Below, one piece after another: positions 1-64,000 of a stretch of 64,000 nt of DNA (positions are counted from its first letter, which is position 1; every line of letters begins with the position of its first letter). The notes below the pieces were generated by a model. The model did no database searches. It had not been told where the DNA came from and worked only from the letters and a program-made list of their open reading frames with translations. The stretch lies in UHGV virus genome UHGV-0370399; one strand, written 5' to 3'. This stretch comes from a virus. The position numbers were made by a program, and so were the translations under genes.

Positions 1-254
1 ACCCAACGGCAGACCCTACAGCAAATAAGGTTACTCAGCCAGTGGCTATTTATTTTTCTGAACCGGATAATGGCTTAATTGCCTCAGAAGATACAGTTAA
101 TATTACTGTTCCAGCTTCTGCAACGGTCTCACACTATAGCTTGTGGGATGCTAACGATAAATGCGTGGCAACTGGTGCTCTTAGCAAACCTCAATTCTTC
201 GCTGAAGAAGGTATCTATGTTATCTCTTCAGTCTCTGTAGATTTAAACAAATAG
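1..254 (+). CDS. 3' end of an upstream structural gene (partial; possibly portal protein by position)
   Basis: Frame is open from the window edge to TAG at 252-254; lies immediately upstream of the protease/scaffold gene. Confidence 0.4.
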   Translation, partial: PTADPTANKVTQPVAIYFSEPDNGLIASEDTVNITVPASATVSHYSLWDANDKCVATGALSKPQFFAEEGIYVISSVSVDLNK

Positions 255-265
255 GGTGAGTAAAA

Positions 266-1612
266 ATGAGTTCGAATATCTTCAGACTTGCTGATAGATT
301 ATTCAACCAACCTTTACTAGCCACTGAATCATTAGCTCACTCAGCAGCAACTTATGTGAATAACAGATTGCTGGGTGATGTCCAAGCAGCAGTAAACTTT
401 GATAAACCCAAAGGTGAAGCAAGAAGTCTTTTAAAAGTGAAAGATGACATTGCTATTATCCCTATTATGGGTGGTTTAACCCATCGTATGACATTCATTG
501 ATGCAATGTGTACAGGTGGATTAAGCTCTTATGAAGGTTTGCGTAGAGGCTTTGACGAAGCTTTAGCAGATGAGTCAATCAAGACTATTGTTCTGCACAT
601 CGATTCTGGTGGTGGTGAAGCTTCAGGTTGCTTTGAATTAGCACGTCACATTATGGCTTCAAGAGGCCAAAAGAAAATTATTGCTTATGTAGATGAGTTC
701 GCTTGTTCCGCTGCATACGCTCTTGCATCTTCTGCTGAAGAAATTATTGCATCACCAGATGCAGATGTTGGTTCTATCGGTGTAATCATGGTTCATCAGG
801 AATTAACTAAGGCATTTGAAAAGAATGGCGTAACAATTAACGTCATCAAAGCTGGTGAGTTTAAAGGTATGGGTTCACCATTCCAAGCACTCTCAGAAGA
901 AAGCAAAGAAAGACTTCAAAAGAGAATTAATGATACCTACGCAACCTTTACAGGTTTTGTAGCTGAATCTCGTAATCTCTCTGAAGAAGCTGTAAAGAAT
1001 ACTGAGGCGAATGTTTATTCTGCTCAGGAAGCTCTTGAACTTGGTTTAATTAACTCAATCATGTCTCAAGATGATTTCTTAAATTACTTACAAGGTTCTG
1101 AAGAGGCTCCTGTAAGTTTAAACGTTAACAATTCAGGTGAAGAAATGACTGAACAAGAAAAGCAAGAACTAGAAGCTTTGCGTCTTCAGGTTGCTCAAAT
1201 GAAAGCTAAAGAACAGGAAGCTGCTTTGTCAGATTTGACTAATAAGATTTCTGCTTCTGCTGAAGCTTTTGGATTTGATGCAAAAGAAGCTGCAACGACT
1301 ATTTTAGGTGCTGGTCTTGATAACCCTCTGAGTGTTCTGTTTATGAATGCTATGGAAGGTGCTAACCAGAAACTTAATGAAACTATCGCGTCCCATGCTT
1401 CTGCAATGGAAGAAAAAGAATCAGAAATTACCAAGCTGAAAGAAACTGCTGGTGCTGTTCTTGAACATTCTAATGCTATGGAAGAAATGGGTAATGACGG
1501 CGAAGCTGATTTGGTTGAAGAAGAAAAAGAACCAGCTAAGAATGCTTCCGAAGACACCGCTGAACAACGCAAACTGGCTCTCCAGAATGCTCTAAAATCT
1601 CTTATCAAATAA
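266..1612 (+). CDS. prohead protease / scaffold fusion (S49/ClpP-like serine peptidase N-terminus, acidic coiled-coil C-terminus)
   Basis: ATG with SD agggtgag; motifs HIDSGGGEASGC and ACSAAYALASS resemble the S49 peptidase core; C-terminal half is E/K/A-rich and helical like scaffold domains. Confidence 0.8.
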   Translation: MSSNIFRLADRLFNQPLLATESLAHSAATYVNNRLLGDVQAAVNFDKPKGEARSLLKVKDDIAIIPIMGGLTHRMTFIDAMCTGGLSSYEGLRRGFDEALADESIKTIVLHIDSGGGEASGCFELARHIMASRGQKKIIAYVDEFACSAAYALASSAEEIIASPDADVGSIGVIMVHQELTKAFEKNGVTINVIKAGEFKGMGSPFQALSEESKERLQKRINDTYATFTGFVAESRNLSEEAVKNTEANVYSAQEALELGLINSIMSQDDFLNYLQGSEEAPVSLNVNNSGEEMTEQEKQELEALRLQVAQMKAKEQEAALSDLTNKISASAEAFGFDAKEAATTILGAGLDNPLSVLFMNAMEGANQKLNETIASHASAMEEKESEITKLKETAGAVLEHSNAMEEMGNDGEADLVEEEKEPAKNASEDTAEQRKLALQNALKSLIK

Positions 1613-1623
1613 GGAACACAATA

Positions 1624-2001
1624 ATGGCATATCAAGGTTTTACTAAGTTAGGTAACAGAGAACCTCTGAATGATATCATTCTTTGGGAACAGATTACCCC
1701 AACAGGCCACTCTCGTAAAGAGTACACTCCACAGGCATCTACAGAGTATCGTGTAGGTGAAGTTCTGAAAGCAGATGGTACTAAGGTACAAGCTGGAGAA
1801 GAAGCCCAAGCAGACTCTGTATGTATCGTTAATTTCTACGCAGACCTGCAACTGTCTTATCATGGTCAGTTGAAAGTAGTAGGTATCCACCGTGATGCAG
1901 AACTGAAAGACCTGCTAACTCTTGAATCAAGAGTTGATGCTACTAAAGTCAAGAAAGCTCTGGCTGCTAAAGGTATTGATTTCGTACCAACTGGCCTGTA
2001 A
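1624..2001 (+). CDS. putative head decoration or accessory capsid protein
   Basis: 125 aa ORF between protease/scaffold and major capsid genes; call is by position only. Confidence 0.35.
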   Translation: MAYQGFTKLGNREPLNDIILWEQITPTGHSRKEYTPQASTEYRVGEVLKADGTKVQAGEEAQADSVCIVNFYADLQLSYHGQLKVVGIHRDAELKDLLTLESRVDATKVKKALAAKGIDFVPTGL

Positions 2002-2034
2002 TAACAATAATAAGACATTCTGGAGAATTTTACA

Positions 2035-3141
2035 ATGTTGACTAATTCTGAAAAAAGCAGATTTTTCCTTGCTGACCTGACTGGTGAAGTCCAGTCTATC
2101 CCAAATACTTATGGGTATATTTCCAACTTAGGTCTGTTCCGTTCAGCACCAATCACCCAAACTACTTTCCTTATGGACTTGACTGATTGGGATGTTAGCT
2201 TGCTTGATGCGGTAGACCGTGATAGCCGTAAAGCAGAGACTAGCGCACCTGAGCGTGTTCGTCAAATCAGCTTCCCAATGATGTACTTCAAAGAAGTTGA
2301 AAGCATCACTCCTGATGAAATTCAGGGTGTACGTCAGCCAGGCACTGCAAACGAACTGACTACTGAAGCTGTAGTACGTGCTAAGAAGCTGATGAAGATT
2401 CGTACCAAGTTCGATATTACTCGTGAGTTCCTGTTTATGCAAGCTCTGAAGGGTAAAGTTGTTGATGCTCGTGGTACTCTGTACGCTGACCTGTACAAGC
2501 AGTTCGACGTTGAGAAGAAGACTATTTACTTCGACCTTGACAATCCTAATGCTGATATCGACGCTTCTATTGAAGAACTGCGTATGCACATGGAAGATGA
2601 AGCTAAGACTGGCACTGTAATCAACGGTGAAGAGATTCACGTAGTTGTTGACCGTGTATTCTTCAGCAAACTGGTTAAGCATCCTAAGATTCGTGACGCT
2701 TATCTTGCACAGCAGACTCCACTGGCTTGGCAACAGATTACTGGTTCTCTGAGAACTGGTGGTGCTGACGGCGTTCAGGCTCATATGAATACTTTCTACT
2801 ACGGTGGTGTTAAGTTTGTCCAGTACAACGGTAAGTTCAAAGACAAGCGTGGTAAGGTTCACACTCTGGTTAGCATTGACAGCGTAGCAGACACTGTTGG
2901 TGTTGGTCATGCTTTCCCTAACGTAGCTATGCTGGGTGAAGCTAACAACATCTTCGAAGTTGCATATGGTCCATGTCCTAAGATGGGTTACGCAAATACA
3001 CTTGGTCAGGAACTGTACGTATTCGAATACGAAAAAGACCGTGACGAAGGTATTGACTTCGAAGCTCACTCTTACATGCTGCCATACTGTACTCGTCCTC
3101 AGTTGCTGGTAGATGTTCGCGCTGACGCTAAAGGCGAATGA
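2035..3141 (+). CDS. major capsid protein
   Basis: 368 aa ORF with SD ggag directly after protease/scaffold and decoration-like genes; size and order typical of HK97-fold capsid proteins. Confidence 0.7.
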   Translation: MLTNSEKSRFFLADLTGEVQSIPNTYGYISNLGLFRSAPITQTTFLMDLTDWDVSLLDAVDRDSRKAETSAPERVRQISFPMMYFKEVESITPDEIQGVRQPGTANELTTEAVVRAKKLMKIRTKFDITREFLFMQALKGKVVDARGTLYADLYKQFDVEKKTIYFDLDNPNADIDASIEELRMHMEDEAKTGTVINGEEIHVVVDRVFFSKLVKHPKIRDAYLAQQTPLAWQQITGSLRTGGADGVQAHMNTFYYGGVKFVQYNGKFKDKRGKVHTLVSIDSVADTVGVGHAFPNVAMLGEANNIFEVAYGPCPKMGYANTLGQELYVFEYEKDRDEGIDFEAHSYMLPYCTRPQLLVDVRADAKGE

Positions 3142-3162
3142 TATTCTTAAGGAGGGTTATGA

Positions 3163-3612
3163 ATGTGTTATACAGGCGACCCAGCCAATAACCCTCTTGA
3201 TAGAGTAAGAATCCTCTGCACAGACACCAATAATGATGAAATTCTTATTGAACAGTCTGTGCTAGAGTGGTTCTATCTAGAATCTGGAAAGGATGAAAAG
3301 AAAGCAGCCATCAAAGCTCTTAAATATTTACTCTTTCAAGTAGCCAAGATGGGAGATGAGAAGGTTGGTGGTGTTTATTTACGTAATTCTTCCAGATTCA
3401 AATCTCTGAAAGCTGTTTATGACGACCTTGTTAAAAGCTCTGTTTCAGGACTACCCTATGCAGGTGGTATTAATCAGTGTGATATTGACATGCGTCGTCA
3501 GAATCCTTGCTCTGTCAAGAAATACACAGAATATGGTGATGCTGCCAGATACGAAGGCAGAGATTACTGCAACCGTGTTAATGGCGTATTTATTATCGAG
3601 CGAGATGAATAA
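3163..3612 (+). CDS. hypothetical head completion / head-tail joining protein
   Basis: ATG 3163 with SD aggaggg; position between capsid and tail genes. Confidence 0.3.
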   Translation: MCYTGDPANNPLDRVRILCTDTNNDEILIEQSVLEWFYLESGKDEKKAAIKALKYLLFQVAKMGDEKVGGVYLRNSSRFKSLKAVYDDLVKSSVSGLPYAGGINQCDIDMRRQNPCSVKKYTEYGDAARYEGRDYCNRVNGVFIIERDE

Positions 3613-4094
3613 TGGTTAAAAGGGTTATTCACCCCGCGAGAGCAAAATTAGTCGGGGCTATGAAGAACTTGCAAACGGCTAATGCTCAAGTTGGGTATTT
3701 TCAAGAACAAGGTCAACATAGCTCTGGTTTTTCTTATCCTGCTTTAATGTATTTACAAGAAGTTATTGGGGTTCCTTCAGCTTCTGGTAAAGTATATCGT
3801 AGGTTGTTTGAAATCACTATGATGCTAAACAAACAGACCTTGTTAGAGCAGACTAAGAAGAATCTATATAAGCAACTTAGCAGTCTCAACACAGACCCTT
3901 CAAATACCTTAGAAGCATTTGCAAAGAATGCTCAAAAGGCAATTAAAAGAGGTTTTGGTAATTCTGCTATCCTCCCTCCTAACGCACCTTCCACAGTCAA
4001 GAAAAAAGGCTTTAACGCACCTCTTGTTGAGACAGGTGACTTAAGAGATAACCTTGCTTATAAAATTTCTACTAAGAAGGGTATTAAAAAATGA
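3612..4094 (+). CDS. hypothetical head-tail connector protein
   Basis: ATG overlaps the upstream stop (translational coupling); structural module position. Confidence 0.3.
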   Translation: MVKRVIHPARAKLVGAMKNLQTANAQVGYFQEQGQHSSGFSYPALMYLQEVIGVPSASGKVYRRLFEITMMLNKQTLLEQTKKNLYKQLSSLNTDPSNTLEAFAKNAQKAIKRGFGNSAILPPNAPSTVKKKGFNAPLVETGDLRDNLAYKISTKKGIKK

Positions 4095-4492
4095 GACTCT
4101 TAAACAGACACAGCTTTGTAGTAAAGCGTAAAGTCTCTGAAGATGGTTATTATAATGCTGATGGTGATTGGGTAGCTTCACAAGATATTGTAGAGGTTAA
4201 CTGTAAAGGTAATATTCAGCCATATATCAAAGGTTCTGTAAAGAATGGTACACAGATTGCTTTACCGGAAGGTATTAGGCTTACCGATACAAGAATCCTG
4301 TATACCACATATAAACTTAGAACTTCAGATGATGTAGAGTGGAATGAGTCTGATATTGTTATGATTGATGGTCATGAGTATGAAGTATTTATGACTATGG
4401 ATTGGTCACAGCAATTAGCCCATACGTCCCATTATGAATATATCATTATTAGAAGGGATAAAATGAATGCAGTTAGAAACAGCAGAACTTGA
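4091..4492 (+). CDS. hypothetical tail completion protein
   Basis: ATGA overlap with upstream gene; structural module position. Confidence 0.3.
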   Translation: MRLLNRHSFVVKRKVSEDGYYNADGDWVASQDIVEVNCKGNIQPYIKGSVKNGTQIALPEGIRLTDTRILYTTYKLRTSDDVEWNESDIVMIDGHEYEVFMTMDWSQQLAHTSHYEYIIIRRDKMNAVRNSRT

Positions 4493-5066
4493 AAAAGGTC
4501 TAGTTAGAACCTTAGTGGATGTTATTGGTCACAGACTAGCTCGTGATAAAAATAATAGACCAAATGTAATTAGAGCTTACCCTTCTGATAACTCAAATGA
4601 CAAAGGTTTAAAACCTGACCAGCCATTTATTACCGTATATTGTCAAGATGCTGCAACACCTTATGGTTGGGTTCTTGATAAGTTTGTTGAGGATGATGTA
4701 GTTTGCTACAGAATTGCTTTTCAGATTCCAGTATTAATTACGGTGAATGGTAAAGGTGCTCACAGTATTATGCTTGAGCTTAAACAACGATTAGAGATGA
4801 GTTCAGTCAGGGATTTAATTCTTGAAGAGACAGGAGCTACAGTACTAGACACTGGAGCCATCCCAAATGACTACACTTATCTCAATACAGATTTCGAAAA
4901 TTCTGCGCCTCTTGTTGTAACTCTTGTAAAAAATTCAGTCCTGAAAGATGAACGTGGAAGTATTATTGAGCGTGTCATTGTTGATGGTGAGTTGGTTTAT
5001 GAAGAAGGACAAGAGCCACCAGAATATACTATCCATCTAGATGTAGACTCCAAAGGGGTAAAATAA
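4467..5066 (+). CDS. hypothetical tail completion / sheath terminator protein
   Basis: ATG 4467 with SD aggga; lies directly before the sheath-like gene. Confidence 0.3.
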   Translation: MQLETAELEKGLVRTLVDVIGHRLARDKNNRPNVIRAYPSDNSNDKGLKPDQPFITVYCQDAATPYGWVLDKFVEDDVVCYRIAFQIPVLITVNGKGAHSIMLELKQRLEMSSVRDLILEETGATVLDTGAIPNDYTYLNTDFENSAPLVVTLVKNSVLKDERGSIIERVIVDGELVYEEGQEPPEYTIHLDVDSKGVK

Positions 5067-6419
5067 ATGTGGAATCCAATTGTTAATGTAGATATTACAT
5101 TGAACACCGCAGGAACTACAAGAGAAGGTTTTGGTTTGCCACTATTCTTAGCTTCAACAGATAACTTTGAAGAAAGAGTCCGTGGTTACACTTCCTTAAC
5201 TGAAGTTGCTGAAGATTTCGATGAAAACTCTGCTGCATATAAGGCTGCTAAACAACTTTGGAGTCAGACTCCTAAAGTAACTCAGCTTTATATTGGTAGA
5301 CGTGCTATGCAGTACACTGTATCAATTCCTAATGCCGTTGCTGAAAGTACAGACTACTCAATTACTGTAGCTGCTGGCGGTGGAATTTCTCAACCATATC
5401 AGTATACAGCGCAAGCTGAAGACACTGCTGAAAACGTGTTGCAACAGTTTAAAACACAGATTGAAGCTGACCCAACAATCAAAGATAAGGTTTCTGTGAA
5501 CGTAACTGGTAGCAATGGCTCTGCCACAATGATTATTACCAAAGCTGGTGATAATGACTTTGTGAAAGTAACAACTACAGCACAGACTGTGTATATTGCA
5601 AGTACAACTGCCGATACAGCATCAACTGCTCTGGCAGCTATCGAAGCTTACTCTACTGACTGGTATTTCATTGCAGCAGAAGACAGAACTCAACAGTTTG
5701 TCTTAGCAATGGCTTCTGAGATTCAGGCTCGCAAGAAAATCTTCTTTACAGCTAACTCCGATGTAACAGCCCTGCAAGGTACAGAATTAGCCAGTGCAAA
5801 TGATGTTCCAGCACAGCTTGCTAAGAGTATGTACACTCGTACAGTTTGCTTGTGGCATCACGCAGCAGCAGAAGACTACCCAGAGATGGCATACATTGCT
5901 TATGGTGCTCCATATGATGCAGGTTCAATTGCTTGGGGTAATGCTCAGCTAACTGGTGTAGCAGCTTCTCTACAACCATCTAATCAGAGACCTCTGACAA
6001 GTATTCAGAAGTCTGCTTTAGATGTACGTCACTGTAACTTTATTGACCTTGATGGTGGTGTTCCAGTGGTTCGTAGAGGGATTACTTCTGGTGGGGAATG
6101 GATTGATATCGTCCGTGGCGTTGACTGGTTAGAATCAGACCTGAAAACTTCTCTGAGAGACTTGCTAATTAACCAGAAGGGTGGTAAGATTACTTATGAT
6201 GATACTGGTATTACCCGTATTCGTCAAGTCATTGAAACCTCTCTACAAAGAGCAGTCAACAGAAACTTCCTGTCATCTTACACAGTTAATGTTCCTAAAG
6301 CCTCTCAAGTTGCTTTGGCAGACAAGAAAGCTCGTATCCTGAAAGATGTTACCTTCGCAGGTATCTTAGCAGGGGCTATCTTGGATGTTGACTTGAAAGG
6401 TACAGTGGCTTACGAATAA
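5067..6419 (+). CDS. putative tail sheath protein
   Basis: 450 aa ORF immediately upstream of a 148 aa tube-like gene, chaperone pair and tape measure gene, the canonical contractile-tail order. Confidence 0.5.
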   Translation: MWNPIVNVDITLNTAGTTREGFGLPLFLASTDNFEERVRGYTSLTEVAEDFDENSAAYKAAKQLWSQTPKVTQLYIGRRAMQYTVSIPNAVAESTDYSITVAAGGGISQPYQYTAQAEDTAENVLQQFKTQIEADPTIKDKVSVNVTGSNGSATMIITKAGDNDFVKVTTTAQTVYIASTTADTASTALAAIEAYSTDWYFIAAEDRTQQFVLAMASEIQARKKIFFTANSDVTALQGTELASANDVPAQLAKSMYTRTVCLWHHAAAEDYPEMAYIAYGAPYDAGSIAWGNAQLTGVAASLQPSNQRPLTSIQKSALDVRHCNFIDLDGGVPVVRRGITSGGEWIDIVRGVDWLESDLKTSLRDLLINQKGGKITYDDTGITRIRQVIETSLQRAVNRNFLSSYTVNVPKASQVALADKKARILKDVTFAGILAGAILDVDLKGTVAYE

Positions 6420-6434
6420 TAGAGGTAAATTGGA

Positions 6435-6881
6435 ATGGCTATGTATCAGCAATATTCCCCTAAAGACGTTGTATGTAGCTGGAATGGTATTGCCATTGAA
6501 GGCTTTGCCCCAGATTCATTCTTGCGTCTACAGAGAACATCACCGCTTGTGACACCAGTTGTTGGTGCAGGTGGTCAAGTTGCTCTGACAAGAAATGCAG
6601 ACAAGACAGGTACTATTGAGATTGAGTTAATGCAGACTTCTCTCTCTAACCAGATGCTTTCTGCAATTCAAGCTAAACAAGACAATATGGAACTTGAAGA
6701 AGATATCTCTTCTAACTTCGTAATCTACGACCCATCAGGCTCTGTTCTGGCAACTGGTATTAATGCTTGGTTGCAGGAATTACCACAGATTGAACTTGGT
6801 CGTGACCAGAACTCTAAAACTTGGATTTTTGGTTGTGAGAAGCTAGACTACACTTCTACAATTCCAGCGTCAAGTGTTTAA
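6435..6881 (+). CDS. putative tail tube protein
   Basis: 148 aa ORF after the sheath-like gene; followed by a strong intrinsic terminator. Confidence 0.5.
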   Translation: MAMYQQYSPKDVVCSWNGIAIEGFAPDSFLRLQRTSPLVTPVVGAGGQVALTRNADKTGTIEIELMQTSLSNQMLSAIQAKQDNMELEEDISSNFVIYDPSGSVLATGINAWLQELPQIELGRDQNSKTWIFGCEKLDYTSTIPASSV

Positions 6882-6893
6882 TAAATCCTATAA

Positions 6894-6925
6894 GGGGGAG
6901 ACTTTAAAAGGTCTTCCCCTTTTTT
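6894..6925 (+). terminator. intrinsic terminator after the tail tube gene
   Basis: GGGGGAGAC ... GTCTTCCCC stem (one G-U) with 8 nt loop, followed by TTTTTT. Confidence 0.8.
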
Positions 6926-6954
6926 GTTTCTTTTAAAAGTATTAAGGAATCACA

Positions 6955-7353
6955 ATGAAAACAGAATCTAGAGTAATTAATGGTAAGAAAGTAAATATCG
7001 TTCTGCTTGGGGCAAGAGATGGTATTAAGATGTCTATGAAGTTGGGTAAAATTGTTGTTCCAACTTTTGCACAGATGCTGTCAAGTCTGACTGACAAGGG
7101 TAAGAAAGAAGCTCCAATGGTTCCATTTAAAGAACTTGTTGAAGCTTGTTTTGACAGAATTGAAGAAATTAACCTTGAAGAAATGGCTACCCTGTTATTT
7201 CAAGGAGCAACTGTTGATGACTTCCCACTTAATATTGATACATACTTCCAAGCAAACTATGGTGAATTTATTGATTACTTAGCATTTGCGCTGGAGGCAA
7301 ACTTCGGAAGTTTTTTCGAAGCAAGCATTTTCAAAAGCCTAACTTCTCAGTAA
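6955..7353 (+). CDS. tail assembly chaperone (upstream frame)
   Basis: 132 aa acidic ORF directly upstream of the tape measure gene; SD aaggaa. Confidence 0.5.
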   Translation: MKTESRVINGKKVNIVLLGARDGIKMSMKLGKIVVPTFAQMLSSLTDKGKKEAPMVPFKELVEACFDRIEEINLEEMATLLFQGATVDDFPLNIDTYFQANYGEFIDYLAFALEANFGSFFEASIFKSLTSQ

Positions 7354-7594
7354 ACATGGGTAACACTCTACAGACACCACTGACTGATGCTGCTGTAGAG
7401 GCAACCTATGAAGAAGCAGACGAGATGAAATTTGTGCTTGCTATTTATGGTATGGAAGGGTGTAAAGAAACACTTGACCAACTCTTTGCTATGACATTCT
7501 CTGATTTATTATCATTGAGACAATTTCTTGAAATTCAGAGGTCGTATAAAGAGGAAATTGCTTACAACGAACTTAGAAGAGCAGGAAAAATGTA

Positions 7595-7595
<1 letters not shown>
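7275..7595 (+). CDS. tail assembly chaperone -1 frame extension (expressed as fusion by programmed frameshift)
   Basis: The -1 frame is open from 7275 to 7595 and overlaps the 3' end of 6955-7353; slippery heptamer T TTT TTC at 7311-7317 in the zero frame; the ATG at 7356 has no SD. Confidence 0.45.
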
Positions 7596-15611
<8,016 letters not shown>

Positions 15612-15613
15612 TA

Positions 15614-16801
15614 ATGGCGGTAGGTGAAATTCAAATTAGTGCCTTGCCTCAAGCAGCCTTACCAATTGACCTTAGTGATATCTTCCATCTTAAGCAGGGT
15701 ATTGAGGATAAGAGATGTACTCTTGAGCAATTACTTGCTCCACACTCAAGCCTAAGAAATAACCCTCATGGTGTTACTAAAACACAAATTGGTTTAGATA
15801 ACGTTATCAATGCTCTTCAGTTAGTTGCTGCAAATAACTTATCAGACGTTACTAATGTAGCTCAGGCAAGAGCAAATCTACAGATTATGTCTTCAGAAGA
15901 GGTTAATAATCTTGTTCAACAGCATATTCAGGACAAGAGCAACCCACATAATACAACTAAGGTACAGGTAGGATTGAGTAATGTTCAGAACTGGACAACA
16001 TCTAACCTTTATAACGAAGATGCAGATAAGTATGCTACAGCAAGAGCAGTAAATAACTTGTACAAGGCTGTTCAGGCTTCCTATCCAGTAGGTACTATCC
16101 ATCTTTCCATGAACTCTGCAAACCCTTCTACATATTTAATTTGTGGAGGAACTTGGGAGTTAGTTTCAAAAGGTAGAGCATTGGTTGGTTATGACTCTGA
16201 TACAAGACCAACAGGCTCTGTATTTGGTGCTTCAACTGTCACTTTGTCAGTTAATAACATGCCACAACACTCACACTCTGTGTCTCTTAGTGGTGGTGGT
16301 CACACCCATAATGCAACGGTGTCAATTTCAGCTTTTGATTATGGAACTAAGACTACCAACTCTTTTGACTATGGAACAAAGACCACTAACACGACTGGTA
16401 ACCACAACCATGTGGGCAGTGGGTCAACAAATGCGGCTGGTGCTCACAACCATAGATTGACCTATGAAGCAGGTGGTGGTTTATCGGAAAGACCTGCAAT
16501 GGTTTGGTCTACAAGGAATGACCAATCATGGTACTCAGCAGATGCTGTCTGTGAAGTCGCTGGTTCACACACTCACTCTTTCAGTGTTACCACTAACACG
16601 ACTGGTAACCACAGCCACACGGTTGGTATTGGTGCTCACAGCCACACGGTTGGTATTGGTTCACATACACACAATGGTACTGTAACAGTTTCTTCTTCTG
16701 AGCATACGCATAGCGGGAACACTAACAGTATTGGTGGTGGACAAGCTTTTAACATTGAGCAGCCATCCTTCGTACTGTATGTATGGCAGAGAACAGCTTA
16801 A
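15614..16801 (+). CDS. tail fibre protein with His-x-His repeat tip
   Basis: C-terminal 200 aa carry eight H-x-H motifs (SHTHSFS, GNHNHVG, GAHSHTV ...) and end VLYVWQRTA, paralogous to the C-terminus of the next gene. Confidence 0.7.
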   Translation: MAVGEIQISALPQAALPIDLSDIFHLKQGIEDKRCTLEQLLAPHSSLRNNPHGVTKTQIGLDNVINALQLVAANNLSDVTNVAQARANLQIMSSEEVNNLVQQHIQDKSNPHNTTKVQVGLSNVQNWTTSNLYNEDADKYATARAVNNLYKAVQASYPVGTIHLSMNSANPSTYLICGGTWELVSKGRALVGYDSDTRPTGSVFGASTVTLSVNNMPQHSHSVSLSGGGHTHNATVSISAFDYGTKTTNSFDYGTKTTNTTGNHNHVGSGSTNAAGAHNHRLTYEAGGGLSERPAMVWSTRNDQSWYSADAVCEVAGSHTHSFSVTTNTTGNHSHTVGIGAHSHTVGIGSHTHNGTVTVSSSEHTHSGNTNSIGGGQAFNIEQPSFVLYVWQRTA

Positions 16802-16811
16802 TTTCTTTACA

Positions 16812-16831
16812 GGGGCTTGATAGCCCCTTTT
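16812..16831 (+). terminator. intrinsic terminator between the two fibre genes
   Basis: GGGGC ttgata GCCCC followed by TTTT; preceded by TTTACA as in the B-type cassette modules. Confidence 0.6.
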
Positions 16832-16847
16832 AAGAGGAAAATTTATA

Positions 16848-19235
16848 ATGGCAGATTACAAGTTGAGTGAATTAAACTCAATCAATACAATCCGTTCAGA
16901 TGACCTTCTTCATGTCAGAGTTAAAAAGAGACCTGAAATGCTGGGTGATGAAGACCGTCGAATGACCTATCAAGACTTCTTAGCATCTTTTAAACTTGAA
17001 AGGTTTGTTCAGATTGCTGGTAGCACTATGACGGGTGACTTAGGAATTGTTAAGTTACTTTATGGTGGTAAGGTAGTATTTAACCCAACAGGCTCTTCTG
17101 AGATTACTATTGGGGATGTTTTAAAGACTTTTAAAATCAACGCAAACGGCCTTAGATTAACTATTGCAGATGCTTCAAGGTCGGCAACTGTTTATCATAC
17201 TCTGAATAAGCCAAGCCCTAATGAGCTTGGGATGAGAACTAATGAAGAGAATGATGCAAGATATGCAAGGTTGGCTGTAAATAACACCTTTAGAGGCACT
17301 CAAGCTATTCTCTCTGACAATGAAGCTCTTATTGCTAAGAATATTACACAAGGGATGCCACTCTATATTCGTGGTCAAGATGCAGATGGTACTAACAGGT
17401 GGTATCTAGGTAATGATAACAAGGGTACAGACAATCTTGTTTTAAAAAACGTTAAATCTGGTGCATATGTAGCTATTTTAGCTAACCTAATCTCCGTGAA
17501 CAAATCAATCCAAATCACTGGGCAAGTTCAACCTTCTGATTGGACTAACTTAGATGCTAGGTATTTTACTCAGACAGCAGCTAATCAGAGGTTTGCACAG
17601 TTAGCTGGTAATAATACCTTTAGAGGCGTGAATACATTTAATCAAATCCTATCAATTAAGACGAATAGTGCAGCCTTAAGGTTAAAAAACACTGTAGCTA
17701 ATGGTGCACTGTACATTAAAGCCGAAGCTAATGATGGCTCTGGTAAGTGGTATGTAGGTAATGGTGATAATACACCTGCTGTATTAATCCACAACTATAC
17801 GTATGGTTCTAATCTTAGACTCGACAATGGTTATGTTGAGGTTAATAAGCAACTTAAAGTCGTTGGTCAAGTTCAACCTTCTGATTGGACTAACATTGAC
17901 TCTAGATATATTCCGGCAGGAACTTTGAGTAATCTTGCCAAGCTGAGTGATGCAAACACTTTCAGGTCTACACAGGTTATCAATCTGAATGGCTCATTGT
18001 TACAGCTAAAGAACACTACACAAGACAGAGAGCTTTACTTTGCTGGCCATAATGCTGATGGTGTTAGAAGGTGGTACATCGGTAATGGGGAACCATCCAA
18101 CCCAACAAGATTTACTATCCGCAACGACAGAACTGCAACTACGCTTTATATGCAAGACGATTTCTTGTTGGATAAAACTGTCAGAATTACTGGTCAAGTT
18201 CAACCTTCAGATTTCTCTAACTTAGATGCTAGATATTTCTTAAAAACAAAACTGTTAAACCAATCTTTAATGACAAGGACAGCTAATAGACTGGATGACC
18301 CATCATCATTCAACAAAGATTGTTCAGGGTTTGTAAGAAACAACGCTATTGAGCAGGGTCTGAAAGATTTAGCCATCCATGTAGCACATTCTGCTGGTAT
18401 TGCTCATGCCAGAGGTATTGCTTTTACATATGGGTCTAAAGGTCTTGATGTCTTCACATACGCTTATGGGTCAGATGGAGCATATGTTGGAGAGGCACAG
18501 TTGTATTCAACGGCATTTAAACCAACCCCTTCAGGTATTGGTGCATATACTAAAGCTGAAACTGACCAGAAGATTGCACAGGCAGTAAGTGACTCTACAG
18601 ACCTTAATAAAATCTATCCAGTAGGTATTGTGACATGGTTTAACAGCAATGTTGACCCTAATACAGCACTTCCTGGTCTAACTTGGACGTACCTGAACAA
18701 TGGTGTTGGTAGAACTATCAGAATTGCAGCAGCAAACGGTTCAGATGTTGCTACAACTGGTGGTTCAGATTCTGTAACGTTATCTGTTGGCAACTTACCA
18801 TCACACACCCATAGTTTCTCTGCTACCACTTCATCTTTTGATTATGGTACGAAGAACACTAATAGCACTGGTGGTCATACTCACTCTGTAAGTGGCACAA
18901 CAAGTGCTGCTGGTAAACACGCTCACCACTTAGGTCTGCTATTGGTTAATGGTGGTGATGCTCAGTACGGTTATACAACTGTTAGCAATAACAAGACGAG
19001 AACTCTTGACTGGCTTGACAGAACTGATAACAAGTTCCCTAACACTAACACAACTGGTAACCATACACACACATGGTCTGGTACTACAAGTAACACTGGT
19101 GCTCACACCCACTCTGTAGGTATTGGTGCTCACACCCATACAGTTAGGGGTAACACTGGTGGTACAGGTTCTGGTTCAGCATTTAGTGTCACTAACCAGT
19201 TCTACAAGTTGATGGCTTGGGTGAGAACTGCTTAA
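16848..19235 (+). CDS. long tail fibre protein with triplicated internal repeat and His-x-His tip
   Basis: 795 aa; three repeats of about 110 aa each ending [16 protein letters not shown]; C-terminal H-x-H motifs; ends KLMAWVRTA. Confidence 0.75.
17521..18238 (+). repeat. three direct repeats inside the long fibre gene (period about 330-345 nt)
   Basis: ggtcaagttcaaccttctgattggactaac recurs at 17521, 17865 and 18192. Confidence 0.8.
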
Positions 19236-19242
19236 TTCCTTG

Positions 19243-19271
19243 TTGACTGATTGTTAAGATGGTGTTAATAT
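19243..19271 (+). promoter_or_regulatory. sigma70-like promoter upstream of the post-fibre membrane protein genes
   Basis: TTGACT, 17 bp spacer, TAATAT. Confidence 0.5.
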
Positions 19272-19314
19272 TCTTTATGGGTATTCTCACCATCTTGGCT
19301 GATGAGGTGATTAA

Positions 19315-19512
19315 ATGCCTACAATCCTAGCAATTCTTCTAAAAAATCTAGGTAGCTTCTTCTGGAAACTCATTTTATCCCTTCTAAGTGAATACATGAT
19401 TGAGAAAGTGTTCTTTAGGCTTGCAAGATACCTTGCGAGTAAAACAGACACACCTATTGATGATGAGTTCGTAGATAACTTAGAAAAAGCTTTTAAGGGG
19501 GAGAATAAATGA
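19315..19512 (+). CDS. small hydrophobic protein (possible holin-like membrane protein)
   Basis: 65 aa with hydrophobic N-terminal segment; SD gaggtga. Confidence 0.3.
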   Translation: MPTILAILLKNLGSFFWKLILSLLSEYMIEKVFFRLARYLASKTDTPIDDEFVDNLEKAFKGENK

Positions 19513-19880
19513 AGTGGCTAGAGGAAGCTTTTAAAAATAATATTGGTGCAATTGTAGTTGGTATTTTTAGTGTTATTGGGATGTTTACCACGATGCAAGT
19601 TTCAAGTGGTAAACAAGAAGTGTCTGTCACAACAAAGTTACAGCAGCTAGATAATTATTCCAAAAGTAACTATTCAGCTATTCGTGATTTACAGTCTGAC
19701 ATGAGACTGATTCAGCTAGGGATGGAGAACCAGAAAGTTCAGTTAGAGAATGTTAAGGGTGAAAACGCAAAACTTACCAAAACTCTTGATAAATTCTCTG
19801 ACAGTGTGAATAATCTGGCTCAATCAGTATCAGCCCTCCAAGCTATTACTGAAAAGAACACAAAGAATACTGAAAAATAA
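19509..19880 (+). CDS. membrane-anchored coiled-coil protein
   Basis: N-terminal transmembrane segment GAIVVGIFSVIGMF then helical Q/K/E-rich domain; SD aggggg. Confidence 0.35.
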   Translation: MKWLEEAFKNNIGAIVVGIFSVIGMFTTMQVSSGKQEVSVTTKLQQLDNYSKSNYSAIRDLQSDMRLIQLGMENQKVQLENVKGENAKLTKTLDKFSDSVNNLAQSVSALQAITEKNTKNTEK

Positions 19881-19886
19881 AGTTTA

Positions 19887-19913
19887 AGGCTCCTTTTTAC
19901 GGGAGCCTTTTTT
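19887..19913. terminator. bidirectional intrinsic terminator between convergent operons
   Basis: AGGCTCC ... GGAGCCT perfect stem flanked by an A-run and a T-run, between 19509-19880 (+) and thymidylate synthase (-). Confidence 0.8.
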
Positions 19914-19917
19914 GTTT

Positions 19918-20817
19918 TTACTTGCCTACTGACAGAGGTGCTTCAATCTTTCCTGCATGTTGGTAGTTGTTAATGCCACCAATAAAATCACTTGCAGTAA
20001 GATGTTTCAGGTCACTTAAAGTATTAAGTGGTAGACCAATCTCAAAAGTTGGTGCATGGAACTCTTCATTGTTCAGTAGTTCATAAACCTGTTTCATGTG
20101 GTTCTGATAAATCTGAGTATCTCCAAAGACACCTATCAAGTACCGTGGAGTGTATCCAGTCATCTTACAAAGAACTTCCAGAATAAAACCATAAGATGCA
20201 ATATTAAACGGGAGTCCTAAAAAGGTGTCTACTGAACGCTGATACCATTGTAAGTCAACTTCACCCTCGTTAGTGATATAAATCTGAAACAGAACATGAC
20301 AAGGTGCTAAAGCCATTGAGTTTGCTGCAATATCTGCTGCATTCCAAGCATTAACAAGCATGTAACGGTCTGTGATATCACCCTTCATCTTCGTTACTAA
20401 GGTCTCTAGTTGGTCTACAACACAGCCATTATGACCTTCAAAGTTTCTCCACTGAACCCCATAGATTCTTCCACCTGCATCCTCTAACCAATCTTGTTCA
20501 GAAGAATAATTAGAGCTTAACCAGCGTTTAAAATCATCTGACCAGATAGTCCAGCGTTCTCCGTCATTTTCACCCCAAGTACGGTAACGAAGTTCACCAA
20601 GCTTATTCTCGCCATTCAGGAACCATAAAGCTTCCCCAATAACTTGCCGTGTAAACACCTGTTTAGATGTTAAGAGCGGGAAACCAGTTCGCATATCAAA
20701 ACGAAACTGAGGTGGAGCAAATGCAGATATAACATCTCCAGTTCGTGTAGTACGCAGTTCACCAACGGATAAAACATGGTTCAGGATATTTTTGTAACTT
20801 GTATCTGCTTGTGACAT
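19918..20817 (-). CDS. thyA: thymidylate synthase
   Basis: Active-site signature LAPCHVLFQIYI and FLGLPFNIASYGF match the ThyA family. Confidence 0.9.
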   Translation of the reverse strand: MSQADTSYKNILNHVLSVGELRTTRTGDVISAFAPPQFRFDMRTGFPLLTSKQVFTRQVIGEALWFLNGENKLGELRYRTWGENDGERWTIWSDDFKRWLSSNYSSEQDWLEDAGGRIYGVQWRNFEGHNGCVVDQLETLVTKMKGDITDRYMLVNAWNAADIAANSMALAPCHVLFQIYITNEGEVDLQWYQRSVDTFLGLPFNIASYGFILEVLCKMTGYTPRYLIGVFGDTQIYQNHMKQVYELLNNEEFHAPTFEIGLPLNTLSDLKHLTASDFIGGINNYQHAGKIEAPLSVGK

Positions 20818-20818
20818 A

Positions 20819-21364
20819 TCAAAAGTGTCCTTTCACTTGTGGAACATAAATTTCAAAAGTTGCTTTACCATCCTCTGATGGTTTTGACTGTACCTTTGTA
20901 AATACACGGTTATCATACAGCTTCTCAAAGAAGTTTTCAAAAGGTAAATGCACAGTGGCCTCTTCAGTAACTTTATGGAAAACTGTATGGAAAACTACAC
21001 CAGCATACGGTAAAGCATTGACAAGGACACCTGCACCACCAATTACAAAGACATCTTCATCAATAGAGCTATCAAGATAGTTCAAAAATGCTCCAAATGA
21101 CTCTTTACTGGCTTTAGCATACATTACATCATCTTTGCCAAAGTCTATACCTAAGTATGGTACAGAATTTGTTAAGATGAGGTTTGCACGTTCTGGTAGA
21201 GGTTTACTACCCAGAGTCTTAAAAGTCTCATTACCCATGACTACTAAGTTATTTTTAGTGAGTCTCTTAAACTCTTGCATGTCCTGTTTATGTCGAGGCC
21301 ACGGCATACCAGTTGGAGTACCAAACTCCCCATTTTCACCACTTGCAAAGATTAATTTAATCAT
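20819..21364 (-). CDS. folA: dihydrofolate reductase
   Basis: MIKLIFA..G.PW.., LVVMG..TF..L motifs typical of DHFR; adjacent to thymidylate synthase. Confidence 0.85.
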   Translation of the reverse strand: MIKLIFASGENGEFGTPTGMPWPRHKQDMQEFKRLTKNNLVVMGNETFKTLGSKPLPERANLILTNSVPYLGIDFGKDDVMYAKASKESFGAFLNYLDSSIDEDVFVIGGAGVLVNALPYAGVVFHTVFHKVTEEATVHLPFENFFEKLYDNRVFTKVQSKPSEDGKATFEIYVPQVKGHF

Positions 21365-21621
21365 TTTGTAAATCCTTTCTTAATGAACCAGTTGATAACA
21401 TTCTTCACAGCTTTATTGCTATGGTAGATTAAGTGTGGTGTAGGTTGGTATGAACCATAAGCCCAGAAAGCAATGATTTCATTACATCCTGTACACCTTG
21501 TACTCTCTTCAGCAATATGACCGTTGACTATTTCACTTACCTCGCCTTGTAAGTCTGTACACCCACAATGTGGACATCGGATAGGTGTTCCATCAGACTC
21601 ATAGCAGTGTTCAATTTTCAT
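21361..21621 (-). CDS. small zinc-ribbon protein
   Basis: 86 aa with CPHCGC and CTGCNE Cys pairs; ATGA overlap with DHFR. Confidence 0.4.
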   Translation of the reverse strand: MKIEHCYESDGTPIRCPHCGCTDLQGEVSEIVNGHIAEESTRCTGCNEIIAFWAYGSYQPTPHLIYHSNKAVKNVINWFIKKGFTK

Positions 21622-22137
21622 CTATTTAACCTCAAAAACTGGCTCAAGAACCAATATAAAGTCTACACAGTCATCTTCTTCATCCAGAATACCATCAAAG
21701 TTCTTAGGAACGAAGTCGAAGAGGCTCATCACAAAGCAGTCAGAAGTGACCTTGATAGTTCCTCCCATGTTCTCTACAGTTAACACTGTACGACTTTCTT
21801 TTACCTCCCTCAGAAGATTACCCACAAAGTCATCTAAGAAGTACTTCATCAGTGACTTAAAACCTTTAGGATAATCTGTACCAGAGTATGTTTCAATCTG
21901 AGGCACAAGCTTAACATTTATACTAGTCTTTGTTAAGAACGTGTTAGAGAACATACTATCAGGTAACTTACAAACACTCTTTCCAGTACCTTCATGTTCA
22001 ATCTCAACAAAACCAGCTTCGTCGCCACATGTAACTATTTTAAAAGATGCTTCATTCTCATACTGTGAAGCCATAAACTTTTTAAGCATCTCTTTAAGGA
22101 AATCTGCATGAGCATCTTGTAAGTAGATATCAATCAT
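21622..22137 (-). CDS. hypothetical protein
   Basis: 171 aa ATG-initiated ORF in the leftward operon. Confidence 0.4.
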   Translation of the reverse strand: MIDIYLQDAHADFLKEMLKKFMASQYENEASFKIVTCGDEAGFVEIEHEGTGKSVCKLPDSMFSNTFLTKTSINVKLVPQIETYSGTDYPKGFKSLMKYFLDDFVGNLLREVKESRTVLTVENMGGTIKVTSDCFVMSLFDFVPKNFDGILDEEDDCVDFILVLEPVFEVK

Positions 22138-22150
22138 AGTTAATCACCTA

Positions 22151-22510
22151 TTATGGGAACAAACACTTAATGTCATCGTTTTTGAAAACGAAACTTGTGT
22201 AGTTATGACCATCAACATCCAACCAAACAGCCTGAACATCTACACCATCAAGATTCTGGTAAAGCTCTTTGATGAAGTGGTCTTTCACAATCTGGCTACT
22301 AGTGGTTTCCAGCTTGATGTTTGAGATTGCTGAACCTACAGCCATATAGCCCATGACACGTTTCTTCTCAGTATGCTTAATCTTACCATCTTTGTAAGCC
22401 ATAATGAGATTGGAAAGAATCTTTACACCATAATACTTTTCAAGGTGAGTAGGTACACCATAAAAGCCTAATGCGAAGTTTTCAGAGTGGATAATGTTTT
22501 CACGTTTCAT
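22151..22510 (-). CDS. hypothetical protein
   Basis: 119 aa ATG-initiated ORF in the leftward operon. Confidence 0.4.
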   Translation of the reverse strand: MKRENIIHSENFALGFYGVPTHLEKYYGVKILSNLIMAYKDGKIKHTEKKRVMGYMAVGSAISNIKLETTSSQIVKDHFIKELYQNLDGVDVQAVWLDVDGHNYTSFVFKNDDIKCLFP

Positions 22511-22511
22511 A

Positions 22512-22811
22512 TTAGTCTGCCAACCTTAAATTGAAATTAACACCAAATTTTTCACATACTTCCAACATATACTCAAGGGAAACATTACCAGTGAGGTGGA
22601 TTATGTTGGATACACGAGCCTGAGAGATACCACAAATTTTAGCAACTTGCTCTTGAGAAAGACCTCTGGATTTAATCTCTCTCTTAAAACGATGTGCAAC
22701 GAAGTCTCTCATTTCGTCTACATCCATTGGACAAATATAACTCTCCATTTCAGCCTCTCTATCAGCCTCCCAATCATCTTGTGGGGCATAAGGGTCAAAA
22801 ACCTCATTCAT
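22512..22811 (-). CDS. helix-turn-helix (XRE/Cro-type) DNA-binding protein
   Basis: GLSQEQVAKICGISQARVSNI is a classic HTH; ORF-track start is TTG, moved to ATG at 22811 which overlaps the upstream stop (ATGAATGA). Confidence 0.55.
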   Translation of the reverse strand: MNEVFDPYAPQDDWEADREAEMESYICPMDVDEMRDFVAHRFKREIKSRGLSQEQVAKICGISQARVSNIIHLTGNVSLEYMLEVCEKFGVNFNLRLAD

Positions 22812-23016
22812 CTTTCTTCTTCCGTTTGCGTGAAGTGTCAATCAATGAATCTATGTTTGTAGCCCTAACCTTTTCACGTTCATCATTAAGATAATCATCA
22901 AGAGCCTTTTCAATCTGTGAATCATCTTGACAGATAACTGTAAAGACTGTAAATCCGTCTGTATCGTCAATTATCTTACCATAACCGCTTCTGGGATGTA
23001 ACTTTTTAAGAGCCAT
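22804..23016 (-). CDS. small acidic protein translationally coupled to the HTH gene
   Basis: 70 aa, acidic core, basic tail; stop lies inside the HTH start region. Confidence 0.4.
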   Translation of the reverse strand: MALKKLHPRSGYGKIIDDTDGFTVFTVICQDDSQIEKALDDYLNDEREKVRATNIDSLIDTSRKRKKKDE

Positions 23017-23017
23017 A

Positions 23018-23401
23018 TCAAATACCTGTGCAGCTTCTGTTTTCTAAGAAATACTCCACACCATACATAGCTTTTTGCATCAAATCTTCTTTAAACTGGA
23101 TACGGTGGTTGAGCATCGCCTGTACATCAATATCGTCATGGTGTTTCTCTTTAATGTTTGCAGATTGCAGGAAATACTCTGCAAGAACACGATACTGGTA
23201 GTCAGTCACCTTATCAGTCATCTCTGTCAAAGACTCTTCAGAGATGGGTTTCAGTAGCTCACCATTAGCTAGAGCAACACCTTTTACAATCTGGCAAGTA
23301 TCTTCTGGAACACCTGACAAGTCCACATTTGGGAGTTCTGTTGCATTGACTGGTAAATTCATTGCCATAACCATTGCAGCAGCTAATAAAATCTTTTTCA
23401 T
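23018..23401 (-). CDS. secreted or periplasmic protein with signal peptide
   Basis: MKKILLAAAMVMAMNLPVNA signal-like N-terminus; SD gagg; first gene after the large noncoding region. Confidence 0.45.
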   Translation of the reverse strand: MKKILLAAAMVMAMNLPVNATELPNVDLSGVPEDTCQIVKGVALANGELLKPISEESLTEMTDKVTDYQYRVLAEYFLQSANIKEKHHDDIDVQAMLNHRIQFKEDLMQKAMYGVEYFLENRSCTGI

Positions 23402-23518
23402 AATGACCTCAAAGTTATATTAAATTTTGTATTACATTGAGTATAAAAATAAGCTATAACACCTGACTTGTCAACAGATTTTATAGCTTATTTGGCAGAT
23501 TTTTTATAAGGCTACTGC

Positions 23519-23734
23519 CATCCTTCCATACCAAACCTCACCTGACCTCGCCTAACCCTACCTTACCCCACCATACAGCACCTTATTAAAACACCCTGTT
23601 TAAAGACCTTTTAAAAAGGTAAGTCTCATTTTAATGTAGCTGAGACTAACTACCCATACCGAACCTCACCGCACCATACTACACCTGACACCACCTTACA
23701 CCACCGCACCATACCTGACCGAGCTACACATCAC
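23519..23734. repeat. two G-free CA-rich repeat blocks flanking a hairpin
   Basis: Blocks about 23519-23583 and 23651-23734 share ccataccRaacctcacc, caccatac and acctgac motifs; inverted repeat GTCTCA/TGAGAC at 23623-23646 between them. Confidence 0.7.
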
Positions 23735-24009
23735 TTAAAAACCCTTTTCAAAGACTCTTAAGTGATGCTGGTGAGTACCCGTTGGTTTATGCTGCTCAGC
23801 ATACTCACCAAATTTTCTATGTCAACAACTTTCTAATAAAGTTTTATGAAGATTTTGCTTAACAACCCGCCTCACATGCCTGTGCTCTTTCTTAATAAAG
23901 AGTGACCTCTTCTTGATAGAGCGCCTATTCTTGTAAGTATTACTAGGATACTTATCATGAACCGGACAACAGCTACCCGGATTGGTAAACTTGATAATCT
24001 CTCTTTTCA

Positions 24010-25110
24010 CTATTCATAATCCCTAATAACTAACCCGACAGGGAACTGTAAAGAACCCTTACGAGTCATCTTCTGAAACTGAACCGTTAAAGGCTTCCCG
24101 ATAAACTCTTCAGGATGTTCAGCAAGATACTGTTTCTTCTCGTGTGTAGTCTTCCATGAGACATCTACAAAGACGTTAGGAAGCGTCTCTACAACGAACT
24201 TACCATGACCACGTTTATCGGTCTTGACACCAGTAACTTTAAACTCTTCAGTGTGCATCTTCTTGTGCTTAATCAAGAAGTATGAACGGTGACTACACTC
24301 GTAGAAAGATTCTTCAGAGATTGAACGGTACATTGCACCTTCAAACTTAGCTTCAACCCACTTATCATGGGCTTCATCAAACTCTTCCCAAGAATTTACA
24401 CGGATAGTCTGTACAGGAACAACTCTACAGGTATCCCCAAGCTCAACAATTGGTGAATTATCAATAACTTCACGACGCTCAGGCCAAGTTTTTGAATTGT
24501 CGCAGATATCATACCAGTAGAATTTAAGAAGGTGACGGTCTGGATTGTCAGCATTCTTAATCATAGATACAATATCTTCTAAGTCCCAACCATGAGCATA
24601 AATCTCTCCATCAAAGTCTTCCACTTGCGGATGTAATTTAAGCAACAAAAGCAAATCTGGGATTAGTTCTGTTGGAACGTTGTAAACAGTATTCTCACGA
24701 GAATAGGCTGTGAAACTAACTGAATCAGCATCTCTTGAAATCCTACAACGTACACCATCAAGTTTTGGTTGAGCATCAGCAGGGAACTTCAGATACTTTG
24801 CATGGCTAACCTTTGCAGCATCATGAGCAAGCTGTACACCTACCTTCTCAGTATTCTGTGCAGATTCTTTTGTATAAGCATAACCTTTACGGTCAACTTG
24901 CTTTTTATACTTAGCAGCAACTTCAAAGAGAGCTTGCTGTTCAGCGTTACGCTCATTCTTTTTACCGATGTTCTTAGGCTCTGCTGTATACTCTTCAAAC
25001 ATCATCTTGCCATTCTCTTTACCGTAGGTTGTAATAACTTTGTCACCTACAGCAACACATGACCAGACGTTAAAAGAGCCGTCTTTATTTTGTTTGTACA
25101 GAATTGTCAT
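24010..25110 (-). CDS. ATP-dependent DNA ligase
   Basis: Adenylation motif KLDGVRC (KxDG) and size about 366 aa typical of phage ATP ligases. Confidence 0.85.
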   Translation of the reverse strand: MTILYKQNKDGSFNVWSCVAVGDKVITTYGKENGKMMFEEYTAEPKNIGKKNERNAEQQALFEVAAKYKKQVDRKGYAYTKESAQNTEKVGVQLAHDAAKVSHAKYLKFPADAQPKLDGVRCRISRDADSVSFTAYSRENTVYNVPTELIPDLLLLLKLHPQVEDFDGEIYAHGWDLEDIVSMIKNADNPDRHLLKFYWYDICDNSKTWPERREVIDNSPIVELGDTCRVVPVQTIRVNSWEEFDEAHDKWVEAKFEGAMYRSISEESFYECSHRSYFLIKHKKMHTEEFKVTGVKTDKRGHGKFVVETLPNVFVDVSWKTTHEKKQYLAEHPEEFIGKPLTVQFQKMTRKGSLQFPVGLVIRDYE

Positions 25111-25313
25111 TTTCTCTTACCACCAATCTCTACGTCGATAACTTGAACATCGCCAGCAACATCAAACTTATGTATGATGCTTTCCACAGTATAAGTCCAA
25201 CCATCAATGCGAACCATCTCACCTTCTCGTGGAACTATTGGATTACGTTGAGCTACAGTTGTAGTGGAGTGAACAACATCATAACGATAGATATAGTTTA
25301 CTAGGACTTCCAT
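25107..25313 (-). CDS. hypothetical protein
   Basis: ORF-track start 25412 is TTG; the ATG at 25313 has SD gagtgagg and avoids overlap with the lipoprotein gene; start is uncertain. Confidence 0.3.
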   Translation of the reverse strand: MEVLVNYIYRYDVVHSTTTVAQRNPIVPREGEMVRIDGWTYTVESIIHKFDVAGDVQVIDVEIGGKRK

Positions 25314-25323
25314 CGTGAAAACC

Positions 25324-25560
25324 TCACTCAATAACCGTAGTATGTGATTGTCCATTTTTGCCATAGCTGTAAGATGTTGTTGTTTGAGAGTTTGGACATC
25401 TGACAACAACAATATCTCTGCTTATAGCATCACCATGTAACTTGTATACTCTGCAATCTTGCATCTCTGGTGGGAGGCTATAAGAAGCATTTTTATCTTC
25501 ATAAGAAGGGTTGCAGCCAGATAGAAAAATAACACCAAGCGCAATTACCACTTTCCACAT
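25324..25560 (-). CDS. small lipoprotein
   Basis: MWKVVIALGVIFLSGC has a signal peptide with lipobox LSGC; SD aggag; ORF-track GTG start replaced by the ATG at 25560. Confidence 0.45.
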   Translation of the reverse strand: MWKVVIALGVIFLSGCNPSYEDKNASYSLPPEMQDCRVYKLHGDAISRDIVVVRCPNSQTTTSYSYGKNGQSHTTVIE

Positions 25561-25573
25561 AACACTACTCCTA

Positions 25574-25729
25574 TTACTGTTCACGATGTTCTACTTCTCT
25601 GTACGTTCGTCGATAGTATATAATAAGCTGTGCTAACTCGTTGCTTTTAACATCTGAACGTAGCAGTTGCCAATCAAAACCTTTACCGACTCTTCCATAT
25701 AAACTAAACAGTTTTACTTTGCGTTTCAT
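25574..25729 (-). CDS. hypothetical small basic protein
   Basis: ORF-track start is TTG; first in-frame ATG is at 25729. Confidence 0.25.
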   Translation of the reverse strand: MKRKVKLFSLYGRVGKGFDWQLLRSDVKSNELAQLIIYYRRTYREVEHREQ

Positions 25730-25745
25730 TTTGGTATACCAATAC

Positions 25746-25958
25746 TCAGAAGTCAATATTAATACGTTCGCCCTTAAGGACTCCAGTACGGTCTCTTGCA
25801 ATCTTGCCGTCAACAATAAGGATATGTGCAGCCCTTAAAGAGTCACTATTAAAAGCTTTTACGAACTTACTAGGCATCACTACAATGGGCATCTCCTGAA
25901 TCAACTCTGGAGTATAGCAATTGTCGTGAAGTTGCTGAATAACGTCTGCAAGTGTCAT
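25746..25958 (-). CDS. hypothetical protein
   Basis: ORF-track start is TTG; ATG at 25958 has SD ggaga. Confidence 0.3.
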   Translation of the reverse strand: MTLADVIQQLHDNCYTPELIQEMPIVVMPSKFVKAFNSDSLRAAHILIVDGKIARDRTGVLKGERINIDF

Positions 25959-26164
25959 TTTTGATGTCTCCAATACTCAATGTCAATAAGTTCTTGTGCA
26001 ATGCTTTTAAGGTTACCTTTCAAGAAAACCTTCTCAGAACCTGAAAGAGATGAATTGTCAATTAACCTGTTCATTCTCTCAAACAACTTCTGCTTACGAT
26101 TTTTGATAGTCTCCTTTGAAGCACCTTTCATCATTGCTGCATGGGTTCTTCCACGATGGCTCAT
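25955..26164 (-). CDS. hypothetical small basic protein
   Basis: ATG with SD aggaggg; 69 aa, K/R-rich. Confidence 0.35.
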   Translation of the reverse strand: MSHRGRTHAAMMKGASKETIKNRKQKLFERMNRLIDNSSLSGSEKVFLKGNLKSIAQELIDIEYWRHQK

Positions 26165-26215
26165 AATCCCTCCTATACAAGATGTAGTATAAGGTACTCT
26201 TCCCTGAGCACCTTG

Positions 26216-26740
26216 TCAACTTAGTTTTGCAAACTCTCCGTGGAGTTTAATAGCAGCTTCACAGTAAGCTTTATGGGCTTCTTCTGGTGTGTCAAACATA
26301 CCAAGATGATAGTTTTTACCTTGTAAACGTATCATTGCTCGAAACCTTTTACTTATCTTCTGTACACCTTTTGGCAACCCAGATGGGGACTTTCTTGACC
26401 GATTGCAAGAGTTTTGTGAAGCTGTACAAACCCTTAAATTCAAGTACCTATTGTCCCAACCGTCCCCATTCTTATGGTCAACCTGTAAGTTTTTATCAGG
26501 CAGGTATCCATCCACATATAGTATTGCTAGACGGTTAGCTTGGTAGCCTTTACCATCAAGCAATAACTGAACAGACTTGTGACCATCTGTGTTTATCCTA
26601 TAATTTCCTGCCTTTTTACCTCCAAAACGAGAGTTGAAGTTCTTATTGCCTCGTGATACCGGCTCTCTAAACTTCCAAGTAAAGACCCCTGTTTCGGGGT
26701 CGTAGTCCAATAGCTCCTTAAGACGAATTTCTGTAATCAT
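26216..26740 (-). CDS. HNH homing endonuclease with AP2-type DNA-binding domain
   Basis: YDPETGVFTW, HKNGDGWDNRYLNLRVCTASQN (HNH) and GKNYHLGMFDTPEEA (AP2-like); paralogue of 36343-36843; sits immediately 3' of the DNA polymerase gene. Confidence 0.8.
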   Translation of the reverse strand: MITEIRLKELLDYDPETGVFTWKFREPVSRGNKNFNSRFGGKKAGNYRINTDGHKSVQLLLDGKGYQANRLAILYVDGYLPDKNLQVDHKNGDGWDNRYLNLRVCTASQNSCNRSRKSPSGLPKGVQKISKRFRAMIRLQGKNYHLGMFDTPEEAHKAYCEAAIKLHGEFAKLS

Positions 26741-26750
26741 TTCAACACCA

Positions 26751-29450
26751 TCAATGTACTTCCAACCAGCTCTTACCAACCTTACCTGTGCCAGTTACAA
26801 GCGTCTCACTCTTCAAACCTAAATTCTTAGATGCCTGACCATACATCCAGTCAGTTATGGCTTTCACTTCTTGAGTCATACTTTCTGGACATTCCCAACT
26901 GTTTTCATCGTGGTATGCCAGCAAAAGCCTAGCACCAATTGCTGGTTTTCGTCCATTTAATTTTGTCAACCCTTCTTCACATGCTCTTCTACAAGCAAGG
27001 TTAATTGCCTCATTTTGAATCTGAGCCTCCGAACCCATGAGCAAATAATTCAATAACTTATGTGGAGATTTACACCACAACCAAGCTCCAGCAACCTTTA
27101 CAAAACCCCCTTTAGAGATTGCAGCAGTCTTACCAAACACCTCTTCAAGTGCCTTTTTAGTTGCTTTGTAGTCAGCTTCCAAGTCATCTAACAGCTTCTT
27201 AATTTTAGGCAAACGGATAAAGTAAGTCTGTTTAGTCAGCGCACCTTCCTGAGTAGTTGCAGCCTTAATCGTCTTAGCAAACTTCTCATCACCTGCACCG
27301 AACAGCAGTGCATAGATACCATTCTTAGCTTTCTTACGGCCTTTGCTAATCTCATGAAGAAGATTCTCATCCTGAGTAGCTCGACAAGTCAAGATATCCT
27401 GCTCATCATTCAAGCTAAAGTAAATACTGTTCAATGTATGTGCATCAGTCCCTGAATAGACAACGTACAGGTCATTCTCAGAGTCATAGCGAAGGTACTT
27501 ATCAATCTCTGGGTTGAGGTACTCATCAAAATGTTTGCAGTAATAGCGTCCATCTTCTTGACGAATGAACTCAATTTCTTCTTTACCTTGCGTTACCGCT
27601 TTGGTGAAGTCTTTATCACCCATAAAGTTACAAAGAAGAACTAGCTGGGCTGAGTTCATATCTACAGAGACAACGTTAGTACCTTCCTCACAAATCCATA
27701 CTGCCCTCATTGGTTCTCCATAGACAGCAGCACCAGACGGTACGTTTACAATACCATACTGTGTCATACGTCCAGTTGAAGTACCAAACACCATTGCACC
27801 AGCACTAAGGCGACCATCAGGACGAATCTGGTTAAGCCAACCTTTTTCATCATCCTTTGAGTTCTCAATAGTTCTGCGTCGGTGCATCAAAGTATAGTAC
27901 TTAGCAATCTTCTGTCCAAGCTCACCTTCAATCGTATCATAAGATGATTCAGTAAGTTTTGGTGAAGTACGGATTAAGCAAGGTTCAAGCAAATCTGTGT
28001 ATTTCTTCACAGACCAGTTATGCTCGATGTACTGTACACCTTCATGTTCAACATAACTCAAACCACACCGCTCAACCATTTCCTGCCACTTAGGATGCTT
28101 TGTAATCATCTTTTTATTGTCTTTGAAACGACAAACTTTGACAGGGCGACCATCTGAGTCTTTCTTGTAATTCCAGTCATCTGGAACCCAACCAACTGAT
28201 TTCAAGTAGTCTTTAACAACTGCTACCTGAGTCATACGAGAAACTTCAAACTCAATTGGTGTATATGGCGCATCAATCAAACCTGTGTAGCGACTTGACT
28301 CAAGTTCAAAGTGGTTAACAACGTGGCTGTTATAGTACTTCACAGTTTTGACTGTTTTTACTGGTTTCCAGTCTTTGCATTTCTTACCAATCTTTGCGTT
28401 CAACTCATTGCAAATTGCACGAGCATCCTTCATTGCTACAAAACCCTCCTTGTACTCTTCACCAGTTACAGAGTTGGTTGGTGTATAGCAATTTCTCTTT
28501 TCAATGTTAAAAATCTTTGTAGTTGGCTTACCAAATGGTTTGATTTCATAAGTCTGCATCTCACCATTACGCACCTGCTGACGATACTTCGTCTTAGGGT
28601 ACTTGGTAATTCTTTTCAGTCCATCTGCATGACCAAATGCTTCAACATACTCATTCCAAGCTTTTGCAAACTCTTCTCCAGTGACTTTACCTTTGGTCTT
28701 AATAGTTGGAGGTAGATGCGGTTCAACTTCTGAAGCAAGCTCATTAGTCAACTTGTCAAGTTCCTTTACATGGAACTCCATAAGCTCTTTATCAGCTTTC
28801 CAGCCATTGATAGCTTGTTGACTCATCCAGAAAGATGTTTCTTTAGCTCGCATGTAGGTTTCATAAGTGTCTATGCCACACTTCTTAAGCTTGAGATATT
28901 CATTATCAAGTGCCCGTTTAGTTTTGGCGTTAATACGGATATCTTCTACAACACGAGTGAAGATTTCTGCATTCCACACACCCCAATGTTCAATCTCTGG
29001 TTTACGAACACCAACACGAGCACCCCATGCAGCCAAACCATGAGCACCTTTATAGCCCTTTGGAGTTGGTCTATCCATCCACTGAACACGAGACTGGATA
29101 AGAGAATCCTGAAAGAAATTACTCCACGGTTTACACTTTGGATTATCAAAGTTCCATAAATCAGGTGCAATGTGATTGAAAACCCACCAGTCATAACCGA
29201 GACCATTATGGATGCAAAGACGTTTTGCCTTTAACGCAAACTCAATGCCTTCACGTAAGCCACCCTTAATGTACTTGGTATACTTGTGACCGAGGATAGG
29301 CTCATCTGTAAAGACCCATACAGGCGGCTCTTCATCGTCAGATTTATAGTCTGCGAAAGCCATTACGTGCACTTTAGTGAACTCAAGGAGTAAACCATCA
29401 GTTTCTGTATCACCAACTAAATGTAAGTTTTTAAAATCTACGTTTTCCAT
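26751..29450 (-). CDS. family A DNA polymerase with 3'-5' exonuclease domain
   Basis: Exo motif VGDTETDGL near the N-terminus; polymerase motifs DMNSAQL, K..YG and YHDE; start placed at the ATG with SD gagggag (ORF-track start is 10 codons upstream). Confidence 0.9.
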   Translation of the reverse strand: MENVDFKNLHLVGDTETDGLLLEFTKVHVMAFADYKSDDEEPPVWVFTDEPILGHKYTKYIKGGLREGIEFALKAKRLCIHNGLGYDWWVFNHIAPDLWNFDNPKCKPWSNFFQDSLIQSRVQWMDRPTPKGYKGAHGLAAWGARVGVRKPEIEHWGVWNAEIFTRVVEDIRINAKTKRALDNEYLKLKKCGIDTYETYMRAKETSFWMSQQAINGWKADKELMEFHVKELDKLTNELASEVEPHLPPTIKTKGKVTGEEFAKAWNEYVEAFGHADGLKRITKYPKTKYRQQVRNGEMQTYEIKPFGKPTTKIFNIEKRNCYTPTNSVTGEEYKEGFVAMKDARAICNELNAKIGKKCKDWKPVKTVKTVKYYNSHVVNHFELESSRYTGLIDAPYTPIEFEVSRMTQVAVVKDYLKSVGWVPDDWNYKKDSDGRPVKVCRFKDNKKMITKHPKWQEMVERCGLSYVEHEGVQYIEHNWSVKKYTDLLEPCLIRTSPKLTESSYDTIEGELGQKIAKYYTLMHRRRTIENSKDDEKGWLNQIRPDGRLSAGAMVFGTSTGRMTQYGIVNVPSGAAVYGEPMRAVWICEEGTNVVSVDMNSAQLVLLCNFMGDKDFTKAVTQGKEEIEFIRQEDGRYYCKHFDEYLNPEIDKYLRYDSENDLYVVYSGTDAHTLNSIYFSLNDEQDILTCRATQDENLLHEISKGRKKAKNGIYALLFGAGDEKFAKTIKAATTQEGALTKQTYFIRLPKIKKLLDDLEADYKATKKALEEVFGKTAAISKGGFVKVAGAWLWCKSPHKLLNYLLMGSEAQIQNEAINLACRRACEEGLTKLNGRKPAIGARLLLAYHDENSWECPESMTQEVKAITDWMYGQASKNLGLKSETLVTGTGKVGKSWLEVH

Positions 29451-29511
29451 TTTTACTCCCTCTAAAATCATTAACCTCATACATTACTGCAAAAAATTAT
29501 AAAAAGCAAGT

Positions 29512-29540
29512 TGACAATGCACTTGACAAGGTGTTAATCT
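29512..29540 (+). promoter_or_regulatory. sigma70-like promoter in the divergent control region
   Basis: TTGACA, 17 bp spacer, TAATCT; a second TTGACA lies 12 bp downstream. Confidence 0.4.
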
Positions 29541-29645
29541 TTGCGAAGTGGGTTTTTACTTAAAAGGTTACTTAACAGTTTAACTATACAGATACTTTAA
29601 AACTCTTAAAAGATTATTTAATAGCTTTTAAAAAGCTTTAAAGTA

Positions 29646-29664
29646 TAACGTATAGAATACGTTA
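29646..29664. promoter_or_regulatory. perfect 8-3-8 palindrome, operator-like
   Basis: TAACGTAT aga ATACGTTA centred on a TAGAAT -10-like hexamer, 45 bp upstream of the ATG at 29708. Confidence 0.5.
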
Positions 29665-29707
29665 AGATAAAAGATTAAAACTTAATAGTTACTTAAAAGA
29701 GGCTTAC

Positions 29708-30130
29708 ATGCAGAAAATGTTTGTTCACCCAGACATAGCTGACTTTGTTAGAGCTTTGCAGAAGTTGGAAGAACTTGACATTGCTGCTCAACGGGAATAT
29801 GCTCACCATCACAGGAGAATGGTTGATATACAACATGAAATAGAGTTGTCTGAAAACTATGAAGATGACTTAAAATGCTCTGTATTTGAGCATATGAAAG
29901 ATGTTGCTACAGCTAGACGTAAAGCTAAAGACACAGTTGCTTTACTAGATTCTCTTAAAAAGAGGTTGCAAAGTGGTACAGACTTGTGTAATCTAGCGTC
30001 ACTGATTAACGATGTTGAAACTTCTTGGGATAGGCACTATTATCCACGTTCTGAAAAGACACTTGACTTTTCTTCATCAGAAAACTTAAAATGTTCTAGA
30101 AAGAAACTTAACCAACTGAGAGAGAAATAA
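29708..30130 (+). CDS. hypothetical early protein
   Basis: 140 aa ATG-initiated ORF, first gene of the rightward block. Confidence 0.4.
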   Translation: MQKMFVHPDIADFVRALQKLEELDIAAQREYAHHHRRMVDIQHEIELSENYEDDLKCSVFEHMKDVATARRKAKDTVALLDSLKKRLQSGTDLCNLASLINDVETSWDRHYYPRSEKTLDFSSSENLKCSRKKLNQLREK

Positions 30131-30131
30131 T

Positions 30132-30932
30132 ATGAATATCAATGTAGAAAAGATGCTTGAAGAAAAAGGTATTAACGAAGCATTTTTAATCAATGCCGTA
30201 GAAAGCATGGCTATGATTCTTCGTGGGAACAACTACACAGAACAGTTTATGCCTGCAAGCTACAACTTGCCTGAAGACAAGTCTGATAACGGTGCTTTTG
30301 CAGAACAGGTCAACATGATGCTTTGTGACAAAAAACTTGCTTTAGCATCTATTGTTGTAGGTGTCGATGCTCTTGCAGAGTTCATTTTTTATGAGATGCA
30401 GAAAAATGACTATATTGCCATGACCTCTGAAGAAAAAGACTCACTACTGCTCTTAGATAATAATGAGCTAATTGACCTGTTAATTTCGTCAACGAGTGCT
30501 GTTATGGCTGCGCTTGAGAAGCGCATGGAAGAGAAACTTTCACGATATGAAAAACTTGATTGGGGCGTAGAAGAATTAAACCCACGAATCAAAGAGATTA
30601 TACAGCAAACTAAAGAGTCTTTGGAAGAAGCTGTTGAAAATGACTCTGTAGCTGATATAGAACCACTTCAGGTGAAAGTTACACTGATGATTCCAGCTAT
30701 CTCCACGATGATGAAAATCGTTGCACTAATCCAACTTTCACAGATGATGGGTGTGAGTATTGAGTTAATTGAGGAGATGACTGGTGGCGTTAGTATGCAA
30801 GCAATCAATGATGTTTTGGTGAACATTGGTGCTTCAATCATTGAAGAGAAACTACGCATTAACTTCGGTGATGATTTTGTGAAGCAAATCTCAGCTATGG
30901 CTGAAAAAGAGTCTGCTGAGCAACTGCACTAA
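30132..30932 (+). CDS. hypothetical acidic protein
   Basis: 266 aa, coupled to the upstream ORF, followed by a terminator. Confidence 0.4.
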   Translation: MNINVEKMLEEKGINEAFLINAVESMAMILRGNNYTEQFMPASYNLPEDKSDNGAFAEQVNMMLCDKKLALASIVVGVDALAEFIFYEMQKNDYIAMTSEEKDSLLLLDNNELIDLLISSTSAVMAALEKRMEEKLSRYEKLDWGVEELNPRIKEIIQQTKESLEEAVENDSVADIEPLQVKVTLMIPAISTMMKIVALIQLSQMMGVSIELIEEMTGGVSMQAINDVLVNIGASIIEEKLRINFGDDFVKQISAMAEKESAEQLH

Positions 30933-30950
30933 GTCTTTATAAATCTTACA

Positions 30951-30974
30951 AGCCTCCTTAGTTGGGGGCTTTTT
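30951..30974 (+). terminator. intrinsic terminator
   Basis: AGCCTCC ttagtt GGGGGCT (one G-U) followed by TTTT. Confidence 0.6.
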
Positions 30975-30993
30975 AGTAATTAAGGGAGATAAA

Positions 30994-31737
30994 ATGAGTA
31001 ATATTATCGCATTTACTGGAAAGGCACGTTCTGGAAAAGACACCTCATGTTCTATTGTGAAGAACATCTTAGAGGATGAGTATGGCTACAATGTTGCTGT
31101 AATGGCCTTTGCAGACAACCTTAAACTATCTGCATCAAAGATATTTGACTTGACTTGGAATGACCTGTACGGTGAAACTAAAGAGACTCCACAGGTTTTT
31201 GACTTATCATACTCTGAACTGATGTTTAAAGTTACGGAAGCTATGGAGTTCACCTTCAGAGATGAACGTTACCATATGGACTTCAAGCTTATGTCAGAGT
31301 TAACCGGACGATTAATCATGGAGCTTAAGAAGGTTGCTAAACCGACTCTATTGACACGTCTGGGGTTTAGTAAAAAGTATAAATTCTCATCAAGACAAAT
31401 TCAACAGATTTGGGGTACTGAAGTTGTCCGTAAAGTAATGGGCGACAAGTTCTGGTCTAAAGACCTTGAAAAAAGAATGGTTAGATTCCATGAAATGTGC
31501 TCACTTAGAAATCAATATGGTTTTGTCTTAATCAGTGATTTAAGATTTGACTCTGAAGCTGAATGGCTGAGTAGATTTGCACACCAAACTATTGAAGTAA
31601 AAAGAGACAATGTGGACAAAGTTTCATCACATGTTTCAGAAAATGGGATTTCTACAAAATATGAGCGTGACATTATTCATAATAATGGTACTCTTGCAGA
31701 CCTTGAGAACAAGCTAAGAGCCATCATTAAAGTTTAA
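30994..31737 (+). CDS. deoxynucleoside monophosphate kinase-like P-loop kinase
   Basis: N-terminal FTGKARSGKDT P-loop and overall layout recalled as similar to T4 gene 1 dNMP kinase; SD aagggag. Confidence 0.6.
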   Translation: MSNIIAFTGKARSGKDTSCSIVKNILEDEYGYNVAVMAFADNLKLSASKIFDLTWNDLYGETKETPQVFDLSYSELMFKVTEAMEFTFRDERYHMDFKLMSELTGRLIMELKKVAKPTLLTRLGFSKKYKFSSRQIQQIWGTEVVRKVMGDKFWSKDLEKRMVRFHEMCSLRNQYGFVLISDLRFDSEAEWLSRFAHQTIEVKRDNVDKVSSHVSENGISTKYERDIIHNNGTLADLENKLRAIIKV

Positions 31738-31745
31738 AAGAGAGA

Positions 31746-31946
31746 ATGAAGATGAGAGTAAAAGACAATTTTAAAGTTATTGACCACCGTTTAGTGGAAC
31801 TCTCATCTCTTTCCAATGAGGTAATGATTGAACGTCTTAAGAGAGTTGAATCACGAAGGAAAGAGATTGCAGATGAAATTCATGAACTGGACAAGATTGA
31901 AAATGGATTGAAGGCAGAACTACAACGAAGAGGTGCTAATGTCTAA
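31746..31946 (+). CDS. hypothetical small coiled-coil protein
   Basis: 66 aa ORF overlapping the primase-helicase start. Confidence 0.3.
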   Translation: MKMRVKDNFKVIDHRLVELSSLSNEVMIERLKRVESRRKEIADEIHELDKIENGLKAELQRRGANV

Positions 31947-33924
31947 AGGTCGTAAATTGAAAGAGGCTGGTCAGTTTGTTGGTCATTGCGCATGTCCACG
32001 TTGTGGTTCATCAGATGCTGGTTCAATCTATCATCATGACGATGATTCTTATTCAATGACTTGCTTTAGTTGTAACAAAGGTTTCCCAGAGTGGGATTTT
32101 GATAAAGGACAAATCGTGAGCACTTATTCTACTGGTTCAGACAATAAAAACCGTACTTTCCGTGGAATGGATTTAGACGATGTGAAAGAAAACCTTGAAG
32201 CAATGGACTTAAAGGATAGGAAGATTCCTGCAAAAGTCCTTGAACGCTTAGGTATCAAGGTTGACATTGACAGTGACGGTGAAATTGATGCGCACTTCTA
32301 TCCAACTTACAAACGTAATGAAGATGGTAAGCTAGAACATGTTGGCTACCGTGTTCGTCACCGTTACCCAGAAGACCATCCAAAAGAGCACCTACGTGGT
32401 AAGTTAAAAGACTTTTCTGGTGGTGTTGGAGACATTAAAGGTGAACTAGCAATGTTCGGTTCATGGATTGCTCCAGAAGGTGGTAACCGTCTATTCATCT
32501 GGGAAGGTGAGATGGAATGTGCGACAGCAATCTATATGACTTCTCTTGCGATTAAGGACAAGTCTCGTCGTAAGAATTACTGTCACGTATCTGTTCCATC
32601 AGGTGCAAACATTAAGTCTATCAAAGACAACTATCAGTACATCACATCATTTGATGAGATTTACTTGTGCTTTGATAACGATGAAGCAGGTGCTAAAGCT
32701 ACCAAAGAGGCTGCTGGTATCCTACCTATTGAGAAGGTTCGCTTATTCCAGTATCCAGAAGGTGTAAAAGACCTTAACGAGTGGTGGACAAAGTTCTATA
32801 AAGAGAAAGATACAGTTCTGGAAGGATTTAAGCAGCGTATCTACAATGCACCTCGTTACTGTCCTGCTGGTATCAAGAACTTTGCAGACGGTTTTGAGGC
32901 AATGAAGAATCGTGGTCAGATTCCATTGATTCCTTTCCCAGAATCTTTCGGGGATTTGAACAGGCTGACTTATGGTGGTTACGGTTTAGGTGAGATTACA
33001 ACTCTGGCAGCACCATCTTCAGTGGGTAAATCTGCATACACTCGTGAAATGATTTATACTGCTTGGAAGGAAACCGATTACAATATTGGTGTAATTCCAG
33101 TTGAAGATACCTATGAAGAGTTGATGGAGATGCTCTGTGCAATTCACCTGAGCAAGCAGATTTCTGAGATTCCTTATGACGAACGTGATTGGGATGAATT
33201 GAAGGAAGCACACGCAGAACTATCTAAAGGTCGTCGTATCCACATCGTAGACCATCAAGGGGCAATTGACCAAGATAACTTGCTGGAGTTTGTTGACTAT
33301 CTTGTTAATAGTTTAGACTGTAAGATTATTATTCTTGACCCTATTACATTGGCCCTGTCACGTTCAGATACGGATGAAGAGGAAGTTTTATCTGAGCTAT
33401 TGCGTCGTTGCAAACGCTACCAGTACGCACAGGTGAACGTCTGTCACGTTCGTAAGAGTGCAGGTGGTCAGAAGGCTAACTCCGAAGGTGGAGATATCTC
33501 TGAAGAGGATATTAAAGGTTCTGGTGCGTATTTCCAGATTTCTATGAACAACATTCTGTTAATGCGTAACAAGGTTGACCCAGACCCTGTTAAGAAAAAC
33601 TTGACAAAAATCAAGTTAACTAAGTGTCGTCGTCATGGTAAGTCAACAGGTATTGCTGGTCATACTTGGTACAATCCAGATACAGGACGTCTTATCAAAG
33701 CTTCTGGATGTGGTGTTGATATTGATGGTGCAGCAGAAAATATTCGCCAGCAGTTTGGTATTGGTGAAGCTGAAGACCATTACGATGACTCTTTGCCACA
33801 TTATGAGGACGAAGTGTTTGACCGTGAGACTGGTGAAGTCTATACTGAAGAGCAGCGTCAAAGCTCAACGATTCCACCTGTATTAAGTGAGGATGCAGAT
33901 GACTGCCCGTTCGAAACTGAGTGA
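31939..33924 (+). CDS. DNA primase-helicase (zinc-finger primase plus DnaB-like helicase)
   Basis: N-terminal CACPRCG...CFSCN zinc ribbon; Walker A AAPSSVGKSAYT and Walker B IIILDP; start moved from GTG to the ATG at 31939. Confidence 0.9.
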   Translation: MSKGRKLKEAGQFVGHCACPRCGSSDAGSIYHHDDDSYSMTCFSCNKGFPEWDFDKGQIVSTYSTGSDNKNRTFRGMDLDDVKENLEAMDLKDRKIPAKVLERLGIKVDIDSDGEIDAHFYPTYKRNEDGKLEHVGYRVRHRYPEDHPKEHLRGKLKDFSGGVGDIKGELAMFGSWIAPEGGNRLFIWEGEMECATAIYMTSLAIKDKSRRKNYCHVSVPSGANIKSIKDNYQYITSFDEIYLCFDNDEAGAKATKEAAGILPIEKVRLFQYPEGVKDLNEWWTKFYKEKDTVLEGFKQRIYNAPRYCPAGIKNFADGFEAMKNRGQIPLIPFPESFGDLNRLTYGGYGLGEITTLAAPSSVGKSAYTREMIYTAWKETDYNIGVIPVEDTYEELMEMLCAIHLSKQISEIPYDERDWDELKEAHAELSKGRRIHIVDHQGAIDQDNLLEFVDYLVNSLDCKIIILDPITLALSRSDTDEEEVLSELLRRCKRYQYAQVNVCHVRKSAGGQKANSEGGDISEEDIKGSGAYFQISMNNILLMRNKVDPDPVKKNLTKIKLTKCRRHGKSTGIAGHTWYNPDTGRLIKASGCGVDIDGAAENIRQQFGIGEAEDHYDDSLPHYEDEVFDRETGEVYTEEQRQSSTIPPVLSEDADDCPFETE

Positions 33925-33994
33925 TAGCTATAAAAGAGAGGGGTTCACACCCTTCTTTGAAGAAAAAAGTTTAAATAAATTTCATGAAGAGTGT

Positions 33995-34023
33995 TTGACA
34001 AAGATTGATAGGTTCTATAGAAT
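33995..34023 (+). promoter_or_regulatory. near-consensus sigma70 promoter
   Basis: gtgTTTGACAaag, 17 bp spacer, TAGAAT. Confidence 0.55.
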
Positions 34024-34333
34024 GCTCCACATGAAATGCGATGGAGAAGTTGAAATAGAACAACAGTTCCATCAAAGTATGATTACAGTCATCATTACAC
34101 TGCCTCAGCATAATATTGGTTGGCTGTTTATAATGAAAGAAAATGTGTTTGAATATCAAGTATATCGGAGAATATCATGAAACACTCTAAAGCATTTGAA
34201 AAAGTTTTTGGGGATTCCTTAAAAGCCACTGCTGGAAAACCAGCAAAATACTATGAAGAAAAACGTGTAAGAACTGGAAAAACTGCACGTAAAGCAGCTT
34301 CTAAAGATAAGCACAACTTCCAGTAATTAGTAT

Positions 34334-34362
34334 TTGACAATAGAGTATCAACAAATTAGAAT
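34334..34362 (+). promoter_or_regulatory. near-consensus sigma70 promoter upstream of the SSB-like gene
   Basis: TTGACA, 17 bp spacer, TAGAAT, 36 bp before the ATG at 34399. Confidence 0.6.
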
Positions 34363-34398
34363 TGGTACTCTTCATAAATTGAGATAGAGGTTTAAATA

Positions 34399-35256
34399 AT
34401 GTCTAAAGTTGTTAAAATGAAAGCTCCGGTAGAGAAGTACAACGGTACTGAACGTCAAACTCTGCGTTACCTGCTGAAAGATGTCTGGTTTTATTACCTG
34501 AACACTTCACCACGTCCGGGTAAAGGTAAATCTATTGACAAGAAATTCCCAGGAAAAGATTGTAACTACAGCGTATCAATTCTGGCAGAAGACGGTAACA
34601 AACTCTTTAAAGAGTTTACTAAGTCTAAGAAGAACCCAGAAGGTTGGGATAAAGTTACTACTGAAGCAGTTGATGCAGATGACTTCGAAGAGAAGTTTGG
34701 TTGCAAACCACCTTTTGAAGCAGACACTTACTACATCTTGAAAGTAAGTCGTGCAGCAGCTTATAAAGATGGTGCTGTATGGACAGCTAAACAGTCATTC
34801 CCTGTTATGCTTATTGAAGAAGTAAATGGTAAGCGTGTAGCTGTTAAACAGCCGATGAAGAAAATTAAAGCTCAAGCATCTGATAAACACGAAGATGACA
34901 AGAACTATGATGTAATTCATCCAGATATTGCAGTTGGTAACGGTTCTTTTGGTAGTGTGATTCTTTCTACTCACTTCTACACTTTTGAGAACAATGTTCT
35001 GACAAAACCTATTCAGGAACAGTTTATCATTGATACTCTTGTACCTTACACTGGTGGTAACGGTGCTAATGGTGAACCTGAACTGGATGAAGATGAACTG
35101 GCTATGCTTGGTCTTGATGGTGTTGAAGATAACGGTGAAATCACTGAAGAAGACGCAACAGACCATAAATCTTCGAATGATTCTGATGATGGTGATGATG
35201 AAGACTTGCCAGACCCAGATGACGAAGAAGATGAAGACTTCGATACAGAAGACTAA
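34399..35256 (+). CDS. putative single-stranded DNA-binding protein
   Basis: 285 aa with very acidic C-terminal tail (DEDLPDPDDEEDEDFDTED), as in phage SSBs; located between the helicase and flap endonuclease genes. Confidence 0.5.
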   Translation: MSKVVKMKAPVEKYNGTERQTLRYLLKDVWFYYLNTSPRPGKGKSIDKKFPGKDCNYSVSILAEDGNKLFKEFTKSKKNPEGWDKVTTEAVDADDFEEKFGCKPPFEADTYYILKVSRAAAYKDGAVWTAKQSFPVMLIEEVNGKRVAVKQPMKKIKAQASDKHEDDKNYDVIHPDIAVGNGSFGSVILSTHFYTFENNVLTKPIQEQFIIDTLVPYTGGNGANGEPELDEDELAMLGLDGVEDNGEITEEDATDHKSSNDSDDGDDEDLPDPDDEEDEDFDTED

Positions 35257-35276
35257 TCTCTAAAAGTTACTTTAAA

Positions 35277-35304
35277 GCCCTGTACTTAGTATGGGGCTTT
35301 TTCA
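35277..35304 (+). terminator. putative intrinsic terminator
   Basis: AAGCCC ... GGGCTT stem with 13 nt loop followed by TTTT. Confidence 0.5.
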
Positions 35305-35318
35305 TATGGAGAGCCATA

Positions 35319-36365
35319 ATGGAGAAGTACACATTAACAAAACTTCCCGATTCAGTTACACATGTTTTTATTGACTCTGACAGTATTGCCTATAAAGGCG
35401 CTTGTGTAGTTGAGAAAGCAAAATATAAATATGTCAATAAACTCACAGCAGAAGAATCTGAATCATTTGATAATGCAAAAGATGCTGCAAGATGGTTAGC
35501 AGACCAGAGAATCCTTGTGGAAGAGCTTGGCCTGACATTTGATGAAGATGAATGGGAAAGACAGACTTGGAAAGAAGCTAAGAGTGAAAAAGAAGCTATC
35601 ATGGCTACTCAACAGGTGCTTCAGGAATGGCTTAAGATTGTTGGTAAAGAGAGAACTTGGGTAGGTTATTTAACAGAGAAAGGTGTGCATAAACATAAAG
35701 ACATTAAAGGTCTTGAGCACCAATATCAAGGTAACCGCAAAGATGCTGTCACACCAACACACTTAGTTGCTTGTCGTGAGTATCTTCTGTCAAGACCAGA
35801 GTTTAAATTGATTCTTGATGGATTTGAAGCTGACTCTATCGTTATCGCTAAAGCTGAAAAGATGGGAAAAAAGGCTGCCTTAATGAGTATTGATAAAGAC
35901 CTTCGCCAAGCTGAAGGTACTTACTGCATTGATATGACCTATGAAAAATCACCTTTAATTTTCATTGCTGATAACAACGTTGGTGAAATTTGGGATTGTC
36001 CAATAAAATCGACACCAAAAGCTAAGAAGACAGTTGGTGTAGGTTTTAAATTTCTTTGTTATCAAGCTGTGGCTGGTGATAATGCGGATAATTACTTTGG
36101 TTTAAAGGGTGTTGGCAAAGCTGCTGTGATGAAGGCTCTTGAAGGGAAAACAACTTACAAAGAGTGTCTTGATGCAATTTACGAGCTATATGCTAAGAAA
36201 GACTCCTACACTTATGTATCATGGGATGGTCAAACAATTACCAGAACACCTTTAGAATTAATGCAGCAACACTTTTTCTTAGCTTATCAGGAAAGAAATA
36301 AAAAAGACGATTTTACTTTTGATAAGTATGGGTGGACACCAAATGTTAACTCAACAAACTCTTAA
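35319..36365 (+). CDS. 5'-3' exonuclease / flap endonuclease
   Basis: N-terminal VFIDSDSIAY PIN-like motif and GDNADNYFGLKGVGKAA helix-3-turn-helix motif typical of the FEN / Pol I 5' exonuclease family. Confidence 0.85.
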   Translation: MEKYTLTKLPDSVTHVFIDSDSIAYKGACVVEKAKYKYVNKLTAEESESFDNAKDAARWLADQRILVEELGLTFDEDEWERQTWKEAKSEKEAIMATQQVLQEWLKIVGKERTWVGYLTEKGVHKHKDIKGLEHQYQGNRKDAVTPTHLVACREYLLSRPEFKLILDGFEADSIVIAKAEKMGKKAALMSIDKDLRQAEGTYCIDMTYEKSPLIFIADNNVGEIWDCPIKSTPKAKKTVGVGFKFLCYQAVAGDNADNYFGLKGVGKAAVMKALEGKTTYKECLDAIYELYAKKDSYTYVSWDGQTITRTPLELMQQHFFLAYQERNKKDDFTFDKYGWTPNVNSTNS

Positions 36366-36843
36366 AGAATACCTGCACTATGACCCCGAAACAGGGGTCT
36401 TTACTTGGTTAGTTGGTAGAAGAGGTAAGGCCAAAGCTGGCTCAGTAGCAGGTCTTAAACACCATAGTGGTTATATCTATATAAAACTCTTCGGAAAAAG
36501 ATATGCAGCACACAGACTGGCAGTCTTGTATATGAAAGGCTACCTCCCAAAATTTGTTGACCACAAGAATGGTATCAGGCACGACAACTGGTTCGACAAT
36601 TTGAGAGAGTGTAGCAGGTCAGACAACAACTGCAATGCAGTCAAAAGAAAAGATAATAAGTCTGGTGTGAAGGGTGTATATTACCACAAGCAAAGAGGTA
36701 GATGGGCTGCACAAGTCAAGCATAATAAAGTATGCTACCATCTAGGTTTATTTGACTCTATCACTGAGGCTGAATCAGTTGTCAAAAAGAAAAGAGAAGA
36801 ACTACATAAAGAGTTTTCAAATCACGGAGAAGCTTATGAATGA
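36343..36843 (+). CDS. HNH homing endonuclease with AP2-type domain
   Basis: YDPETGVFTW, HKNGIRHDNWFDNLRECSRSDN and GVKGVYYHK..GRWAAQV; ORF-track start is TTG, ATG at 36343 (or 36328) is more likely; overlaps the 3' end of the FEN gene. Confidence 0.8.
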   Translation: MLTQQTLKEYLHYDPETGVFTWLVGRRGKAKAGSVAGLKHHSGYIYIKLFGKRYAAHRLAVLYMKGYLPKFVDHKNGIRHDNWFDNLRECSRSDNNCNAVKRKDNKSGVKGVYYHKQRGRWAAQVKHNKVCYHLGLFDSITEAESVVKKKREELHKEFSNHGEAYE

Positions 36844-37337
36844 AGATTAAAGGATTTGGCAATTGCCCTACCTATGGTCATTGGGTGTCTTTATGTGGGG
36901 AAGTTGACCCCACTAAACATTTTGGCTTTGTCTATTTAGTGCACTGTAAGAAGACTGGACAATATTATATCGGAAAGAAACAGCTTAACAGTGTGACCAA
37001 AAGAAAAGTTGCTGGGAAGACTCGGAAGAAGGTAGTCACTAAGGAAAGTGATTGGATGACTTACGAAACCTCTTCTGAGTATATTAAAAAAGATATTGAG
37101 AGCTTTGGAAAAGAATTTTTTGACTTTTACATTATCCAAACCTACTACACAAAAGGTGGCCTAGTCTATGGTGAAGCAAACCTTCAACATAAATTCGATG
37201 TAATGACAAAAAGGATTGACTCTAAGCTCAGACTCTTCTACAATGCCAATATTGCAGCAATTAAGTTTATTACTAAAGAAACTTATGAAGATGCTGAAAA
37301 AAGAATCCATAAGGTAATGAAAGCAAATTGTGCTTGA
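36840..37337 (+). CDS. putative GIY-YIG endonuclease domain protein
   Basis: FGFVYLVHCKKTGQYYIGK resembles the GIY...YIG motif pair; ATGA overlap with the preceding HNH gene. Confidence 0.5.
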   Translation: MKIKGFGNCPTYGHWVSLCGEVDPTKHFGFVYLVHCKKTGQYYIGKKQLNSVTKRKVAGKTRKKVVTKESDWMTYETSSEYIKKDIESFGKEFFDFYIIQTYYTKGGLVYGEANLQHKFDVMTKRIDSKLRLFYNANIAAIKFITKETYEDAEKRIHKVMKANCA

Positions 37338-37358
37338 TAACTATTGAGAGAGAATAAA

Positions 37359-37589
37359 ATGTTTAACAAAAGCAAAGCTGTGAGTCATGTAGCAAAAGTT
37401 GACAGTAAGATTGAAGAACTTGAGCGCATTCTTGCAAATGCTAGAGAGTCAATAATTAAAGAAGTTGAAGCTGTTGAATCACAAATGCAGCATCTAATAC
37501 TTAAACGCCAAGAGCTACGTGAGCATCTGGAATATATTGAAACACGAGAGCTAAAGGTTAACAGATTTTTAAGGAGTCCAAATGTTTAA
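37359..37589 (+). CDS. hypothetical coiled-coil protein
   Basis: ORF-track start is TTG; ATG at 37359 has SD gagagag. Confidence 0.35.
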   Translation: MFNKSKAVSHVAKVDSKIEELERILANARESIIKEVEAVESQMQHLILKRQELREHLEYIETRELKVNRFLRSPNV

Positions 37590-38337
37590 CTCAAGAGAAG
37601 CAGTAAAAAACTGGAATCTTCGTTGTGGAAACACTCAAAAGCAACCTTACAGTGATGAGTATTGGGAATCTTTAAAATCCCAGTCTCTGTGTATGCTGGA
37701 AGAAGCAAAAGAGCTTGTAAAAGCAATTGAAGAGAAAGACCCCATTGAGACACTGGATGCTCAGGCAGATTTGCAATATGTTCTTGACGGTTTGATTTAC
37801 CTGTCACAACATGACCATAACGGTGCTATGAAAGCTGTTTGCCGTAATAATGACCTGAAGTACACAGATGACTATGAAGAAGCTTTAAAACGTCTTGCAG
37901 ATATTGAGAAGCGTACTGGTCAAGAGTGTATTATCAGAATGTCAGTAGTTGATGGTAAAGAGTGGTATGCCATTGTTCGTGCAGCAGATGGGAAGATTAT
38001 GAAGCAATCGAATCTCCCTAAAGTACAGCTTGGTGAATACATTGTAGAACTTGAAAGCCAAGAACTTTTTGTGGTAGTATCTGAGACATGCGTTATCTGC
38101 AAAGGTATTGTAGATAGTTTAAAGGATTTAGGTGTAGATGGTTTTGTAGAAGTTAATCCAATTACCTCTAAAGCAGATAAAGACTTCTGTAAAGAGAATG
38201 GACTATGGATTGCAGACATTATCTACTATGATGGTGAGCAGTTCCATGTAACCTCATACCCGAAACTGAATTATGATGCTAATAACCTGAAGTGCTGGTT
38301 AAAAGGGGTTGGTTATAATGGATTCACAGAACATTAA
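37582..38337 (+). CDS. hypothetical protein with MazG-like N-terminus and CxxC thioredoxin-like C-terminus
   Basis: EEAKELVKAIEEKD...DLQYVLDGL resembles the MazG pyrophosphohydrolase EExxE/D motifs; C-terminal VVVSETCVICKG; SD aaggag. Confidence 0.4.
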   Translation: MFNSREAVKNWNLRCGNTQKQPYSDEYWESLKSQSLCMLEEAKELVKAIEEKDPIETLDAQADLQYVLDGLIYLSQHDHNGAMKAVCRNNDLKYTDDYEEALKRLADIEKRTGQECIIRMSVVDGKEWYAIVRAADGKIMKQSNLPKVQLGEYIVELESQELFVVVSETCVICKGIVDSLKDLGVDGFVEVNPITSKADKDFCKENGLWIADIIYYDGEQFHVTSYPKLNYDANNLKCWLKGVGYNGFTEH

Positions 38338-38641
38338 TAAAGAGGGTGTGGCTCAGAAGAGCCACTTCTCAAACTACAATATTTCTATGACGGTGTTTAT
38401 GAATGACCCGTTACTAGAAAAATATGGTGAGACTCCAGATACACTTCTGGACAATGAACAAGTTTTAAAAGCAGTCCTGTACAAATACGGGATTGATATT
38501 GAGAAAGAATATTCCTTTGAAATCTGCCAACACAGGAATACTTTCGGTAAAGTTGTGATGGCTCCACTCTTTATGGGTGTAGAAAGGACTGACTATGGTT
38601 GGTTGTATCTAAAAAGAAACTTGGAGAAATACCGTGTCTAA
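38318..38641 (+). CDS. hypothetical protein
   Basis: ORF-track start is TTG; ATG at 38318 has SD aagggg. Confidence 0.3.
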   Translation: MDSQNINKEGVAQKSHFSNYNISMTVFMNDPLLEKYGETPDTLLDNEQVLKAVLYKYGIDIEKEYSFEICQHRNTFGKVVMAPLFMGVERTDYGWLYLKRNLEKYRV

Positions 38642-38972
38642 AGCAAAAAAGCTATCTTATGATGATATTGTCTCAGGTGCTAAGTTAGGCGTTGACAGCC
38701 TCGGACAAGATGTTAAGCACGGGGACACAGTTATGTACTGTGATGACCGAAGAGGTAGAAGTGCAATCTTGTTTGGAAGAATTGTTTGCAAGATGCGAGG
38801 CAATTACGTTGTTGCAGACATGGATGTGAACGTTACACAAAAACTTGAAACACTTATGGATGATAATACATCATCATGGTTCTCCCTGAATTGTATGCAC
38901 ACTTCTTCAGTCACAAAAGTAAGTGATAAGTTTTACGATATGTGGCAGAATGAGCAAATTTTCAAGATTTAA
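38634..38972 (+). CDS. hypothetical protein
   Basis: GTG start with SD ggag; followed by a strong terminator. Confidence 0.35.
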   Translation: MSKAKKLSYDDIVSGAKLGVDSLGQDVKHGDTVMYCDDRRGRSAILFGRIVCKMRGNYVVADMDVNVTQKLETLMDDNTSSWFSLNCMHTSSVTKVSDKFYDMWQNEQIFKI

Positions 38973-38977
38973 ACTAG

Positions 38978-39000
38978 GGAGCCTCTTCGGAGGCTCTTTT
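38978..39000 (+). terminator. intrinsic terminator with UUCG tetraloop
   Basis: GAGCCTC ttcg GAGGCTC followed by TTTT. Confidence 0.85.
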
Positions 39001-39018
39001 CATCTGTAGGATTCAAAA

Positions 39019-41253
39019 ATGATTAAGACAATTAAAAAATCAAACGGTACAGTAGTAAGCTTTGACCCAGAAAGACTGAATAAGTGGGCATCATGGGCAG
39101 ATAAACGTGGAATTATCTGGTCAGAAGTCACTATGGAAGCTATGAAACGTGTCTATGAGGGTTGCACTACAAAAGAGATGCACCAAGCCATGATTGATGT
39201 TTGTGTTGATAAACAAACTCAAGAGTACTCAGATATGGCTGGACGGCTACTTCTAGGAATTATCTACAAAGAAGCCTTTGGAGGCTTTACTAAGGTTCCT
39301 ACGCTGGTTACCTTCGTTAAAAATATGGAGAGAGCAGGACTTTGGGAGAAGATGGACTATTCCCAGGAAGAGCTTGAATACCTGCAAGGGTACATTGTGC
39401 ACTCAAAAGATATCTCTTATGGTTATGCAGTCCTGAAACAGTTCAGAGACAAGTATGGTATCCGTGATATTAAAACGGGAAGACTTTTTGAGTCACCACA
39501 GTTTATGTTTATGGGTATGGCTATGAAAGCCTTTGAGAAGCAACCAAAGCACCGTAGACTGCAAGATGTTATCAAGCTGTACACTTACCTATCTGACCTG
39601 AAGATTAACGCTCCTACGCCTTATTTAAACGGTTTGAGGGCAACTAAATCAGGTTATGCGTCATGCTGCTTGATTAAGGCAAACGATACTGCTGAATCAC
39701 TTGGTATTGCTGCAAAGGTTGCTTATGATATGACTACAAAGCAAGCTGGTATCGGTATGCTGATGGAGACTCGCACTATTGGTGATGGTATCCGTCAAAA
39801 CACTATCGAACACATGGGTAAACTGCCTTATTACAAGCTTGTACGTTCATCTGTAGAGGCAAACAAACAGAAGAGTCGTGGTGGTTCAGCTAATAACTTC
39901 TACACTGCTCTAGACCCGCAGATTGAAGATTTACTGCGTTTGAAGCACCCTACAACGGTTCCTTCTAAACGTATTAATGAGATGGACTACTCATTCGGCA
40001 CAAACGATTATTTCTGGCAGTGTGTTCAGTATGATACAGATTGGTTGCTATTCTCTTACAAAGATGCACCAAAACTCTATGACATGTTCTACACAGCATC
40101 TGCTGATGAGTTTGCTATGGCAGTTGGTCACGCAGTACATTCAGGAGTTAAGCACAGACGAGTCAAGGCTCGTGAAATTGCTAAGCTGTTTATTCAACAG
40201 CGTTATGCTACAGGTCGTGTGTATCCATTCTTCACTAACAACGCAAACACACATACACCATTTAAAGAACCATTGAAGATGTCAAATCTTTGTATGGAAA
40301 TTGTATTGCCAGTGTATGGTTTTGAGAAAGAGACAGACCTTTACAGAGACGATGCTGTGAAAGAGGATGGTGAGGTGGCTCTTTGCTTCCTAGCTAGTTT
40401 GGTTGCAGGGAGAATTTCAGAAGATGAATACGCTGACGTTGCTTATTATGCTCTTGCAATGGTTGACTCCGTTATTGACCTTATGGATTATCCGTATCCG
40501 TCGATGCGTAACCATGTTCAGAAGCGTCGTTCTGTTGGGATTGGCCTTACAAATGTGGCTCATTACCTTGCGAAGAACTACGTGAACTACTCTTCACGAG
40601 CAGGTAAAACGAAACTCCATGAACTGGCAGAGATGCACTCTTACTACTTACACGAAGCTTCTTTAAGACTTGCTAAAGAACGTGGTGTACCTGAGTATAT
40701 GCAGTTCACTAAGTACCCTGAAGGTTGGGTTCCTCCAAAGACAGCCAACAAGAAGATTGATGAGAAGCATGATGCAAAACTAAGATATGATTGGGATGAC
40801 TTAGCACAACGTATCAAAGAAAATGGTGGAATCCGAAACTCTGTATTAGAAGCTTACATGCCTAATGAGAGTTCTTCACTAGCAACTAATACGACAAACG
40901 GCTTGTACCCAATTCGTGACTTTATTTTAACTAAAAAGTCTGCAACTGGTAACGTGCTGTTTATTGTTCCAGATTATGAAGAGTTGAAGTATGTATATGA
41001 AATTGCTTGGGGTATTGACACCTTTGACCTGATTGATTGTTATGCAATTGTTCAAAAGTTCACTGGTCAAGCTATCTCTTCAGATTTCTATGTTGACTAC
41101 GCAAAAGCTAAGAAGGTATCATTGGCTCAAGCTTTGAAGTACATGATTTATGCCAACTCGGTAGGTATGAAAACCATGTACTACCTTAACAGTCGCATTG
41201 GTGTAGGTAAATCTGCACTGCAAGATGCTTATTGCGAGGGTTGTGGTGTTTAG
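39019..41253 (+). CDS. nrdA: ribonucleotide reductase class Ia large subunit
   Basis: N-terminal ATP-cone-like region, 744 aa, C-terminal Cys pair CEGCG; followed by the nrdB and nrdH genes. Confidence 0.9.
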   Translation: MIKTIKKSNGTVVSFDPERLNKWASWADKRGIIWSEVTMEAMKRVYEGCTTKEMHQAMIDVCVDKQTQEYSDMAGRLLLGIIYKEAFGGFTKVPTLVTFVKNMERAGLWEKMDYSQEELEYLQGYIVHSKDISYGYAVLKQFRDKYGIRDIKTGRLFESPQFMFMGMAMKAFEKQPKHRRLQDVIKLYTYLSDLKINAPTPYLNGLRATKSGYASCCLIKANDTAESLGIAAKVAYDMTTKQAGIGMLMETRTIGDGIRQNTIEHMGKLPYYKLVRSSVEANKQKSRGGSANNFYTALDPQIEDLLRLKHPTTVPSKRINEMDYSFGTNDYFWQCVQYDTDWLLFSYKDAPKLYDMFYTASADEFAMAVGHAVHSGVKHRRVKAREIAKLFIQQRYATGRVYPFFTNNANTHTPFKEPLKMSNLCMEIVLPVYGFEKETDLYRDDAVKEDGEVALCFLASLVAGRISEDEYADVAYYALAMVDSVIDLMDYPYPSMRNHVQKRRSVGIGLTNVAHYLAKNYVNYSSRAGKTKLHELAEMHSYYLHEASLRLAKERGVPEYMQFTKYPEGWVPPKTANKKIDEKHDAKLRYDWDDLAQRIKENGGIRNSVLEAYMPNESSSLATNTTNGLYPIRDFILTKKSATGNVLFIVPDYEELKYVYEIAWGIDTFDLIDCYAIVQKFTGQAISSDFYVDYAKAKKVSLAQALKYMIYANSVGMKTMYYLNSRIGVGKSALQDAYCEGCGV

Positions 41254-41308
41254 TTTTAACAATTATGAGGGTCGTAAAAGACCCTCTAAAAATAACTTTG
41301 GAGAGACC

Positions 41309-41566
41309 ATGAAAGATTTAATAGAAAAACATGAGCGACCTATATACTTGCTCCACAAGCCTCGGAAAACGATGTACTATGTGAGTAGCACAGACATGAT
41401 GATAAAACAAAATGATGACTCATGGGTTGCTGGTATCTCTTACATCTCTACAGCAGATGGTAAAATCTACGCAAGACCTTATGAGATGTTTAACAAAGAA
41501 AATTGGGAAGTTTTAGACAGAAAACAAGCCTTAGAAATGATAAAGAAAGGAGAAATCACGCTATGA
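41309..41566 (+). CDS. hypothetical small protein between nrdA and nrdB
   Basis: ATG at 41309 with SD ggagag; stop overlaps the nrdB ATG; preceded by perfect hairpin GAGGGTC/GACCCTC at 41267-41286. Confidence 0.35.
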   Translation: MKDLIEKHERPIYLLHKPRKTMYYVSSTDMMIKQNDDSWVAGISYISTADGKIYARPYEMFNKENWEVLDRKQALEMIKKGEITL

Positions 41567-42636
41567 TTAACCAGCACCCAATCTTTTTAGGTGGTGAGAG
41601 AAAAACTTTTGACTCACTTAATAAACACTACCCAAAAATCTTTGAACTTTATAAACAACAAAAAGCACAAGACTGGTCAGAAGATGAGTTTCCTTTTGAA
41701 CAATCACGTCTTGATTTTGAGAGTGTTCCAGCATCAATGTCAGGTGTAATGCTTGAGATTCTTAAGTGGCAATGGGAAGCAGACACTCAAGTTGCTAAGA
41801 GCTTGGCATTTGCCTTTGCACCTTTTATCTCTGATGACATTTATGCAACTGCAATTATGAAGCAGTCTGAGATTGAAAACCTACATGCTCTTACTTACTC
41901 AGAGATTGTAAGACAATGTATTAAAAACCCTGAAACAATCTTAGATGAGATTAACCAGAATGTTGCTGTGCAAGACCGATTAAAAACTGTGAATCGTGTT
42001 CTTGAAGAATTACTGGATGAAGGGATAAACTACCGACTGAGTTATGTCCGTGATTCACTTCTGGACAAAGACCCTTTACACTTCCATAAAGTGATTTTAA
42101 AAGGTCTATTTGCAGTGACTGCACTTGAAGGTATATCTTTTATGGCATCCTTTGCATGTACTTTTGCACTTGATGCTCAAGATAAATTTCAGGGTATTGC
42201 TCAAGCTGTCCAGAAAATTATGCTTGACGAAATCCTTCACACTAAAATTGATATTGAAGTTTTAAAAGAAACTTTAAGAGATGATGAGTGGCAGAAAGCT
42301 TTTCAACAAATTCTTCCAGAGATTAAAGTAATCTTAGATGAAGTAGTTGAAAGTGAAGAGAAATGGTCGTATTATATCTTCTCCGAAGGACGTGCTGTAG
42401 TTGGCTTAAATACAAAGCTTCTCCATGAGTGGGTTTACTATAATGCTGCCCCACTGTATGACATGTTTGGCATTCCCAGAGATTTTGTAGCTCCTAAAGA
42501 ACCACCTTTGAAGTACATGATTAAGAAGATGGAAATTGATAAAGAGCAGAATGCTAATCAGGAGCAACAGAACGGTGCGTACCTGTTGAATACTGTTGTA
42601 GATGATTTGAATAGTGGATTTTTAGAGGTTCCTTAA
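41563..42636 (+). CDS. nrdB: ribonucleotide reductase class Ia small subunit
   Basis: 357 aa directly after nrdA; start moved to the ATG at 41563 with SD aaggag. Confidence 0.9.
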   Translation: MINQHPIFLGGERKTFDSLNKHYPKIFELYKQQKAQDWSEDEFPFEQSRLDFESVPASMSGVMLEILKWQWEADTQVAKSLAFAFAPFISDDIYATAIMKQSEIENLHALTYSEIVRQCIKNPETILDEINQNVAVQDRLKTVNRVLEELLDEGINYRLSYVRDSLLDKDPLHFHKVILKGLFAVTALEGISFMASFACTFALDAQDKFQGIAQAVQKIMLDEILHTKIDIEVLKETLRDDEWQKAFQQILPEIKVILDEVVESEEKWSYYIFSEGRAVVGLNTKLLHEWVYYNAAPLYDMFGIPRDFVAPKEPPLKYMIKKMEIDKEQNANQEQQNGAYLLNTVVDDLNSGFLEVP

Positions 42637-42878
42637 TGACTTATGTAATTTACTCCAAAACTGGATGCCCTCAGTGTGAGACTGCAAAGAATTTTGCAAA
42701 AGCTCGTGGTATTGACCATGTTGTGAGAATGTTAGGGCAGGACTATGAACTATCAGACCTGATGGATATTGCACAGATGCCAGTTCGTCAGATGCCGTTC
42801 ATCATGAAAACTGATGGACAAAACCTAAAACCTGTTGGGACGCTACAGAATTTTATGGCAGAGGTGAATAATGCTTAA
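42636..42878 (+). CDS. nrdH: glutaredoxin-like protein (NrdH-type)
   Basis: 80 aa with CPQC active site near the N-terminus; ATGA-coupled to nrdB. Confidence 0.75.
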   Translation: MTYVIYSKTGCPQCETAKNFAKARGIDHVVRMLGQDYELSDLMDIAQMPVRQMPFIMKTDGQNLKPVGTLQNFMAEVNNA

Positions 42879-43077
42879 ACGCATTTGGGAAGGTTTGGTT
42901 GTCGATGCACCAGCTATTGTGATTGGTATGCTGATTGTTAACCTATTTACTGATTTTGAACAAGGTTCATTGTTTGGGGCCATGTTACTATGGGTTATCT
43001 TTGAAATATTAGAGATACAGCTAGGCATCACTGAAAAACTGAGAAAACTCGTTTCTAAGTTTTCTAAAAAGATTTAA
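42871..43077 (+). CDS. small two-helix membrane protein
   Basis: 68 aa with two hydrophobic segments; followed by a terminator. Confidence 0.3.
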   Translation: MLKRIWEGLVVDAPAIVIGMLIVNLFTDFEQGSLFGAMLLWVIFEILEIQLGITEKLRKLVSKFSKKI

Positions 43078-43084
43078 AATGAAA

Positions 43085-43106
43085 GGGTCTCTTCGGAGAC
43101 CTTTTT
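43085..43106 (+). terminator. intrinsic terminator with UUCG tetraloop
   Basis: GGTCTC ttcg GAGACC followed by TTTTT. Confidence 0.85.
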
Positions 43107-43125
43107 AGCATGTAAAGGGGCAATA

Positions 43126-45270
43126 ATGAACAAAGTACAGATTATTAAAAAGAATGGCTCACTTGAAGAACCTAATATCAAAAAAGTTTTAGCAGCAGTC
43201 ACAAAGTCAGCTAACAGAGTTGGTTATAAAGAGCTTCCACCAGATGTTACTCAAGCTCTTGAGTCAGCATTTATGAGGATTCTGGTAAAGTCCACTAAGC
43301 AGAATAATTTGCTAATTTCGGTAAATGATATTCACAGTATTGTTGAGGGTGCTTTGGCAGAAGTCAATCACGAGATTTATGAGTCTTACTCAACATATAG
43401 AAATTACCGTAAAGAGGTTGCTCAAAATTGGGATGAGCTTTACAAAAAGACTAGAGACACGCTCTTCTTAGGTGACCGTGAAAACGCTAACTTTGACAGC
43501 AGTTTAATTTCTACAAAAGGTTCAATTATTCGTGGTTACCTGACTAAAGAAATCTTTAAGCAGTACCATTTAACACCAGAGGAACTTGAAGCCATTGAAA
43601 AAGGGTTTATCTATATCCACGATTTAAGAGACCTGATTTTTGGCGGCATTAACTGTTGCTTGTTTGACATTGGTAAAGTACTGAAAGGTGGCTTTGAGAT
43701 GTCTGGCATCGAATACTGTGAACCGAAGTCTGTGCTGTCAGCCTTACAGGTTATTGGTGATGTAGTTCTTTCAGCAACTGCACAGCAATTTGGTGGATTT
43801 ACTTTAGCAGAGATTGATAAGGTGCTTGTACCGTATGCTAAAAAGTCTCTACGCTACCATGCTGAGAAAGCAGCATCTTACGGTATTCCTAAAGAACATT
43901 ACCACAATTATGTCATGGAGCAGCTACAGCTTGAATTAACTCAGGGTTTCCAGTCACTCGAAATGAAACTGAACACTGTACCTTGTAGCCGTGGTGATTT
44001 TGCATTTACAACTTTGACATTTGGATTACTTGACTCAGATATGTCTAATGAAGACAACCGACTGCAATACATGATTGCAAACACCATTCTTGATGTTCGC
44101 ATGAATGGACAAGGTAAGAGTAAGAAGCCTGTTGTATTCCCTAAACTGGTTTATATTCATGACCAGAAGAGACACGATGAGAATATCTGTCAAGGCCAAC
44201 TGTACAGCAAAGCTATTGAGTGTTGCTCTAAAGCGATGTATCCAGATTTCTTAAGTGTATCTGGTCATGGTGCTGTAGCAGAAGCTTTTGAGCGTTCTGG
44301 CAAGGTAATTTCACCGATGGGTTGCAGAGCTTTCTTATCCCCATATCTTAACGAGAATGGAGAAGAGTTCTACGTTGGTCGTGCTAATATTGGTGCTGTA
44401 TCTTTGAACTTACCAATGATTTACCAGTATTCTAAAGAGAATGGTTTAGATTTCTGGAAAGAGCTTGATAAGTACCTAGAAATGATTCGCAGCTTCCATA
44501 AGAAACGTTACGAAATGATTGCCAATATGCCAGCAAGTTCTAACCCTCTTGCATTCACACAAGGTGGTCTGTATAAAGGGACTAAGAAGCCTACTGACAA
44601 GGTTGGTTGGGATATTGTGAAGTCCTTCACAGCTTCTTTTGGGGTTACTGCTCTTGATGAGTTATCTGTTCTTGCTGAAGGTAAACGACTTCATGAAGTT
44701 GGAAGTTCCAGTTTTGCATACGATGTTCTGGCATACATTAACATGAAAACTGAAGAGTTTAAGAATGAAGATGGCTTCCTGTATGCAGTATATGGCACTC
44801 CAGCAGAGTCATTGTGTGGAACTCAGCTAAAACAGTTCAGAGATATGTTTGGTGTTATTAAAGGCGTTTCTGACAAGGAATACTTTACAAACAGTTTCCA
44901 TATGAATGTTGCAGCAAACATCTCACCATTTGAGAAGCAGGACTTAGAAGAGCCATTCTTCCATATCTGTAGAGGTGGCAGAATCCAGTATGTAAGGGTA
45001 GCTAACCCAGAAAACTTACCAGCACTTAAAAGTTGTATTACCAGAGGGATGTTGAAGGGTTTTTATCAGGGGCTTAACTTTGACTTAGCAATCTGTGAAC
45101 ATTGTGGTAACAGACCAAAGGCTGATGTTGAAGAATGTGAGGTTTGTCATTCACATGATATCTCTGTGATTAACAGGGTGTGCGGATATCTGGGATGGAC
45201 TAAGATTAAAGGTGAATCCCGAATGAACGATGCAAAAATCGCTGAGATTCGTGATAGAATATCTATGTAA
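43126..45270 (+). CDS. nrdD: anaerobic ribonucleoside-triphosphate reductase (class III)
   Basis: C-terminal glycyl-radical motif NRVCGYLG preceded by Cys cluster CEHCG...CEVCH; 714 aa. Confidence 0.9.
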   Translation: MNKVQIIKKNGSLEEPNIKKVLAAVTKSANRVGYKELPPDVTQALESAFMRILVKSTKQNNLLISVNDIHSIVEGALAEVNHEIYESYSTYRNYRKEVAQNWDELYKKTRDTLFLGDRENANFDSSLISTKGSIIRGYLTKEIFKQYHLTPEELEAIEKGFIYIHDLRDLIFGGINCCLFDIGKVLKGGFEMSGIEYCEPKSVLSALQVIGDVVLSATAQQFGGFTLAEIDKVLVPYAKKSLRYHAEKAASYGIPKEHYHNYVMEQLQLELTQGFQSLEMKLNTVPCSRGDFAFTTLTFGLLDSDMSNEDNRLQYMIANTILDVRMNGQGKSKKPVVFPKLVYIHDQKRHDENICQGQLYSKAIECCSKAMYPDFLSVSGHGAVAEAFERSGKVISPMGCRAFLSPYLNENGEEFYVGRANIGAVSLNLPMIYQYSKENGLDFWKELDKYLEMIRSFHKKRYEMIANMPASSNPLAFTQGGLYKGTKKPTDKVGWDIVKSFTASFGVTALDELSVLAEGKRLHEVGSSSFAYDVLAYINMKTEEFKNEDGFLYAVYGTPAESLCGTQLKQFRDMFGVIKGVSDKEYFTNSFHMNVAANISPFEKQDLEEPFFHICRGGRIQYVRVANPENLPALKSCITRGMLKGFYQGLNFDLAICEHCGNRPKADVEECEVCHSHDISVINRVCGYLGWTKIKGESRMNDAKIAEIRDRISM

Positions 45271-45280
45271 AACTTGACAA

Positions 45281-45318
45281 GGTGATGTAGGTCTTGATAG
45301 GCTTACATCACCTTTTTT
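45281..45318 (+). terminator. intrinsic terminator after nrdD
   Basis: GGTGATGT ... ACATCACC stem followed by TTTTTT. Confidence 0.7.
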
Positions 45319-45424
45319 ATTGGATGTTAGATATGGCAGAGAGTATTATTGGATTGTTCATAGGTTCTGTCTTACTAGGGTTCTTTTTAGGACTCTCTTA
45401 TTGTGAATTGAAAGGTAAGTTAAA

Positions 45425-45625
45425 ATGTTTAAGATATCAAAAGCGTTGATATACATACTCCATATTCTAGTCTTCTTCTTTGGGGTTAGCGTTATGGTAT
45501 GGGGCTTTTCAGACCCACAATGGGGTTTCTCATATCATGGTCAGATGGATTTATGGTCATGCTTCAAACCATTTTTAGGGTTAGCTATAGCATTCAGTGC
45601 ATTACCAACTAAGGTGAAATTATGA
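45425..45625 (+). CDS. small membrane protein
   Basis: 66 aa with hydrophobic segment ALIYILHILVFFFGVSVMVWGF. Confidence 0.3.
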   Translation: MFKISKALIYILHILVFFFGVSVMVWGFSDPQWGFSYHGQMDLWSCFKPFLGLAIAFSALPTKVKL

Positions 45626-46017
45626 TTAAGTTGAGCCAAAAACAGTTAGAGTGGATTAAAGATTACGCCTCAGAGTGTGGCTCTTGCGAAAAGAATCACG
45701 TAAGATACTCAACATTCCACACGACCTTCACATTGTATATTGGCGACAATGTTCTAAGTGATTCTGTAGAAGATGGCGTAGCATTGCCTAACGAATTGCT
45801 TGACAAATTAGCTGTAGTCACTGGAACTTGGTCTGAAGAAGACGGTCATGAACTATCTAATGATATTGTCTTCTACAGTCTTGAAAACATTATGAATCCA
45901 GAGTACATTATGCTAATGACTTGTGCACAAGACTGTGTGCCATTACAAAGCTTCATTAAAGAGCACTGCGAAGAGTTTATTACTAAACAGGTTCCCTGTC
46001 AGGTGGTGTTTGAATGA
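45622..46017 (+). CDS. hypothetical Cys-rich protein
   Basis: 131 aa, coupled ATGA overlap. Confidence 0.35.
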   Translation: MIKLSQKQLEWIKDYASECGSCEKNHVRYSTFHTTFTLYIGDNVLSDSVEDGVALPNELLDKLAVVTGTWSEEDGHELSNDIVFYSLENIMNPEYIMLMTCAQDCVPLQSFIKEHCEEFITKQVPCQVVFE

Positions 46018-46313
46018 GTAAAACAATTCGAAGAAAAGGTTTAAAGAACGTTCATGGACTCTATGAGTGGAGAAATGAGGTACGTAACAGAGAAAATGCT
46101 TCAGATGTCTACTTCCATTCTGATATGATGTCCAGAAAAGGTGGCTCTTACGACTTCACAAGCCAGCCTTGTAGAGAGATTAAGAAGGCCACTAAACGTC
46201 TTACAAGAACACAAATAAGGCAGCTTTCTAAGACATCCTTCTTAGATGAAGACTTTGATATTGATAGCAAGTCTCCAAAGAAAGCCGCTAAGAACACTTA
46301 TATGTATTGGTGA
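46014..46313 (+). CDS. hypothetical basic protein
   Basis: 99 aa, coupled ATGA overlap. Confidence 0.35.
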   Translation: MSKTIRRKGLKNVHGLYEWRNEVRNRENASDVYFHSDMMSRKGGSYDFTSQPCREIKKATKRLTRTQIRQLSKTSFLDEDFDIDSKSPKKAAKNTYMYW

Positions 46314-46322
46314 GGTAACTAG

Positions 46323-46808
46323 ATGAATTACATGGAGATTAGGCCATTTGACACAGCTAATGGTGAAGGGGTTCGTGTAAGCCTCTTCGTAGCTGGTTGT
46401 AAGCATCACTGTGAAGGCTGCTTTAACAGGGAGTCTTGGAAGTTTAATGCTGGTAAAGTATTTACTTATGCAAACCTCTACGGCATCATTAAGCTAATGG
46501 ATGATGAGGCCATCAGTGGGTTGTCAATACTTGGTGGGGAGCCTCTGGATGATAGAAACATTCAAGAGGTCACCAACATATGCAAGCGTATTAAAACTGT
46601 TTATCCAGAAAAGTCTATATGGCTTTGGACAGGTTTTCAACTGCACGAAAAAATCCACTTAGATGTGATGAAATATGTTGACGTGGTGATTGATGGTAAG
46701 TATGATTCATCTAAACCAACAGTTAAACCATATCGTGGTTCTGATAACCAAAACCTCTGGAGAAAAGAGTATGGGTGGCAAGGTGATTGCCAATGGCGAG
46801 CAGAATGA
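46323..46808 (+). CDS. nrdG: anaerobic ribonucleotide reductase activating protein (radical SAM)
   Basis: CKHHCEGC is a CxxxCxxC radical-SAM cluster motif; size 161 aa; same block as nrdD. Confidence 0.85.
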   Translation: MNYMEIRPFDTANGEGVRVSLFVAGCKHHCEGCFNRESWKFNAGKVFTYANLYGIIKLMDDEAISGLSILGGEPLDDRNIQEVTNICKRIKTVYPEKSIWLWTGFQLHEKIHLDVMKYVDVVIDGKYDSSKPTVKPYRGSDNQNLWRKEYGWQGDCQWRAE

Positions 46809-47046
46809 TTATTCTGGTAAGTGGACTTATGACATCAACAAGTTAGATGCCTGGATGATTTATACGAGAGAAAAATTTGGTGCACGTTCATTATGTGCTC
46901 TTGCAACGATGGTGAAGAACGTTACCTTTGAAATTCATGAATCAGATAAGTTTGGAGACTTCTACAGGATTCAAAACATCAGAGAAGGTATAACTCCAAT
47001 CGGTATCACTGAAGAAGAACTTCATAAGTTCTGTATTAAACTTTAA
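46771..47046 (+). CDS. hypothetical protein
   Basis: ORF-track start is TTG inside nrdG; ATG at 46771 has SD ggagaaaagag. Confidence 0.3.
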   Translation: MGGKVIANGEQNDYSGKWTYDINKLDAWMIYTREKFGARSLCALATMVKNVTFEIHESDKFGDFYRIQNIREGITPIGITEEELHKFCIKL

Positions 47047-47060
47047 TGAGAGAGACTAAA

Positions 47061-47327
47061 ATGGGAATTTTAGGCAATATTAAAGCTGGCTTTTTGAAGG
47101 CACTGGCAAAAGCAGCAGCAATCATTTCTATGACTGGGAAGCAGGTTGGTGTAGATGCTTCAGCAATTGCACAGGTTCTTGCAAGCCAAATTGAACAGCA
47201 GCCTTACATCCACGTTGGACGTGGTAAAGGTGGTAAAAAACAAGCACATCGACCAACTGGTGCAGCAGCAATTAAACGTGCAGCTAAGAAAGCTCGTAAC
47301 CGTAAACGTAATAAGAAGGCTAAATAA
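47061..47327 (+). CDS. small highly basic protein
   Basis: C-terminus KRAAKKARNRKRNKKAK; ATG at 47061 has SD gagagag (the upstream ATG at 47046 has none). Confidence 0.35.
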   Translation: MGILGNIKAGFLKALAKAAAIISMTGKQVGVDASAIAQVLASQIEQQPYIHVGRGKGGKKQAHRPTGAAAIKRAAKKARNRKRNKKAK

Positions 47328-47329
47328 TC

Positions 47330-47641
47330 ATGAGCAAAGTTTATAACACTCGTAAGATTCAGATTGCAGTTCTGTGTCAGTTTATGGTTGAGCAACATAA
47401 CGCACATTATTGTGGTACGGGATTTCTAACCTTTGGTGGCGAACACATCCCATTTAAGAAAGCTGTGAAGATGTACAACGAATCTCTTGATGGTAGTAAA
47501 GAGCTAGAACAGCTTAAACTAACTTACAATAAGAAAGACAAGAAGATTGTATGTCTAAACCACTCTATTAAACCTACAAATTACATTATAAGCAACATTG
47601 GCGAAGAAGGCTTCCTCAAAGTGTTGAAAATCTCACAGTAA
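47330..47641 (+). CDS. hypothetical protein
   Basis: 103 aa followed by a terminator. Confidence 0.35.
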   Translation: MSKVYNTRKIQIAVLCQFMVEQHNAHYCGTGFLTFGGEHIPFKKAVKMYNESLDGSKELEQLKLTYNKKDKKIVCLNHSIKPTNYIISNIGEEGFLKVLKISQ

Positions 47642-47654
47642 TATTATATGATTA

Positions 47655-47678
47655 GGGAACTGTAAAGGTTCCCTTTTT
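47655..47678 (+). terminator. intrinsic terminator
   Basis: GGGAAC tgtaaag GTTCCC followed by TTTTT. Confidence 0.8.
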
Positions 47679-47692
47679 ATTTTGGAGATAAC

Positions 47693-48208
47693 ATGTATCT
47701 GTCAAACCTGAAACGTTCGGCTGCAATGTCAGTTCTAAGACTCAGCTTTGAGGAACGTCAAGAATTTATAGACTCCCACAAATATGACCCTTCAAATTCT
47801 AATCACATGGTTCTTTGGAATCGTGATAACTTCCGTGAAAGAGCACTTGTCCGTTATTACCCACACTACACAATAGATAACCTGTATGAATGGTGTGTTG
47901 TGAAGAACACCATTGCAACACTGAACAATCTTTGCAGGTATACGGGTAAGCAAACATTTACACTAGGCCACCACAAACCTGTTACAAAAGGTGGTGAACA
48001 TCACTGTGCGAACTGGTTTATCCAAACTAAAGCTGATAACCAGAAGCAAGGAGATAGCCTCCTAAGTATCCCTAAGATGACCTATGAAGAGCAAGAGAAA
48101 TATATCAAAAATAATATGCCAGATGTGCTTGACAACAACTATACAGATTTGGCAATATCTCTCCTGTTGAAGTTCGAGACAGTTTATAGGGCAACTTATA
48201 ATGGCTAA
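47693..48208 (+). CDS. hypothetical protein with HNH-like nuclease motif
   Basis: LGHHKPVTKGGEHHCANWFIQTKADNQKQGD resembles the HH...GG...N...N core of HNH nucleases; SD ggaga. Confidence 0.4.
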   Translation: MYLSNLKRSAAMSVLRLSFEERQEFIDSHKYDPSNSNHMVLWNRDNFRERALVRYYPHYTIDNLYEWCVVKNTIATLNNLCRYTGKQTFTLGHHKPVTKGGEHHCANWFIQTKADNQKQGDSLLSIPKMTYEEQEKYIKNNMPDVLDNNYTDLAISLLLKFETVYRATYNG

Positions 48209-48479
48209 AGAAAAGTGGGAGATTTTACCATTAGTCAGTGAAGGAGGTAATGGTTGTGAAATGTACATGATACGTGGTCATGTTCCAGAGCCAATTGCAC
48301 TTGAGATGGTAAACAACTTTACAGATGGTTCTTACAAAGACTTAGGCGAACCAACTGTCAAGCAACAATGGGTTAAACCTGTACCAGACAGCACAGGTAA
48401 CTGTAGTGTACTTTATCACGTTGTAGACCCTGCAAAATGCAAATCTGCAATGGCAGTAACAAACGTAACTTTTGATTGA
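48201..48479 (+). CDS. hypothetical protein
   Basis: 92 aa ATG-initiated ORF. Confidence 0.35.
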   Translation: MAKEKWEILPLVSEGGNGCEMYMIRGHVPEPIALEMVNNFTDGSYKDLGEPTVKQQWVKPVPDSTGNCSVLYHVVDPAKCKSAMAVTNVTFD

Positions 48480-48490
48480 GAGAGAAAACT

Positions 48491-48826
48491 ATGAAAATCA
48501 AAGAGATGAACATCAACATTGTCTTAGAAGAACGTTGGGAGAACATCAAGAAGCCTGAAGATGGCCATAAGTTTCTTAACAAAATTTTAGTAGCAGCTAA
48601 AGAAGAACTAACTGGCAAGGTCGCAGCAGCAATTACAATAAAGGTCTGTGTAAAAGGTCTTCCAGATAATCACCAATTTGCACTTGACGAGTTTAAAGAA
48701 AGCTTCTACAATCCAAACAAACAGATGCTTGAAAGTAACTTTGCAGTGTCTACAAGTATCGTCCATGACAGAAGCTTTATCCTTTACAAGAATATGAGAG
48801 GTGAGTCATGCAAGCATATTGGATAG
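48491..48826 (+). CDS. hypothetical protein
   Basis: ORF-track start is TTG; ATG at 48491 has SD gagagag. Confidence 0.35.
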   Translation: MKIKEMNINIVLEERWENIKKPEDGHKFLNKILVAAKEELTGKVAAAITIKVCVKGLPDNHQFALDEFKESFYNPNKQMLESNFAVSTSIVHDRSFILYKNMRGESCKHIG

Positions 48827-48984
48827 AAATTTTACTGTCACTTGGTAGTGTAGCAGTATTTGTCTACCTCCTTTGTAAGTACTTTGCAGAGCACAAAAAA
48901 TGTGACTACTGTAATGGAGAGGGGTACATAAGGGCAGGTTGTTGCCCTATGTGTGGTGGTTCTGGTAAAATGTTTAATAAGTAA
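48808..48984 (+). CDS. small membrane-anchored DnaJ-type zinc-finger protein (absent from the ORF track)
   Basis: 58 aa: hydrophobic helix then CDYCNGEGY and CPMCGGSG (two CxxCxGxG motifs); SD gaggtga. Confidence 0.4.
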   Translation: MQAYWIEILLSLGSVAVFVYLLCKYFAEHKKCDYCNGEGYIRAGCCPMCGGSGKMFNK

Positions 48985-49012
48985 TTTAACAGTAAACTAA
49001 GAGGAAAGTATT

Positions 49013-51379
49013 ATGCGCATGGTAAACGACCACGCAGAAGTGATTAAGAGTTCAACTTCTTTAGAGACGTCTCAAGCACAGATTACAATGACACCTGAAA
49101 TGTTCAGCCTTTTGAGTTCCGGTGTATACACATTTAAAGAAAGGGCAGTGATTCGTGAACTGTCATGTAACGCAGTAGATGCTCAAAAAGAAGCTGGAAA
49201 AGAGAACATCCCGTTCCATGTGCATTTACCTACTCGATTTGAGCCTTACTTTGAAGTCCGTGACTTTGGAACTGGTTTAACCCATGACAAAGTAATGAGT
49301 TTGTATCTGAACTATGGGGCTTCTACGAAGAATGACTCTAATGACTACATTGGTGCAATGGGTATCGGCTCAAAGTCACCGTTTGCGATTGCTCAGTCAT
49401 TCACAGTGTCTAGCTATGTTGATGGTGTTGTTAATAAGTACTCTGTTTACCTTGAGAATGGTATTCCTCAAGTAACTAAGCTTACTACTAACCAAACAAA
49501 TGAACCTAATGGTTTAGCTGTACGTGTGGCAGTTGCTGACCACCGTATTTCAAAGTTCTTTGAAGAGGCTGGTAATGTATACTCATACTTTGCTGTAAAA
49601 CCAGAGAGTAATGTGGAGTATAATGATATATTAGCAGATATGGATGTGATTGCTCGTGAAGAAGGTGTCTATGATGCCATGACTCATAAGCATAGCTGGC
49701 GTTCAAGCAGCAATAGAACAGAGTTTAACGTGGTTATGGGTAATATTGCCTACCCAGTTAATATGGAGGTATTACTTGGTGATGATTTCTTCAAAGTATT
49801 ACCAGAATTTTTCCGCAGGAGCATAGACCTTGTAAACATCTACATGCCTATTGGTTCAGTTGCTTTTGCAGCTTCTCGTGAAGCATTGCAGATGAATGAC
49901 ACGACAAAAAATGTTATCATCGAGGCTACTAAAAAGATAACTGAAGCAATTACAAAGGATGTTATCAAGAAAGTTAATAGTCAACCTACACTCATGGATG
50001 CTGCACAGGCTTATGCTGAGTTACGCTTGAACTCACGAGAGATGTTTAATGTTGTGTGTCCAAAGCTAGAGTGGGGAGGTGTTAAGCTTGATTCTCTGGA
50101 AGAAGAATTACTAAACATTCGTTGTGGAATTATCTACGCAGAGGACGGCTCAGTCATCTATGAACGTGACGGCAAAGGTAATATTAAGGTTGACAGTAAA
50201 GGAAACAACATTCCTAAAGTGGACTACCTATACAATCCAGTTGCTTATGTTAAGTTCAACTCTTTAGAGAGTAAGATTCGTGCAACAGCACTTTCCTACA
50301 CTCAAGAGGCGAGCATGTTCAATATCTTTGGTGCAATGCGTAAAAGCCAAATTGAACAGTTTTTGTTCGTGATTAATGACCGTCGCAATAAAAACGGTAC
50401 TGAAAAGACTGTAGGCCGCAATCAGATTCTGCGTGATGCATGTCGAGACTACGCCAGTGAGTCAAGTCTGTTTCACAGATATAATGGTATTGTGTTTGTA
50501 TTCTCGACTGAAAAAGAGTTAGACGACCTAATCAATCTACACAAACTTGATAAAAGCTTGTTAAAGATTGTGAAGATGTCTGATAAGGAACATTACTATC
50601 AGCGTAAAGAAGCTGTAAGGGGTGTTGTAAAACTCTGGAAAGCTGTTCCAGCAGAAGGTGTAGCTTCCTATAAAGAGGTTTCAGAGGACTTCGATACAAT
50701 TGAAGAACCTCAGCTTTACATTAAGGCAGTTGGTGATACAGTTGATGGCGAATGTTTTTGCTCATCTCCAGAAGATGTAGCCAAGTCAGTTGCTAATGTT
50801 ACAGGGAAGACAGTCTATGTTTTCCGAAAAGCAAATTGGAAAAAGATACCAGAAGACTGGATTGAAGTAGATGAGAAGCTCTTGAACGACAGCTTAACTG
50901 ATGTTCACTGGATTAATCATAACAGGTATATGACACGTATCTATATGAATGGTGTTCTTGACCTTACAAGCAGTTGGATTATCGCCAGAAACTTTACATT
51001 CAATAACAGGAAGATTTCTCGTGGTTATTGCTATTCACGAGATACTAACAAAACTATCTTCCTAGAAGGCAATGAAGATGCTGTAGAGGCAATGTTCGGT
51101 AAAATCCAATACGTTGCTGCACCATTTGCATACACTTATACTGTTAGTGTATTGAAAACTTTGAAAGACTGTCTTGACAATGATACAAAGCTTTACAAGA
51201 AAATTAAGAAAGCTGGTGACCGCATGGTCATTAAGGTGACAAACTACCTTTCAAAAAGAAAACAAGAAAACTTCTTGCTTTCTCATTTAGATTGGAATAA
51301 AGTGTCACCTATCGAAGTGAGTAAGTTCTTAGGCTTTGATGTGAAGTGTGTTCCAGAAGGGACTACAATTTACGATTAA
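49013..51379 (+). CDS. rIIA: rIIA-like protein with GHKL-type ATPase N-terminus
   Basis: ELSCNAVDA (ExxxNxxD), RDFGTGL (DxGxG) and GAMGIGSKS (GxxGxG) are Bergerat-fold ATPase motifs; 788 aa followed by an rIIB-like gene. Confidence 0.65.
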   Translation: MRMVNDHAEVIKSSTSLETSQAQITMTPEMFSLLSSGVYTFKERAVIRELSCNAVDAQKEAGKENIPFHVHLPTRFEPYFEVRDFGTGLTHDKVMSLYLNYGASTKNDSNDYIGAMGIGSKSPFAIAQSFTVSSYVDGVVNKYSVYLENGIPQVTKLTTNQTNEPNGLAVRVAVADHRISKFFEEAGNVYSYFAVKPESNVEYNDILADMDVIAREEGVYDAMTHKHSWRSSSNRTEFNVVMGNIAYPVNMEVLLGDDFFKVLPEFFRRSIDLVNIYMPIGSVAFAASREALQMNDTTKNVIIEATKKITEAITKDVIKKVNSQPTLMDAAQAYAELRLNSREMFNVVCPKLEWGGVKLDSLEEELLNIRCGIIYAEDGSVIYERDGKGNIKVDSKGNNIPKVDYLYNPVAYVKFNSLESKIRATALSYTQEASMFNIFGAMRKSQIEQFLFVINDRRNKNGTEKTVGRNQILRDACRDYASESSLFHRYNGIVFVFSTEKELDDLINLHKLDKSLLKIVKMSDKEHYYQRKEAVRGVVKLWKAVPAEGVASYKEVSEDFDTIEEPQLYIKAVGDTVDGECFCSSPEDVAKSVANVTGKTVYVFRKANWKKIPEDWIEVDEKLLNDSLTDVHWINHNRYMTRIYMNGVLDLTSSWIIARNFTFNNRKISRGYCYSRDTNKTIFLEGNEDAVEAMFGKIQYVAAPFAYTYTVSVLKTLKDCLDNDTKLYKKIKKAGDRMVIKVTNYLSKRKQENFLLSHLDWNKVSPIEVSKFLGFDVKCVPEGTTIYD

Positions 51380-51384
51380 AGTGT

Positions 51385-51414
51385 TTGACAAGGGGCTTCA
51401 AAACCCCTTAGAAT
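51385..51414 (+). promoter_or_regulatory. sigma70-like promoter with hairpin in the spacer
   Basis: TTGACA, spacer aaGGGGcttcaaaaCCCCtt, TAGAAT. Confidence 0.5.
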
Positions 51415-51458
51415 AGCATCACAAAATGATTTATTAACTAACAAGAGAGAGTAATAAG

Positions 51459-52568
51459 ATGACTACCAAAACTAAAGCACAGATTGACGCAGAAATTTAC
51501 AAACTGGTTAAAGAAGGTAAGTTGACTAAAACAGCTATTGCACAGAAATTTAATACTTCAACCCGTTCAGTCGGTCGTGCTGTAGAGCGTCATGAAGCAA
51601 CCTTAAAAGGGAATAAGAAGGCAACTTCTACACCAGCTACGAAGACTTTGAAGCAAGTTGCTAAGACCTTTAAAAAGAAAGCTGACAAACCAGTTGAAAA
51701 GGTTGTTAAAGATGCTGTACAGAAAGCTCCGGTAAATAAACTGCATGAAGCTATGCAGAAAGATGACAAGATTGAGTACATGATTACTGGTGACTCTGTA
51801 ATTATGACTTATGGTTCAGAATCTGAAATTGTTGAGTCTACTCATCCGAACTATCAAGAGATTGTAGTTCATGTTGTGAAAGGTGAGTTCAAAAAAGCCT
51901 TTGAATTGATGAACATTCGTAAGTCTATCGAAAACTTCACTCAGGGCGCTATCACAATCAAAGGTGACAAGTTATTCTACGGTGCTGTTGAGATGCGTTC
52001 TACTCTGGTTGACCGTATTCTTCACATGATGAAGACTGGAGATAAAGGTTTCGAACGCCTTGTGATGTTCTTCGAAAAACTGATGGAAAACCCATCTAAA
52101 GACTCTGTAGAGCAACTTTGGGGCTTCGTATCTCACCTTGATGTTGAAATTGATGAAGAAGGCTACATCATTGGTTGGAAGAAAGTATCTACTCGTGAAG
52201 GCAAGCTGGTTGACTCCCACACCTACAGAGTACCTAATGATTTGGGTAACATTGTAGAAATGCCACGTTGGATGGTTGATAATAACCGTAACGTGACTTG
52301 CTCTCAAGGTCTTCATGTTGGTGCTTGGGATTATGTTCGTTGCTTCTCAGGTGATACAATTCTGAAGGTTCGTGTCCATCCACGAGACGTTGTATCCGTA
52401 CCAACTGATTACAACGATATGAAGATGCGCTCGTCTCGTTATGAAGTTGCAGCAATCGTTGATAATCAACGTAAAGTACTGAAAGCATGGGATGGCAAGA
52501 CTGAAGCTTTGCATGTCATCGTTGGCACTGCTGGGGAACTTATCTCTCAGCGTAAACGTGAAATCTAA
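51459..52568 (+). CDS. rIIB: rIIB-like protein
   Basis: 369 aa directly after the rIIA-like gene; N-terminal HTH-like segment laid out as in T4 rIIB. Confidence 0.6.
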   Translation: MTTKTKAQIDAEIYKLVKEGKLTKTAIAQKFNTSTRSVGRAVERHEATLKGNKKATSTPATKTLKQVAKTFKKKADKPVEKVVKDAVQKAPVNKLHEAMQKDDKIEYMITGDSVIMTYGSESEIVESTHPNYQEIVVHVVKGEFKKAFELMNIRKSIENFTQGAITIKGDKLFYGAVEMRSTLVDRILHMMKTGDKGFERLVMFFEKLMENPSKDSVEQLWGFVSHLDVEIDEEGYIIGWKKVSTREGKLVDSHTYRVPNDLGNIVEMPRWMVDNNRNVTCSQGLHVGAWDYVRCFSGDTILKVRVHPRDVVSVPTDYNDMKMRSSRYEVAAIVDNQRKVLKAWDGKTEALHVIVGTAGELISQRKREI

Positions 52569-52584
52569 TAAGTAATTTCTTAAA

Positions 52585-52607
52585 AGGCTGCTTCGGCGGC
52601 CTTTTTT
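52585..52607 (+). terminator. intrinsic terminator with UUCG tetraloop
   Basis: GGCTGC ttcg GCGGCC (one G-U) followed by TTTTTT. Confidence 0.75.
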
Positions 52608-52609
52608 AT

Positions 52610-52637
52610 TTGTATTTTGTGCAGAGTGCTGTATAAT
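52610..52637 (+). promoter_or_regulatory. sigma70-like promoter
   Basis: TTGTAT, 16 bp spacer, consensus TATAAT, 31 bp upstream of the ATG at 52669. Confidence 0.5.
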
Positions 52638-52668
52638 TGTTTTCACGATAAACTAAACAGGAGAACCA

Positions 52669-53217
52669 ATGAAGAAATTGATTCTAGGTTTGTGCTTAAT
52701 GTTTACAGCACACTTATCTTATGCAGTTGACTGCCCAGAGCTATCAATTAGCCAAAAAGTAAACATGTTAAAAGCTTACCAGTATGGTGAGAATAACATG
52801 GGTAAAGGTTGGGGTATCACTCTAGCTGCTATAGCCTTACAAGAGTCAGAGTTAGGTCTGAAGGTAGAGAATAAAAAGACCCATGACTATGGTATCTTCC
52901 AGAATCACTTGAAGACTGTTGTAAAGCGTAACAAAATTAGTCCTAATGTGGCTAAAAAGAAACTCTTAAAAGACTTTGACTATGCTGCGAAGGAAACTCA
53001 CAAAGAGCTTGAGTTTTGGACAAAGGTGCATGGTCAGCCAAAGTCAAAGAAGACTTTACAAAAAGTTTTAGCATCATATAATGCTGGGTATTCGTACAGA
53101 ATCCCTAAAGCTAAGAAATATTCTCAAGATGTCTATAACAACATGAAAGTTATTGCTCAATGTGAATTTGCAACAAACATTTCTAAGGTAAACCATGAAA
53201 AAATTAAAAAAGTCTGA
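52669..53217 (+). CDS. signal-peptide lytic transglycosylase (SLT domain), endolysin candidate
   Basis: N-terminal MKKLILGLCLMFTAHLSYA signal; catalytic-region motifs QESE, YGIFQ and AYNAGY match the SLT family. Confidence 0.55.
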   Translation: MKKLILGLCLMFTAHLSYAVDCPELSISQKVNMLKAYQYGENNMGKGWGITLAAIALQESELGLKVENKKTHDYGIFQNHLKTVVKRNKISPNVAKKKLLKDFDYAAKETHKELEFWTKVHGQPKSKKTLQKVLASYNAGYSYRIPKAKKYSQDVYNNMKVIAQCEFATNISKVNHEKIKKV

Positions 53218-53890
53218 TGAAGTACTGTGTCATGCTTACGACTTACATCCTCATGAGTTAGGTCTTGATTCCTGTGTATGGACTCCAGAACAGTGTAGGG
53301 ATTTTGAAGACACTGCAAGAGAAGTTGTATGTTCACTCGAAGAGTTCCACACATCAGAACCAATTGTGAATGTTGTAGATAAAGAGACTGGACAAACTAT
53401 AGGTGTAAGTCGTGATAGCTTAGTCATAGTCAATAAAGACCTTGTAGAAAAAGGGAATCTCATCTTAGCAGATATTGATGGTGTTCTTACAAATTTTAAT
53501 CACGAAGATTGTTCAACGGAATTGACTGACGGTTCATTCTCGCAGTACACTAATCTTCTTGACTCTGTAAGAGCAAAACCAACGTATGTTTTCAATATCA
53601 TTGATGCAATTGCTAATCATGCTGCTGTTGGACTCTTGACAGCGAGAGGTGAATCTCAGAGAATACCTACTGAGATGTTTTTAAGGCATAACACAGAGCA
53701 TGACTACATGCTTTTTATGCGTGGTTTTGGGACTAACTCTATAAGCGCAGAAAGTTTGAAAGTGAGGATGATTCAGTCTTGCATTCTGCCTTACTTTAAT
53801 ATAGTATGTTTTATAGAAGACACAGAGAAGAATGTGCAGAAGGTGAACAGAATCCTTCCACACATTAAAACCATGTTAGTTAAACATTGA
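53195..53890 (+). CDS. HAD-superfamily phosphatase-like protein (5'(3')-deoxyribonucleotidase-like)
   Basis: DIDGVLTNF matches HAD motif I as in NT5C-type nucleotidases; LLTARGE and FIEDTEKN fit motifs II and IV. Confidence 0.45.
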   Translation: MKKLKKSDEVLCHAYDLHPHELGLDSCVWTPEQCRDFEDTAREVVCSLEEFHTSEPIVNVVDKETGQTIGVSRDSLVIVNKDLVEKGNLILADIDGVLTNFNHEDCSTELTDGSFSQYTNLLDSVRAKPTYVFNIIDAIANHAAVGLLTARGESQRIPTEMFLRHNTEHDYMLFMRGFGTNSISAESLKVRMIQSCILPYFNIVCFIEDTEKNVQKVNRILPHIKTMLVKH

Positions 53891-53900
53891 GAGAAAACTT

Positions 53901-54365
53901 ATGAACAATATCATTACGGTAGCACTGGACGATACGGTAAACAAATCTGCAATAGTTCGTAAAATGATTCAAGGTAACTTTGAAGGTAAAATTTTTCGTG
54001 CTGTTAATGTAAAAGCTGATGGCAGCATTCGTGAATATCGTGCATTATTGAATGTTAAAAAACACGTAAAAGGTGCTGGTTCAACGACTGCACACAAAGA
54101 AAACCTGATGACTATCTATGATATGGGTAAGGCTTCAGAGTTAGGTGCTGAAGGTATCGTTAAAGAAGGTGCTCCGTATCGCTCTTTCAATCTGGAAACT
54201 ACTCTTATGCTTTCCTTTACAAGTGGTTCTAAAACAATCACTTATCTCTTTACTGATGCTGCAACGGTATCTGCTATTAAGGATAGCACTGTCAAAGCTG
54301 GCGTAGTTGCTGCTGCAAAAGCTTCTTCGATGGCTGCGAATATCCTTGCTAAAGTCCTCGGTTAA
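53901..54365 (+). CDS. hypothetical protein
   Basis: 154 aa; SD gagag; followed by a strong terminator. Confidence 0.4.
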   Translation: MNNIITVALDDTVNKSAIVRKMIQGNFEGKIFRAVNVKADGSIREYRALLNVKKHVKGAGSTTAHKENLMTIYDMGKASELGAEGIVKEGAPYRSFNLETTLMLSFTSGSKTITYLFTDAATVSAIKDSTVKAGVVAAAKASSMAANILAKVLG

Positions 54366-54376
54366 GGTTAAGATAC

Positions 54377-54398
54377 AGGCTCCTTCGGGAGCCTTTTT
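54377..54398 (+). terminator. intrinsic terminator with UUCG tetraloop
   Basis: AGGCTCC ttcg GGAGCCT followed by TTTT. Confidence 0.85.
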
Positions 54399-54417
54399 CA
54401 TTTTAGGAGATTGTTAA

Positions 54418-54765
54418 ATGACATTTAAAGAGTTCTGTCAAGCTACTTTCATAATTGTTTTCTTAGTTGGTGCAGGTGTCTGGGGAGGATACTCTTACAG
54501 AGACTATCAAGTTGCTGAAACTGAGCTAAATAATGAGAAACTAATAAGTGTTGCTAAAGATGCTTATCAGGAAGGTTTAGCCACACTCAGCACCAATTAC
54601 AAAAATGATTTGAAAGATGTGCTTGCTAAGAATAAGCATACAAAAGAGGTACTAACATATGAAAAAACTAAGCCAGAGTTTTATAATGTTTGTGTTACTG
54701 ATAACTATGTCAGGGTGTTCAACGAACAAAGTGAGCAGTACATTCAAAAACTCCCAAGTAAGTGA
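54418..54765 (+). CDS. putative i-spanin (Rz-like)
   Basis: N-terminal transmembrane helix FIIVFLVGAGVWGG then helical periplasmic domain; SD aggaga; the lipoprotein gene is overlapped in its 3' end. Confidence 0.45.
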   Translation: MTFKEFCQATFIIVFLVGAGVWGGYSYRDYQVAETELNNEKLISVAKDAYQEGLATLSTNYKNDLKDVLAKNKHTKEVLTYEKTKPEFYNVCVTDNYVRVFNEQSEQYIQKLPSK

Positions 54766-54928
54766 GAGTGATAAGTACACCCAAGAAGAATCACGGTATA
54801 TCATCAAAGGCAACACAGGCAGCGATGTAGCAGCAGCCCTTGAGTTCTATCGTGACGGCTTTTACCAGTGCACAATCAAAGCTAACAACCTTATTGACAT
54901 GATTTTATTAGGGAATAAGCAGCAATGA
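54659..54928 (+). CDS. putative o-spanin (Rz1-like lipoprotein) in overlapped architecture
   Basis: MKKLSQSFIMFVLLITMSGC has a signal peptide with lipobox-like MSGC; starts in the +1 frame inside 54418-54765. Confidence 0.45.
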   Translation: MKKLSQSFIMFVLLITMSGCSTNKVSSTFKNSQVSESDKYTQEESRYIIKGNTGSDVAAALEFYRDGFYQCTIKANNLIDMILLGNKQQ

Positions 54929-55194
54929 CAGAGAATCAAGATACTTTTTACGTAGAAGGGTACTTACTGTTACCACGACCAAAAGAGACTTATATGCGAA
55001 TTGATTTCTCACCAACCATTATGGATAATGTGATGTGCCATATCTTTATGCAAGGTGTCACAGCACAGCTTAAACATGTTGGTAAAGAGTGCAAAATAAA
55101 GGTTGACACTCATCCAGAAATCAAAGAGAATCACTACACATGGTTCTTACCAGATTCTAAAGAAATCTTAGCAGTTCTTAAAACGAGGAAGTAA
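54925..55194 (+). CDS. hypothetical protein
   Basis: 89 aa, ATGA-coupled. Confidence 0.35.
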   Translation: MTENQDTFYVEGYLLLPRPKETYMRIDFSPTIMDNVMCHIFMQGVTAQLKHVGKECKIKVDTHPEIKENHYTWFLPDSKEILAVLKTRK

Positions 55195-55196
55195 CT

Positions 55197-55518
55197 ATGC
55201 AGATTAATGGAAGAGACTTTGTAGCCGTTTACTATGAGAAAGGTAAAGAAGTTGGCGTAGCATAAGTATCTTATGGCAATGGTAAGTGGCTATATGGAAC
55301 AATCGCAGTAGTAGGAACAAGAAGTGATACAAAAACCTTTAAAGATTGTGTTGACCTTCTTGAAGAATCCATCCAGAATCATTGGTGTCTGATATGGATG
55401 ACTGACAACGAAGTGATAGAACGTTTCAAAAAGGTTGATATCAACATTGACAGTATTGAGCATGTTGATTTATATGAACTAACCGAAAAGGTAAGCTATG
55501 AAAGCTCTAGAGGTAATT
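55197..55518 (+). pseudogene. ORF interrupted by an in-frame TAA at codon 23 (possible nonsense pseudogene or readthrough gene)
   Basis: ATG at 55197 with SD gaggaag; TAA at 55263-55265; the same frame then stays open for 84 codons to TGA at about 55516 with no ATG/GTG/TTG until 55398. Confidence 0.3.
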
Positions 55519-55725
55519 GATAAAGACACTGGAGAAGTTACATCAGCATGTGTTTTCGTTAGTAACGACACAGTGATACCATTTTACAATCTCGATAGTT
55601 TTAGTTTTACAGGGATAACTCCAGAAGAATACTTTGAAGACCTTACCTTTGCCAGAATTTCTATAGATACATTCTATAAATGCTTCTATGATGAAGGTAA
55701 AGAATTACGAGAAACTGAACTATAA
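55498..55725 (+). CDS. hypothetical acidic protein
   Basis: 75 aa, ATG-initiated. Confidence 0.35.
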   Translation: MKALEVIDKDTGEVTSACVFVSNDTVIPFYNLDSFSFTGITPEEYFEDLTFARISIDTFYKCFYDEGKELRETEL

Positions 55726-55737
55726 GGTGTATATGAT

Positions 55738-55938
55738 ATGGCTGACTTCTGCAAAGACTGTTCTATCGAAATGTTCGGACGTGATACAGGTGACTTAAAA
55801 GGTCTTATCACTGAAGATGACTTTAAAGCTGGTTATGCAATGCCAGTAATCTGTGAAGGTTGTGGATGTATCTGGGTAGACCACGAAGGGCAACGTGTAA
55901 AGCCTTCAGAAGATAAAGAATCTTGGGAGAGATGTTAA
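55738..55938 (+). CDS. small zinc-ribbon protein
   Basis: CKDCS ... CEGCGC Cys pairs; SD aaggtg. Confidence 0.4.
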   Translation: MADFCKDCSIEMFGRDTGDLKGLITEDDFKAGYAMPVICEGCGCIWVDHEGQRVKPSEDKESWERC

Positions 55939-56724
55939 ATGGGTATTGTAAAAATCATCAATGGCGATATCTTTGCTGCATTTGATAAAGGTAAGTTTGA
56001 CATCATTGGTCATGGTTGTAACTGCATGAACCTAATGGGTGCAGGTATCGCTGACAAGATTTCTAAACTTTACCCAAAAGCATATGAGACCGATACAGAA
56101 GTTTATCTCTATGCAGGTGGTATAGGTCATAAACCCTGTGAGAATTTACTAGGTAATTTCTCTGTAGCACGCTTAAAACAAGGTCGTATAGCTAACCTTT
56201 ACACTCAGCTTAAGACTGGTAAAGATGCCCGATACAGTGCTTTAGAGTCATCTTTGAAGCAACTTAACAGATACTGTGAAGTTAATCAGTTGAAGAAAGT
56301 TGGTTTACCTATGATTGGTGCAGGTATCGGTGGACTTGACCCTCAAGCCGTCACAGTTATCATCAATCAGGTGATGAAGAGTGTAGATGTTTATCTATAT
56401 GTCTATGAAGGAGAGATGTACCACAAGTTACTCTCAGGTTGGAAGAACTACTGTGAACCAGAATACTTTGCAGGTGTAGCAGTGTTCACAGATAACGCAG
56501 TTACCCTCTTCAGACGAAGAAAAGGTAAGATACATCAAAGTAACCCTCCGGTTGAAAAGATGTCTCTGAGTAACGCTCTAGTTACCCACCTGTCGAAGAG
56601 CAATCACAGGATTGCAGTAACATTTGGCAGTGATGCAGATACTTATATCTATGCAAGAACTGATGAGGATATCGAGACAGTTTTCTCTTCACCAGAAGTT
56701 ACCTTCTTAGACGCAAAGAACTAA
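55939..56724 (+). CDS. macro-domain (ADP-ribose binding/processing) protein
   Basis: GDIF...DIIGHGCNCMNLMGAGIA and VGLPMIGAGIGGL parallel the macro-domain VNAAN..L.GGGV and glycine-rich loops. Confidence 0.6.
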   Translation: MGIVKIINGDIFAAFDKGKFDIIGHGCNCMNLMGAGIADKISKLYPKAYETDTEVYLYAGGIGHKPCENLLGNFSVARLKQGRIANLYTQLKTGKDARYSALESSLKQLNRYCEVNQLKKVGLPMIGAGIGGLDPQAVTVIINQVMKSVDVYLYVYEGEMYHKLLSGWKNYCEPEYFAGVAVFTDNAVTLFRRRKGKIHQSNPPVEKMSLSNALVTHLSKSNHRIAVTFGSDADTYIYARTDEDIETVFSSPEVTFLDAKN

Positions 56725-56791
56725 GAAACTCTGTAGGATATTCACAATAGCCTAAGCCTTTCTTATCTGGTAAATTTTTCAGGTAAGGAGG

Positions 56792-56975
56792 GCTTTTTCA
56801 TTTCAGAATTGTGCAGGTAGAGTTCTGTAGAGAAATCTGTAGAGAGAATTTTGAACTCCAAAGAGAAAATTCATTTTCAAACTGTGCAGATAATCTCCAA
56901 AGAGCTTTTTCATTTTCAAAACGTGCAGACCACACTCAGGTCGGGCAAGAAAAATCATTTTAGGATTGTGCAGGT
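56792..56975. repeat. four iteron-like copies of a 20 nt motif
   Basis: tcattt(t)cA(g/a)AAtTGTGCAG at about 56799, 56871, 56911 and 56956; tandem tctgtagaga x2 at 56821-56848. Confidence 0.7.
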
Positions 56976-57000
56976 AGGTTTTTATAGAGAGCCAGACCAA

Positions 57001-57031
57001 ACCCTCTCCCCCTCTTACTCCCCCTCTCCCC
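57001..57031. repeat. polypyrimidine C/T mirror-repeat tract
   Basis: accctctccccctcttactccccctctcccc, pure pyrimidine on the + strand. Confidence 0.7.
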
Positions 57032-57153
57032 AAAAGTCAAGAGAAAAATTTGTAGCGGATTGAAAAATAATTCTTGATTTGTGTTCTGTTTTGTGGTAGT
57101 CGTGTGCGCCCGTTTCATTACAGTTTTGCCAAAAATATTTTTAAAATTTTTTC

Positions 57154-57245
57154 TTGACTCTTTGAACGTGGTTATCTAGTATTTGCATCAACGGGGAGGG
57201 AATGACCTTCCCCACTAAATAAAGTCCTAAACTGGAGATTCAAAA
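57154..57245 (+). promoter_or_regulatory. cassette module A1: promoter, 5' stem-loop and RBS
   Basis: TTGACT-17-TAGTAT, then caacGGGGAGGGaatgaCCTTCCCCactaaataaagtcctaaactGGAGattcaaaaATG. Confidence 0.65.
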
Positions 57246-57629
57246 ATGGCATATCGTGCACCTAAATTCATCAACAAAGACAACTTTCGCAACGCACTGG
57301 AGAAGTCACTTGATGAGAATTTTAAAGGGAATAAAATTGTTGTTCACGCATTCAATTTTAAGTATGATATCAACGGGAATAAAATCAACCACTACACGGC
57401 AACTATGATAGATGGTACGCTTTCAAGCGAAAAAACTATTCTCAATGCACTTGCTGGACGTGGGAAAAACCTGATAAGATGCGATAAGAGACGTTATCAG
57501 GGCGGCGCATATGGTTATGATGATGCTGTCTATCATCTTGAAAATATGGGCTATTCAGTAGAAAAAGTTGGAGCGTCGCAAATCATCGGTAGTGATGGTT
57601 ATGTAACAATCCTCAAAATTAACAAATAA
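57246..57629 (+). CDS. cassette gene 1, hypothetical protein
   Basis: 127 aa; preceded by module A1; last codons (LKINK) lie inside the next module. Confidence 0.5.
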   Translation: MAYRAPKFINKDNFRNALEKSLDENFKGNKIVVHAFNFKYDINGNKINHYTATMIDGTLSSEKTILNALAGRGKNLIRCDKRRYQGGAYGYDDAVYHLENMGYSVEKVGASQIIGSDGYVTILKINK

Positions 57630-57715
57630 AGTACTTTACAAGGGGCTTATAGTTCGATAAAGTAAGCCCCAGATAAAGAGCTTTACCACTAAATCCTAAA
57701 TTGGAGAACTTAAAA
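57630..57715 (+). promoter_or_regulatory. cassette module B1: hairpin overlapping promoter, plus RBS
   Basis: aagtacTTTACA then GGGGCTTA-13 nt-TAAGCCCC hairpin (57642-57670) containing TAAAGT, then agataaagagctttaccactaaatcctaaattGGAGaacttaaaaATG. Confidence 0.6.
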
Positions 57716-58009
57716 ATGGCTATTATCAAAAACGTTGTAATTACCGCAAAGACTCGTGATGACGCTCGTATCATGGCTAAAAAGTTATGCGGGAAAGTGG
57801 TTGACAACGGAAAACAATCTGCTGTAAGGTGGGGCGTGAAGGTTGATAAACAGTTGAAGTTAAAAAATTCACCGATAAACCTTTTTACATGTGTAAACAC
57901 TATCGGGAAGACAAATGTATACACGAAAAAGGCATATATTAGACGCGTAGCATTAACATCCCCCATTCGCACAATGAGAAGTTATGCAAAGCTGAAAATT
58001 AACAAATAA
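57716..58009 (+). CDS. cassette gene 2, hypothetical basic protein
   Basis: ORF-track start is the TTG inside the module; ATG at 57716 follows the conserved GGAG; ends KLKINK. Confidence 0.5.
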   Translation: MAIIKNVVITAKTRDDARIMAKKLCGKVVDNGKQSAVRWGVKVDKQLKLKNSPINLFTCVNTIGKTNVYTKKAYIRRVALTSPIRTMRSYAKLKINK

Positions 58010-58094
58010 AGTACTTTACATGGGGTTTAAAAGTTGATATCTTAAGCCCCAGATAAAGAGCTTTACCACTCAATCCTAAACTGGAGATTCAAAA
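58010..58094 (+). promoter_or_regulatory. cassette module B2
   Basis: TTTACA, hairpin GGGGTTTAA ... TTAAGCCCC (58022-58050), conserved RBS segment. Confidence 0.6.
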
Positions 58095-58607
58095 ATGAAA
58101 ACTGTAGACGCTACCTTTGAAGTTGTAAAAGAAAAATTCACCATTATCTATGAAGCTGTTAATTGCTTTGAAGCAAGTCATAATCTTGACAATTGGAAGT
58201 TTACAGATGACCATCAAGGCGGTGTAACTGTTAAAAATCCTAACTGCCAGCATAATGAATTTAAATATGCAATCCCTTTACATTACAGCCTTAAACAGCT
58301 TTCTAGTGACTATGCAAAACAAGGCCGGGAAAATCCATCAAAAGAGGCTTACGCAAGCTTACAGAAAGAACTAGAAAGAGATTTAGAGGCGTCAGAGTAT
58401 AACCTTGCCGCGAAAGTTGTGGATGCAAACGGTAGCACGGTTTTAGAAAGTTTTTATCTTGGTTATGCTTTCGATTGGTGCTATCGTGACGGCGATGATT
58501 TAGAAGATAGACTAAAAGAAGAGGTGAACAACGCAGACGCAGAATCTGAAGTATTAGAACGTTTGGAATCGTTGAAAGACTCAGTGATGAATATCTTTAA
58601 GAACTAA
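58095..58607 (+). CDS. cassette gene 3, hypothetical acidic protein
   Basis: 170 aa after module B2. Confidence 0.5.
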   Translation: MKTVDATFEVVKEKFTIIYEAVNCFEASHNLDNWKFTDDHQGGVTVKNPNCQHNEFKYAIPLHYSLKQLSSDYAKQGRENPSKEAYASLQKELERDLEASEYNLAAKVVDANGSTVLESFYLGYAFDWCYRDGDDLEDRLKEEVNNADAESEVLERLESLKDSVMNIFKN

Positions 58608-58699
58608 ATAGATTTCTTTACACGGGGTTATCAAGCTGGTATGATAGCCCCAGATAAAGAGATTTATCAAATAAAGCCCTTAAACTAGGAGATTCTAAA
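58608..58699 (+). promoter_or_regulatory. cassette module B3
   Basis: TTTACA-17-TATGAT with hairpin GGGGTTATCA ... TGATAGCCCC (58624-58651); stem sequence covaries relative to B1. Confidence 0.6.
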
Positions 58700-58996
58700 A
58701 TGAAATTATCAAATCAAGTGCGTGAAAATCTAAGCAAATTACTCAACAAAATTGATTTCATTGAAACATCAAGGAATAGTCATGATGTTATGGAATGGTT
58801 ACACGGCAAAATAAAAGGTCGTCGTGTAGTGATTTGCTTATGGAATAGTTGTAGGGAATATAAAAAACCTGTATTGCAAGTCAATATTTATGATGATACT
58901 TTTAAAAGTCCTGTAAAGTCTAAAAGCGATTTATTAGAATCCTATGAGATAACTGTAAATGGCAAAGTATCACGTAAAGAGAAAACACCATGTTAA
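58700..58996 (+). CDS. cassette gene 4, hypothetical protein
   Basis: 98 aa after module B3. Confidence 0.45.
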   Translation: MKLSNQVRENLSKLLNKIDFIETSRNSHDVMEWLHGKIKGRRVVICLWNSCREYKKPVLQVNIYDDTFKSPVKSKSDLLESYEITVNGKVSRKEKTPC

Positions 58997-59322
58997 TGAT
59001 GGGTATCACTGCAATCATTGCCATTATAGCACTTTACAAGGCTTATAGCGCATATACTTTGGCAAGTAAGGCAATCACGCAACAGGTTAACAATAATCTC
59101 GTGATGAGCTTTCTAGAGCGTTTAAGTGATGAGCAAATAAAACGGTTAGAAATGAGCTTCAGATTCCAATCAAAAACTTATCAAATCAGCGACATTTTCA
59201 AAGATGATTTCCAGTTAGTCGATGATTATAACTCTCTGATAAATGCTTTAAATATCAGTGATTTAAAAGATTATCATGCTGTAATTGTTCAAGAATTGAG
59301 CAAACGAAAACAAAACTGTTGA
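58990..59322 (+). CDS. cassette gene 5, membrane-anchored hypothetical protein
   Basis: N-terminal hydrophobic helix; coupled to gene 4 with no module between; stop TGA lies inside the next TTGACA. Confidence 0.45.
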   Translation: MLMMGITAIIAIIALYKAYSAYTLASKAITQQVNNNLVMSFLERLSDEQIKRLEMSFRFQSKTYQISDIFKDDFQLVDDYNSLINALNISDLKDYHAVIVQELSKRKQNC

Positions 59323-59413
59323 CACTGATTTCTAGATAGATTAAATTACTAATCAACGGGGAGGGAATGACCTTCCCCACTAAATAAAGTCCTTAAACTA
59401 GGAGATTCAAAAA
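59319..59413 (+). promoter_or_regulatory. cassette module A2
   Basis: TTGACA-17-TAAATT then the conserved stem-loop leader and GGAG. Confidence 0.65.
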
Positions 59414-59686
59414 ATGTATACTACTAACAACGGTCGCACCTTAAATGTCACCTTGCGTCACTATGTAGACGGTGTGATGTGCTTTGAAGATTTACGGGCT
59501 GAGCAACACATCTTAAATTGGCAAGTTGCAGGACTCCAAAAAACTGCTACCGGATACGGTAAAAAGATTCCAACTAGCTGGAAAGTATACTACGAAGGCC
59601 GTTTGCGTAGAATTTATCAAGATGTACACAGCAATAGCGCAACAAGTTACATCATGGTAAAAGGTAAAAAGCTGCATTTAGTATAA
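59414..59686 (+). CDS. cassette gene 6, hypothetical protein
   Basis: 90 aa after module A2. Confidence 0.45.
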   Translation: MYTTNNGRTLNVTLRHYVDGVMCFEDLRAEQHILNWQVAGLQKTATGYGKKIPTSWKVYYEGRLRRIYQDVHSNSATSYIMVKGKKLHLV

Positions 59687-59772
59687 AGTACTTTACAAGG
59701 GGCTTATAGTTCGATAAAGTAAGCCCCAGATAAAGAGCTTTACCACTCAATCCTAAATTGGAGAACTTAAAA
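59687..59772 (+). promoter_or_regulatory. cassette module B4 (near-identical to B1)
   Basis: About 86 bp direct repeat of 57630-57715, hairpin 59699-59727. Confidence 0.6.
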
Positions 59773-60177
59773 ATGGCTATTAATAACCGTGAATTATCAA
59801 CCTTAAAAGCACGTTTGACCGTTAATCGAATCAACATTATGACATCATCAGCGCCTGATGAGACATTGCACAACATTATCGGAAAGATTCAAAGCGTTAT
59901 TTTAGACGTTGAAAACGTAAAAAATTCATTGGCTGACGTTGCAGCAGGTATCACGCTAGACGGTGCGCAATATGAAATGTCCGACATGTTAGGCAAATCT
60001 AAGGTAATGAATAAAGAGTTAGATTTGAAAATGTTCCGATTTGCTGTTAAAGTGTGGCTATCTGTCGAGTATGATGCTAACTTTGCAATCGCTGACTTTT
60101 TCGCCACTTGGTTGCAGCGTAATTTGACTAATCATGACTTCCGTAATATCTGTGATGCAATTTATGCAGAACTTTAA
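59773..60177 (+). CDS. cassette gene 7, hypothetical protein
   Basis: ATG at 59773 (ORF-track start is the TTG inside the module); N-terminus MAI as in genes 2 and 9. Confidence 0.45.
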   Translation: MAINNRELSTLKARLTVNRINIMTSSAPDETLHNIIGKIQSVILDVENVKNSLADVAAGITLDGAQYEMSDMLGKSKVMNKELDLKMFRFAVKVWLSVEYDANFAIADFFATWLQRNLTNHDFRNICDAIYAEL

Positions 60178-60186
60178 AAAATTTTG

Positions 60187-60278
60187 TTGACACTGATTTT
60201 TAGATAGGTTAAATTACACATCAACGGGGAGGGAATGACCTTCCCCACTAAATAAAGTCCTAAACTGGAGATTCTAAA
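60187..60278 (+). promoter_or_regulatory. cassette module A3
   Basis: TTGACA-17-TAAATT then the conserved stem-loop leader. Confidence 0.65.
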
Positions 60279-60527
60279 ATGATGAATTTTTTAAATATCC
60301 CTGATACTTGCCGACTGTTGACGCAACCAGAAAATTTAGGCAAACCTTTCCTGTACCATATGCCAGACAATACACCAAAAACATATAGCTACACGGTTAA
60401 CCGCTTTACGGGTTACGCTGCAAAAAACGGTTACAAGGTTACTACTCAAAAAGTAACACTATTTACAAATATCGAAGAGCTTCCAACAATCGCTGTAAAA
60501 CTAATATTTACGAAGAAGACGCAATAA
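60279..60527 (+). CDS. cassette gene 8, hypothetical protein
   Basis: 82 aa after module A3. Confidence 0.45.
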   Translation: MMNFLNIPDTCRLLTQPENLGKPFLYHMPDNTPKTYSYTVNRFTGYAAKNGYKVTTQKVTLFTNIEELPTIAVKLIFTKKTQ

Positions 60528-60613
60528 AGTACTTTACAGGGGGCTTGGAAGTTGATATCTTAAGCCCCAGATAAAGAGCTTTACCACTAAATCCTAAACT
60601 GGAGAACTTAAAA
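60528..60613 (+). promoter_or_regulatory. cassette module B5
   Basis: TTTACA, hairpin 60540-60568, conserved RBS segment. Confidence 0.6.
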
Positions 60614-60817
60614 ATGGCTATTATCAACGGCTTACACATTGAAACAACTCACATCAAAGATATTAAAGTTGGTGATGTAGTCCTTTCCCACGGCGTAGAG
60701 AAAACTGTCACTGCAAAGGATATTAAAGAGGATTCTTTCATGGGTAGGACTCTTTTCGGTGATTCTTATTGCTTAGGTTACCTTGCAGTTTTAAAAGTTG
60801 TCAAAAATAACAAATAA
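60614..60817 (+). CDS. cassette gene 9, hypothetical small protein
   Basis: 67 aa; starts MAII; ends KNNK inside the next module. Confidence 0.45.
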   Translation: MAIINGLHIETTHIKDIKVGDVVLSHGVEKTVTAKDIKEDSFMGRTLFGDSYCLGYLAVLKVVKNNK

Positions 60818-60902
60818 AGTACTTTACAAGGGGCTTAAAAGTTGATATCTTAAGCCCCAGATAAAGAGCTTTACCACTAAATCCTAAACTGGAGATTCAA
60901 AA
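60818..60902 (+). promoter_or_regulatory. cassette module B6
   Basis: TTTACA, perfect 9 bp hairpin GGGGCTTAA ... TTAAGCCCC (60830-60858). Confidence 0.6.
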
Positions 60903-61445
60903 ATGAAATGTTTTCACGGTACTACTCAAGAAAATTTCCTCAACCTGATTAATAACGGTGATAAACCATCAGGCGCATGGAATTGTTCGGATATGGACGG
61001 CAATTTTTACGTGTATCCAGAAAATAAAATCTATGGCGACGATGAGGAAGAAATAATCTCTGAAGGTATCCAGCAAGCTCTTGGCAATGCCACTATAACG
61101 GCAGCTTTTCAGATGAAAACTCAAAATATTGTTATCTTGGAACTTGATATTCCAGAGGATGAGTTGAATGATGATTATTCTTGTGATAATATGTCGAGCG
61201 TGGCAAGTTTTACAGAGTATTTTGATATAAGCTGGATTAAAAAGGTTTACATCACTGAATTTAATGCCATGTTTTCACCTTTTTGTCTTCCTTCATTGGA
61301 TAACCCAAATTTAAATTATCTTGATGAGTCTCTGGAGCTTCTTGCTAAAAGTGTTCAACAGTCGGACAGTATTCAGGTTTTTTGTGACATCATGGATACA
61401 CTAACAGGAAACATCACAGAAGAAGATTTAAAGAGCTTTTTCTAA
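60903..61445 (+). CDS. cassette gene 10, hypothetical acidic protein
   Basis: 180 aa after module B6; followed by a terminator. Confidence 0.45.
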   Translation: MKCFHGTTQENFLNLINNGDKPSGAWNCSDMDGNFYVYPENKIYGDDEEEIISEGIQQALGNATITAAFQMKTQNIVILELDIPEDELNDDYSCDNMSSVASFTEYFDISWIKKVYITEFNAMFSPFCLPSLDNPNLNYLDESLELLAKSVQQSDSIQVFCDIMDTLTGNITEEDLKSFF

Positions 61446-61477
61446 AAACCTATGCAATCACCTTATAAACACTAATC

Positions 61478-61497
61478 AGCCCCTCACAGGGGCTTTT
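61478..61497 (+). terminator. intrinsic terminator
   Basis: AGCCCCT cac AGGGGCT followed by TTT; same element as 63577-63598. Confidence 0.6.
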
Positions 61498-61511
61498 AGG
61501 GGGCTTAAATC

Positions 61512-61745
61512 ATGCTAACAACCATTTATCTCATCCTCTCAATTTGTAATGGCCATTCATGTGATTTTAAAGGGCTTGAGGAGTTCACAGGAAGTAAAGA
61601 AAATGCTATTCAAGTTTGCCAGATAGCAAGGCAAGACTACCCCGCAAGTGATGATATTCAGTGTTACTTTAAGACAGAAGATGACGACGGAATCTATTTC
61701 GATAGTGTTGATGGTCAGTATGAAATTATCATTGAAAAAGACTAG
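61512..61745 (+). CDS. cassette gene 11, small protein with hydrophobic N-terminus
   Basis: 77 aa; SD aggggg; stop TAG forms the first bases of the next -35 hexamer. Confidence 0.4.
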   Translation: MLTTIYLILSICNGHSCDFKGLEEFTGSKENAIQVCQIARQDYPASDDIQCYFKTEDDDGIYFDSVDGQYEIIIEKD

Positions 61746-61835
61746 ACAAGCCTGATAAAAATCTGTAAATTGTCAATCAACGGGGAGGGAATGACCTTCC
61801 CCACTAAATAAAGTCCTAAACTGGAGAATCTAAAA
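61743..61835 (+). promoter_or_regulatory. cassette module A4
   Basis: TAGACA-17-TAAATT then the conserved stem-loop leader. Confidence 0.6.
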
Positions 61836-62177
61836 ATGGCTTATGTAACCGTAATTACCGATAAAGCTGGCGCATCTTGGTCAACTCAGGTCAGTGATAA
61901 GATGTCACCTATGCAGTGCCTAAAATACTTTGAACAGTGGAATAAAGGCGAGGACACAAGCCCCTTTCAAGTGATGCAGATTATCCATGTAGACAATGAA
62001 GGGAATAAAACGACACTGAATAGTGAGTACTATGCAAGCCGTTTTGAAACGAGAAGTAAAACAATGAAACTTTTACGTGAATCCGGTTATGCCCATATCG
62101 CCGCGTTAATCTGGGATGACCTGCTAAAAAGTCAGCGTATCAGCTATGTAAAGCCTGAAAAAATATTCATCAGTTAA
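61836..62177 (+). CDS. cassette gene 12, hypothetical protein
   Basis: 113 aa after module A4. Confidence 0.45.
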   Translation: MAYVTVITDKAGASWSTQVSDKMSPMQCLKYFEQWNKGEDTSPFQVMQIIHVDNEGNKTTLNSEYYASRFETRSKTMKLLRESGYAHIAALIWDDLLKSQRISYVKPEKIFIS

Positions 62178-62209
62178 TCAATAACTTATAAAAAACTTTT
62201 AAAAAAGTG

Positions 62210-62238
62210 TTGACAATACCCATTGACATTGGTAACTT
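62210..62238 (+). promoter_or_regulatory. orphan sigma70-like promoter
   Basis: TTGACA-17-TAACTT with a second TTGACA inside the spacer; no ORF before the next module. Confidence 0.45.
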
Positions 62239-62307
62239 TGTTCGAGGGGGTTTATCTAAAAGGGATTCACTTAAAAGATTTCTTTATAGATAAGCTTAAA
62301 AAATTGC

Positions 62308-62429
62308 TTGCAATCAGATATCAAAACAAGTAAATTACTAATCAATGGGGAGGGAATGAACTTCCCCACTAAACAAAGCCCTTAAACTAGGAGATTCTAA
62401 AATTCAACTACATCCGTTCAATTCATGTC
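62308..62429 (+). promoter_or_regulatory. cassette module A5 (degenerate; start codon displaced)
   Basis: TTGCAA-17-TAAATT with stem-loop variant GGGGAGGGaatgaaCTTCCCC; the usual ATG position reads aaaattc and the gene ATG is 30 nt further. Confidence 0.5.
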
Positions 62430-62915
62430 ATGTCAAAGCCTGTTAAAGATACCTATGAATTCCGTTGTAATGGGGTACACTTTGCAACCATCACTAAGTC
62501 AGAAAACGGGGCTTATTATGTACATCGTCGTAATGTTGCAACCGTTGTAGTCTCTCACTTTATGCAAGCTGTAGCGGAATTATTACCGTTATTCTTAGAG
62601 ATTTACTTAGATGAGTGTAAAAACGTTCACAACCACGTTAAAAACCTTTTAAACGGTTATAAAATGGCTTATGAACGTTCTATTAAGTCACTGAATAAGT
62701 TTTACAATGCACCTGCAAATACTGTTTCAATGGCTTATGATGTAAACGGTGAGTTAGTTAGCCTCTTCGAAGTGGAAGGAATTAAGCTGTATAATTTACG
62801 TCCTAGCGGTTACTCTAAGACTCTTGGTGAAGGTTTATCCTTTAATATCAAGAACTTAGAAAAAACTTTAAAAGACATTGAAAAAGATATTGACGAGACA
62901 CTTAAAAGTCTGTAA
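62430..62915 (+). CDS. cassette gene 13, hypothetical protein
   Basis: 161 aa; ATG far from the module SD; stop TAA lies inside the next -10 hexamer. Confidence 0.4.
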   Translation: MSKPVKDTYEFRCNGVHFATITKSENGAYYVHRRNVATVVVSHFMQAVAELLPLFLEIYLDECKNVHNHVKNLLNGYKMAYERSIKSLNKFYNAPANTVSMAYDVNGELVSLFEVEGIKLYNLRPSGYSKTLGEGLSFNIKNLEKTLKDIEKDIDETLKSL

Positions 62916-62981
62916 ATTGTCAATCAACGGGGAGGGAATGACCTTCCCCACTAAGTAAAGTCCTAAACTGGAGTTATCAAG
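62890..62981 (+). promoter_or_regulatory. cassette module A6
   Basis: TTGACG-17-TAAATT then the conserved stem-loop leader. Confidence 0.6.
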
Positions 62982-63245
62982 ATGGAAAACGTAGAATTAA
63001 CCACACTTTTACAAATTGCAACCGACAAAGAAAACGTAGCTTTATTTCACCGCATCGAAAGTGATTTGTTCAATGGTGAAATCATCAAAGAGTCTTACGA
63101 GGTTGTTGGATTCAAAGATGGTAAAACATTTGGATTCTTTGACCTCGAAAAAGGCAACGCTGTTACAAAATATGATGTTTTATCTTGTGAGATTCTTACA
63201 AAATACAATGAAAAAAGGCTTGCAACATACGCCAATATGCAGTAA
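62982..63245 (+). CDS. cassette gene 14, hypothetical protein
   Basis: 87 aa; stop TAA coincides with the -10 TAAATT of the next module. Confidence 0.45.
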   Translation: MENVELTTLLQIATDKENVALFHRIESDLFNGEIIKESYEVVGFKDGKTFGFFDLEKGNAVTKYDVLSCEILTKYNEKRLATYANMQ

Positions 63246-63311
63246 ATTACTAATCAACGGGAGGCGATAACCTCCCCACTAAATAAAACCCTTAAACTAG
63301 GAGATTCAAAA
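63220..63311 (+). promoter_or_regulatory. cassette module A7 (stem-loop with compensatory changes)
   Basis: TTGCAA-17-TAAATT; leader hairpin GGGAGG cgataa CCTCCC replaces GGGGAGGG aatga CCTTCCCC while keeping base-pairing. Confidence 0.6.
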
Positions 63312-63725
63312 ATGGCAACTATCCGCGCTACTGTTAACGAGTTCGGTTTTTCCTCTCTGGATGTTAAATTTGACATTGCAGGCACTGATAACGCCTTTGA
63401 AATGGTGAAAGGTCTTATCAGTCAGACCATCAAAGACTATAATCCTTCTGATGAGTTCTGGAAAGAAACAAAACAGGAAGTTCTCAAAGAGGGTTATTCT
63501 TATCACTATTGGGGTGAAAAAATTGTCTCTCTGTACTACGACAAAGAAGGCACTATAGCCTCAGATACCTTTATACAGCCCCTCATAGGGGCTTTTTTAC
63601 GTCTATCCAATCCTTATACAATCCCTTTCCCTCACCTTTCCAGAATCTTATCAGACCTTAAAAGCAATAACTCTATAGTCTACTCTATAACCTCTTATCA
63701 AATCAACTTAAATAAAAGCCAATAA
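63312..63725 (+). CDS. cassette gene 15, hypothetical protein (3' end uncertain)
   Basis: 137 aa ORF after module A7; a terminator-like hairpin lies inside it about 130 nt before the stop. Confidence 0.4.
   Translation: MATIRATVNEFGFSSLDVKFDIAGTDNAFEMVKGLISQTIKDYNPSDEFWKETKQEVLKEGYSYHYWGEKIVSLYYDKEGTIASDTFIQPLIGAFLRLSNPYTIPFPHLSRILSDLKSNNSIVYSITSYQINLNKSQ
63577..63598 (+). terminator. terminator-like hairpin embedded in the last cassette ORF
   Basis: AGCCCCT cat AGGGGCT followed by TTTTT. Confidence 0.5.
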
Positions 63726-63943
63726 CCCCAGAAAGGGGATGGCCCATTTAAACGCTCTATAAAGCTCTATAACAGCCTTATCAACCTAACTTAAGGGATT
63801 GCATTAACCTATCTTAAAAAGCTCTTTACAGGGCTTTATAGAGGCTTAAAAGAATCTTATAAGGGTGTAAGCTTATAGGCTGGTTAGTATCTTGTGAATG
63901 GTTAAACAACCCCCTTGCTAGTCACTAAAAAGCATGTTATAGG

Positions 63944-64000
63944 GGCTATAAAGTTACTTCAAAGTTACGTAAAAAAGGCTATAAAGTTACTTCAAAGTTA
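63944..64000. repeat. tandem 33 bp repeat truncated by the window edge
   Basis: ggctataaagttacttcaaagtta at 63944 and 63977 separated by cgtaaaaaa; CTATAAAG-like motifs also at 63764-63784 and 63834-63845. Confidence 0.7.

What the first reader, a model, noticed from the sequence alone, without database searches (positions are those of the whole stretch)
55939..56724. Phage-encoded macro-domain protein, candidate eraser of ADP-ribosylation
Seen in sequence: a 261 aa protein with GDIF...D(I)IGHGCNCMNLMGAGIA and a second glycine-rich loop IGAGIGG, matching the macro-domain N-terminal and diphosphate-binding loops. It sits at the end of the metabolism block just before the cassette array. Established knowledge: macro domains bind or hydrolyse ADP-ribose adducts, and several bacterial defence or toxin systems act by ADP-ribosylating DNA, RNA or proteins. 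Inference: this protein may reverse a host ADP-ribosylation-based defence or regulate a phage ADP-ribosyltransferase.
Basis: partly seen in the sequence, partly recalled or inferred. Interest (0 to 1): 0.6.

Follow-up and report, generated by a model that had tools for sequence, protein, structure and literature searches.

The report
Felix-type phage macrodomain, likely anti-DarT
This FelixO1-like phage gene really does encode an ADP-ribose-binding macro domain, related to the T4 protein (Tk.4/AdfM) recently shown to protect T4 from the DNA-ADP-ribosylating DarTG2 defence; it is already annotated in many phage genomes, and its only unusual features are a fast-evolving extra domain of unknown fold and a glutamine where DarG-type enzymes have their catalytic lysine.

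Summary
Window 55939-56724 (+) is a 261-aa ORF with the quoted motifs. It passes Pfam Macro (32.3 bits against a cut-off of 22), and a confident AF2 model matches TARG1, DarG and Poa1p.

The window is a Felixounavirus, and more than 200 GenBank records already call this gene "phosphatase" or "macro domain protein". Its macro part is 35% identical (E 3e-24) to T4 Tk.4/AdfM. A Tk.4 knockout sensitises T4 to DarTG2 (2025 preprint).

Three points refine the picture:

- **Gln in place of Lys.** The protein belongs to an HGCNC/NxYTQ clade. Gln90 is invariant in all 31 phage-type homologs aligned, in T4 Tk.4 and in 80 bacterial homologs. It occupies the catalytic-Lys position of DarG, PhiKZ-AdfM and TARG1. 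Asn28 is kept.
- **Allele swap.** Felixounaviruses carry two allele classes about 42% identical, exchanged at one shared breakpoint.

The best explanation is an orphan-antitoxin-like eraser of DarT2 DNA ADP-ribosylation (confidence about 0.5). The main rival is a Poa1p-like role on small ADP-ribose derivatives. No phage ADP-ribosyltransferase is annotated. Interest is modest.

The parts
55939..56724 (+). Complete ORF, 261 aa plus stop: macro domain followed by a C-terminal orphan domain
   Evidence: PHROG 335 full-length E 1.9e-113; 99.6% aa identity to phage heid 'putative phosphatase' heid_44
55939..56409 (+). Macro domain (residues 1-157), HGCNC/NxYTQ clade (T4 Tk.4/AdfM type, Poa1p-like)
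   Evidence: Pfam Macro 32.3 bits > GA 22; AF2 model with Foldseek TARG1 E 8.5e-10, Taq DarG TMt 0.83, Poa1p TMt 0.75; hhalign to DarG-type macros prob 99%, E 2e-18; 35% identity to T4 Tk.4
56011..56052 (+). Loop 1: H25-G-C-N28-C...M33-G-A-G36-I-A38. Asn28 is equivalent to PhiKZ AdfM N23 and Taq DarG N22
   Evidence: Invariant in 31 homologs and in 80 bacterial homologs. N23A abolishes PhiKZ AdfM activity in vitro (PMC13309987). Poa1p has H23-S-C-N-C
56194..56208 (+). N86-L-Y-T89-Q90 motif. Gln90 occupies the position of the catalytic Lys of DarG, PhiKZ AdfM and TARG1
   Evidence: Profile alignments. Invariant N/Y/Q in 31 phage-type homologs, T4 Tk.4 and 80 bacterial homologs
56308..56340 (+). 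Loop 2 (phosphate-binding): P124-M-I-G127-A-G129-I-G-G-L-D134
   Evidence: aligns with DarG 'PPLGxxNGGLD'
56410..56439 (+). Linker helix (residues 158-167)
   Evidence: DSSP on the AF2 model, helix H158-167
56440..56721 (+). C-terminal beta-rich orphan domain (residues 168-261; six strands and one helix)
55925..55929 (+). Shine-Dalgarno-like GGGAG, 9 nt upstream of the ATG and inside the 3' end of the upstream ORF
   Evidence: sequence read directly
55738..55938 (+). Upstream 66-aa Cys-rich ORF (CxxC...CxxCxC) whose TAA stop abuts the macro ATG. Probably co-translated, but not a conserved partner
   Evidence: not conserved in distant two-domain loci or with T4 Tk.3; no Pfam match
56754..56795 (+). 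Terminator-like hairpin (17-bp stem, T tail) that ends the operon
   Evidence: sequence
56081..56910 (.). Segment replaced in 'type B' Felixounaviruses (rest of the gene plus terminator). Flanks are 94-98% identical, and no nucleotide similarity is detectable across 56081-56777

Best explanation
The gene encodes a two-domain early/middle phage protein. Residues 1-157 form a macro domain that binds ADP-ribose. By homology to T4 Tk.4/AdfM, it most likely strips ADP-ribose from thymidines that the host DarT2 toxin places on single-stranded phage DNA, which would restore replication. In effect it is an 'orphan antitoxin' carried by the phage against DarTG2-type defence. It belongs to a distinct macro clade (signature H-G-C-N-C ... 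N-x-Y-T-Q ... P-x-I-G-A-G) that keeps the Asn essential in PhiKZ AdfM but has an invariant Gln where DarG and TARG1 have the catalytic Lys. Catalysis, if it occurs, must therefore be Lys-independent. Residues 168-261 are a fast-evolving beta-rich domain found only fused to this macro clade in Ounavirinae-like phages. I infer that it is a targeting or partner-binding module, for example for a host toxin or for the phage replication machinery. Shown here: the ORF, the fold, the motif pattern, homology to Tk.4 and DarG, the orphan status of the C-domain, and the allele swapping. Shown by others: the Tk.4 knockout is DarTG2-sensitive, and PhiKZ AdfM removes T-ADPr in vitro. Inferred: that this protein has the same substrate and role, and what the C-domain does.
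For: Macro fold and ADP-ribose-binding loops are present. BLASTP to T4 Tk.4 gives 35% identity, E 3e-24, over residues 3-157 with identical HGCNC, NLYTQ and IGAGIG motifs. T4 tk.4 was the single significant HIDEN-SEQ hit under DarTG2, and a clean knockout sensitised T4. hhalign of the family against DarG-type macros (PhiKZ gp104, Mtb and Taq DarG) gives 99% probability, E 2e-18. NCBIfam and PADLOC DarG models are the only hits in those libraries. Asn28 matches the N23 whose mutation kills PhiKZ AdfM. The gene is stand-alone, with no DarT in the window. It is the last gene of an operon with rIIA/rIIB. A gene annotated 'putative phosphatase' in the related phage Bas63 is non-essential on all hosts shown (orthology assumed). 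Felixounaviruses carry two ~42%-identical allele classes swapped at a fixed breakpoint in otherwise 94-98% identical genomes, a pattern typical of counter-defence genes. The hosts (E. coli, Salmonella) are the organisms in which DarTG2 defence was studied.
Against: There is no experiment on this protein or on any Felixounavirus ortholog. The catalytic Lys of DarG, TARG1 and PhiKZ AdfM is replaced by Gln90. De-ADP-ribosylation has not been shown biochemically even for T4 Tk.4; the preprint only calls it 'likely'. The score against the DarG equivalog model is 47 bits against a cut-off of 250. The same clade is common as a stand-alone ~150-aa gene in diverse bacteria, with no DarT2 nearby and no conserved neighbours, which fits a more general ADP-ribose-processing enzyme. 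At 35% identity, shared biological role is not guaranteed.
Confidence: 0.5

Rival explanations
1. A Poa1p-like small-molecule enzyme. The macro domain would hydrolyse a free ADP-ribose derivative (ADP-ribose-1''-phosphate, O-acetyl-ADP-ribose or similar) as part of phage NAD/ADP-ribose housekeeping. This is the meaning behind the GenBank labels 'phosphatase' and 'O-acetyl-ADP-ribose deacetylase'.
For: The H-x-C-N-C loop is shared with yeast Poa1p (H23-S-C-N-C), and Poa1p and BT1257 are among the best PDB sequence and fold matches. Some records assign it to the Poa1p_like family. The clade lacks the DarG/TARG1 Lys. Bacterial homologs are stand-alone, with no DarT2 hit in the loci; a few sit next to ARH, PARG, NAPRTase or RtcB. 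The phage encodes NAMPT and PRPP synthetase about 7-9 kb upstream.
Against: The nearest functionally tested relative, T4 Tk.4, has a defence-specific phenotype against DarTG2. Poa1p has Ser where this clade has the invariant Gln, and it matches more weakly than TARG1. A housekeeping role explains neither the two deeply diverged swapped alleles nor the fast-evolving extra domain.
Confidence: 0.2
2. An eraser or sponge for a different ADP-ribose-based defence. Candidates are removal of ADP-ribose from RNA or protein (for example CmdT-type mRNA ADP-ribosylation), or binding or degrading ADP-ribose-derived immune signals (Thoeris His-ADPR or cyclic ADPR isomers). The action could even be non-catalytic, with Gln90 marking a binder rather than an enzyme.
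For: Macro domains can bind His-ADPR, as in the Thoeris II ThsA effector. The AdfN paper explicitly anticipates counter-defences to RNA ADP-ribosylation. The catalytic Lys is absent. The C-domain could be a partner-binding module.
Against: There is no direct evidence for any of these substrates. The strictly invariant polar residues H25, C27, N28, C29, N86, Y88 and Q90 across phages and bacteria look like an active site rather than a mere binding pocket. The only phenotype known for the clade is against DarTG2.
Confidence: 0.15
3. A regulator of a phage-encoded ADP-ribosyltransferase, reversing the phage's own Alt/Mod-like modifications.
For: T4 combines ADP-ribosyltransferases (Alt, ModA, ModB) with the macro protein Tk.4 (general knowledge).
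Against: No ADP-ribosyltransferase is annotated among the 153 features of the 99.6%-identical phage heid. Alt/Mod enzymes modify arginine, which macro domains are not known to cleave (established knowledge). Many hypothetical ORFs were not individually profiled here, so a hidden transferase is not excluded.
Confidence: 0.03

Closest known systems
T4 Tk.4 = AdfM (anti-DarT factor macrodomain; HIDEN-SEQ preprint 10.1101/2025.11.20.689424)
   Same: Same macro clade: 35% identity over residues 3-157, E 3e-24, with identical HGCNC, NLYTQ and IGAGIG motifs, including Gln at the DarG Lys position. Both are stand-alone phage genes with no toxin partner.
   Different: Tk.4 is a single 155-aa domain, whereas this protein has an extra ~95-residue C-terminal domain. 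The genomic contexts differ (tk/vs cluster against the end of the rII-lysis operon). Function has been tested only for Tk.4, and only genetically.
PhiKZ gp104 = AdfM of chimalliviruses (Cell Rep 2026, PMC13309987) and the bacterial DarG2 macrodomain (PDB 5M3E, 5M3I)
   Same: Homologous macro fold (hhalign 99%, E 2e-18; Foldseek TMt 0.77-0.83). The catalytic Asn (N23/N22 = N28 here) and the GGLD loop are conserved.
   Different: These carry the FPTK motif with a catalytic Lys (K78/K80), where this protein has LYTQ. PhiKZ gp104 hits Mtb DarG at E 9e-25, whereas this protein hits the DarG family models at only ~47 bits. DarG2 has a C-terminal DarT-binding domain, and no similarity to it was found here.
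Human TARG1/OARD1 (PDB 4J5Q/R/S)
   Same: Best solved-structure match by sequence profile (E 3.5e-17) and by fold (E 8.5e-10, TMt 0.81-0.85).
   Different: The TARG1 catalytic dyad K84/D125 aligns with Q90/G131 here. TARG1 has no C-terminal domain.
Yeast Poa1p (ADP-ribose-1''-phosphate phosphatase; PDB 6LFQ-6LFU) and Bacteroides BT1257 (2FG1/2AFC)
   Same: Shared H-x-C-N-(C/D) loop; profile E 2e-15 to 4e-14; fold TMt 0.75. This is the source of the 'phosphatase' annotation.
   Different: Poa1p has Ser where this clade has Gln in the N-x-Y-T-Q position, and it is longer, with insertions. Its substrate is a free metabolite.
AdfN (T4 30.3), the NADAR-type orphan antitoxin against DarTG1 (PMC11825919)
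   Same: The same counter-defence logic: a phage-borne stand-alone copy of the antitoxin's enzymatic fold that erases DNA ADP-ribosylation.
   Different: Unrelated fold (NADAR rather than macro), guanine-specific rather than thymine-specific, and a different toxin (DarT1).

Membership tests
Macro domain superfamily (Pfam PF01661) | Sequence score above Pfam's gathering cut-off | tested here: met
   32.3 bits against 22, E 1e-7, residues 25-141
Macro domain superfamily (Pfam PF01661) | Three-layer alpha/beta/alpha macro fold | tested here: met
   AF2 pLDDT 89.6. Foldseek against PDB gives 235 hits at E<=1e-3; the 50 listed include TARG1, DarG, Poa1p and viral macro domains
Macro domain superfamily (Pfam PF01661) | ADP-ribose-binding loops (G-D near the N-terminus; loop 1 with N...G-x-G; loop 2 G-x-G-x-G-G) | tested here: met
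   G9-D10, N28...G34-A-G36 and G127-A-G129-I-G-G are present and conserved. Binding itself was not tested
T4 Tk.4-type AdfM (HGCNC/NxYTQ clade) | Significant homology to T4 Tk.4 with the same signature motifs | tested here: met
   35% identity, E 3e-24; HGCNC, NLYTQ and IGAGIG are shared
T4 Tk.4-type AdfM (HGCNC/NxYTQ clade) | Required for phage growth on DarTG2-expressing hosts | not testable with these tools
   Shown only for T4. No Felixounavirus data were found
T4 Tk.4-type AdfM (HGCNC/NxYTQ clade) | Single-domain ~155-aa architecture | tested here: not met
   261 aa with an additional C-terminal domain
DarG2 antitoxin / PhiKZ-type AdfM | Catalytic Lys in the F-P-T-K motif (Taq K80, PhiKZ K78) | tested here: not met
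   Gln90 aligns with the Lys (hhalign); it is invariant in the family
DarG2 antitoxin / PhiKZ-type AdfM | Catalytic Asn (Taq N22, PhiKZ N23) | tested here: met
   N28, five residues before the Met of the MGAG motif as in PhiKZ and DarG
DarG2 antitoxin / PhiKZ-type AdfM | Score above the NCBIfam equivalog cut-off (NF048014) | tested here: not met
   47.4 bits against 250; only profile positions 4-150 of 338 match
DarG2 antitoxin / PhiKZ-type AdfM | Adjacent DarT toxin gene | tested here: not met
   tblastn with P. aeruginosa DarT2 finds nothing in the window; neighbours are small phage ORFs
DarG2 antitoxin / PhiKZ-type AdfM | C-terminal DarT-binding domain | tested here: not met
TARG1/OARD1 | Catalytic dyad Lys84 / Asp125 | tested here: not met
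   These align with Q90 and G131
Poa1p-like ADP-ribose-1''-phosphate phosphatase | H-x-C-N-C loop (Poa1p H23...S30) | tested here: inconclusive
   H25-G-C-N-C is shared, but S30 corresponds to L32 here (N31-L32-M33-G34 against Poa1p G29-S30-W31-G32), and the N-x-Y-T-Q motif is C-L-F-T-S in Poa1p
Poa1p-like ADP-ribose-1''-phosphate phosphatase | Phosphatase activity on ADP-ribose-1''-phosphate | not testable with these tools
   Needs an enzyme assay

The most novel reading that the evidence does not exclude
The HGCNC/NxYTQ macro clade (T4 Tk.4, this protein, and hundreds of stand-alone bacterial genes) would be a mechanistically distinct, lysine-independent thymidine-DNA ADP-ribosylglycohydrolase. 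In Ounavirinae it would have acquired a new, rapidly evolving C-terminal domain that binds the DarT2 toxin or docks onto replicating ssDNA. That would convergently recreate the two-pronged 'enzyme plus toxin-binder' architecture of DarG using an unrelated fold. The two deeply diverged, recombining alleles would then track different host DarT variants.
Probability: 0.12. Interest if true: 0.6.

Novelty: new variant of a known kind. Interest (0 to 1): 0.33.

Why it matters
If the assignment holds, FelixO1-like phages carry a ready-made counter to DarTG2-type DNA ADP-ribosylation. These phages are widely used for Salmonella/E. coli biocontrol and diagnostics, so this would help predict their host range on strains encoding DarTG. 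The Gln-for-Lys clade raises a concrete enzymological question, because T4 Tk.4 already shows that a member of this clade defeats DarTG2: how is the thymidine-ADP-ribose bond cleaved without the DarG/TARG1 lysine? The orphan C-terminal domain and the two swapped alleles mark a small, tractable arms-race locus. None of this changes the general picture that phage macrodomains erase defensive ADP-ribosylation, which was published in 2025-26.

Tried and rejected

2. C-domain as cREC_REC, the domain fused to a distant homolog (P0026): no Pfam signal at E<=10.

3. C-domain as a widespread module: rejected. An exhaustive profile search of 1.84e9 proteins gave only the same family, fragments of it, and beta-propeller repeat false positives. 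BFVD gave only the SUSP2 ortholog. The afdb50 fold library was unavailable.

4. C-domain as a conserved DNA binder or DNA mimic: not supported. pI ranges from 4.8 to 9.5 across homologs.

5. The upstream 66-aa Cys-rich ORF as a conserved partner, or as an equivalent of T4 Tk.3: rejected. It is not conserved in distant loci and has no Pfam hit.

6. Antitoxin origin shown by DarT linkage in bacteria: not found. There is no DarT2 hit in 80 bacterial loci, no conserved neighbours and no DUF4433 among 101 neighbours.

7. A phage-encoded ADP-ribosyltransferase: none is annotated in phage heid.

8. 'VpaE1_ev035' as an experimentally evolved allele swap: probably not. The name appears to follow a faecal-virome study's isolate naming, though I did not confirm this in the paper.

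9. Direct data on Felixounavirus and DarTG: none in the library. The LeRoux 2022 paper is not held. PhageMaP does not discuss the gene in its text.

10. I could not find the Bas63 GenBank accession to verify that its 'gene 95 putative phosphatase' is the ortholog.

11. Rfam scan of the downstream non-coding and cassette region: nothing at E<=0.1.

Full report
**Observation.** The window holds an ATG-initiated ORF at 55939-56724 (+) of 261 aa. The opposite strand is closed by many stops. A GGGAG Shine-Dalgarno-like element lies 9 nt upstream. The TAA stop of a 66-aa upstream ORF directly abuts the ATG.

**Which genome this is.** The region is 94.7% identical in nucleotides to Escherichia phage wV8, and the protein is 99.6% identical to 'putative phosphatase' heid_44 of Escherichia phage heid, a Felixounavirus of the Ounavirinae. 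More than 200 GenBank records carry the gene, including FelixO1 itself. They label it 'phosphatase', 'macro domain protein', 'O-acetyl-ADP-ribose deacetylase' or 'Poa1p_like'. The macro assignment is therefore not new.

**Fold.** Several independent lines agree.
- Pfam Macro scores 32.3 bits against a cut-off of 22.
- PHROG 335 matches over the full length at E 1.9e-113.
- The only NCBIfam and PADLOC hits are DarG models. Both cover just the macro part, and the NCBIfam hit is far below its equivalog cut-off (47 against 250 bits).
- A profile of 31 homologs hits TARG1 (E 3.5e-17), Mtb DarG (5e-16), Poa1p (2e-15) and Taq DarG (9e-14) in the PDB.
- An AlphaFold2 model built on that alignment is confident (pLDDT 89.6, pTM 0.88). 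It shows a macro fold at residues 1-157, a helix at 158-167 and a beta-rich domain at 179-249.
- Foldseek places the model next to TARG1 (TMt 0.81-0.85), Taq DarG (0.83) and Poa1p (0.75).

**Relation to known function.** Two 2025-26 papers define 'AdfM', the anti-DarT factor macrodomain.
- In T4, tk.4 was the only transposon-screen hit under DarTG2, and a clean knockout became DarTG2-sensitive. The authors infer enzymatic removal of ADP-ribose from DNA but do not show it.

I extracted T4 Tk.4. It is 35% identical to residues 3-157 of the present protein (E 3e-24) and shares the HGCNC, NLYTQ and IGAGIG motifs. No paper in the searchable library treats the Felixounavirus protein.

**Catalytic residues.** PhiKZ gp104 is a true DarG-type macro: phmmer to Mtb DarG gives 9e-25, and the motif is FPTK. 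A profile-profile alignment of the present family against PhiKZ gp104 and the Mtb and Taq DarG macros gives 99% probability, E 2e-18. It pairs T89 with T77 and Gln90 with the catalytic Lys78. Asn28 pairs with Asn23, and the GGLD loop is shared. The TARG1 dyad K84/D125 likewise aligns with Q90/G131.

Gln90 is invariant in all 31 homologs and in T4 Tk.4. A scan of one genome per prokaryotic species found 479 loci encoding ~150-aa single-domain relatives in many phyla. In the best 80 of these, H25, G26, C27, N28, C29, M33, G34, G36, N86, Y88, Q90, P124, G127 and G129 are all invariant, and the pentapeptide is NAYTQ or NGYTQ.

The protein therefore belongs to a distinct HGCNC/NxYTQ macro clade. 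Its H-x-C-N-C loop resembles Poa1p. It is homologous to DarG and TARG1 but cannot use their lysine chemistry.

None of the 80 bacterial loci contains a DarT2 homolog. Immediate neighbours are not conserved. Pfam on 101 neighbours shows no DUF4433 and only scattered ADP-ribose or NAD genes: ARH x2, PARG x1, NAPRTase x1, RtcB x1. The 'phage stole an antitoxin' story is thus not demonstrated for this clade, and a broader ADP-ribose-processing role remains a live rival.

**The C-terminal domain.** Residues ~168-261 have no Pfam match other than an insignificant NAC-domain hit (E 0.12), and no PADLOC match. Their only PHROG is the family's own.

The domain diverges much faster than the macro domain: 47-55% against 76-82% identity in the closer homologs, and 12-23% against 38-53% in distant ones. 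Its pI ranges from 4.8 to 9.5, which argues against a conserved nucleic-acid-binding or DNA-mimic surface. Its function is unknown. A variable protein-protein interaction module is my inference.

**Context and population genetics.** In phage heid, and in three distant metagenomic contigs that encode two-domain homologs, the gene keeps the same place. It is the last gene of a block running rIIA-rIIB, lysin, HAD/PNKP-like and then small ORFs. NAMPT and PRPP synthetase lie upstream. A terminator-like hairpin follows at 56754-56795.

The upstream Cys-rich ORF is not conserved among these loci, nor with T4 Tk.3. No ADP-ribosyltransferase is annotated in the phage.

Felixounaviruses carry two discrete alleles. 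Type A is the allele in this window. Type B is found in 13 records, including BPS17L1, Si3, finno and phiWec172. The two are about 42% identical, have the same architecture, and show no intermediates. In contig L006 and in every type-B genome listed, nucleotide identity of 86-94% stops at window ~56081, which is codon ~48, just after the conserved loop-1 coding stretch. In L006 it resumes at 97.7% from ~56910. This cassette-like replacement is what one expects of an accessory counter-defence gene.

The PhageMaP supplement for Bas63 lists a single 'putative phosphatase' (gene 95). Its fitness scores are positive (0.62-1.13) in all conditions seen, so it is dispensable on those hosts. I could not verify that gene 95 is the ortholog.

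**Verdict.** The most likely function is AdfM-like erasure of DarT2 DNA ADP-ribosylation (about 0.5). The main rival is a Poa1p-like small-molecule role (about 0.2), followed by other ADP-ribose-based defences or binding only (about 0.15). Regulation of a phage ADP-ribosyltransferase is unlikely.

The gene family, its annotation and the counter-defence concept are already known. What is new here is the Gln-for-Lys clade definition, the orphan C-terminal domain and the allele swap. This is a new variant of a known kind, of modest interest.

Noticed in passing
window 56798-56990: Between the macro gene's terminator and the first promoter cassette lie three to four short direct repeats with a ~40-bp period (core CATTTT(C/A)A(A/G)(A/C)(C/T)(T/G)GTGCAG(A/G)). 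They look like iterons or a protein-binding array. They are followed by a C/T-rich tract (CCCTCTCCCCCTCTTACTCCCCCTCTCCCC) at ~57003-57032. Part of this stretch falls inside the segment exchanged between allele types.
   Followed up: partly
window 57143-57231, 59308-59396, 60176-60264, 61732-61820, 62297-62385, 62879-62967: A repeated ~89-nt cassette precedes each small downstream ORF. It consists of a TTGAC-type -35 element, TAAATT, a hairpin (GGGGAGGGAATGACCTTCCCC) and AAATAAAGTCCTAAACTGGAGATTCAAAAATG (RBS plus ATG). There is no Rfam match at E<=0.1.
   Followed up: partly
window 57615-57734, 57995-58114, 59672-59791, 60513-60632, 60803-60922: A second class of 120-nt direct repeats (68-92% identical). 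Two of the copies overlap the starts of ORFs that both begin MENLKMAI (57701 and 59758). This suggests duplicated gene 5' ends or mobile promoter/leader modules.
   Followed up: no
window 56081 and ~56777-56910; L006 8143-8934: The macro gene body plus its terminator is replaced as a unit by a ~42%-identical allele in 13 sequenced Felixounaviruses and in one metagenomic contig. All share the same 5' breakpoint, just after the conserved HGCNC...MGAGIA coding stretch.
   Followed up: yes
window 55738-55938: A 66-aa ORF with CxxC...CxxCxC (zinc-ribbon-like) whose stop abuts the macro start codon. It is 100% identical in the type-B contig L006 but not conserved in more distant relatives, and it has no Pfam family.
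   Followed up: partly
P0026 (339 aa, metagenomic; no locus fetched): A distant homolog fuses an HGANC-type macro domain to Pfam cREC_REC ('cyclic-phosphate processing receiver domain', E 4.7e-7). This hints that some members of the wider clade act in RNA-end or cyclic-phosphate processing rather than DNA de-ADP-ribosylation.
   Followed up: no
window 53195-53890: A 231-aa ORF annotated 'polynucleotide kinase' in phage heid. It contains a HAD-type DxDG motif (LADIDGVL), and its orthologs hit HAD_PNKP only weakly or faintly. It is conserved in the same operon as the macro gene in all distant two-domain loci. It looks like a phosphatase-only PNKP relative.
   Followed up: no
L009-L088 (bacterial genome loci): 479 prokaryotic species genomes encode stand-alone ~150-aa macros with the invariant H-G-C-N-C and N-x-Y-T-Q motifs, in variable gene neighbourhoods. 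This is a large, apparently uncharacterised cellular clade sharing the Gln-for-Lys active-site signature with T4 Tk.4.
   Followed up: partly

Follow-up and report, generated by a model that had tools for sequence, protein, structure and literature searches.

A selected array of direct repeats beside a back-to-back promoter-like block in Felix O1-like phages, and its possible role as a replication origin

What function keeps four copies of one short motif in a stretch of phage DNA that contains no gene? This question is raised by a non-coding gap in the window, i.e. the whole stretch of 64,000 nucleotides of the virus genome UHGV-0370399 that was analysed here and that represents a Felixounavirus genome. 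The gap is 521 bp long, from the stop codon of the macro gene (56724) to the next ATG (57246), and it lies between the terminator of a long early/middle operon and a terminal block (about 6.8 kb) of small promoter-driven early genes. In order, a strong terminator and four repeats are followed by a C-rich pyrimidine tract, two promoter-like elements placed back to back and the first cassette promoter (Table 1). The upstream neighbour of the array is a gene for a macro-domain protein and the downstream neighbours belong to PHROGs of unknown function; the cassette genes of the terminal block are small, have no assigned function and each carry their own sigma70-type promoter. A sequence-only reading had described the gap as free of credible open reading frames and as ending in the first cassette promoter. 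Each frame of the gap indeed has 7-11 stops, and its extent (56725-57153) had to be corrected, since the end given there is that cassette promoter. The gap is a selected, cis-acting DNA element made of two modules, an array of direct bipartite sites and, about 60 bp away, a back-to-back promoter-like block with one arm directed into the array. The array is very probably a protein docking site.

Table 1 Features of the 521-bp gap, with positions in the window.
Feature	Position	Strand	Sequence or organization	Remark
Rho-independent terminator	56754..56800	+		Ends the long rIIA...macro operon; from fold and public annotation
Repeat R1	56793..56819	+	TTTTT-TCATTTC-AGAATT-GTGCAG-GTA	Core invariant in the Felixounavirus and Mooglevirus alignment
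Two copies of TCTGTAGAGA	56824..56845	+	Starts at 56824 and 56836	In the R1-R2 spacer
Repeat R2 with 5' block	56856..56892	+	CTCCAAAGAG-AAAAT-TCATTTT-CAAACT-GTGCAG-ATA	
Repeat R3 with 5' block	56895..56931	+	CTCCAAAGAG-CTTTT-TCATTTT-CAAAAC-GTGCAG-ACC	
Repeat R4	56940..56978	+	GTCGGGCAAG-AAAAA-TCATTTT-AGGATT-GTGCAG-GTAGG	
C-rich polypyrimidine tract	57002..57031	+	29/30 pyrimidines, 21 C	
P(-), promoter-like	57012..57040	-	-35 TTGACT (57040->57035), 17-nt spacer, -10 TAAGAG (57017->57012)	
Most conserved non-repeat block	57032..57102		Inverted repeat CAAAAGTCAAGA-29 nt-TCTTGATTTGTG	
P(+)1, promoter-like	Inside 57032..57102	+	TTGATT (57074-57079)-17-TAGTCG (57097-57102)	
'GC island'	57096..57112	+	GTAGTCGTGTGCGCCCG	-10-like hexamer of P(+)1 and putative transcript start
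P(+)2, first cassette promoter	57154..57182	+	TTGACT-17-TAGTAT	Preceded by an A/T-rich UP-like tract
5' leader of first cassette gene	57193..57245	+	Small hairpin GGGGAGGG...CCTTCCCC, Shine-Dalgarno GGAG	ATG at 57246

The motif of the array, W5-TCATTT(T)-N6-GTGCAG, occurs as four direct copies in the gap, and the four copies described earlier were borne out by exact matches to TCATTTN7GTGCAG at 56798, 56871, 56910 and 56955, all on the plus strand. When one mismatch was allowed, five matches were found in 64 kb against 0.59 expected, a number reached in none of 100 shuffles. No further copy was found in the rest of a near-identical complete genome of about 88 kb, which contains only scattered single sites with one mismatch; the motif is thus confined to one locus in about 88 kb, and the spread through the genome that would have spoken against a local function was not observed. 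Within each site, the two conserved blocks are separated by about one helical turn, a distance that would suit a monomeric protein with contacts in two successive major grooves. Dyad symmetry is absent, as the motif is asymmetric and its partial palindromes are not kept from copy to copy. The shorter repeats of the sequence-only reading were also found, as two copies each of TCTGTAGAGA and CTCCAAAGAG (the latter at 56856 and 56895), neither of which occurs elsewhere in the window. CTCCAAAGAG forms the 5' part of a unit of about 39 nt that contains motif copies 2 and 3, and the TCTGTAGAGA copies are lineage-specific, with a different sequence in Mooglevirus and other alleles. Two ways of accounting for such an array were rejected. 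A CRISPR-like mini-array was dismissed because the only CRISPR-repeat match was a weak one in the macro gene (E 0.38), outside the array, and because the intervals between the 19-nt motif cores (20, 26 and 54 nt here) are conserved among relatives and not variable. A general (middle/late) promoter class was dismissed because the motif is found at one locus and the hexamers after GTGCA are not consistently TAnnnT across copies and lineages.

The array is retained far beyond the closest relatives. The region was not missing from them, as it might have been if it were of no consequence, but was present in 275 related phage records, and in three genera plus a deeper lineage. The motif is kept at three to five copies in Felixounavirus, Mooglevirus, Kolesnikvirus and a more distant contig (L031), with the same orientation in all copies and with copy number and order kept in the three genera and L031. 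The array is retained in its distant carriers even though the identity of the macro protein falls to 40-43% there and the genes downstream are unrelated. The diversity of the motif cores was 0.005, compared with 0.20 in the spacers and, in the adjacent gene, 0.157 at codon position 2 and 0.302 at position 3, figures that carry an ascertainment caveat because many loci were found by means of the motif itself. Across the subfamily, no other non-coding feature of the early region is as well conserved as the array. Constraint is not equal among the copies, and R2 is the least constrained (mutated in L015 and L016, missing in L021 and L037); the 5' block of R4 is near-identical to that of copy 3 in Panisse (GTCTGGCAAGAAAAATCATTTT). 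The site generalised across lineages is (A5 or T5)-TCATTTT-N6-GTGCA(G/T), in which the flank is always A/T but switches between A5 and T5 among copies and lineages, and the repeat spacings (73/39/45, 75/41/45 and 37/37/39 nt; range 37-75) follow no common helical phase. The wider search consisted of a metagenome scan and a two-copy pattern scan of 185,579 species genomes. The former returned the same Ounavirinae arrays and more than 100 chance tandem repeats with no new genomic context, and the latter only unrelated tandem repeats in MAGs. Plasmid sequences gave chance matches only (E >= 0.3) and 5,426 E. coli genomes gave no match, and a host regulatory site or a plasmid iteron family was rejected on this basis. 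By-eye comparison with the consensus sequences of IHF, Fis, CRP, Fur, OmpR/PhoB and ops/RfaH revealed no consistent match; the sole partial match in this comparison was a DnaA box, in Kolesnikvirus and L031 only. A possible DNA-binding role was also considered for the C-terminal extension of the macro protein, which gave no PDB or Pfam match, had low confidence (pLDDT 35) in a single-sequence AlphaFold model and is absent from L031.

On the upstream side, the array adjoins the terminator, whose hairpin (56754-56795) combines a stem of 17 bp with a loop of 8 nt and precedes UUUUUCAUUU, and whose U-tract doubles as the A/T flank of R1. Its stability of -23.6 kcal/mol (z -5.0) was matched by none of 200 shuffles, it is annotated in the wV8 and KhF2 records, and an equivalent hairpin is present in Erwinia phage Panisse. 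Neither this terminator nor the promoter-like block at 57032-57102 had been part of the sequence-only reading. On the downstream side, the tract once described as a pure C/T mirror repeat does exist, but it is interrupted by an A at 57017 and its mirror symmetry is only approximate. Its minus strand reads GGGG-AGA-GGGGG-AGTAAGA-GGGGG-AGA-GGG, the only motif of G-quadruplex type in the window, and no other 31-mer of the window is as rich in C. It is, however, one of two alleles, and unrelated sequence takes its place in about one third of the distinct Felixounavirus sequences. Because it is replaced in this way in many relatives, the tract, which had been taken as part of the element, is not essential, and a G-quadruplex, H-DNA or R-loop role for it was downgraded for the same reason. 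What is preserved in the replacement allele is the distance from R4 to the -35 box, which in both alleles measures 61 nt in most sequences of the Felixounavirus type (exceptions, 51-69 nt). The short GC-rich island reported earlier has a GC content of 71%, but it ties with two other 17-mers of the gap.

P(-) is directed into the repeat array, and its -35 box with a TA-initiated hexamer at 17 nt (TAAGAG, TAATAG, TAGCCT or TAGTCT) is kept in both spacer alleles and thus survives full replacement of the intervening sequence. In Panisse, a minus-strand promoter with 10 of 12 consensus positions is located in the equivalent back-to-back position. The inverted repeat at 57032-57102 amounts to two -35 boxes that face outward and enclose A/T-rich UP-like DNA, and its diversity was 0.094, compared with 0.25 for the cassette promoter. 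In the window, P(-) and P(+)1 both have poor -10 hexamers and fall below the threshold of the promoter scan. The P(+)2 element is also found in Michonne.

Given this anatomy, does the array act as DNA, or through a product? Public records annotate coding sequences here, such as wV8 gp013 on the plus strand and minus-strand open reading frames in Pr103Blw, Michonne and Panisse, and open stretches of 50-80 codons are present. However, these annotations conflict in strand, frame and position, every reading frame contains 5-12 stops, spacings of 37, 41, 43, 73 and 75 nt shift the frame of the motif, indels of 2 nt separate close relatives, and conservation is limited to the motif and follows no frame. 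Small protein-coding genes are therefore almost certainly not the explanation, and coding was rejected on the absence of a conserved frame, the frame-breaking indels and the contradictory annotations. A structured RNA or known RNA family was likewise rejected, as consensus folds reached only -6.0 kcal/mol on the plus strand and -7.8 kcal/mol on the minus strand with negligible covariation terms, and Rfam gave matches only at E 0.38 and 4.6. A non-coding RNA product, namely a minus-strand transcript from P(-) with four CUGCAC-N6-AAAAUGA units, antisense to the 3' end of the macro gene, would agree with a minus-strand promoter-like element kept through sequence replacement, with the strong consensus match in Panisse and with the small minus-strand open reading frames repeatedly annotated here, which would reflect an open stretch and not a gene. 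We nevertheless regard it as improbable, since the minus-strand fold extends over 256 columns with a covariation term of -0.5, Rfam offers no match, the A5/T5 flips of the flank are uncompensated, and the minus strand has no terminator, the hairpin being without a downstream U-tract in that direction. Because no reading frame and no RNA structure is conserved, Rfam, plasmids and E. coli give no match, and the flank flips between A5 and T5, the array appears to act as a set of DNA-level binding sites, and not as a gene or a structured RNA.

What such sites would do is a matter of two main readings, both already named in the sequence-only reading as an iteron-type origin or an array of regulator sites. 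The part common to both is supported, i.e. selected, DNA-level, single-locus direct-repeat sites by promoters. Our best guess puts the origin ahead of a regulatory or insulator array, which is nearly as likely. We tentatively propose that the element may be a transcription-activated, iteron-assisted replication origin, or one origin, of Felix O1-like phages. The repeats would be occupied by a protein of the phage or by one that it recruits from the host, host RNA polymerase would start at the minus-strand promoter and transcribe into the array, and this transcription would open or prime the DNA for a T7-type primase-helicase and family A polymerase. The replisome is of this T7 type, with a family A polymerase and a fused primase-helicase, and precedents for the transcription step would be the lambda ori, the T7 primary origin, T4 oriF/oriG and the ori of lactococcal phage c2. 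Presence at a single locus in about 88 kb fits an origin, not a promoter class. An origin of this kind would be expected to have at least three direct repeats of about 17-24 bp, in one orientation and at a unique locus, and four copies are found here, with three to five in relatives; the conserved geometry and the promoter predicted to fire into the repeats also argue for it. T4 oriE is a precedent of a lytic myovirus origin with short direct repeats, and the T7 primary origin is also located at the inner edge of a terminal early block.

Compared with known origins, the element has features of two types. With iteron origins (the lambda ori with its four O-protein sites; P1, F, R6K and pPS10; T4 oriE) it shares same-orientation sites of about 19-24 bp at one locus, two conserved blocks per site about one helical turn apart, and A/T-rich DNA and promoters alongside, and with the lambda ori also transcription directed into the repeats, which is predicted here. 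Unlike the iterons of plasmids and lambda, which are contiguous at about 22 bp, the array copies are 37-75 bp apart and not regularly phased, the array has no recognisable Rep/O-like initiator gene and no unwinding element that clearly stands out, and it showed no sequence similarity to any plasmid. With transcription-primed origins (the T7 promoters 1.1A/1.1B, the promoter and unwinding element of T4 oriF/oriG, and the non-coding transcript of the c2 ori) it shares a non-coding position on the inner side of a terminal early region, one or more putative promoters directed into a repeat-bearing or structure-prone segment, and a T7-type replisome. Those origins, however, need no repeated protein sites, and here the R-loop-prone tract is only an allele and the promoters are only consensus matches.

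Several observations weigh against an origin. By PHROG/Pfam-style annotation, no initiator or sequence-specific DNA-binding gene was recognisable by the array or in the replication module, and no initiator is named anywhere in the annotated relatives. The G-rich, R-loop-prone tract downstream of the promoter is not conserved within the genus, and the poor -10 hexamers of P(-) and P(+)1 also count against this reading. In duplex stability, the best 40-mer of the gap (57113) belongs to the least stable 0.6% of the window and the best 120-mer only to the least stable 7%. The window reaches its lowest stability at 29,580-29,700, in the DNA that separates the DNA polymerase gene from the primase-helicase operon, and the GC skew changes sign there as well.

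The second main reading, a regulatory or insulator array in which a DNA-binding protein of phage or host on the repeats controls the adjacent promoter block, is possible, if doubtful. Such a protein might shut off or time the cassettes, block the antisense transcript from P(-), or back up the terminator against read-through from the operon. The array sits exactly at the border of two transcription blocks, with R1 overlapping the terminator U-tract, and is coupled, at an R4-to-box distance that is equal in most sequences of two non-homologous alleles, to the promoter-like block with the highest conservation in the gap. Good -35 boxes with poor -10 hexamers, as in P(-) and P(+)1, are often seen in activator-dependent promoters, and the temporal control of Felix O1 is explicitly unexplained (PMC3185647). 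However, the repeats do not overlap any -35 or -10 element: about 60 bp separate the end of R4 from the closest -35 box, and the sites fall at about +30 to +210 relative to P(-), on its downstream side, and at 100-280 bp upstream from P(+)1. The array is built of direct repeats and not of dyads, no regulator gene is recognisable, and no other cassette promoter carries the motif, so that at most one promoter cluster would be controlled. The p4 switch region of phi29 is similar in having multiple A-tract-containing protein sites by a divergent promoter pair in a lytic phage; the p4 sites, in contrast, are inverted repeats overlapping the promoters, whereas the array sites are direct repeats displaced from both promoters.

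Two further readings concern DNA entry and packaging. In the first, which we hold to be very unlikely, the array would serve, as in T5, to stop injection or to anchor the DNA, and would mark the inner limit of a first-entering terminal segment (about 7.6% of the genome). The layout parallels that of the untranslated, repeat-dense, highly conserved region that closes the T5 pre-early block at 7.9% (bioRxiv 10.1101/866236), the array is about 6.7-6.9 kb from the right physical end, and the cassette genes are small, with their own promoters and unassigned functions. In addition, the GTGCAT half of the Kolesnikvirus site reads CTATGCACA / TTATGCACG on the other strand, which agrees with the DnaA box TTWTNCACA at 8 of 9 positions. 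There is a slim chance of two-step DNA entry, in which the right-terminal 6.7 kb or so enters and is expressed first and the array holds the rest outside until an early protein frees it; host takeover would precede the rest of the DNA, and the array might act via a membrane-associated host protein such as DnaA. Against this, neither two-step entry nor entry with the right end first has support in Felix O1-type phages, the minus-strand readings of the window (ACCTGCACA, ATCTGCACA and GTCTGCACG) match TTWTNCACA at only 5-7 of 9 positions, and the T5 repeats have in common with the array only the words TGTGCA and TCATT. Repeat Region 3 of T5, with its injection stop signal, resembles the element in being untranslated, repeat-dense and far better conserved than the flanking genes, and in closing a terminal block of small early genes after terminators. 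The T5 region, however, spans 1.2 kb within a terminal repeat of 10 kb, and it carries paired consensus DnaA boxes as well as large inverted repeats. No such feature was found here: the terminal repeat is about 0.6 kb with the array outside it, and large inverted repeats of the IRC/IRD type (130 bp) are absent. If this reading were true, two-step entry would be a convergent strategy in an unrelated myovirus subfamily and the array would gain a defined role.

In the second, a reading with hardly any probability, the array would be recognised by the terminase (as a pac site) or would delimit the terminal repeat. Single-locus direct-repeat arrays are typical of the sites of terminase small subunits, and in an unrelated podophage contig (L036/L088) a similar word occurs in two tandem 50-mers just upstream of the terminase genes. 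This match is at chance level, however, as the same pattern matched more than 100 unrelated metagenome tandem repeats, and the large terminase gene is about 24 kb away on the circular map. The direct terminal repeat, which was determined as 581 bp in Pr103Blw by PhageTerm (PMC8303462) and as 608 bp in UAB_Phi87 by Bal31 mapping (PMC4837284), begins shortly after the window ends, about 6.8 kb downstream from the array. A genome terminus or pac site was rejected because the mapped terminal repeat begins there.

In the accessible literature, we found no paper describing the array, and no transcriptome, origin-mapping or intergenic-knockout data for the locus. The Felix O1 genome paper reported only direct repeats of at least 24 bp and described no origin (PMC3185647), the wV8 record annotates the repeats DR_1-DR_9 with none at the array, and the PhageMaP library of Bas63 was aimed at genes only. 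In public records, the array is mis-annotated as various tiny genes. Felix O1-type phages, classic phages for the typing of Salmonella, now have uses in biocontrol, in therapy cocktails and in phage engineering (e.g. Bas63), and for these phages the array provides a defined 19-nt bait for finding its putative binding protein. If the array were dispensable, the strong selection on it would still need explaining. If it is an origin or an early-gene switch, genome engineering would have to leave it intact, and its possible uses would include phage-dependent plasmid amplification or the control of early-gene expression.

The 521-bp non-coding gap between the macro-domain gene and the first of the cassettes, the small genes that fill the right end of the genome, contains an ordered array of four direct motif copies (R1-R4), each an exact match to TCATTTN7GTGCAG. 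The sequence-only reading had proposed this array, and all the items that it listed were recovered, with coordinates shifted by 1-3 nt at most (see the table). When one mismatch is allowed, the pattern has 5 matches in 64 kb against 0.59 expected, none of 100 shuffles reaches five, and elsewhere in the window and in the rest of the LMP33 genome (99% identical) only scattered single 1-mismatch sites occur. The short words TCTGTAGAGA and CTCCAAAGAG are found nowhere else in the window, and CTCCAAAGAG is the 5' portion of a ~39-nt unit common to copies 2 and 3. The C/T tract, earlier described as pure, is present but has 29 pyrimidines in 30 positions, the exception being the A at 57017; no other 31-mer of the window is richer in C, and the window has no other G-quadruplex-type motif. 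The GC island is real, though modest. Two features had been missed, namely a very stable terminator, whose U-tract doubles as the A/T flank of copy 1, and a conserved inverted-repeat block.

Features of the gap, its flanking genes and a second intergenic region
Feature	Coordinates	Strand	Properties
Divergent intergenic region	29452-29708		between DNA polymerase gene (minus) and first plus-strand gene of primase-helicase operon; contains CTTAAAAG-type A/T repeats, a 27-nt near-palindrome and tandem TTGACA boxes
Zinc-ribbon-like gene	55738-55938		66-aa protein, CxxC...CxxCxC spacing, PHROG 2210 (unknown function); abuts macro gene on its 5' side
Macro-domain gene	55939-56724	+	Pfam Macro, PHROG 335; directly precedes gap with array
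Terminator	56754-56795		-23.6 kcal/mol, z -5.0
Motif copies 1-4	56798, 56871, 56910, 56955 (starts)	+	TCATTTN7GTGCAG
TCTGTAGAGA x2	56824, 56836		tandem short repeat
CTCCAAAGAG x2	56856, 56895		tandem short repeat
Copy 4-to-box segment	56977-57031		two alleles
C/T tract	57002-57031		
Inverted-repeat block	57032-57102		conserved
Plus-strand promoter-like arm		+	TTGATT-17-TAGTCG; weak -10 in window
Minus-strand promoter-like arm		-	TTGACT-17-TAAGAG; weak -10 in window; points into repeats
GC island	57096-57112		
Cassette promoter	57154-57182		TTGACT-17-TAGTAT

By sequence reading, the block CAAAAGTCAAGA-29 nt-TCTTGATTTGTG represents two outward-facing -35 boxes, both preceded by A/T-rich sequence of the kind also found upstream of the cassette promoter. 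In the Erwinia phage Panisse, an equivalent back-to-back pair gives a 10/12 consensus promoter on each strand. Between copy 4 and the box (the -35 of the minus-strand arm), Felixounavirus has one of two unrelated alleles, the C/T tract or TGTCGCCATTTCTCACAAGGCTACCACATC (variation listed at L014-L017, L024, L025, L028-L030, L034, L039 and L061). With either allele, most Felixounavirus-type sequences have R4 and the box 61 nt apart (range 51-69 nt), and a TA-initiated hexamer (TAAGAG, TAATAG, TAGCCT or TAGTCT) lies 17 nt from the box. Two points speak for a genuine minus-strand arm, the Panisse pair and the -35/-10 geometry that survives allele replacement. At the level of sequence comparison, the alleles also show that the polypyrimidine/G-quadruplex tract is dispensable, and since it can be replaced by an unrelated allele, a mechanism based on H-DNA or an R-loop in the tract is weakened.

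Using sensitive blastn, the gap sequence matches 275 records, and its identity drops to ~74% in Mooglevirus, while alignment to Kolesnikvirus (Erwinia phages) is limited to the part with copies 2-4. The Mooglevirus and Kolesnikvirus loci read have a uniform order of macro gene, terminator, four direct copies, C-rich tract, back-to-back promoters and next gene, and the repeats are spaced at 73/39/45 nt in Felixounavirus, 75/41/45 nt in Mooglevirus and 37/37/39 nt in Kolesnikvirus. In L031, an 88-kb metagenomic contig, five copies, of which four match the search pattern exactly, follow the macro gene. Some phages carry a mutated copy 2 or lack it, and the number of copies in natural arrays is thus 3-5. 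Compared with the macro protein of the window, that of Panisse is 43% identical and that of L031 40%, and the genes downstream of the array are unrelated in both; despite this macro divergence, the motif consensus is the same, (A/T)5-TCATTTT-(C/A)AAWWY-GTGCA-(G/T)R. Pairwise diversity, computed over 30 distinct sequences of Felixounavirus and Mooglevirus, is 0.005 in the motif cores, a conservation somewhat inflated by the many loci found via a two-copy motif pattern. It rises to 0.094 in the inverted-repeat block, 0.157 at macro gene codon position 2, 0.20 in the inter-repeat spacers, 0.25 in the cassette promoter and 0.30 at macro gene codon position 3. The BLAST-derived loci and an unbiased alignment agree with this picture, and the comparison shows that the array is under selection.

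Coding function was ruled out by 5-12 stops in every frame in each lineage; the motif lies in differing frames because the spacings are not multiples of three, and 2-nt indels in the array separate close relatives. The tiny CDSs annotated over the array are almost certainly spurious; those at 56811-57118 and its equivalents (wV8, LMP33, SeKF_63, Pr103Blw, Michonne and Panisse) clash in strand, frame and position. A structured RNA was also ruled out, with consensus folds of -6.0 (plus strand) and -7.8 kcal/mol (minus strand) and negligible covariation over 256 columns of six representatives, and an Rfam search of the gap found no family. The five bases 5' of TCATTTT are always A/T and switch between A5 and T5 among copies and lineages, which fits a DNA-shape need (narrow minor groove or bend) rather than RNA pairing or codons. 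Two invariant motif blocks have centres ~12 bp apart, in a single orientation for all copies, and this geometry suggests a monomer touching two successive major grooves, like iteron-binding initiators and some tandem-binding regulators. Searches of 72,556 plasmids and 5,426 E. coli genomes found no similar array, and pattern scans of species genomes and metagenomes gave only Ounavirinae arrays and chance tandem repeats. An unrelated podophage-like metagenomic contig (L036 = L088; minus strand, ~3880-3990) carries AATCATTTTAACATAGTGCAG within two 50-bp tandem repeats, immediately before the genes for a small HeH-domain protein, a large terminase and a T7-type portal; its resemblance to the search pattern is most likely due to chance.

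By megablast, 56000-58000 matches 237 phage records at 92-96% identity, and Felixounavirus (Felix O1, wV8 and relatives) accounts for nearly all of them. In gene maps of relatives, a single long plus-strand transcription block extends from the primase-helicase region to the right genome end, taking in rIIA/rIIB, the macro gene and finally the cassettes with their individual promoters. The array lies ~7.6% of the genome length inward from that end, and it was ruled out as the genome terminus, as the direct terminal repeat begins just past the window end, ~6.8 kb downstream. This repeat is 581 bp in Pr103Blw by PhageTerm (PMC8303462) and 608 bp in UAB_Phi87 by Bal31 mapping (PMC4837284). The window end (63078-64000) coincides almost exactly with the start of the Pr103Blw repeat, and therefore the whole right-terminal cassette block is inside the window and the repeat itself outside. 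The cassette gaps (57630-57700, 58010-58094, 59690-59757 and others) repeat one another, as do the families DR_1 to DR_9 annotated within the small-gene run of the wV8 record. These gaps contain TTTACA-17-TAnnnT promoter-like sites, and pseudo-peptides (MENLKMAI...) recur when the gaps are translated; some predicted N-termini there are therefore probably promoter/leader sequence. The macro domain is TARG1/OARD1-like (PDB 4j5r, E 9e-6); its ~100-aa C-terminal extension, absent from the L031 homologue, has no Pfam or PDB match, and single-sequence structure prediction was unusable (pLDDT 35). The zinc-ribbon-like gene is not at the equivalent position in Kolesnikvirus or L031. The gap after rIIB (52569-52668) has, in this order, a terminator (GGCTGCTTCGGCGGCC plus T6), the 1-mismatch motif copy TTATTTGTATTTTGTGCAG, positioned behind the terminator as copy 1 is, and the extended -10 TGTATAAT. 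Many loci of Felixounavirus and Mooglevirus likewise have a pattern match on the upstream side of the array, at a distance of 4.2-4.9 kb (6.6 kb at one locus), but the number of such matches is no more than chance predicts.

The function of the array is inferred, and the evidence largely rules out an ncRNA, a coding region or a pac site. The earlier suggestion of an iteron-type origin or an array of regulator sites is partly supported, by oriented single-locus repeats beside promoters, but the spacing is not iteron-like. We tentatively rank a replication origin first, because the oriented repeats occur at a single locus, a promoter-like element points into them, the array is at the inner edge of a terminal early block, and the phage has a T7-type replisome and no mapped origin. 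The T7 primary origin has a corresponding position, and the putative minus-strand promoter would fire into the array, as at lambda ori, the T7 primary origin, T4 oriF/oriG and phage c2 ori. However, no initiator gene is recognisable in annotations of the array neighbourhood or relatives, and the divergent intergenic region at 29452-29708 is a generic alternative candidate that counts against the array as origin. The least stable duplex of the whole window lies there (29,580-29,700; 120-nt energy -126 vs a mean of -154 kcal/mol), and GC skew flips sign at this ~29.6-kb site. A regulatory or insulator array is possible, and almost as likely as an origin; the array sits at a terminator/promoter boundary at a fixed distance from the promoter block, although no motif copy overlaps a promoter and the motif is missing from every other cassette promoter. 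The T5 injection-stop region (L058, AY587007.1 9330-10409) is similarly untranslated, repeat-dense and highly conserved, and closes a terminal block of ~8%. In contrast, T5 has a long terminal repeat, large inverted repeats and paired consensus DnaA boxes, none of which is present here; only Kolesnikvirus copies come close to a DnaA box (8/9). The T5 region has (T)GTGCAAATCCGACA nine times and GCTTTTTAAATGAGAATCATT four times, and only the words TGTGCA and TCATT are common to it and the Felix-type motif.

The array appears to be undescribed in literature and records, because the Felix O1 paper (PMC3185647) lists only repeats of at least 24 bp, the wV8 record draws CDS gp013 across the array with the repeats unmarked, and a comparative Felixounavirus study makes no mention of intergenic or non-coding regions, repeats or an origin of replication. 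Judged by its sequence, the array is familiar in kind, as direct repeats predicted to bind protein beside promoters. It provides a concrete, conserved handle on two questions in a practically important phage group, the replication origin and the temporal control of transcription.

Follow-up and report, generated by a model that had tools for sequence, protein, structure and literature searches.

The locus analysed here resembles in architecture the PeSL elements of T4-type phages. In these, a stop codon upstream and an AT-rich tract are combined with sigma-70 hexamers, a Shine-Dalgarno sequence (SD), an ATG and a GGGG...CCCC stem-loop that lies between the hexamers, overlaps them or immediately follows the −10 (PMC2839356). 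PeSLs are located in hyperplastic ORFan regions, recombination between such elements has been shown directly, and PeSL stem-loops of the GGGG...CCCC type from RB49/phi1 lowered downstream lacZ expression (PMC2839356); Arbiol et al. raised the possibility that GGGG...CCCC is recognised by a protein. Here we describe an array of repeated modules in a window of 64,000 nucleotides (the whole stretch of DNA that was analysed), which is, judged by its sequence, a Felixounavirus (Ounavirinae) genome.

Results

Phage records matching the window numbered 259, the best of which covered only 78% of the region, in at least 10 pieces. A stretch of about 6.5 kb holds 15 small ORFs, all on the + strand, 13 of them behind a repeated module. 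The first-pass annotation had counted about 14 cassettes; repeated modules do precede the small ORFs, but the ORFs number 15, and two genes, those starting at 58990 (g5) and 61512 (g11), lack a module. Its tally of seven type-A and six type-B modules was borne out by core-pattern matches and covariance models, which place all of them within 57154-63314 and none elsewhere in the 64 kb. When no more than a single mismatch was allowed, five type-A cores fit a 39-nt pattern and five type-B cores one of 34 nt (chance expectation 0 in either case), and there are variant copies of type A at 62308 and 63220 and of type B at 58610. A covariance-model search of the whole window gave matches only at 57.1-63.3 kb, on the + strand throughout save for weak palindrome echoes. 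The 3' tail, some 40 nt long, is common to the two module types and consists of an AU-rich leader, GGAG, 8-9 nt and the ATG.

Upstream of the array, an intrinsic terminator at 56754-56795 (+ strand; 17-bp stem and T-run) closes the operon containing a macro-domain gene (55939-56724). This terminator, t13 of Felix O1 (PMC3185647), isolates the array from upstream transcription. The array is closed by a second intrinsic terminator at 63577-63600 (+ strand; AGCCCCTCATAGGGGCT followed by T6; dG −11.7, z −3.6), which is t23 of Felix O1. Between g10 and g11 lies a terminator-like hairpin (61478-61500, + strand; AGCCCCTCACAGGGGCT and TTTT) that carries a terminator annotation in phage Barry and contains one homology breakpoint, at 61479.

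In type A, an A-rich upstream tract is followed by a sigma-70-type promoter, TTGACA-N17-TAAATT, and a 6-8-bp G/C hairpin. The copies, all on the + strand, are A1 (57154-57248; −35 TTGACT at 57154, −10 TAGTAT at 57177-57182, hairpin 57193-57213, SD GGAG at 57233, ATG at 57246), A2 (59319-59416; −35 TTGACA at 59319, −10 TAAATT at 59342-59347, hairpin 59358-59378, ATG at 59414), A3 (60187-60281; −35 TTGACA at 60187, −10 TAAATT at 60210-60215, hairpin 60226-60246, ATG at 60279), A4 (61743-61838; −35 TAGACA at 61743, −10 TAAATT at 61766-61771, hairpin 61782-61802, ATG at 61836), the variant A5 (62308-62405; −35 TTGCAA at 62308, −10 TAAATT at 62331-62336, hairpin 62347-62367, SD at 62390), A6 (62890-62984; −35 TTGACG at 62890, −10 TAAATT at 62913-62918, hairpin 62929-62949, ATG at 62982) and the variant A7 (63220-63314; −35 TTGCAA at 63220, −10 TAAATT at 63243-63248, hairpin GGGAGG-CGATAA-CCTCCC at 63259-63277, ATG at 63312). 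In A5, alignment with relatives indicates that the canonical ATG of the following gene was lost through a 17-bp deletion. Upstream stop codons had been reported to sit inside the next hexamer, and they do: the g5 TGA (59320-59322) lies within TTGACA of A2, the g11 TAG (61743-61745) within TAGACA of A4, and the g13 and g14 TAA codons (62913-62915 and 63243-63245) within TAAATT of A6 and A7.

The type-A hairpin begins exactly 10 nt past the −10 hexamer, so that its predicted distance from the transcript 5' end is 2-4 nt. Hairpins at that position protect E. coli mRNAs from decay, and the type-A hairpin may protect the cassette mRNAs likewise. In the alignment 91.6% of cells were paired, with compensatory changes in four of the eight pairs, and other genera carry different stems at this position, such as GGGC/GCCC and GGGGC/GCCCC.

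The upstream gene's stop codon marks the beginning of type B, whose promoter, TTTACA-N17-TAnnnT, often with TGn, is nested in a 20-bp, three-segment hairpin. The + strand copies are B1 (57627-57718; the g1 stop TAA opens the outer helix, −35 TTTACA at 57635, −10 TAAAGT at 57658-57663, inner hairpin 57642-57670, extended hairpin 57627-57685, SD at 57702, ATG at 57716), B2 (58007-58097; −35 at 58015, extended −10 TGATATCTT, extended hairpin 58007-58065, ATG at 58095), B3 (58609-58702; −35 at 58617, −10 TATGAT, extended hairpin 58609-58666, ATG at 58700), B4 (59684-59775; stop TAA at 59684 opening the outer helix, −35 at 59692, extended hairpin 59684-59742, ATG at 59773), B5 (60525-60616; stop TAA at 60525, −35 at 60533, extended −10, extended hairpin 60525-60583, ATG at 60614) and B6 (60815-60905; stop TAA at 60815, −35 at 60823, extended hairpin 60815-60873, ATG at 60903). 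B4 and B1 have an exact run of 65 nt in common. B3 (family D3) is a hybrid, in which a B-type promoter and a B-type hairpin whose stem differs (GGGGTTATC/GATAGCCCC) are joined to an A-type 3' tail.

A consensus scanner independently found 11 of the 13 module promoters, the other two (TTGCAA-N17-TAAATT) falling short by one match; it called 35 promoter-like sites over the region against 24 expected by chance, and the hexamers alone are thus weak proof. A comparison of distinct copies, 61 of type A and 57 of type B, showed no variation in the T and G of the −35 or in T1, A2 and T6 of the −10, and the spacers varied from position to position. The invariant −12T/−11A of type B fall in the hairpin loop, free of structural constraint. 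This conservation of the hexamers suggests that the module promoters are active. For Ounavirinae phages, our search of the literature found no study that mapped transcript 5' or 3' ends, so the promoters and RNA roles of the modules are given here as predictions.

The predicted type-B start lies in the 3' half of the hairpin, so the full structure could form only in RNA reading through from upstream, where it might insulate the cassettes, acting between cistrons as a 3'-end, processing or attenuator element. The inner helix was paired in 98.5% of cells, a figure to be read with the bias of covariance-model alignments toward modelled inner helices; it showed compensatory changes in four of nine pairs and a covariation score of 0.303 versus 0.101 for shuffles (0/500 reached 0.303). 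The outer helices, which lie outside the covariance model, paired in 97.8% of cells, with G-C replaced by U-A in 8 copies and U.G in 69/75. It is possible, at clearly less than even odds, that the type-B stem-loop is instead a transcription terminator or attenuator that makes each cassette an insulated single-gene unit, and not an RNA processing or stabilising element. The hairpin stands directly 3' of the stop codon, its extended form is stable (dG −24.3 kcal/mol, z −3.2), and the RB49/phi1 stem-loops that reduced lacZ expression are of the same type (PMC2839356). However, the inner and outer helices are followed by AGAUAAAG / CCACUAAAUCC and not by a U-tract, a terminator scan called none of the 13 module hairpins while finding three true terminator-like sites, and in its length of 20 bp, its interruptions and its 3x3 internal loop the helix more closely resembles the substrate of a double-strand-specific RNase.

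The inverted repeats might also act in DNA, as operators for a phage or host regulator, as cruciforms or as integron-like attC recombinase sites, and not as RNA structures. This proposal draws on a perfect 12-bp palindrome over the −35 (TAAAGTACTTTA), a near-palindrome at about +3 to +14 (TAAAGAGCTTTA) and the speculation of Arbiol et al.; yet these two sequences form a single helix by pairing with one another, and the stems vary in sequence but stay paired, which an operator would not tolerate. Moreover, U.G and G.U pairs are frequent (22/75, 69/75 and 43/79 copies); because these are A.C mismatches on the other strand, the constraint is strand-specific, and the G.U pairs of both hairpin types work only on the + strand. 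Nor was any recombinase or DNA-binding Pfam domain present among the array proteins, and altogether we consider a DNA-level role improbable.

The 15 genes, all on the + strand, begin with g1 (57246-57629; 127 aa, ending in KINK; phrog_4495, of unknown function, without a Pfam domain), g2 (57716-58009; 97 aa, MAI...KINK; phrog_5089), whose ATG at 57716 stands behind the module SD, and g3 (58095-58607; 170 aa; phrog_4190), which is missing in Barry, is replaced in HY02, and has homologs in large phages, Seunavirus among them, at 36-46% identity. The start of g5 (58990-59322; 110 aa; phrog_4375; predicted N-terminal hydrophobic helix) overlaps the end of g4 (58700-58996; 98 aa; phrog_4401), so g5 is probably translationally coupled; the two stay together in nearly all relatives. 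Next come g6 (59414-59686; 90 aa; phrog_3436), g7 (59773-60177; 134 aa, MAI...; phrog_4327), the variable cassette g8 (60279-60527; 82 aa; phrog_9030) and g9 (60614-60817; 67 aa, MAI...KNNK; phrog_3623). The first codons (MAI...) and last codons (...KINK/KNNK) common to several genes, also pointed out in the first-pass annotation, are real. g11 (61512-61745; 77 aa; phrog_4640) sits 3' of the terminator-like hairpin and is always found together with g10 (60903-61445; 180 aa). They are followed by g12 (61836-62177; 113 aa; phrog_4318) and g13 (62430-62915; phrog_4725), which reads as 161 aa from an internal ATG, matches its profile from position 16 and has counterparts of 176 aa in relatives; the sequence suggests that in this phage g13 is probably N-terminally truncated or poorly translated. 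The variable cassette g14 (62982-63245; 87 aa; phrog_7022) was missing in Felix O1, ekra, fBSPA4 and Bas63 in the comparison of relatives. g15 (63312-63725) reads as 137 aa, with phrog_4559 matching residues 1-81 only; in relatives it has 82 aa and ends near 63560, and its length here results from a 24-bp deletion that took out its stop codon together with an arm of a small hairpin.

Profile and structure searches, recommended earlier for the cassette proteins, detected no Pfam domain in any of the 15 and gave one hint, in g10, which has an N-terminal CFHGT motif and a weak ADP-ribosyltransferase/Tpt1-like fold. On E. coli S17-1, the Bas63 ortholog of g10 (gp107) is conditionally important. 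We infer that the array genes provide dispensable, lineage-variable accessory functions for host interaction; host takeover and anti-defence, proposed in the first-pass annotation, are candidate roles. The proposal of early expression is partially supported by coarse RT-PCR data for Felix O1: four of seven array ORFs (16, 20, 21 and 22) peak at 5 min, but ORFs 17, 19 and 23 are placed at 25 min.

In 12 related Felixounavirus genomes, cassettes were missing, added, replaced or duplicated, with junctions in modules, as had been anticipated; a collinear conserved block, which would have argued against modular turnover, was not seen, and relatedness also switches per cassette. BLAST homology ended within modules in 48 of 67 cases, although modules make up 19.9% of the array (p ~1e-19), and 19 of 29 distinct breakpoint positions lay in modules (p ~1e-7); the comparisons are non-independent, and since homology must stop where unique sequence starts, the ends are partly forced toward modules. 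The nearest relative changed gene by gene, with 99-100% identity for g2, g8, g12, g14 and g15 versus 85-95% for their neighbours. g2 is 99.0% identical to SeKF_63 and its adjoining genes about 91-93%; g12 is 99.1% identical to SeKF_63, in a tract that begins inside A4. Both edges of the near-identity tracts lie in modules. g8 occurs in one of the 12 compared genomes, VpaE1_ev035 (99.6% identical), and was absent from the 10 others for which identity was compared gene by gene, and from Bas63 in gene maps; its insertion junctions lie in A3 and B5. g9 stands behind a B module here and behind an A module in every relative without g8: a gene may follow either type, according to which neighbour lies upstream, and the crossover falls in the common tail. 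Barry has an empty B-B tandem, and Michonne a duplicated g2 cassette.

These patterns could also arise, though we think it rather unlikely, if the modules were conserved expression signals only, and illegitimate or random recombination were followed by selection for whole-gene products with intact signals. Viable indels in so tightly packed an array must end near gene borders, and a few breakpoints do fall inside genes or at a plain terminator hairpin (57852-57897, 58977, 60947 and 61479). Cassettes present in several Felixounavirus genomes keep their order, so free order shuffling is rare in the genus, and copies are about as alike within a genome as between genomes (type A, 0.898 versus 0.888; type B, 0.865 versus 0.864), giving no sign of frequent intragenomic conversion or genome-specific homogenisation. 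Mere nearness to gene borders does not, however, account for junctions within the common sequence itself (A1/B and A3/B5 resolve to the 40-nt tail), for near-identity tracts that start and stop inside modules, or for hybrids such as B3, with its B 5' half and A tail. Same-type modules have exact runs of 28-65 nt in common, direct repeats that suffice as substrates, and between T4-type PeSLs such recombination is on record (PMC2839356).

Every relative examined carried modules: Felixounavirus genomes have 6-13 each, Mooglevirus Michonne has 18, Suspvirus mistaenkt has 16, several of them marginal, and an Erwinia phage has 5, of type B. Records containing type B numbered 288 and those containing type A 249, named as Felixounavirus or as Escherichia, Salmonella, Shigella and Citrobacter phages; 29 Erwinia-phage records had type B only. 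The sampled loci all belonged to Ounavirinae (Felixounavirus, Mooglevirus, Suspvirus and Kolesnikvirus), and in IMG/VR the type-B core occurred only in contigs of 53-94 kb. The many near-identical copies, together with the homing endonuclease genes of Felix O1-type genomes (PMC8300805), might suggest that the modules are small mobile elements, autonomous and either MITE-like or homing-associated, which spread through the region. This is very hard to credit: every copy is co-oriented, begins at a stop codon and keeps a fixed distance to the start codon, terminal inverted repeats and target duplications are absent, and the copies are confined to one array.

Discussion

Our preferred explanation, to which as a whole we assign a probability of about 0.75, is that a virulent myovirus of the Felix O1-like kind here carries a hyperplastic early-gene region of 15 small ORFan genes, which lies between two intrinsic terminators and whose modules would be both expression units and recombination substrates. 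As co-oriented direct repeats with long exact runs, the modules could support homologous recombination within one genome or between co-infecting relatives, by which, as the comparison of genomes suggests, whole genes would be deleted, inserted, replaced or duplicated, and every product would keep an intact promoter and ribosome-binding site.

The PeSL-like reading offered in the first-pass annotation is supported by architecture, as both type A and type B fit the published definition of the T4-type elements. Gene gain, loss and swap exactly at such modules had earlier been described only for T4-type PeSL cassettes.

Two module classes and fifteen small genes

The first-pass annotation had read 57154-63725 (+ strand) as an array of about 14 gene cassettes, each a small gene behind one of two repeated promoter/hairpin/ribosome-site modules. 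When 56500-64000 was read together with ORF and repeat listings, seven type-A modules (A1-A7, beginning at 57154, 59319, 60187, 61743, 62308, 62890, and 63220) and six type-B modules (B1-B6, beginning at 57627, 58007, 58609, 59684, 60525, and 60815) were confirmed. The array stood, and the gene count had to be revised: there are 15 genes (g1-g15), two of which have no module, one at 58990 that overlaps the gene before it and one at 61512 that comes after a terminator-like hairpin. All four upstream stop codons that had been placed inside promoter hexamers are there, and the first codons (MAI...) and last codons (...KINK) common to several genes are genuine. The 39-nt core of type A occurs five times at no more than one mismatch and the 34-nt core of type B five times, with less than one occurrence of either expected in shuffled sequence. 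A search of the whole 64-kb window with covariance models of the modules gave matches confined to the array stretch. The region matched 259 phage records, essentially all of them Felix O1-like, and the best record covers at most 78% of it, in at least 10 pieces at about 90% identity; we took this patchy coverage as a first sign of mosaicism.

Upstream of the array lie nrdD, rIIA, rIIB, the genes for polynucleotide kinase (PNK) and the spanins, and a macro-domain "phosphatase" gene, the same as in Felix O1. A strong terminator (56754-56795) lies ahead of the array and a second one (63577-63600) at its end, so that array transcription must start inside the array. Hairpins followed by a U-run were found only at 56754, 61478 (weak), and 63577; the module hairpins have no T-run, and the terminator scan called none of them an intrinsic (Rho-independent) terminator.

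The weak terminator-like hairpin (61478-61500) lies in the gap between g10 and g11, with a T run of only 4 and the Shine-Dalgarno (SD) sequence and ATG of g11 directly after it. One homology breakpoint, against SUT_S920, falls exactly at this hairpin, and for this reason plain hairpins may also serve as exchange points. The spacer between the upstream terminator and the first module (56798-57035) holds four to five direct repeats of about 35 nt with the consensus TCATTTTCAAAnTGTGCAGrTA (repeat families D5 and D9), followed by the C-rich tract CCCTCTCCCCCTCTTACTCCCCCTCTCCCC. It is kept in relatives at 87-97% identity, and its repeats could be iterons or regulator binding sites. On the 3' side of the array, the non-coding tract 63700-64000 is made of repeated units of the types CTATAAAG and GGCTATAAAGTTACTTCAAAGTTACGTAAAAAA. 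In ekra and mistaenkt the matching area adjoins the end of the record and has annotated repeat_regions, and 608-bp terminal repeats have been reported for UAB_Phi87; judging by these, the tract may lie near a physical genome end.

Module anatomy and predicted transcription starts

The module alignments comprised 61 distinct copies of type A and 57 of type B, taken from the window and 11 related genomes. An AT-rich tract precedes a predicted sigma-70-like promoter (-35, 17 bp, -10), the arrangement known from promoter-early stem-loop (PeSL) elements of T4-type phages. The hexamers and their 17-bp spacing are invariant in the 118 distinct copies and the spacer sequence is variable; the type-A spacers vary by position, and several overlap the end of the upstream gene. 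A consensus scanner called a promoter in 11 of the 13 window modules. Invariant in type A are the T and G of the -35, T1, A2, and T6 of the -10, an ATCAAC block, the hairpin, ACTAA, CCT, and GGAG. The invariant columns of type B include the TAA stop codon, CTTTACA, GGGG, and the T, A, and T of the -10, and the whole segment CAGATAAAGAGCTTTA is invariant too. The TAA stop codon is the first triplet in five of the six type-B modules, and in four type-A modules the stop codon of the gene before falls within a hexamer. In type B the stem overlaps the -10; the -12T and -11A fall in the hairpin loop and are invariant though structurally unconstrained, which argues for a real -10 element. Both classes have a tail of about 40 nt in common, and exact runs extend over 28-65 nt between modules of the same type and up to 24 nt between A/B pairs.

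The type-A hairpin always starts 10 nt after the -10, and from promoter geometry a start 7-8 nt after the -10 would put it 2-4 nt from the transcript's 5' end. A type-B start at the same distance would be the AGA just past the 3' arm, so that RNA initiated at the module would lack the hairpin, and only read-through RNA would contain it. A leader peptide within the type-A hairpin (ATG ACC TTC CCC ACT AAA TAA) was considered and rejected, since the ATG and the frame are gone in the variants GATAA and TAATGA; the SD-like GGAGG, just 2 nt from the ATG, also speaks against it.

The hairpins are under selection as + strand structures

All hairpin variants fold, with dG values of -7 to -16 kcal/mol. 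Structure-aware alignments were made of 77 type-B and 83 type-A copies, including those of Mooglevirus, Suspvirus, and Kolesnikvirus phages. In the inner helix of type B, 98.5% of cells are paired and four of nine pairs show compensatory changes, for example GGGG/CCCC to GGUG/CACC in Erwinia phages and CUUA/UAAG to UAUC/GAUA; the observed covariation was reached by none of 500 shuffles. For the type-A helix the paired share is 91.6% of cells, and four of eight pairs have compensatory changes; other genera have quite different stems at the same position (GGGC/GCCC, GGGGC/GCCCC, GGGA/UCCC).

When read-through type-B RNA was folded, UAAAGU-A-CUUUA, from the stop-codon/-35 segment, paired with the downstream UAAAG-A-GCUUUA. 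The predicted extended structure has 6 + 5 + 9 base pairs with 1x1 and 3x3 internal loops (dG -24.3, z -3.2). Its outer helices, which lie outside the covariance model, are paired in 97.8% of cells, with G-C replaced by U-A in eight copies and a U.G pair in 69 of 75. A G.U pair would become an A.C mismatch on the opposite strand; the constraint is therefore one on the + strand, and its carrier is most likely RNA. We had also considered TAAAGTACTTTA and TAAAGAGCTTTA as operators of type B. By pairing with one another they form the outer helices of a single RNA hairpin, and the operator reading, which is further undercut by the covariation and by wobble pairs that are present only on the + strand, was rejected. 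The hairpins of both module classes are under + strand selection; a search of Rfam 15 with both strands of 56500-64000 gave 0 matches at E <= 1.

Cassettes are gained and lost between modules

The first-pass annotation had suggested checking in related genomes whether genes are gained or lost module by module, and among the relatives they are. Gene maps were drawn for 13 Felixounavirus genomes and three other genera, and the turnover sample comprised 12 Felixounavirus genomes and 3 from other genera. The order of shared cassettes is conserved, yet there are many unit changes bounded by modules. LF82P5 is missing eight genes between two type-B modules; Felix O1 is without g1, g2, g8-g11, and g14; and in HY02 a different gene replaces g3. 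Barry is without g3 and retains an empty B-B tandem, annotated just as "Repeat_01" (3862-4092 of locus L001), and Michonne has two g2 cassettes with two modules between them (3728-4600 of locus L012). The tandem and the duplication look like footprints of unequal exchange between modules. Among Felixounaviruses g8 is present only in the window and in VpaE1_ev035. Michonne also has the cassette x13 at a different position, and an Erwinia phage has shared genes in a changed order.

BLAST homology ends within the array were next located relative to the modules. Forty-eight of 67 lie inside modules, which make up 19.9% of the array (binomial p about 1e-19, the comparisons being non-independent), and of 29 distinct breakpoint positions 19 are in modules and 3 more lie within 4 nt of a module ATG, with the proviso that homology must end where unique sequence begins. 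Given this forced ending and the non-independence of the comparisons, relatedness was examined as well. Which relative is nearest depends on the gene: SeKF_63 matches g2 and g12 at 99% identity, VpaE1_ev035 matches g8 at 99.6%, and Barry and LF82P5 match g14 and g15 at 99.6-100%, and the neighbours of such near-identical genes stand at 85-95%. Edges of the near-identity tracts lie inside B1/B2, A4, A3/B5, and A6.

The module type tracks the upstream neighbour. Where g1 opens the array it lies behind an A module, and where x13-x4 precede it, behind a B module; g9 has a B module in the window and an A module wherever g8 is absent. In three-way alignments the A/B junctions of g1 and g9 resolve to the tail of about 40 nt that the two types share. 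We also considered concerted evolution of modules within a genome. Copies at different positions are as alike within one genome as between genomes, so this explanation was rejected, and the lack of excess similarity fits population-level exchange better than frequent intragenomic conversion. At the level of genome sequence, then, cassettes are gained, lost, replaced, and duplicated with junctions in the modules, and we infer that homologous recombination between modules drives the turnover.

Array proteins and lesions in this phage

A Pfam search with the 15 array proteins returned nothing above threshold, and each of them falls in a PHROG family of unknown function. Two genes carry lesions that are specific to this phage. 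In g13, behind A5, a 17-bp deletion relative to five relatives (62400-62430) takes the G of the ATG and the first codons and leaves the A5 SD 37 nt from the next in-frame ATG; with its start lost in this way, g13 is probably crippled in this phage. In g15, a 24-bp deletion relative to relatives (63555-63560) takes the stop codon, and the gene therefore reads 137 aa instead of 82 aa, its ORF now running through the terminator to 63725. The same deletion takes the 5' arm of a small hairpin, GGGGCT-AAAT-AGCCCC, which looks like what is left of a type-B module at the array's end.

Homologs of g10 were found only in genomes of Ounavirinae size. According to the PhageMaP study of Bas63, the g10 ortholog gp107 is similar to the Tpt1 NAD-binding domain and matters more on E. 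coli S17-1; the study gives about two-thirds as nonessential, a figure that is genome-wide and not per array gene. Homologs of g3, at 36-46% identity, are found in Seunavirus and other large phages. Upstream of the g3 homolog of the Seunavirus Salmonella phage GEC_vB_MG, an unrelated 142-kb phage, there is a type-A layout (1330-1446 of locus L018): an A-rich A/T tract, TTGACG-N17-TACTAT, an 11-nt gap, a GGGCG...CGCCC hairpin, a leader, and ATG, in a sequence unrelated to type A. This one example hints that a 5'-proximal hairpin is a common early-promoter design in these phages.

A RegB-like endoribonuclease that would cut the invariant GGAG sites was dropped as a candidate, having found no support. 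Some relatives annotate an "endoribonuclease" adjoining rIIB and PNK; its ortholog in the window (52669-53217) belongs to phrog_600, of unknown function, with an SLT match that is sub-threshold only, and a comparison of the product with solved structures gave no sequence match.

Distribution and earlier descriptions of the modules

In a BLAST search of 50,697 phage records, modules were found in Felixounavirus and in Escherichia, Salmonella, Shigella, Citrobacter, and Erwinia phages of the Ounavirinae type. This search and an exact-core scan of IMG/VR gave no module match in T4-type phages or in records outside Ounavirinae. The total comes to about 290 sequenced genomes with roughly 1,300 module copies. 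Direct repeats of 57 bp and 39 bp, listed in the 2010 Felix O1 genome paper but neither interpreted there nor counted among its promoters, are these modules. Among open-access texts, later comparative papers included, we found no later description of them in Felix O1-like phages.

A metagenomic contig of 81.6 kb (IMGVR_UViG_3300045988_004931) has five type-B cores at spacings of 290, 841, 1677, and 380 nt. These are the spacings of the five exact-core type-B copies of the window, and by this identity the contig may be the same or a nearly identical phage.

How the modules may work

We propose that the modules are promoters for host RNA polymerase that would fire early, that the type-A hairpin would stabilise the message from its 5' end, and that the type-B hairpin in read-through RNA would mark where the upstream message ends, acting there in RNA processing, 3' stabilisation, or attenuation. 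The sole expression data are RT-PCR results for Felix O1, in which array ORFs 16, 20, 21, and 22 have their peak at 5 min, and 25 min is the peak for ORFs 17, 19, and 23.

One could also envisage that type B is a promoter inside an RNase III-type processing hairpin, although we consider this unlikely. Read-through RNA would fold into the 20-bp structure and be cut at the 3x3 internal loop (CAA/AGA); the predicted start of the embedded promoter falls on the AGA that forms the 3' side of this loop. The processed and the newly initiated messages of a gene would then have identical 5' ends, a protective 3' hairpin would stay on the upstream message, and a cassette would be expressed alike wherever recombination placed it. 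If this were true, type B would be a designed "plug-and-play" insulator, and more than a promoter beside a stem-loop.

Significance

To our knowledge, T4-type phages are the only ones in which modular shuffling mediated by PeSL elements has been documented. That virulent enterobacterial myoviruses of an unrelated subfamily, Ounavirinae, have an equally clear version with two modules suggests a general, convergent route by which lytic phages maintain early accessory genes as a set that can be exchanged rapidly. Phages of the Felix O1 type find wide use in biocontrol of Salmonella and E. coli and in typing. Closely related isolates differ most in the array, and for that reason differences in host range and in defence evasion are likely to reside there. 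With about 290 genomes at hand, and with Bas63, which is genetically tractable and for which a genome-wide knockout library exists, the recombination model and the RNA roles of both hairpins are directly testable. The modules, as predicted promoters, may also offer ready-made, context-independent expression units for phage engineering. To a phage genomicist the array would be no surprise; it does extend to further phages a mechanism known from a single group, and provides an unusually clean system.

Comparison with known systems

Integron arrays and phage "morons" resemble the array in that single accessory genes, promoterless or self-expressed, are gained or lost as units at repeated borders. 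Unlike integrons, the array has no integrase and no attC/attI logic: no integron-type tyrosine-recombinase integrase was found among the array proteins (no Pfam domain) or among the neighbours (macro-domain protein, PNK, rIIA/B, and spanins), the boundary repeats are predicted promoters, and exchange would most simply be homologous. Unlike those of morons, the flanking signals are conserved and shared.

The hairpins recall known RNA elements. Between the early genes of T7, on transcripts made by host RNA polymerase, RNase III sites form intercistronic hairpins of about 20 bp with an internal loop, and after cleavage the message from upstream retains a protective hairpin at its 3' end. The interrupted type-B hairpins, of about 20 bp and intercistronic between small early genes, are like them in size and shape only, and whereas the T7 sites are without promoters, the type-B hairpin holds a predicted one. 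Stabiliser hairpins at the 5' terminus are also known from E. coli mRNAs, as in the ompA 5' UTR. Type A is similar in that a stable G/C hairpin is predicted to lie 2-4 nt from the 5' end, with a single-stranded AU-rich leader and then an SD behind it; it differs in that its 5' end is predicted, that it is repeated before many genes, and that its stem contains an SD-like GGAGG.

The closest likeness is to the PeSL elements described in RB49/phi1, T4/PST, and KVP40/nt-1 (Arbiol 2010, PMC2839356; Comeau 2014, PMC4122927), to which the first-pass annotation had compared the modules. In the account of Arbiol et al. (PMC2839356), a stem-loop may lie between the hexamers, may cover the -10, as in the commonest class, or may come just after the -10, and is often GGGG...CCCC with G-T pairs. 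PeSLs and modules alike are composites of about 90-100 bp with a stop codon, an AT-rich tract, sigma-70 -35 and -10 hexamers, an SD, and an ATG, and have a GGGG...CCCC stem-loop with G-T pairs over or after the -10. Both are clustered in hyperplastic regions of small ORFans, where indels and replacements between relatives are bounded by the elements. The comparison is thus supported, the published definition fitting both module types by architecture and genomic behaviour. In contrast to PeSLs, the modules belong to Ounavirinae, a lineage unrelated to the T4-like phages and without sequence similarity to T4-type genomes. They fall into exactly two sharply defined classes with one shared tail, the type-A hairpin is inside the transcript (by its predicted start), and type B is a 20-bp three-helix structure with covariation that encloses the whole promoter and the stop codon. 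For PeSLs, terminator or attenuator action of the stem-loop and mini-circles that arise in infection by recombination between neighbouring elements are on record; the modules have exact direct repeats of 28-65 nt and no U-tract after the stems. Since there is no module match in T4-type phages, membership among the PeSLs is by architecture and behaviour and not by descent. The array is best classed as an Ounavirinae system of the PeSL kind that adds some new structural detail.

What the first reader, a model, noticed from the sequence alone, without database searches (positions are those of the whole stretch)
63246..63311. Compensatory base changes in the type-A leader hairpin indicate a selected RNA structure
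Seen in sequence: six type-A leaders carry GGGGAGGG-aatga-CCTTCCCC (8 bp stem with one G-U). The seventh copy (63258-63277) has GGGAGG-cgataa-CCTCCC: both arms changed but pairing is preserved as a perfect 6 bp stem. Type-B hairpins show the same behaviour (GGGGCTTA/TAAGCCCC versus GGGGTTATCA/TGATAGCCCC at 58624-58651). Inference: the stem-loop at the 5' end of each transcript is under structural selection, for example as an mRNA 5' stabiliser, translational operator or protein-binding site, rather than being a passive repeat.
Basis: partly seen in the sequence, partly recalled or inferred. Interest (0 to 1): 0.6.

Follow-up and report, generated by a model that had tools for sequence, protein, structure and literature searches.

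The report
Stem-loops in phage early-promoter cassettes
The hairpins are real, conserved parts of a repeated promoter-hairpin-ribosome-site cassette in front of each small early gene of a Felix O1-like phage; T4-like phages have the same design ("PeSL" cassettes), so this extends a known idea.

Summary
The window is a Felix O1-like phage (Felixounavirus). Positions 57.1-63.7 kb hold about 15 small genes of unknown function. Thirteen are preceded by one of two repeated cassettes: a sigma70-type promoter, a G-run/C-run stem-loop, a Shine-Dalgarno site and ATG.

The described hairpins exist. One of the six "identical" type-A copies carries a pair-breaking mismatch. The seventh differs by one-sided changes and a slip in the G run, not by classic double substitutions.

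Across 65 related loci (207 type-A copies, 31 arm pairs) nearly all copies can still fold. Formal covariation for type A is weak because the stem is low-complexity.

Type B is different. Its hairpin is really a 21-bp structure enclosing the whole promoter (-35 to about +14). It shows clear covariation across three genera and many G·U pairs, which points to sense-strand RNA. It cannot be the 5' end of its own transcript.

Gene gain and loss among relatives breaks at the cassettes. The cassettes are close analogues of the PeSL (promoter-early stem-loop) cassettes of T4-type phages, not yet reported for this subfamily.

The type-A hairpin starts 10-11 nt after the -10 box. It is most likely a 5'-terminal mRNA stabiliser; this is inferred, not shown.

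The parts
57154..57248 (+). Type-A cassette 1: -35 TTGACT 57154-57159, -10 TAGTAT 57177-57182, hairpin 57193-57213, GGAG 57234, ATG 57246. It is the first cassette of the array and lies behind the terminator at 56754-56795.
59319..59416 (+). Type-A cassette 2: -35 TTGACA 59319, -10 TAAATT 59342-59347, hairpin 59358-59378, ATG 59414.
60187..60281 (+). Type-A cassette 3: -35 TTGACA 60187, -10 TAAATT 60210-60215, hairpin 60226-60246, ATG 60279.
61743..61838 (+). Type-A cassette 4: -35 TAGACA 61743, -10 TAAATT 61766-61771, hairpin 61782-61802, ATG 61836.
62308..62432 (+). Type-A cassette 5 (defective): -35 TTGCAA 62308-62313, -10 TAAATT 62331-62336, hairpin 62347-62367. C->A at 62360 breaks the closing pair, ATCAAT replaces ATCAAC, and the canonical ATG is lost (AAAATTCAAC). 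The first in-frame ATGs are at 62425 and 62430.
62890..62984 (+). Type-A cassette 6: -35 TTGACG 62890, -10 TAAATT 62913-62918, hairpin 62929-62949, ATG 62982.
63220..63314 (+). Type-A cassette 7 (the flagged copy): -35 TTGCAA 63220-63225, -10 TAAATT 63243-63248, hairpin GGGAGG/CCTCCC 63259-63276 with loop CGATAA, ATG 63312.
57627..57718 (+). Type-B cassette 1: long hairpin 57627-57685 enclosing -35 TTTACA 57635-57640 and -10 TAAAGT 57658-57663. Inner arms are GGGGCTTA and TAAGCCCC. ATG 57716.
58007..58097 (+). Type-B cassette 2: long hairpin 58007-58065, -35 at 58015, -10 TATCTT, ATG 58095.
58609..58702 (+). Type-B cassette 3 (variant arms GGGGTTATCA/TGATAGCCCC and outer helix TAGATTTCTTTA/TAAAGAGATTTA): long hairpin 58609-58666, -35 at 58617, -10 TATGAT, ATG 58700.
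   Evidence: (z = -5.15)
59684..59775 (+). Type-B cassette 4: long hairpin 59684-59742, -35 at 59692, ATG 59773.
60525..60616 (+). Type-B cassette 5: long hairpin 60525-60583, -35 at 60533, ATG 60614.
60815..60905 (+). Type-B cassette 6: long hairpin 60815-60873, -35 at 60823, ATG 60903.
57246..63725 (+). Array of about 15 small + strand ORFs of unknown function carried between the cassettes.

Best explanation
The hairpins are the stem-loop component of repeated early-gene cassettes, each built from:
- an AT-rich stretch;
- a sigma70-type promoter;
- a G-run/loop/C-run stem-loop;
- a conserved leader with GGAG;
- ATG.
Thirteen of the ~15 small genes of unknown function in a variable region of this Felix O1-like phage sit directly behind such a cassette. 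This is the architecture described as PeSL (promoter-early stem-loop) cassettes in T4-type phages, here in an unrelated subfamily (Ounavirinae).

Shown here:
- The cassettes are the points where gene content differs between relatives.
- Pairing is maintained while arm and loop sequences change.
- The tolerated non-Watson-Crick pairs are G·U on the sense strand, so the structure acts as sense RNA.

Inferred for type A: the hairpin begins 10-11 nt after the -10 box, so about 2-4 nt from the 5' end of the cassette's own mRNA. There it most likely acts as a 5'-terminal stem-loop that shields the triphosphate end from RppH and from 5'-end-dependent RNase E. That would prolong the life of early mRNAs.

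Inferred for type B: the 21-bp hairpin encloses its own promoter and forms only in RNA read through from upstream. It probably insulates neighbouring cassettes by attenuation, processing or 3'-end protection.
For: Identity and context:
- The window is a Felixounavirus.
- All tested array ORFs fall in PHROG families of unknown function and have no Pfam match.

Promoters:
- Consensus-like sites sit at a fixed place in every cassette.
- In type B, TTTACA and the T, A and T of TAnnnT are invariant or nearly so, while the middle of the -10 varies.
- In all 148 unique type-A contexts a TAnnnT box ends 10 nt (134 cases) or 11 nt (14 cases) before the hairpin. In 146 of them a -35-like hexamer is present, nearly always 17 nt upstream of the -10 box.

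Structure, type B:
- 21 pairs, 91.9% of cells paired against 86.9% in shuffles (0/500 reach it).
- Covariation 0.146 against 0.067 (0/500).
- Slid controls at most 56% paired.
- Pair 18-44 is GC:45 and UA:13 with none unpaired. Pair 5-57 is GC:47 and UA:7. Pair 25-38 shows five pair types.

Structure, type A:
- 207 copies, 58 hairpin variants and 31 arm pairs, nearly all foldable.
- Native arms average -9.29 kcal/mol against -7.46 for swapped arms (0/20000 as stable).
- Among single-step variants there are 8 loop substitutions, 3 that keep a pair and 3 that break one. P=0.0017 for so few breaks.
- The first cassette of the array carries GGGC/GCCC, GGGA/TCCC or GGGGC/GCCCC in different phages.
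- That first cassette sits behind a strong terminator (56754-56795) yet keeps a hairpin. This argues for a role in its own transcript.

Strand:
- Type-B stems contain 107 G·U pairs against 15 A·C.
- The sense strand folds better than the antisense in 47/58 type-B and 39/46 type-A variants.

Shuffling: 41 of 51 synteny break ends lie in cassettes that cover 25% of the array, P about 1e-16.

Prior knowledge:
- PeSL definition and terminator test: PMC2839356.
- 5' stem-loop stabilisers: Emory, Bouvet and Belasco 1992, listed in the reference list of PMC3997798.
Against: - No transcription start or RNA half-life data exist for any Felix O1-like phage in the searched literature. The 5'-terminal position is only a prediction.
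- The covariance-model alignment of type A shows no excess pairing (81.8% vs 80.7%, 44/500).
- With arm length matched, the arm-swap advantage is small: -9.29 vs -8.79 kcal/mol, 314/20000.
- Single-step stem substitutions break a pair as often as they keep it (3 vs 3).
- About 4 in 100 type-A-like cassettes have no hairpin. Some have only 3-4 bp (Felix O1 first cassette GGGC...GCC).
- In the Erwinia relatives the G/C hairpin encloses the -10 box, upstream of the predicted start. A 5'-end role therefore cannot be the common function of all these hairpins.
- Copies are related by duplication and probably by gene conversion (87 of 207 share the canonical arm pair GGGGAGGG/CCTTCCCC, and most of those have the canonical AATGA loop). 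Counts are not independent events.
Confidence: 0.55

Rival explanations
1. Attenuator or insulator only. Every hairpin, type A included, acts solely on RNA polymerase or RNA arriving from upstream cassettes. It reduces read-through, or it creates a protected 3' end. This is what was proposed and reporter-tested for PeSL stem-loops in RB49/phi1. The 5'-terminal position of type A would then be incidental.
For: - A PeSL stem-loop reduced lacZ expression like rrnB T1, and PeSL stem-loops occupy five different positions relative to the promoter (PMC2839356).
- In this family the hairpin also sits at different places. It lies after the start (type A), around the whole promoter (type B), around the -10 box, or with -35 in its loop (Erwinia phages).
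- Some records annotate these hairpins as terminators.
Against: - None of the type-A or type-B hairpins is followed by a U tract. The terminator scan picks up other sites, not these.
- The first cassette lies behind a strong intrinsic terminator and a 350-nt non-coding stretch, yet it keeps a hairpin in every phage examined.
- The spacing to the -10 box is fixed at 10-11 nt in 148/148 contexts, although shared ancestry could explain that.
Confidence: 0.22
2. Type B only: the 21-bp interrupted hairpin is an RNase III-type processing site in polycistronic early RNA, like the sites between phage T7 early genes. Cleavage would leave a hairpin-protected upstream mRNA. The downstream RNA would begin close to where the cassette's own promoter starts.
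For: - A lower helix of 12 positions (one usually mismatched), a 3x3 internal loop and an upper helix of 9-10 bp are conserved in all 58 unique sequences from three genera.
- Folding z-scores are -2.2 to -5.2.
- The 3' side of the internal loop (AGA) coincides with the predicted start, the A of AGATAAAG.
- What T7 RNase III sites look like is taken from memory, not tested here.
Against: - There is no cleavage data.
- No Rfam family matches.
- The helix is at the short end for RNase III.
- Type-A stems of 6-8 bp are too short, so this cannot explain the flagged feature.
Confidence: 0.12
3. Passive repeat. The inverted repeat persists only because the whole cassette is copied and homogenised by recombination. 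Any G run pairs with any C run, so pairing survives without selection on structure.
For: - The type-A covariance-model alignment shows no excess pairing, and a control slid by 2 columns pairs even better (95% on fewer cells).
- 87 of 207 copies share the canonical arm pair GGGGAGGG/CCTTCCCC.
- The seventh copy differs by one-sided changes only.
Against: - Type-B covariation beats every one of 500 shuffles and all slid controls.
- Type-A substitutions concentrate in the loop, and pair-breaking ones are rare and confined to rare variants of 1-2 copies.
- There are 31 different arm pairs, and native partners fit best.
- Different stems occur at the same cassette position in different genera.
Confidence: 0.08
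4. DNA-level element. The palindrome would serve as a cruciform or recombination hotspot, or as a symmetric binding site for a dimeric regulator, rather than as RNA.
For: - Synteny breaks are concentrated in the cassettes.
- PeSL mini-circle crossovers mapped in or next to the stem-loop (PMC2839356).
- Type-B inverted repeats flank the promoter symmetrically.
Against: - G·U is common and A·C is rare in the stems (107 vs 15), and the sense strand folds better than the antisense. Neither is expected for duplex-DNA symmetry.
- Half-site sequences and loops are not conserved.
Confidence: 0.06

Closest known systems
PeSL (promoter-early stem-loop) cassettes of T4-type phages: RB49/phi1, T4/PST, KVP40/nt-1 (Arbiol et al. 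2010, PMC2839356; Comeau et al. 2014, PMC4122927)
   Same: - A sigma70-like early promoter with an AT-rich upstream region.
- A stem-loop of G run-loop-C run type, placed at variable positions relative to the -35 and -10 boxes.
- A Shine-Dalgarno site and ATG at the 3' end.
- Many copies flanking small genes of unknown function in a variable region.
- Gene gain, loss and replacement between close relatives occurs at the cassettes.
   Different: - A different phage subfamily (Ounavirinae). BLAST matches to the cassettes are confined to Ounavirinae, apart from a few records named for other hosts that were not examined.
- The commonest class here (type A) has the hairpin inside the transcribed leader, at about +3. 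The five PeSL positions described all end before the transcription start.
- The type-B structure extends to 21 bp and encloses the whole promoter.
- Terminator activity and mini-circle formation are untested here.
5'-terminal stem-loop mRNA stabilisers of E. coli: ompA and papA leaders (Emory, Bouvet and Belasco 1992; Bouvet and Belasco 1992; Bricker and Belasco 1999; all listed in the reference list of PMC3997798)
   Same: A stable hairpin of 6-8 bp, mostly G-C, lies within a few nucleotides of the predicted 5' end. The loop sequence is unimportant. The host uses RppH and RNase E 5'-end-dependent decay.
   Different: The 5' end here is predicted, not mapped, and no half-life data exist. The hairpin is part of a mobile repeated cassette rather than a single gene's leader.
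RNase III processing sites between phage T7 early genes (from memory)
   Same: Intercistronic hairpins in a run of early genes transcribed by host polymerase. Type B has upper and lower helices separated by an internal loop.
   Different: Type A is far too short. Type B overlaps a promoter, which T7 sites do not. There is no cleavage evidence.
Lambda nut boxB and other antitermination hairpins
   Same: A small promoter-proximal RNA hairpin in phage early transcripts, with a 5-nt loop in the canonical type-A copy.
   Different: The loop sequence and length are not conserved, there is no boxA-like partner, and no Rfam match was found.

Membership tests
PeSL cassette | sigma70-like early promoter inside the repeat | tested here: met
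   Consensus matches sit at the same place in all 13 cassettes. The TTTACA and TAnnnT positions are invariant across 46-58 variants. TAnnnT plus a -35-like hexamer occurs in 146/148 type-A contexts. This is sequence evidence only; no promoter activity was measured.
PeSL cassette | stable stem-loop, often polyG...polyC, at a variable position relative to the promoter boxes | tested here: met
   Type A lies after the -10 box, type B spans -35 to about +14, and the Erwinia relatives have it around -10 or with -35 in the loop.
PeSL cassette | Shine-Dalgarno site and start codon of the downstream gene at the 3' end | tested here: met
   GGAG followed by ATG in 12 of 13 window cassettes; cassette 5 has lost its ATG.
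PeSL cassette | flanks small genes of unknown function in a variable region, and gene content changes at the cassettes | tested here: met
   The ORFs tested fall in PHROG families of unknown function and have no Pfam match. 41/51 synteny break ends lie in cassettes, P about 1e-16.
PeSL cassette | the stem-loop terminates or attenuates transcription | not testable with these tools
   No U tract follows the hairpins. This needs a reporter assay or Term-seq.
PeSL cassette | recombination between cassettes yields mini-circles | not testable with these tools
   Needs inverse PCR on infected cells.
PeSL cassette | member of the T4-type phages, or sequence homology to their PeSLs | tested here: not met
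   The host genome is Ounavirinae. Cassette matches are essentially restricted to Felixounavirus, Mooglevirus and Kolesnikvirus. This makes it an analogue in a new lineage, as the T4/PST and KVP40/nt-1 sets are to RB49.
5'-terminal stem-loop mRNA stabiliser | hairpin within a few unpaired nucleotides of the mRNA 5' end | tested here: inconclusive
   The hairpin starts 10-11 nt after the -10 box in 148/148 contexts, which predicts 2-4 unpaired nucleotides. No start site has been mapped.
5'-terminal stem-loop mRNA stabiliser | removing the pairing shortens mRNA half-life | not testable with these tools
   Needs a rifampicin chase of wild-type, stem-disrupted and compensatory leaders.
Intrinsic (Rho-independent) terminator | G+C-rich hairpin followed directly by a U-rich tract | tested here: not met
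   Type A is followed by ACTAAATAAAG and type B by AGATAAAG or CCACTAAAT. The scan finds terminators elsewhere (56754, 63577) but not at the cassettes.
nut/boxB-type antitermination site | conserved loop sequence and an adjacent boxA | tested here: not met
   Loops vary in sequence and in length from 4 to 9 nt. No Rfam match even at E<=1.
RNase III processing site | about 20 bp or more of mostly double-stranded RNA | tested here: inconclusive
   Type A: 4-8 bp, not met. Type B: 21 pairs with an internal loop, which is compatible. Cleavage is untested.

The most novel reading that the evidence does not exclude
The type-B element is an RNA device built around a promoter. A 21-bp sense-strand hairpin encloses a complete sigma70 promoter. 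It would be cut or would stop polymerase in read-through RNA, so that processed and primary transcripts of the downstream gene share nearly the same 5' end. Each cassette would then be expressed as an insulated single-gene unit whatever lies upstream. Together with the type-A 5' hairpin, this would make the cassettes self-contained, portable expression units for newly acquired genes.
Probability: 0.2. Interest if true: 0.55.

Novelty: new member of a known kind. Interest (0 to 1): 0.35.

Why it matters
Felix O1-like phages are widely used for Salmonella typing, biocontrol and therapy, yet their early transcription is essentially uncharacterised. The genome papers list these elements only as "direct repeats".

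Recognising them as promoter-hairpin-RBS cassettes has three consequences:
- It explains how the variable early region gains and loses genes.
- It predicts start sites and leaders for about 13 early genes per genome.
- It gives a compact, naturally modular promoter + 5' hairpin + RBS unit that could be tested as an expression part.

It also shows that the PeSL design evolved, or spread, outside the T4-like phages.

Tried and rejected
1. RegB idea. An Erwinia relative annotates a 'T4 RegB endoribonuclease' next to its polynucleotide kinase gene, and every cassette contains GGAG. The equivalent window ORF (52669-53217) gives only a sub-threshold SLT transglycosylase match and no RegB match. Dropped.
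2. Rfam. Nothing was found at gathering score in the whole window or at E<=1 in the array.
3. Intrinsic terminator, nut/boxB and RNase III for type A. All were rejected on anatomy (see the membership tests).
4. Mini-ORF. The canonical hairpin contains GGAGG followed by ATG ACC TTC CCC ACT AAA TAA. The ATG is absent from variants with AATAA, CGATAA or GAGA loops, so this is chance.
5. Alternative pairing of the 3' arm (CCUCC) with the downstream GGAG. The Mooglevirus GGGGC/GCCCC stems cannot do this, so it is not conserved.
6. A first IMG/VR scan with a loose gapped pattern returned mostly chance hits. A stricter 18-mer worked.
7. A MAFFT alignment of type-A hairpins was out of structural register. 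The covariance-model alignment gave no covariation signal because of register slips in the G and C runs. My own table indexed on each sequence's minimum-free-energy fold is descriptive only, since pairing is built in.
8. Literature searches found no start-site or transcriptome data for Felix O1-like phages. The wV8 paper says nothing about the repeats.

Full report
**What the window is.** Positions 56.7-64 kb match about 260-300 Felix O1-like phages (Felixounavirus) at around 90% identity, but in pieces. The region is the early, rightward-transcribed block that follows the macro-domain phosphatase gene (55939-56724) and a strong intrinsic terminator (56754-56795). It holds about 15 small ORFs. 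None of those tested has a Pfam match, and all ten tested against PHROGs fall in families of unknown function.

**Checking the observation.**
- GGGGAGGGAATGACCTTCCCC occurs exactly five times (57193, 59358, 60226, 61782, 62929).
- A sixth copy at 62347 has a C->A change at 62360 that breaks the loop-closing pair. No matches are expected by chance.
- The seventh copy is GGGAGG-CGATAA-CCTCCC at 63259-63276.

So the hairpins are real. The 'compensatory' label for the seventh copy is too strong. The Felix O1 copy at the same position is GGGGAGG-CGATAA-CCTCCCC. The differences from the canonical copy are a U->C change (G·U to G-C), loss of the closing pair, and a one-base deletion in the G run. All are one-sided changes that a G-run/C-run stem absorbs. 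The allele is shared with other phages at that position.

**Anatomy of the cassettes.**

*Type A (7 copies)* reads:
- TTGACA-like hexamer, 17 nt, TAAATT or TAGTAT;
- 10 nt ending in ATCAAC;
- the hairpin;
- ACTAAATAAAGTCCTAAACTGGAG, then 8-9 nt (e.g. ATTCAAAA), then ATG.

*Type B (6 copies)* reads:
- TAAAGTAC, then TTTACA;
- 17 nt, then TAnnnT;
- 6-7 nt, then AGATAAAGAGCTTTACCACTAAATCCTAAACTGGAG and, 7-9 nt further on, ATG.

In type B the -35 hexamer and the T, A and T of the -10 box are invariant or nearly so across 46-58 variants, while the middle of the -10 varies. That is the signature of a real sigma70 promoter. The GGGG.../...CCCC arms lie in the spacer and across the end of the -10 box.

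TAAAGU pairs with GCUUUA, and CUUUA pairs with UAAAG. These outer helices extend the hairpin to 21 pairs with a 3x3 internal loop. It runs from the upstream gene's stop codon to about +14 of the cassette's own transcript. Such a hairpin cannot be at the 5' end of the RNA started at that promoter. It forms only in read-through RNA.

In type A, all 148 unique promoter contexts have a TAnnnT box ending 10 nt (134) or 11 nt (14) before the first stem base. This predicts 2-4 unpaired nucleotides at the mRNA 5' end.

**Comparative data.** I collected the early regions of Felixounavirus, Mooglevirus (Citrobacter and Shigella hosts) and Kolesnikvirus (Erwinia host) genomes, plus IMG/VR contigs.

*Type B.* The set holds 87 copies: 46 unique cores and 58 unique extended sequences. 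On a plain MAFFT alignment, counting against the 21-pair structure gave:
- 91.9% of cells paired against 86.9% after shuffling partners (0/500 shuffles reach it);
- covariation 0.146 against 0.067 (0/500);
- at most 56% paired when partners are slid by 1-3 columns;
- pair 18-44: GC in 45 sequences, UA in 13 (the Erwinia phages), never unpaired;
- pair 5-57: GC:47, UA:7;
- pair 25-38, which involves the fifth base of the -10 box: five pair types.

*Type A.* The set holds 207 copies, 58 hairpin variants and 31 distinct arm pairs. Nearly all fold at the same place. Stems include GGGGAGGG/CCUUCCCC, GGGAGG/CCUCCC, GGGAAG/CUUCCC, GGGGGA/UCCCCC, GGGGAG/CUCCCC, GGGGC/GCCCC, GGGGU/GCCCC, GGGC/GCCC and GGGA/UCCC. 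Loops range from GAAA to AAGAUAGAA.

The formal evidence for type A is weaker:
- A covariance-model alignment shows no excess pairing (81.8% vs 80.7%). Any G pairs with any C, and the arms slip in register.
- Swapping 3' arms among the 31 pairs costs 1.8 kcal/mol on average (0/20000 swaps as stable).
- With arm length matched the cost is only 0.5 kcal/mol (314/20000 as stable).
- Among variants one step apart there are 8 loop substitutions, 3 stem substitutions that keep a pair through G·U, and 3 that break one.
- Breaks equal keeps, but breaks are about three times rarer than neutral expectation (P=0.0017). They occur only in rare variants (1-2 copies each).
- About 4% of type-A-like cassettes have no hairpin at all.

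**RNA or DNA?** In the type-B stems G·U or U·G occurs 107 times against 15 A·C or C·A. The sense strand folds more stably than the antisense in 47/58 type-B variants and 39/46 type-A variants. This fits a structure used as sense-strand RNA. It does not fit a duplex-DNA palindrome or an antisense element.

**Recombination.** I aligned the window's array to ten Felixounavirus relatives. Of 51 alignment ends inside the array, 41 fall within a cassette (±15 nt), although cassettes cover 25% of the array (P about 1e-16). For example, the 82-codon gene at 60279-60527 is missing from eight of the ten relatives, and in five of them the matching segments stop at 60281 and resume at 60588, inside the flanking type-A and type-B cassettes.

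**Comparison with what is known.**
- The Felix O1 genome paper lists a 57-bp and a 39-bp 'direct repeat', which are the type-B and type-A promoters, without interpretation (PMC3185647).
- The wV8 record labels them DR_1 to DR_9, and the wV8 paper does not discuss them.
- The AYO145A record annotates a predicted promoter upstream of two of the array genes.
- The design matches the PeSL cassettes of the T4-type phages RB49 and phi1 almost point for point. Those have a sigma70-like promoter with an AT-rich upstream region. [quoted passage not shown] SD and ATG lie at the 3' end. They flank small orphan genes of unknown function in hyperplastic regions, show terminator activity in a lacZ test and recombine into mini-circles (PMC2839356; PMC4122927).
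- Only four phage or virus papers in the library mention PeSLs, and a term search of the two defining PeSL papers found no mention of Felix O1-like phages.
- BLAST matches to the cassettes are confined to Ounavirinae, apart from a few records named for other hosts that I did not examine. Type B occurs in 289 records and type A in 250, with none of the type-A records from Erwinia phages.

So this is an analogue of PeSL cassettes in a new lineage.

**Mechanism.**

*Shown:* repeated promoter cassettes; maintained pairing; sense-strand bias; breakpoints at the cassettes.

*Inferred:* the type-A hairpin sits 2-4 nt from the 5' end of its own mRNA, the position at which E. coli 5' stem-loops (ompA, papA) are reported to block 5'-end-dependent decay (from memory; the primary papers appear in the reference list of PMC3997798). 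Three observations support a role in its own transcript:
- the first cassette keeps a hairpin even though it lies behind a terminator;
- the loops are free to vary;
- the spacing to the -10 box is fixed.

Against this being the only role, type-B hairpins lie upstream of or across the predicted start, as do the Erwinia hairpins that enclose the -10 box. For those, attenuation, processing or 3'-end protection of read-through RNA is the likelier function, as proposed for PeSLs. No U tract follows any of them.

**Verdict.** The element is a new member of a known kind and is of modest interest.

Noticed in passing
window 56798-56990: Three to four imperfect direct repeats (e.g. TCATTTCAGAATTGTGCAGGTAG..., CTCCAAAGAG...TTCATTTTCAAA.TGTGCAGA) fill the roughly 350-nt non-coding stretch between the terminator at 56754-56795 and the first early promoter. 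Function unknown; they could be iterons or a regulator-binding array.
   Followed up: partly
window 63600-64000: A non-coding region after the array is rich in CTATAAAG-like motifs. It contains two exact 24-nt copies of GGCTATAAAGTTACTTCAAAGTTA, 33 nt apart (63944-63967 and 63977-64000), running off the window end. In records such as BPS17L1 the deposited sequence ends about 200 nt beyond the matching region, so this may lie near the physical genome end or terminal repeat.
   Followed up: partly
window 62339-62432: Type-A cassette 5 looks degraded. ATCAAT replaces ATCAAC, the closing pair is broken (62360), and the canonical start codon is lost (AAAATTCAAC where relatives have AAAATGAAC). This leaves ATGs at 62425 and 62430 without a matching SD. 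It is either a decaying gene or a sequence error.
   Followed up: partly
window 63312-63725: The last ORF of the array reads through the terminator hairpin at 63577-63593 and is 137 codons long. Its homologue in phage Barry is 249 nt and stops before the terminator. This suggests a frameshift or a sequencing error.
   Followed up: no
L124 (Erwinia phage phiEa104) 10422-10470, 11074-11120 and 11378-11425; same in L128 and L138: Kolesnikvirus promoters carry G/C hairpins in other registers. GAGGGG-TTAAAAT-CCCCTC has the -10 box as its loop, with GGGGG/CCCCC as a compensated variant in phage M7. GGGGC-TTTACA-GCCCC-TTTT is a terminator whose loop is the -35 box of the next promoter.
   Followed up: partly
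L124 1-499 (phiEa104 P104_00070) and window 52669-53217: The phiEa104 record calls the gene upstream of the polynucleotide kinase gene 'predicted T4 endoribonuclease RegB'. The ORF at that position in the window gives only a weak SLT transglycosylase match, and the Sf14 record notes a lysozyme-like domain. The RegB label looks doubtful.
   Followed up: partly
window 57201-57221 and the other canonical type-A hairpins: The canonical hairpin contains GGAGG followed two bases later by a six-codon ORF (ATG ACC TTC CCC ACT AAA TAA). The ATG is missing from hairpin variants with other loops, so it is probably chance.
   Followed up: yes
window 61478-61500: A terminator-like hairpin (AGCCCCTCACAGGGGCT, then TTTAG) sits in the middle of the array. 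It is followed by a gene (61512-61745) that has no cassette of its own. Phage Barry annotates a terminator at the same place.
   Followed up: no
L123 9095, L127 8715, L129 9613: Some Mooglevirus cassettes have the type-A promoter and leader but no hairpin. One (L123 9095...tatcaaGCCCacttcc) keeps only the 3' arm, as if a deletion between ATCA(G)A and the AATCAA loop had removed the 5' arm.
   Followed up: partly
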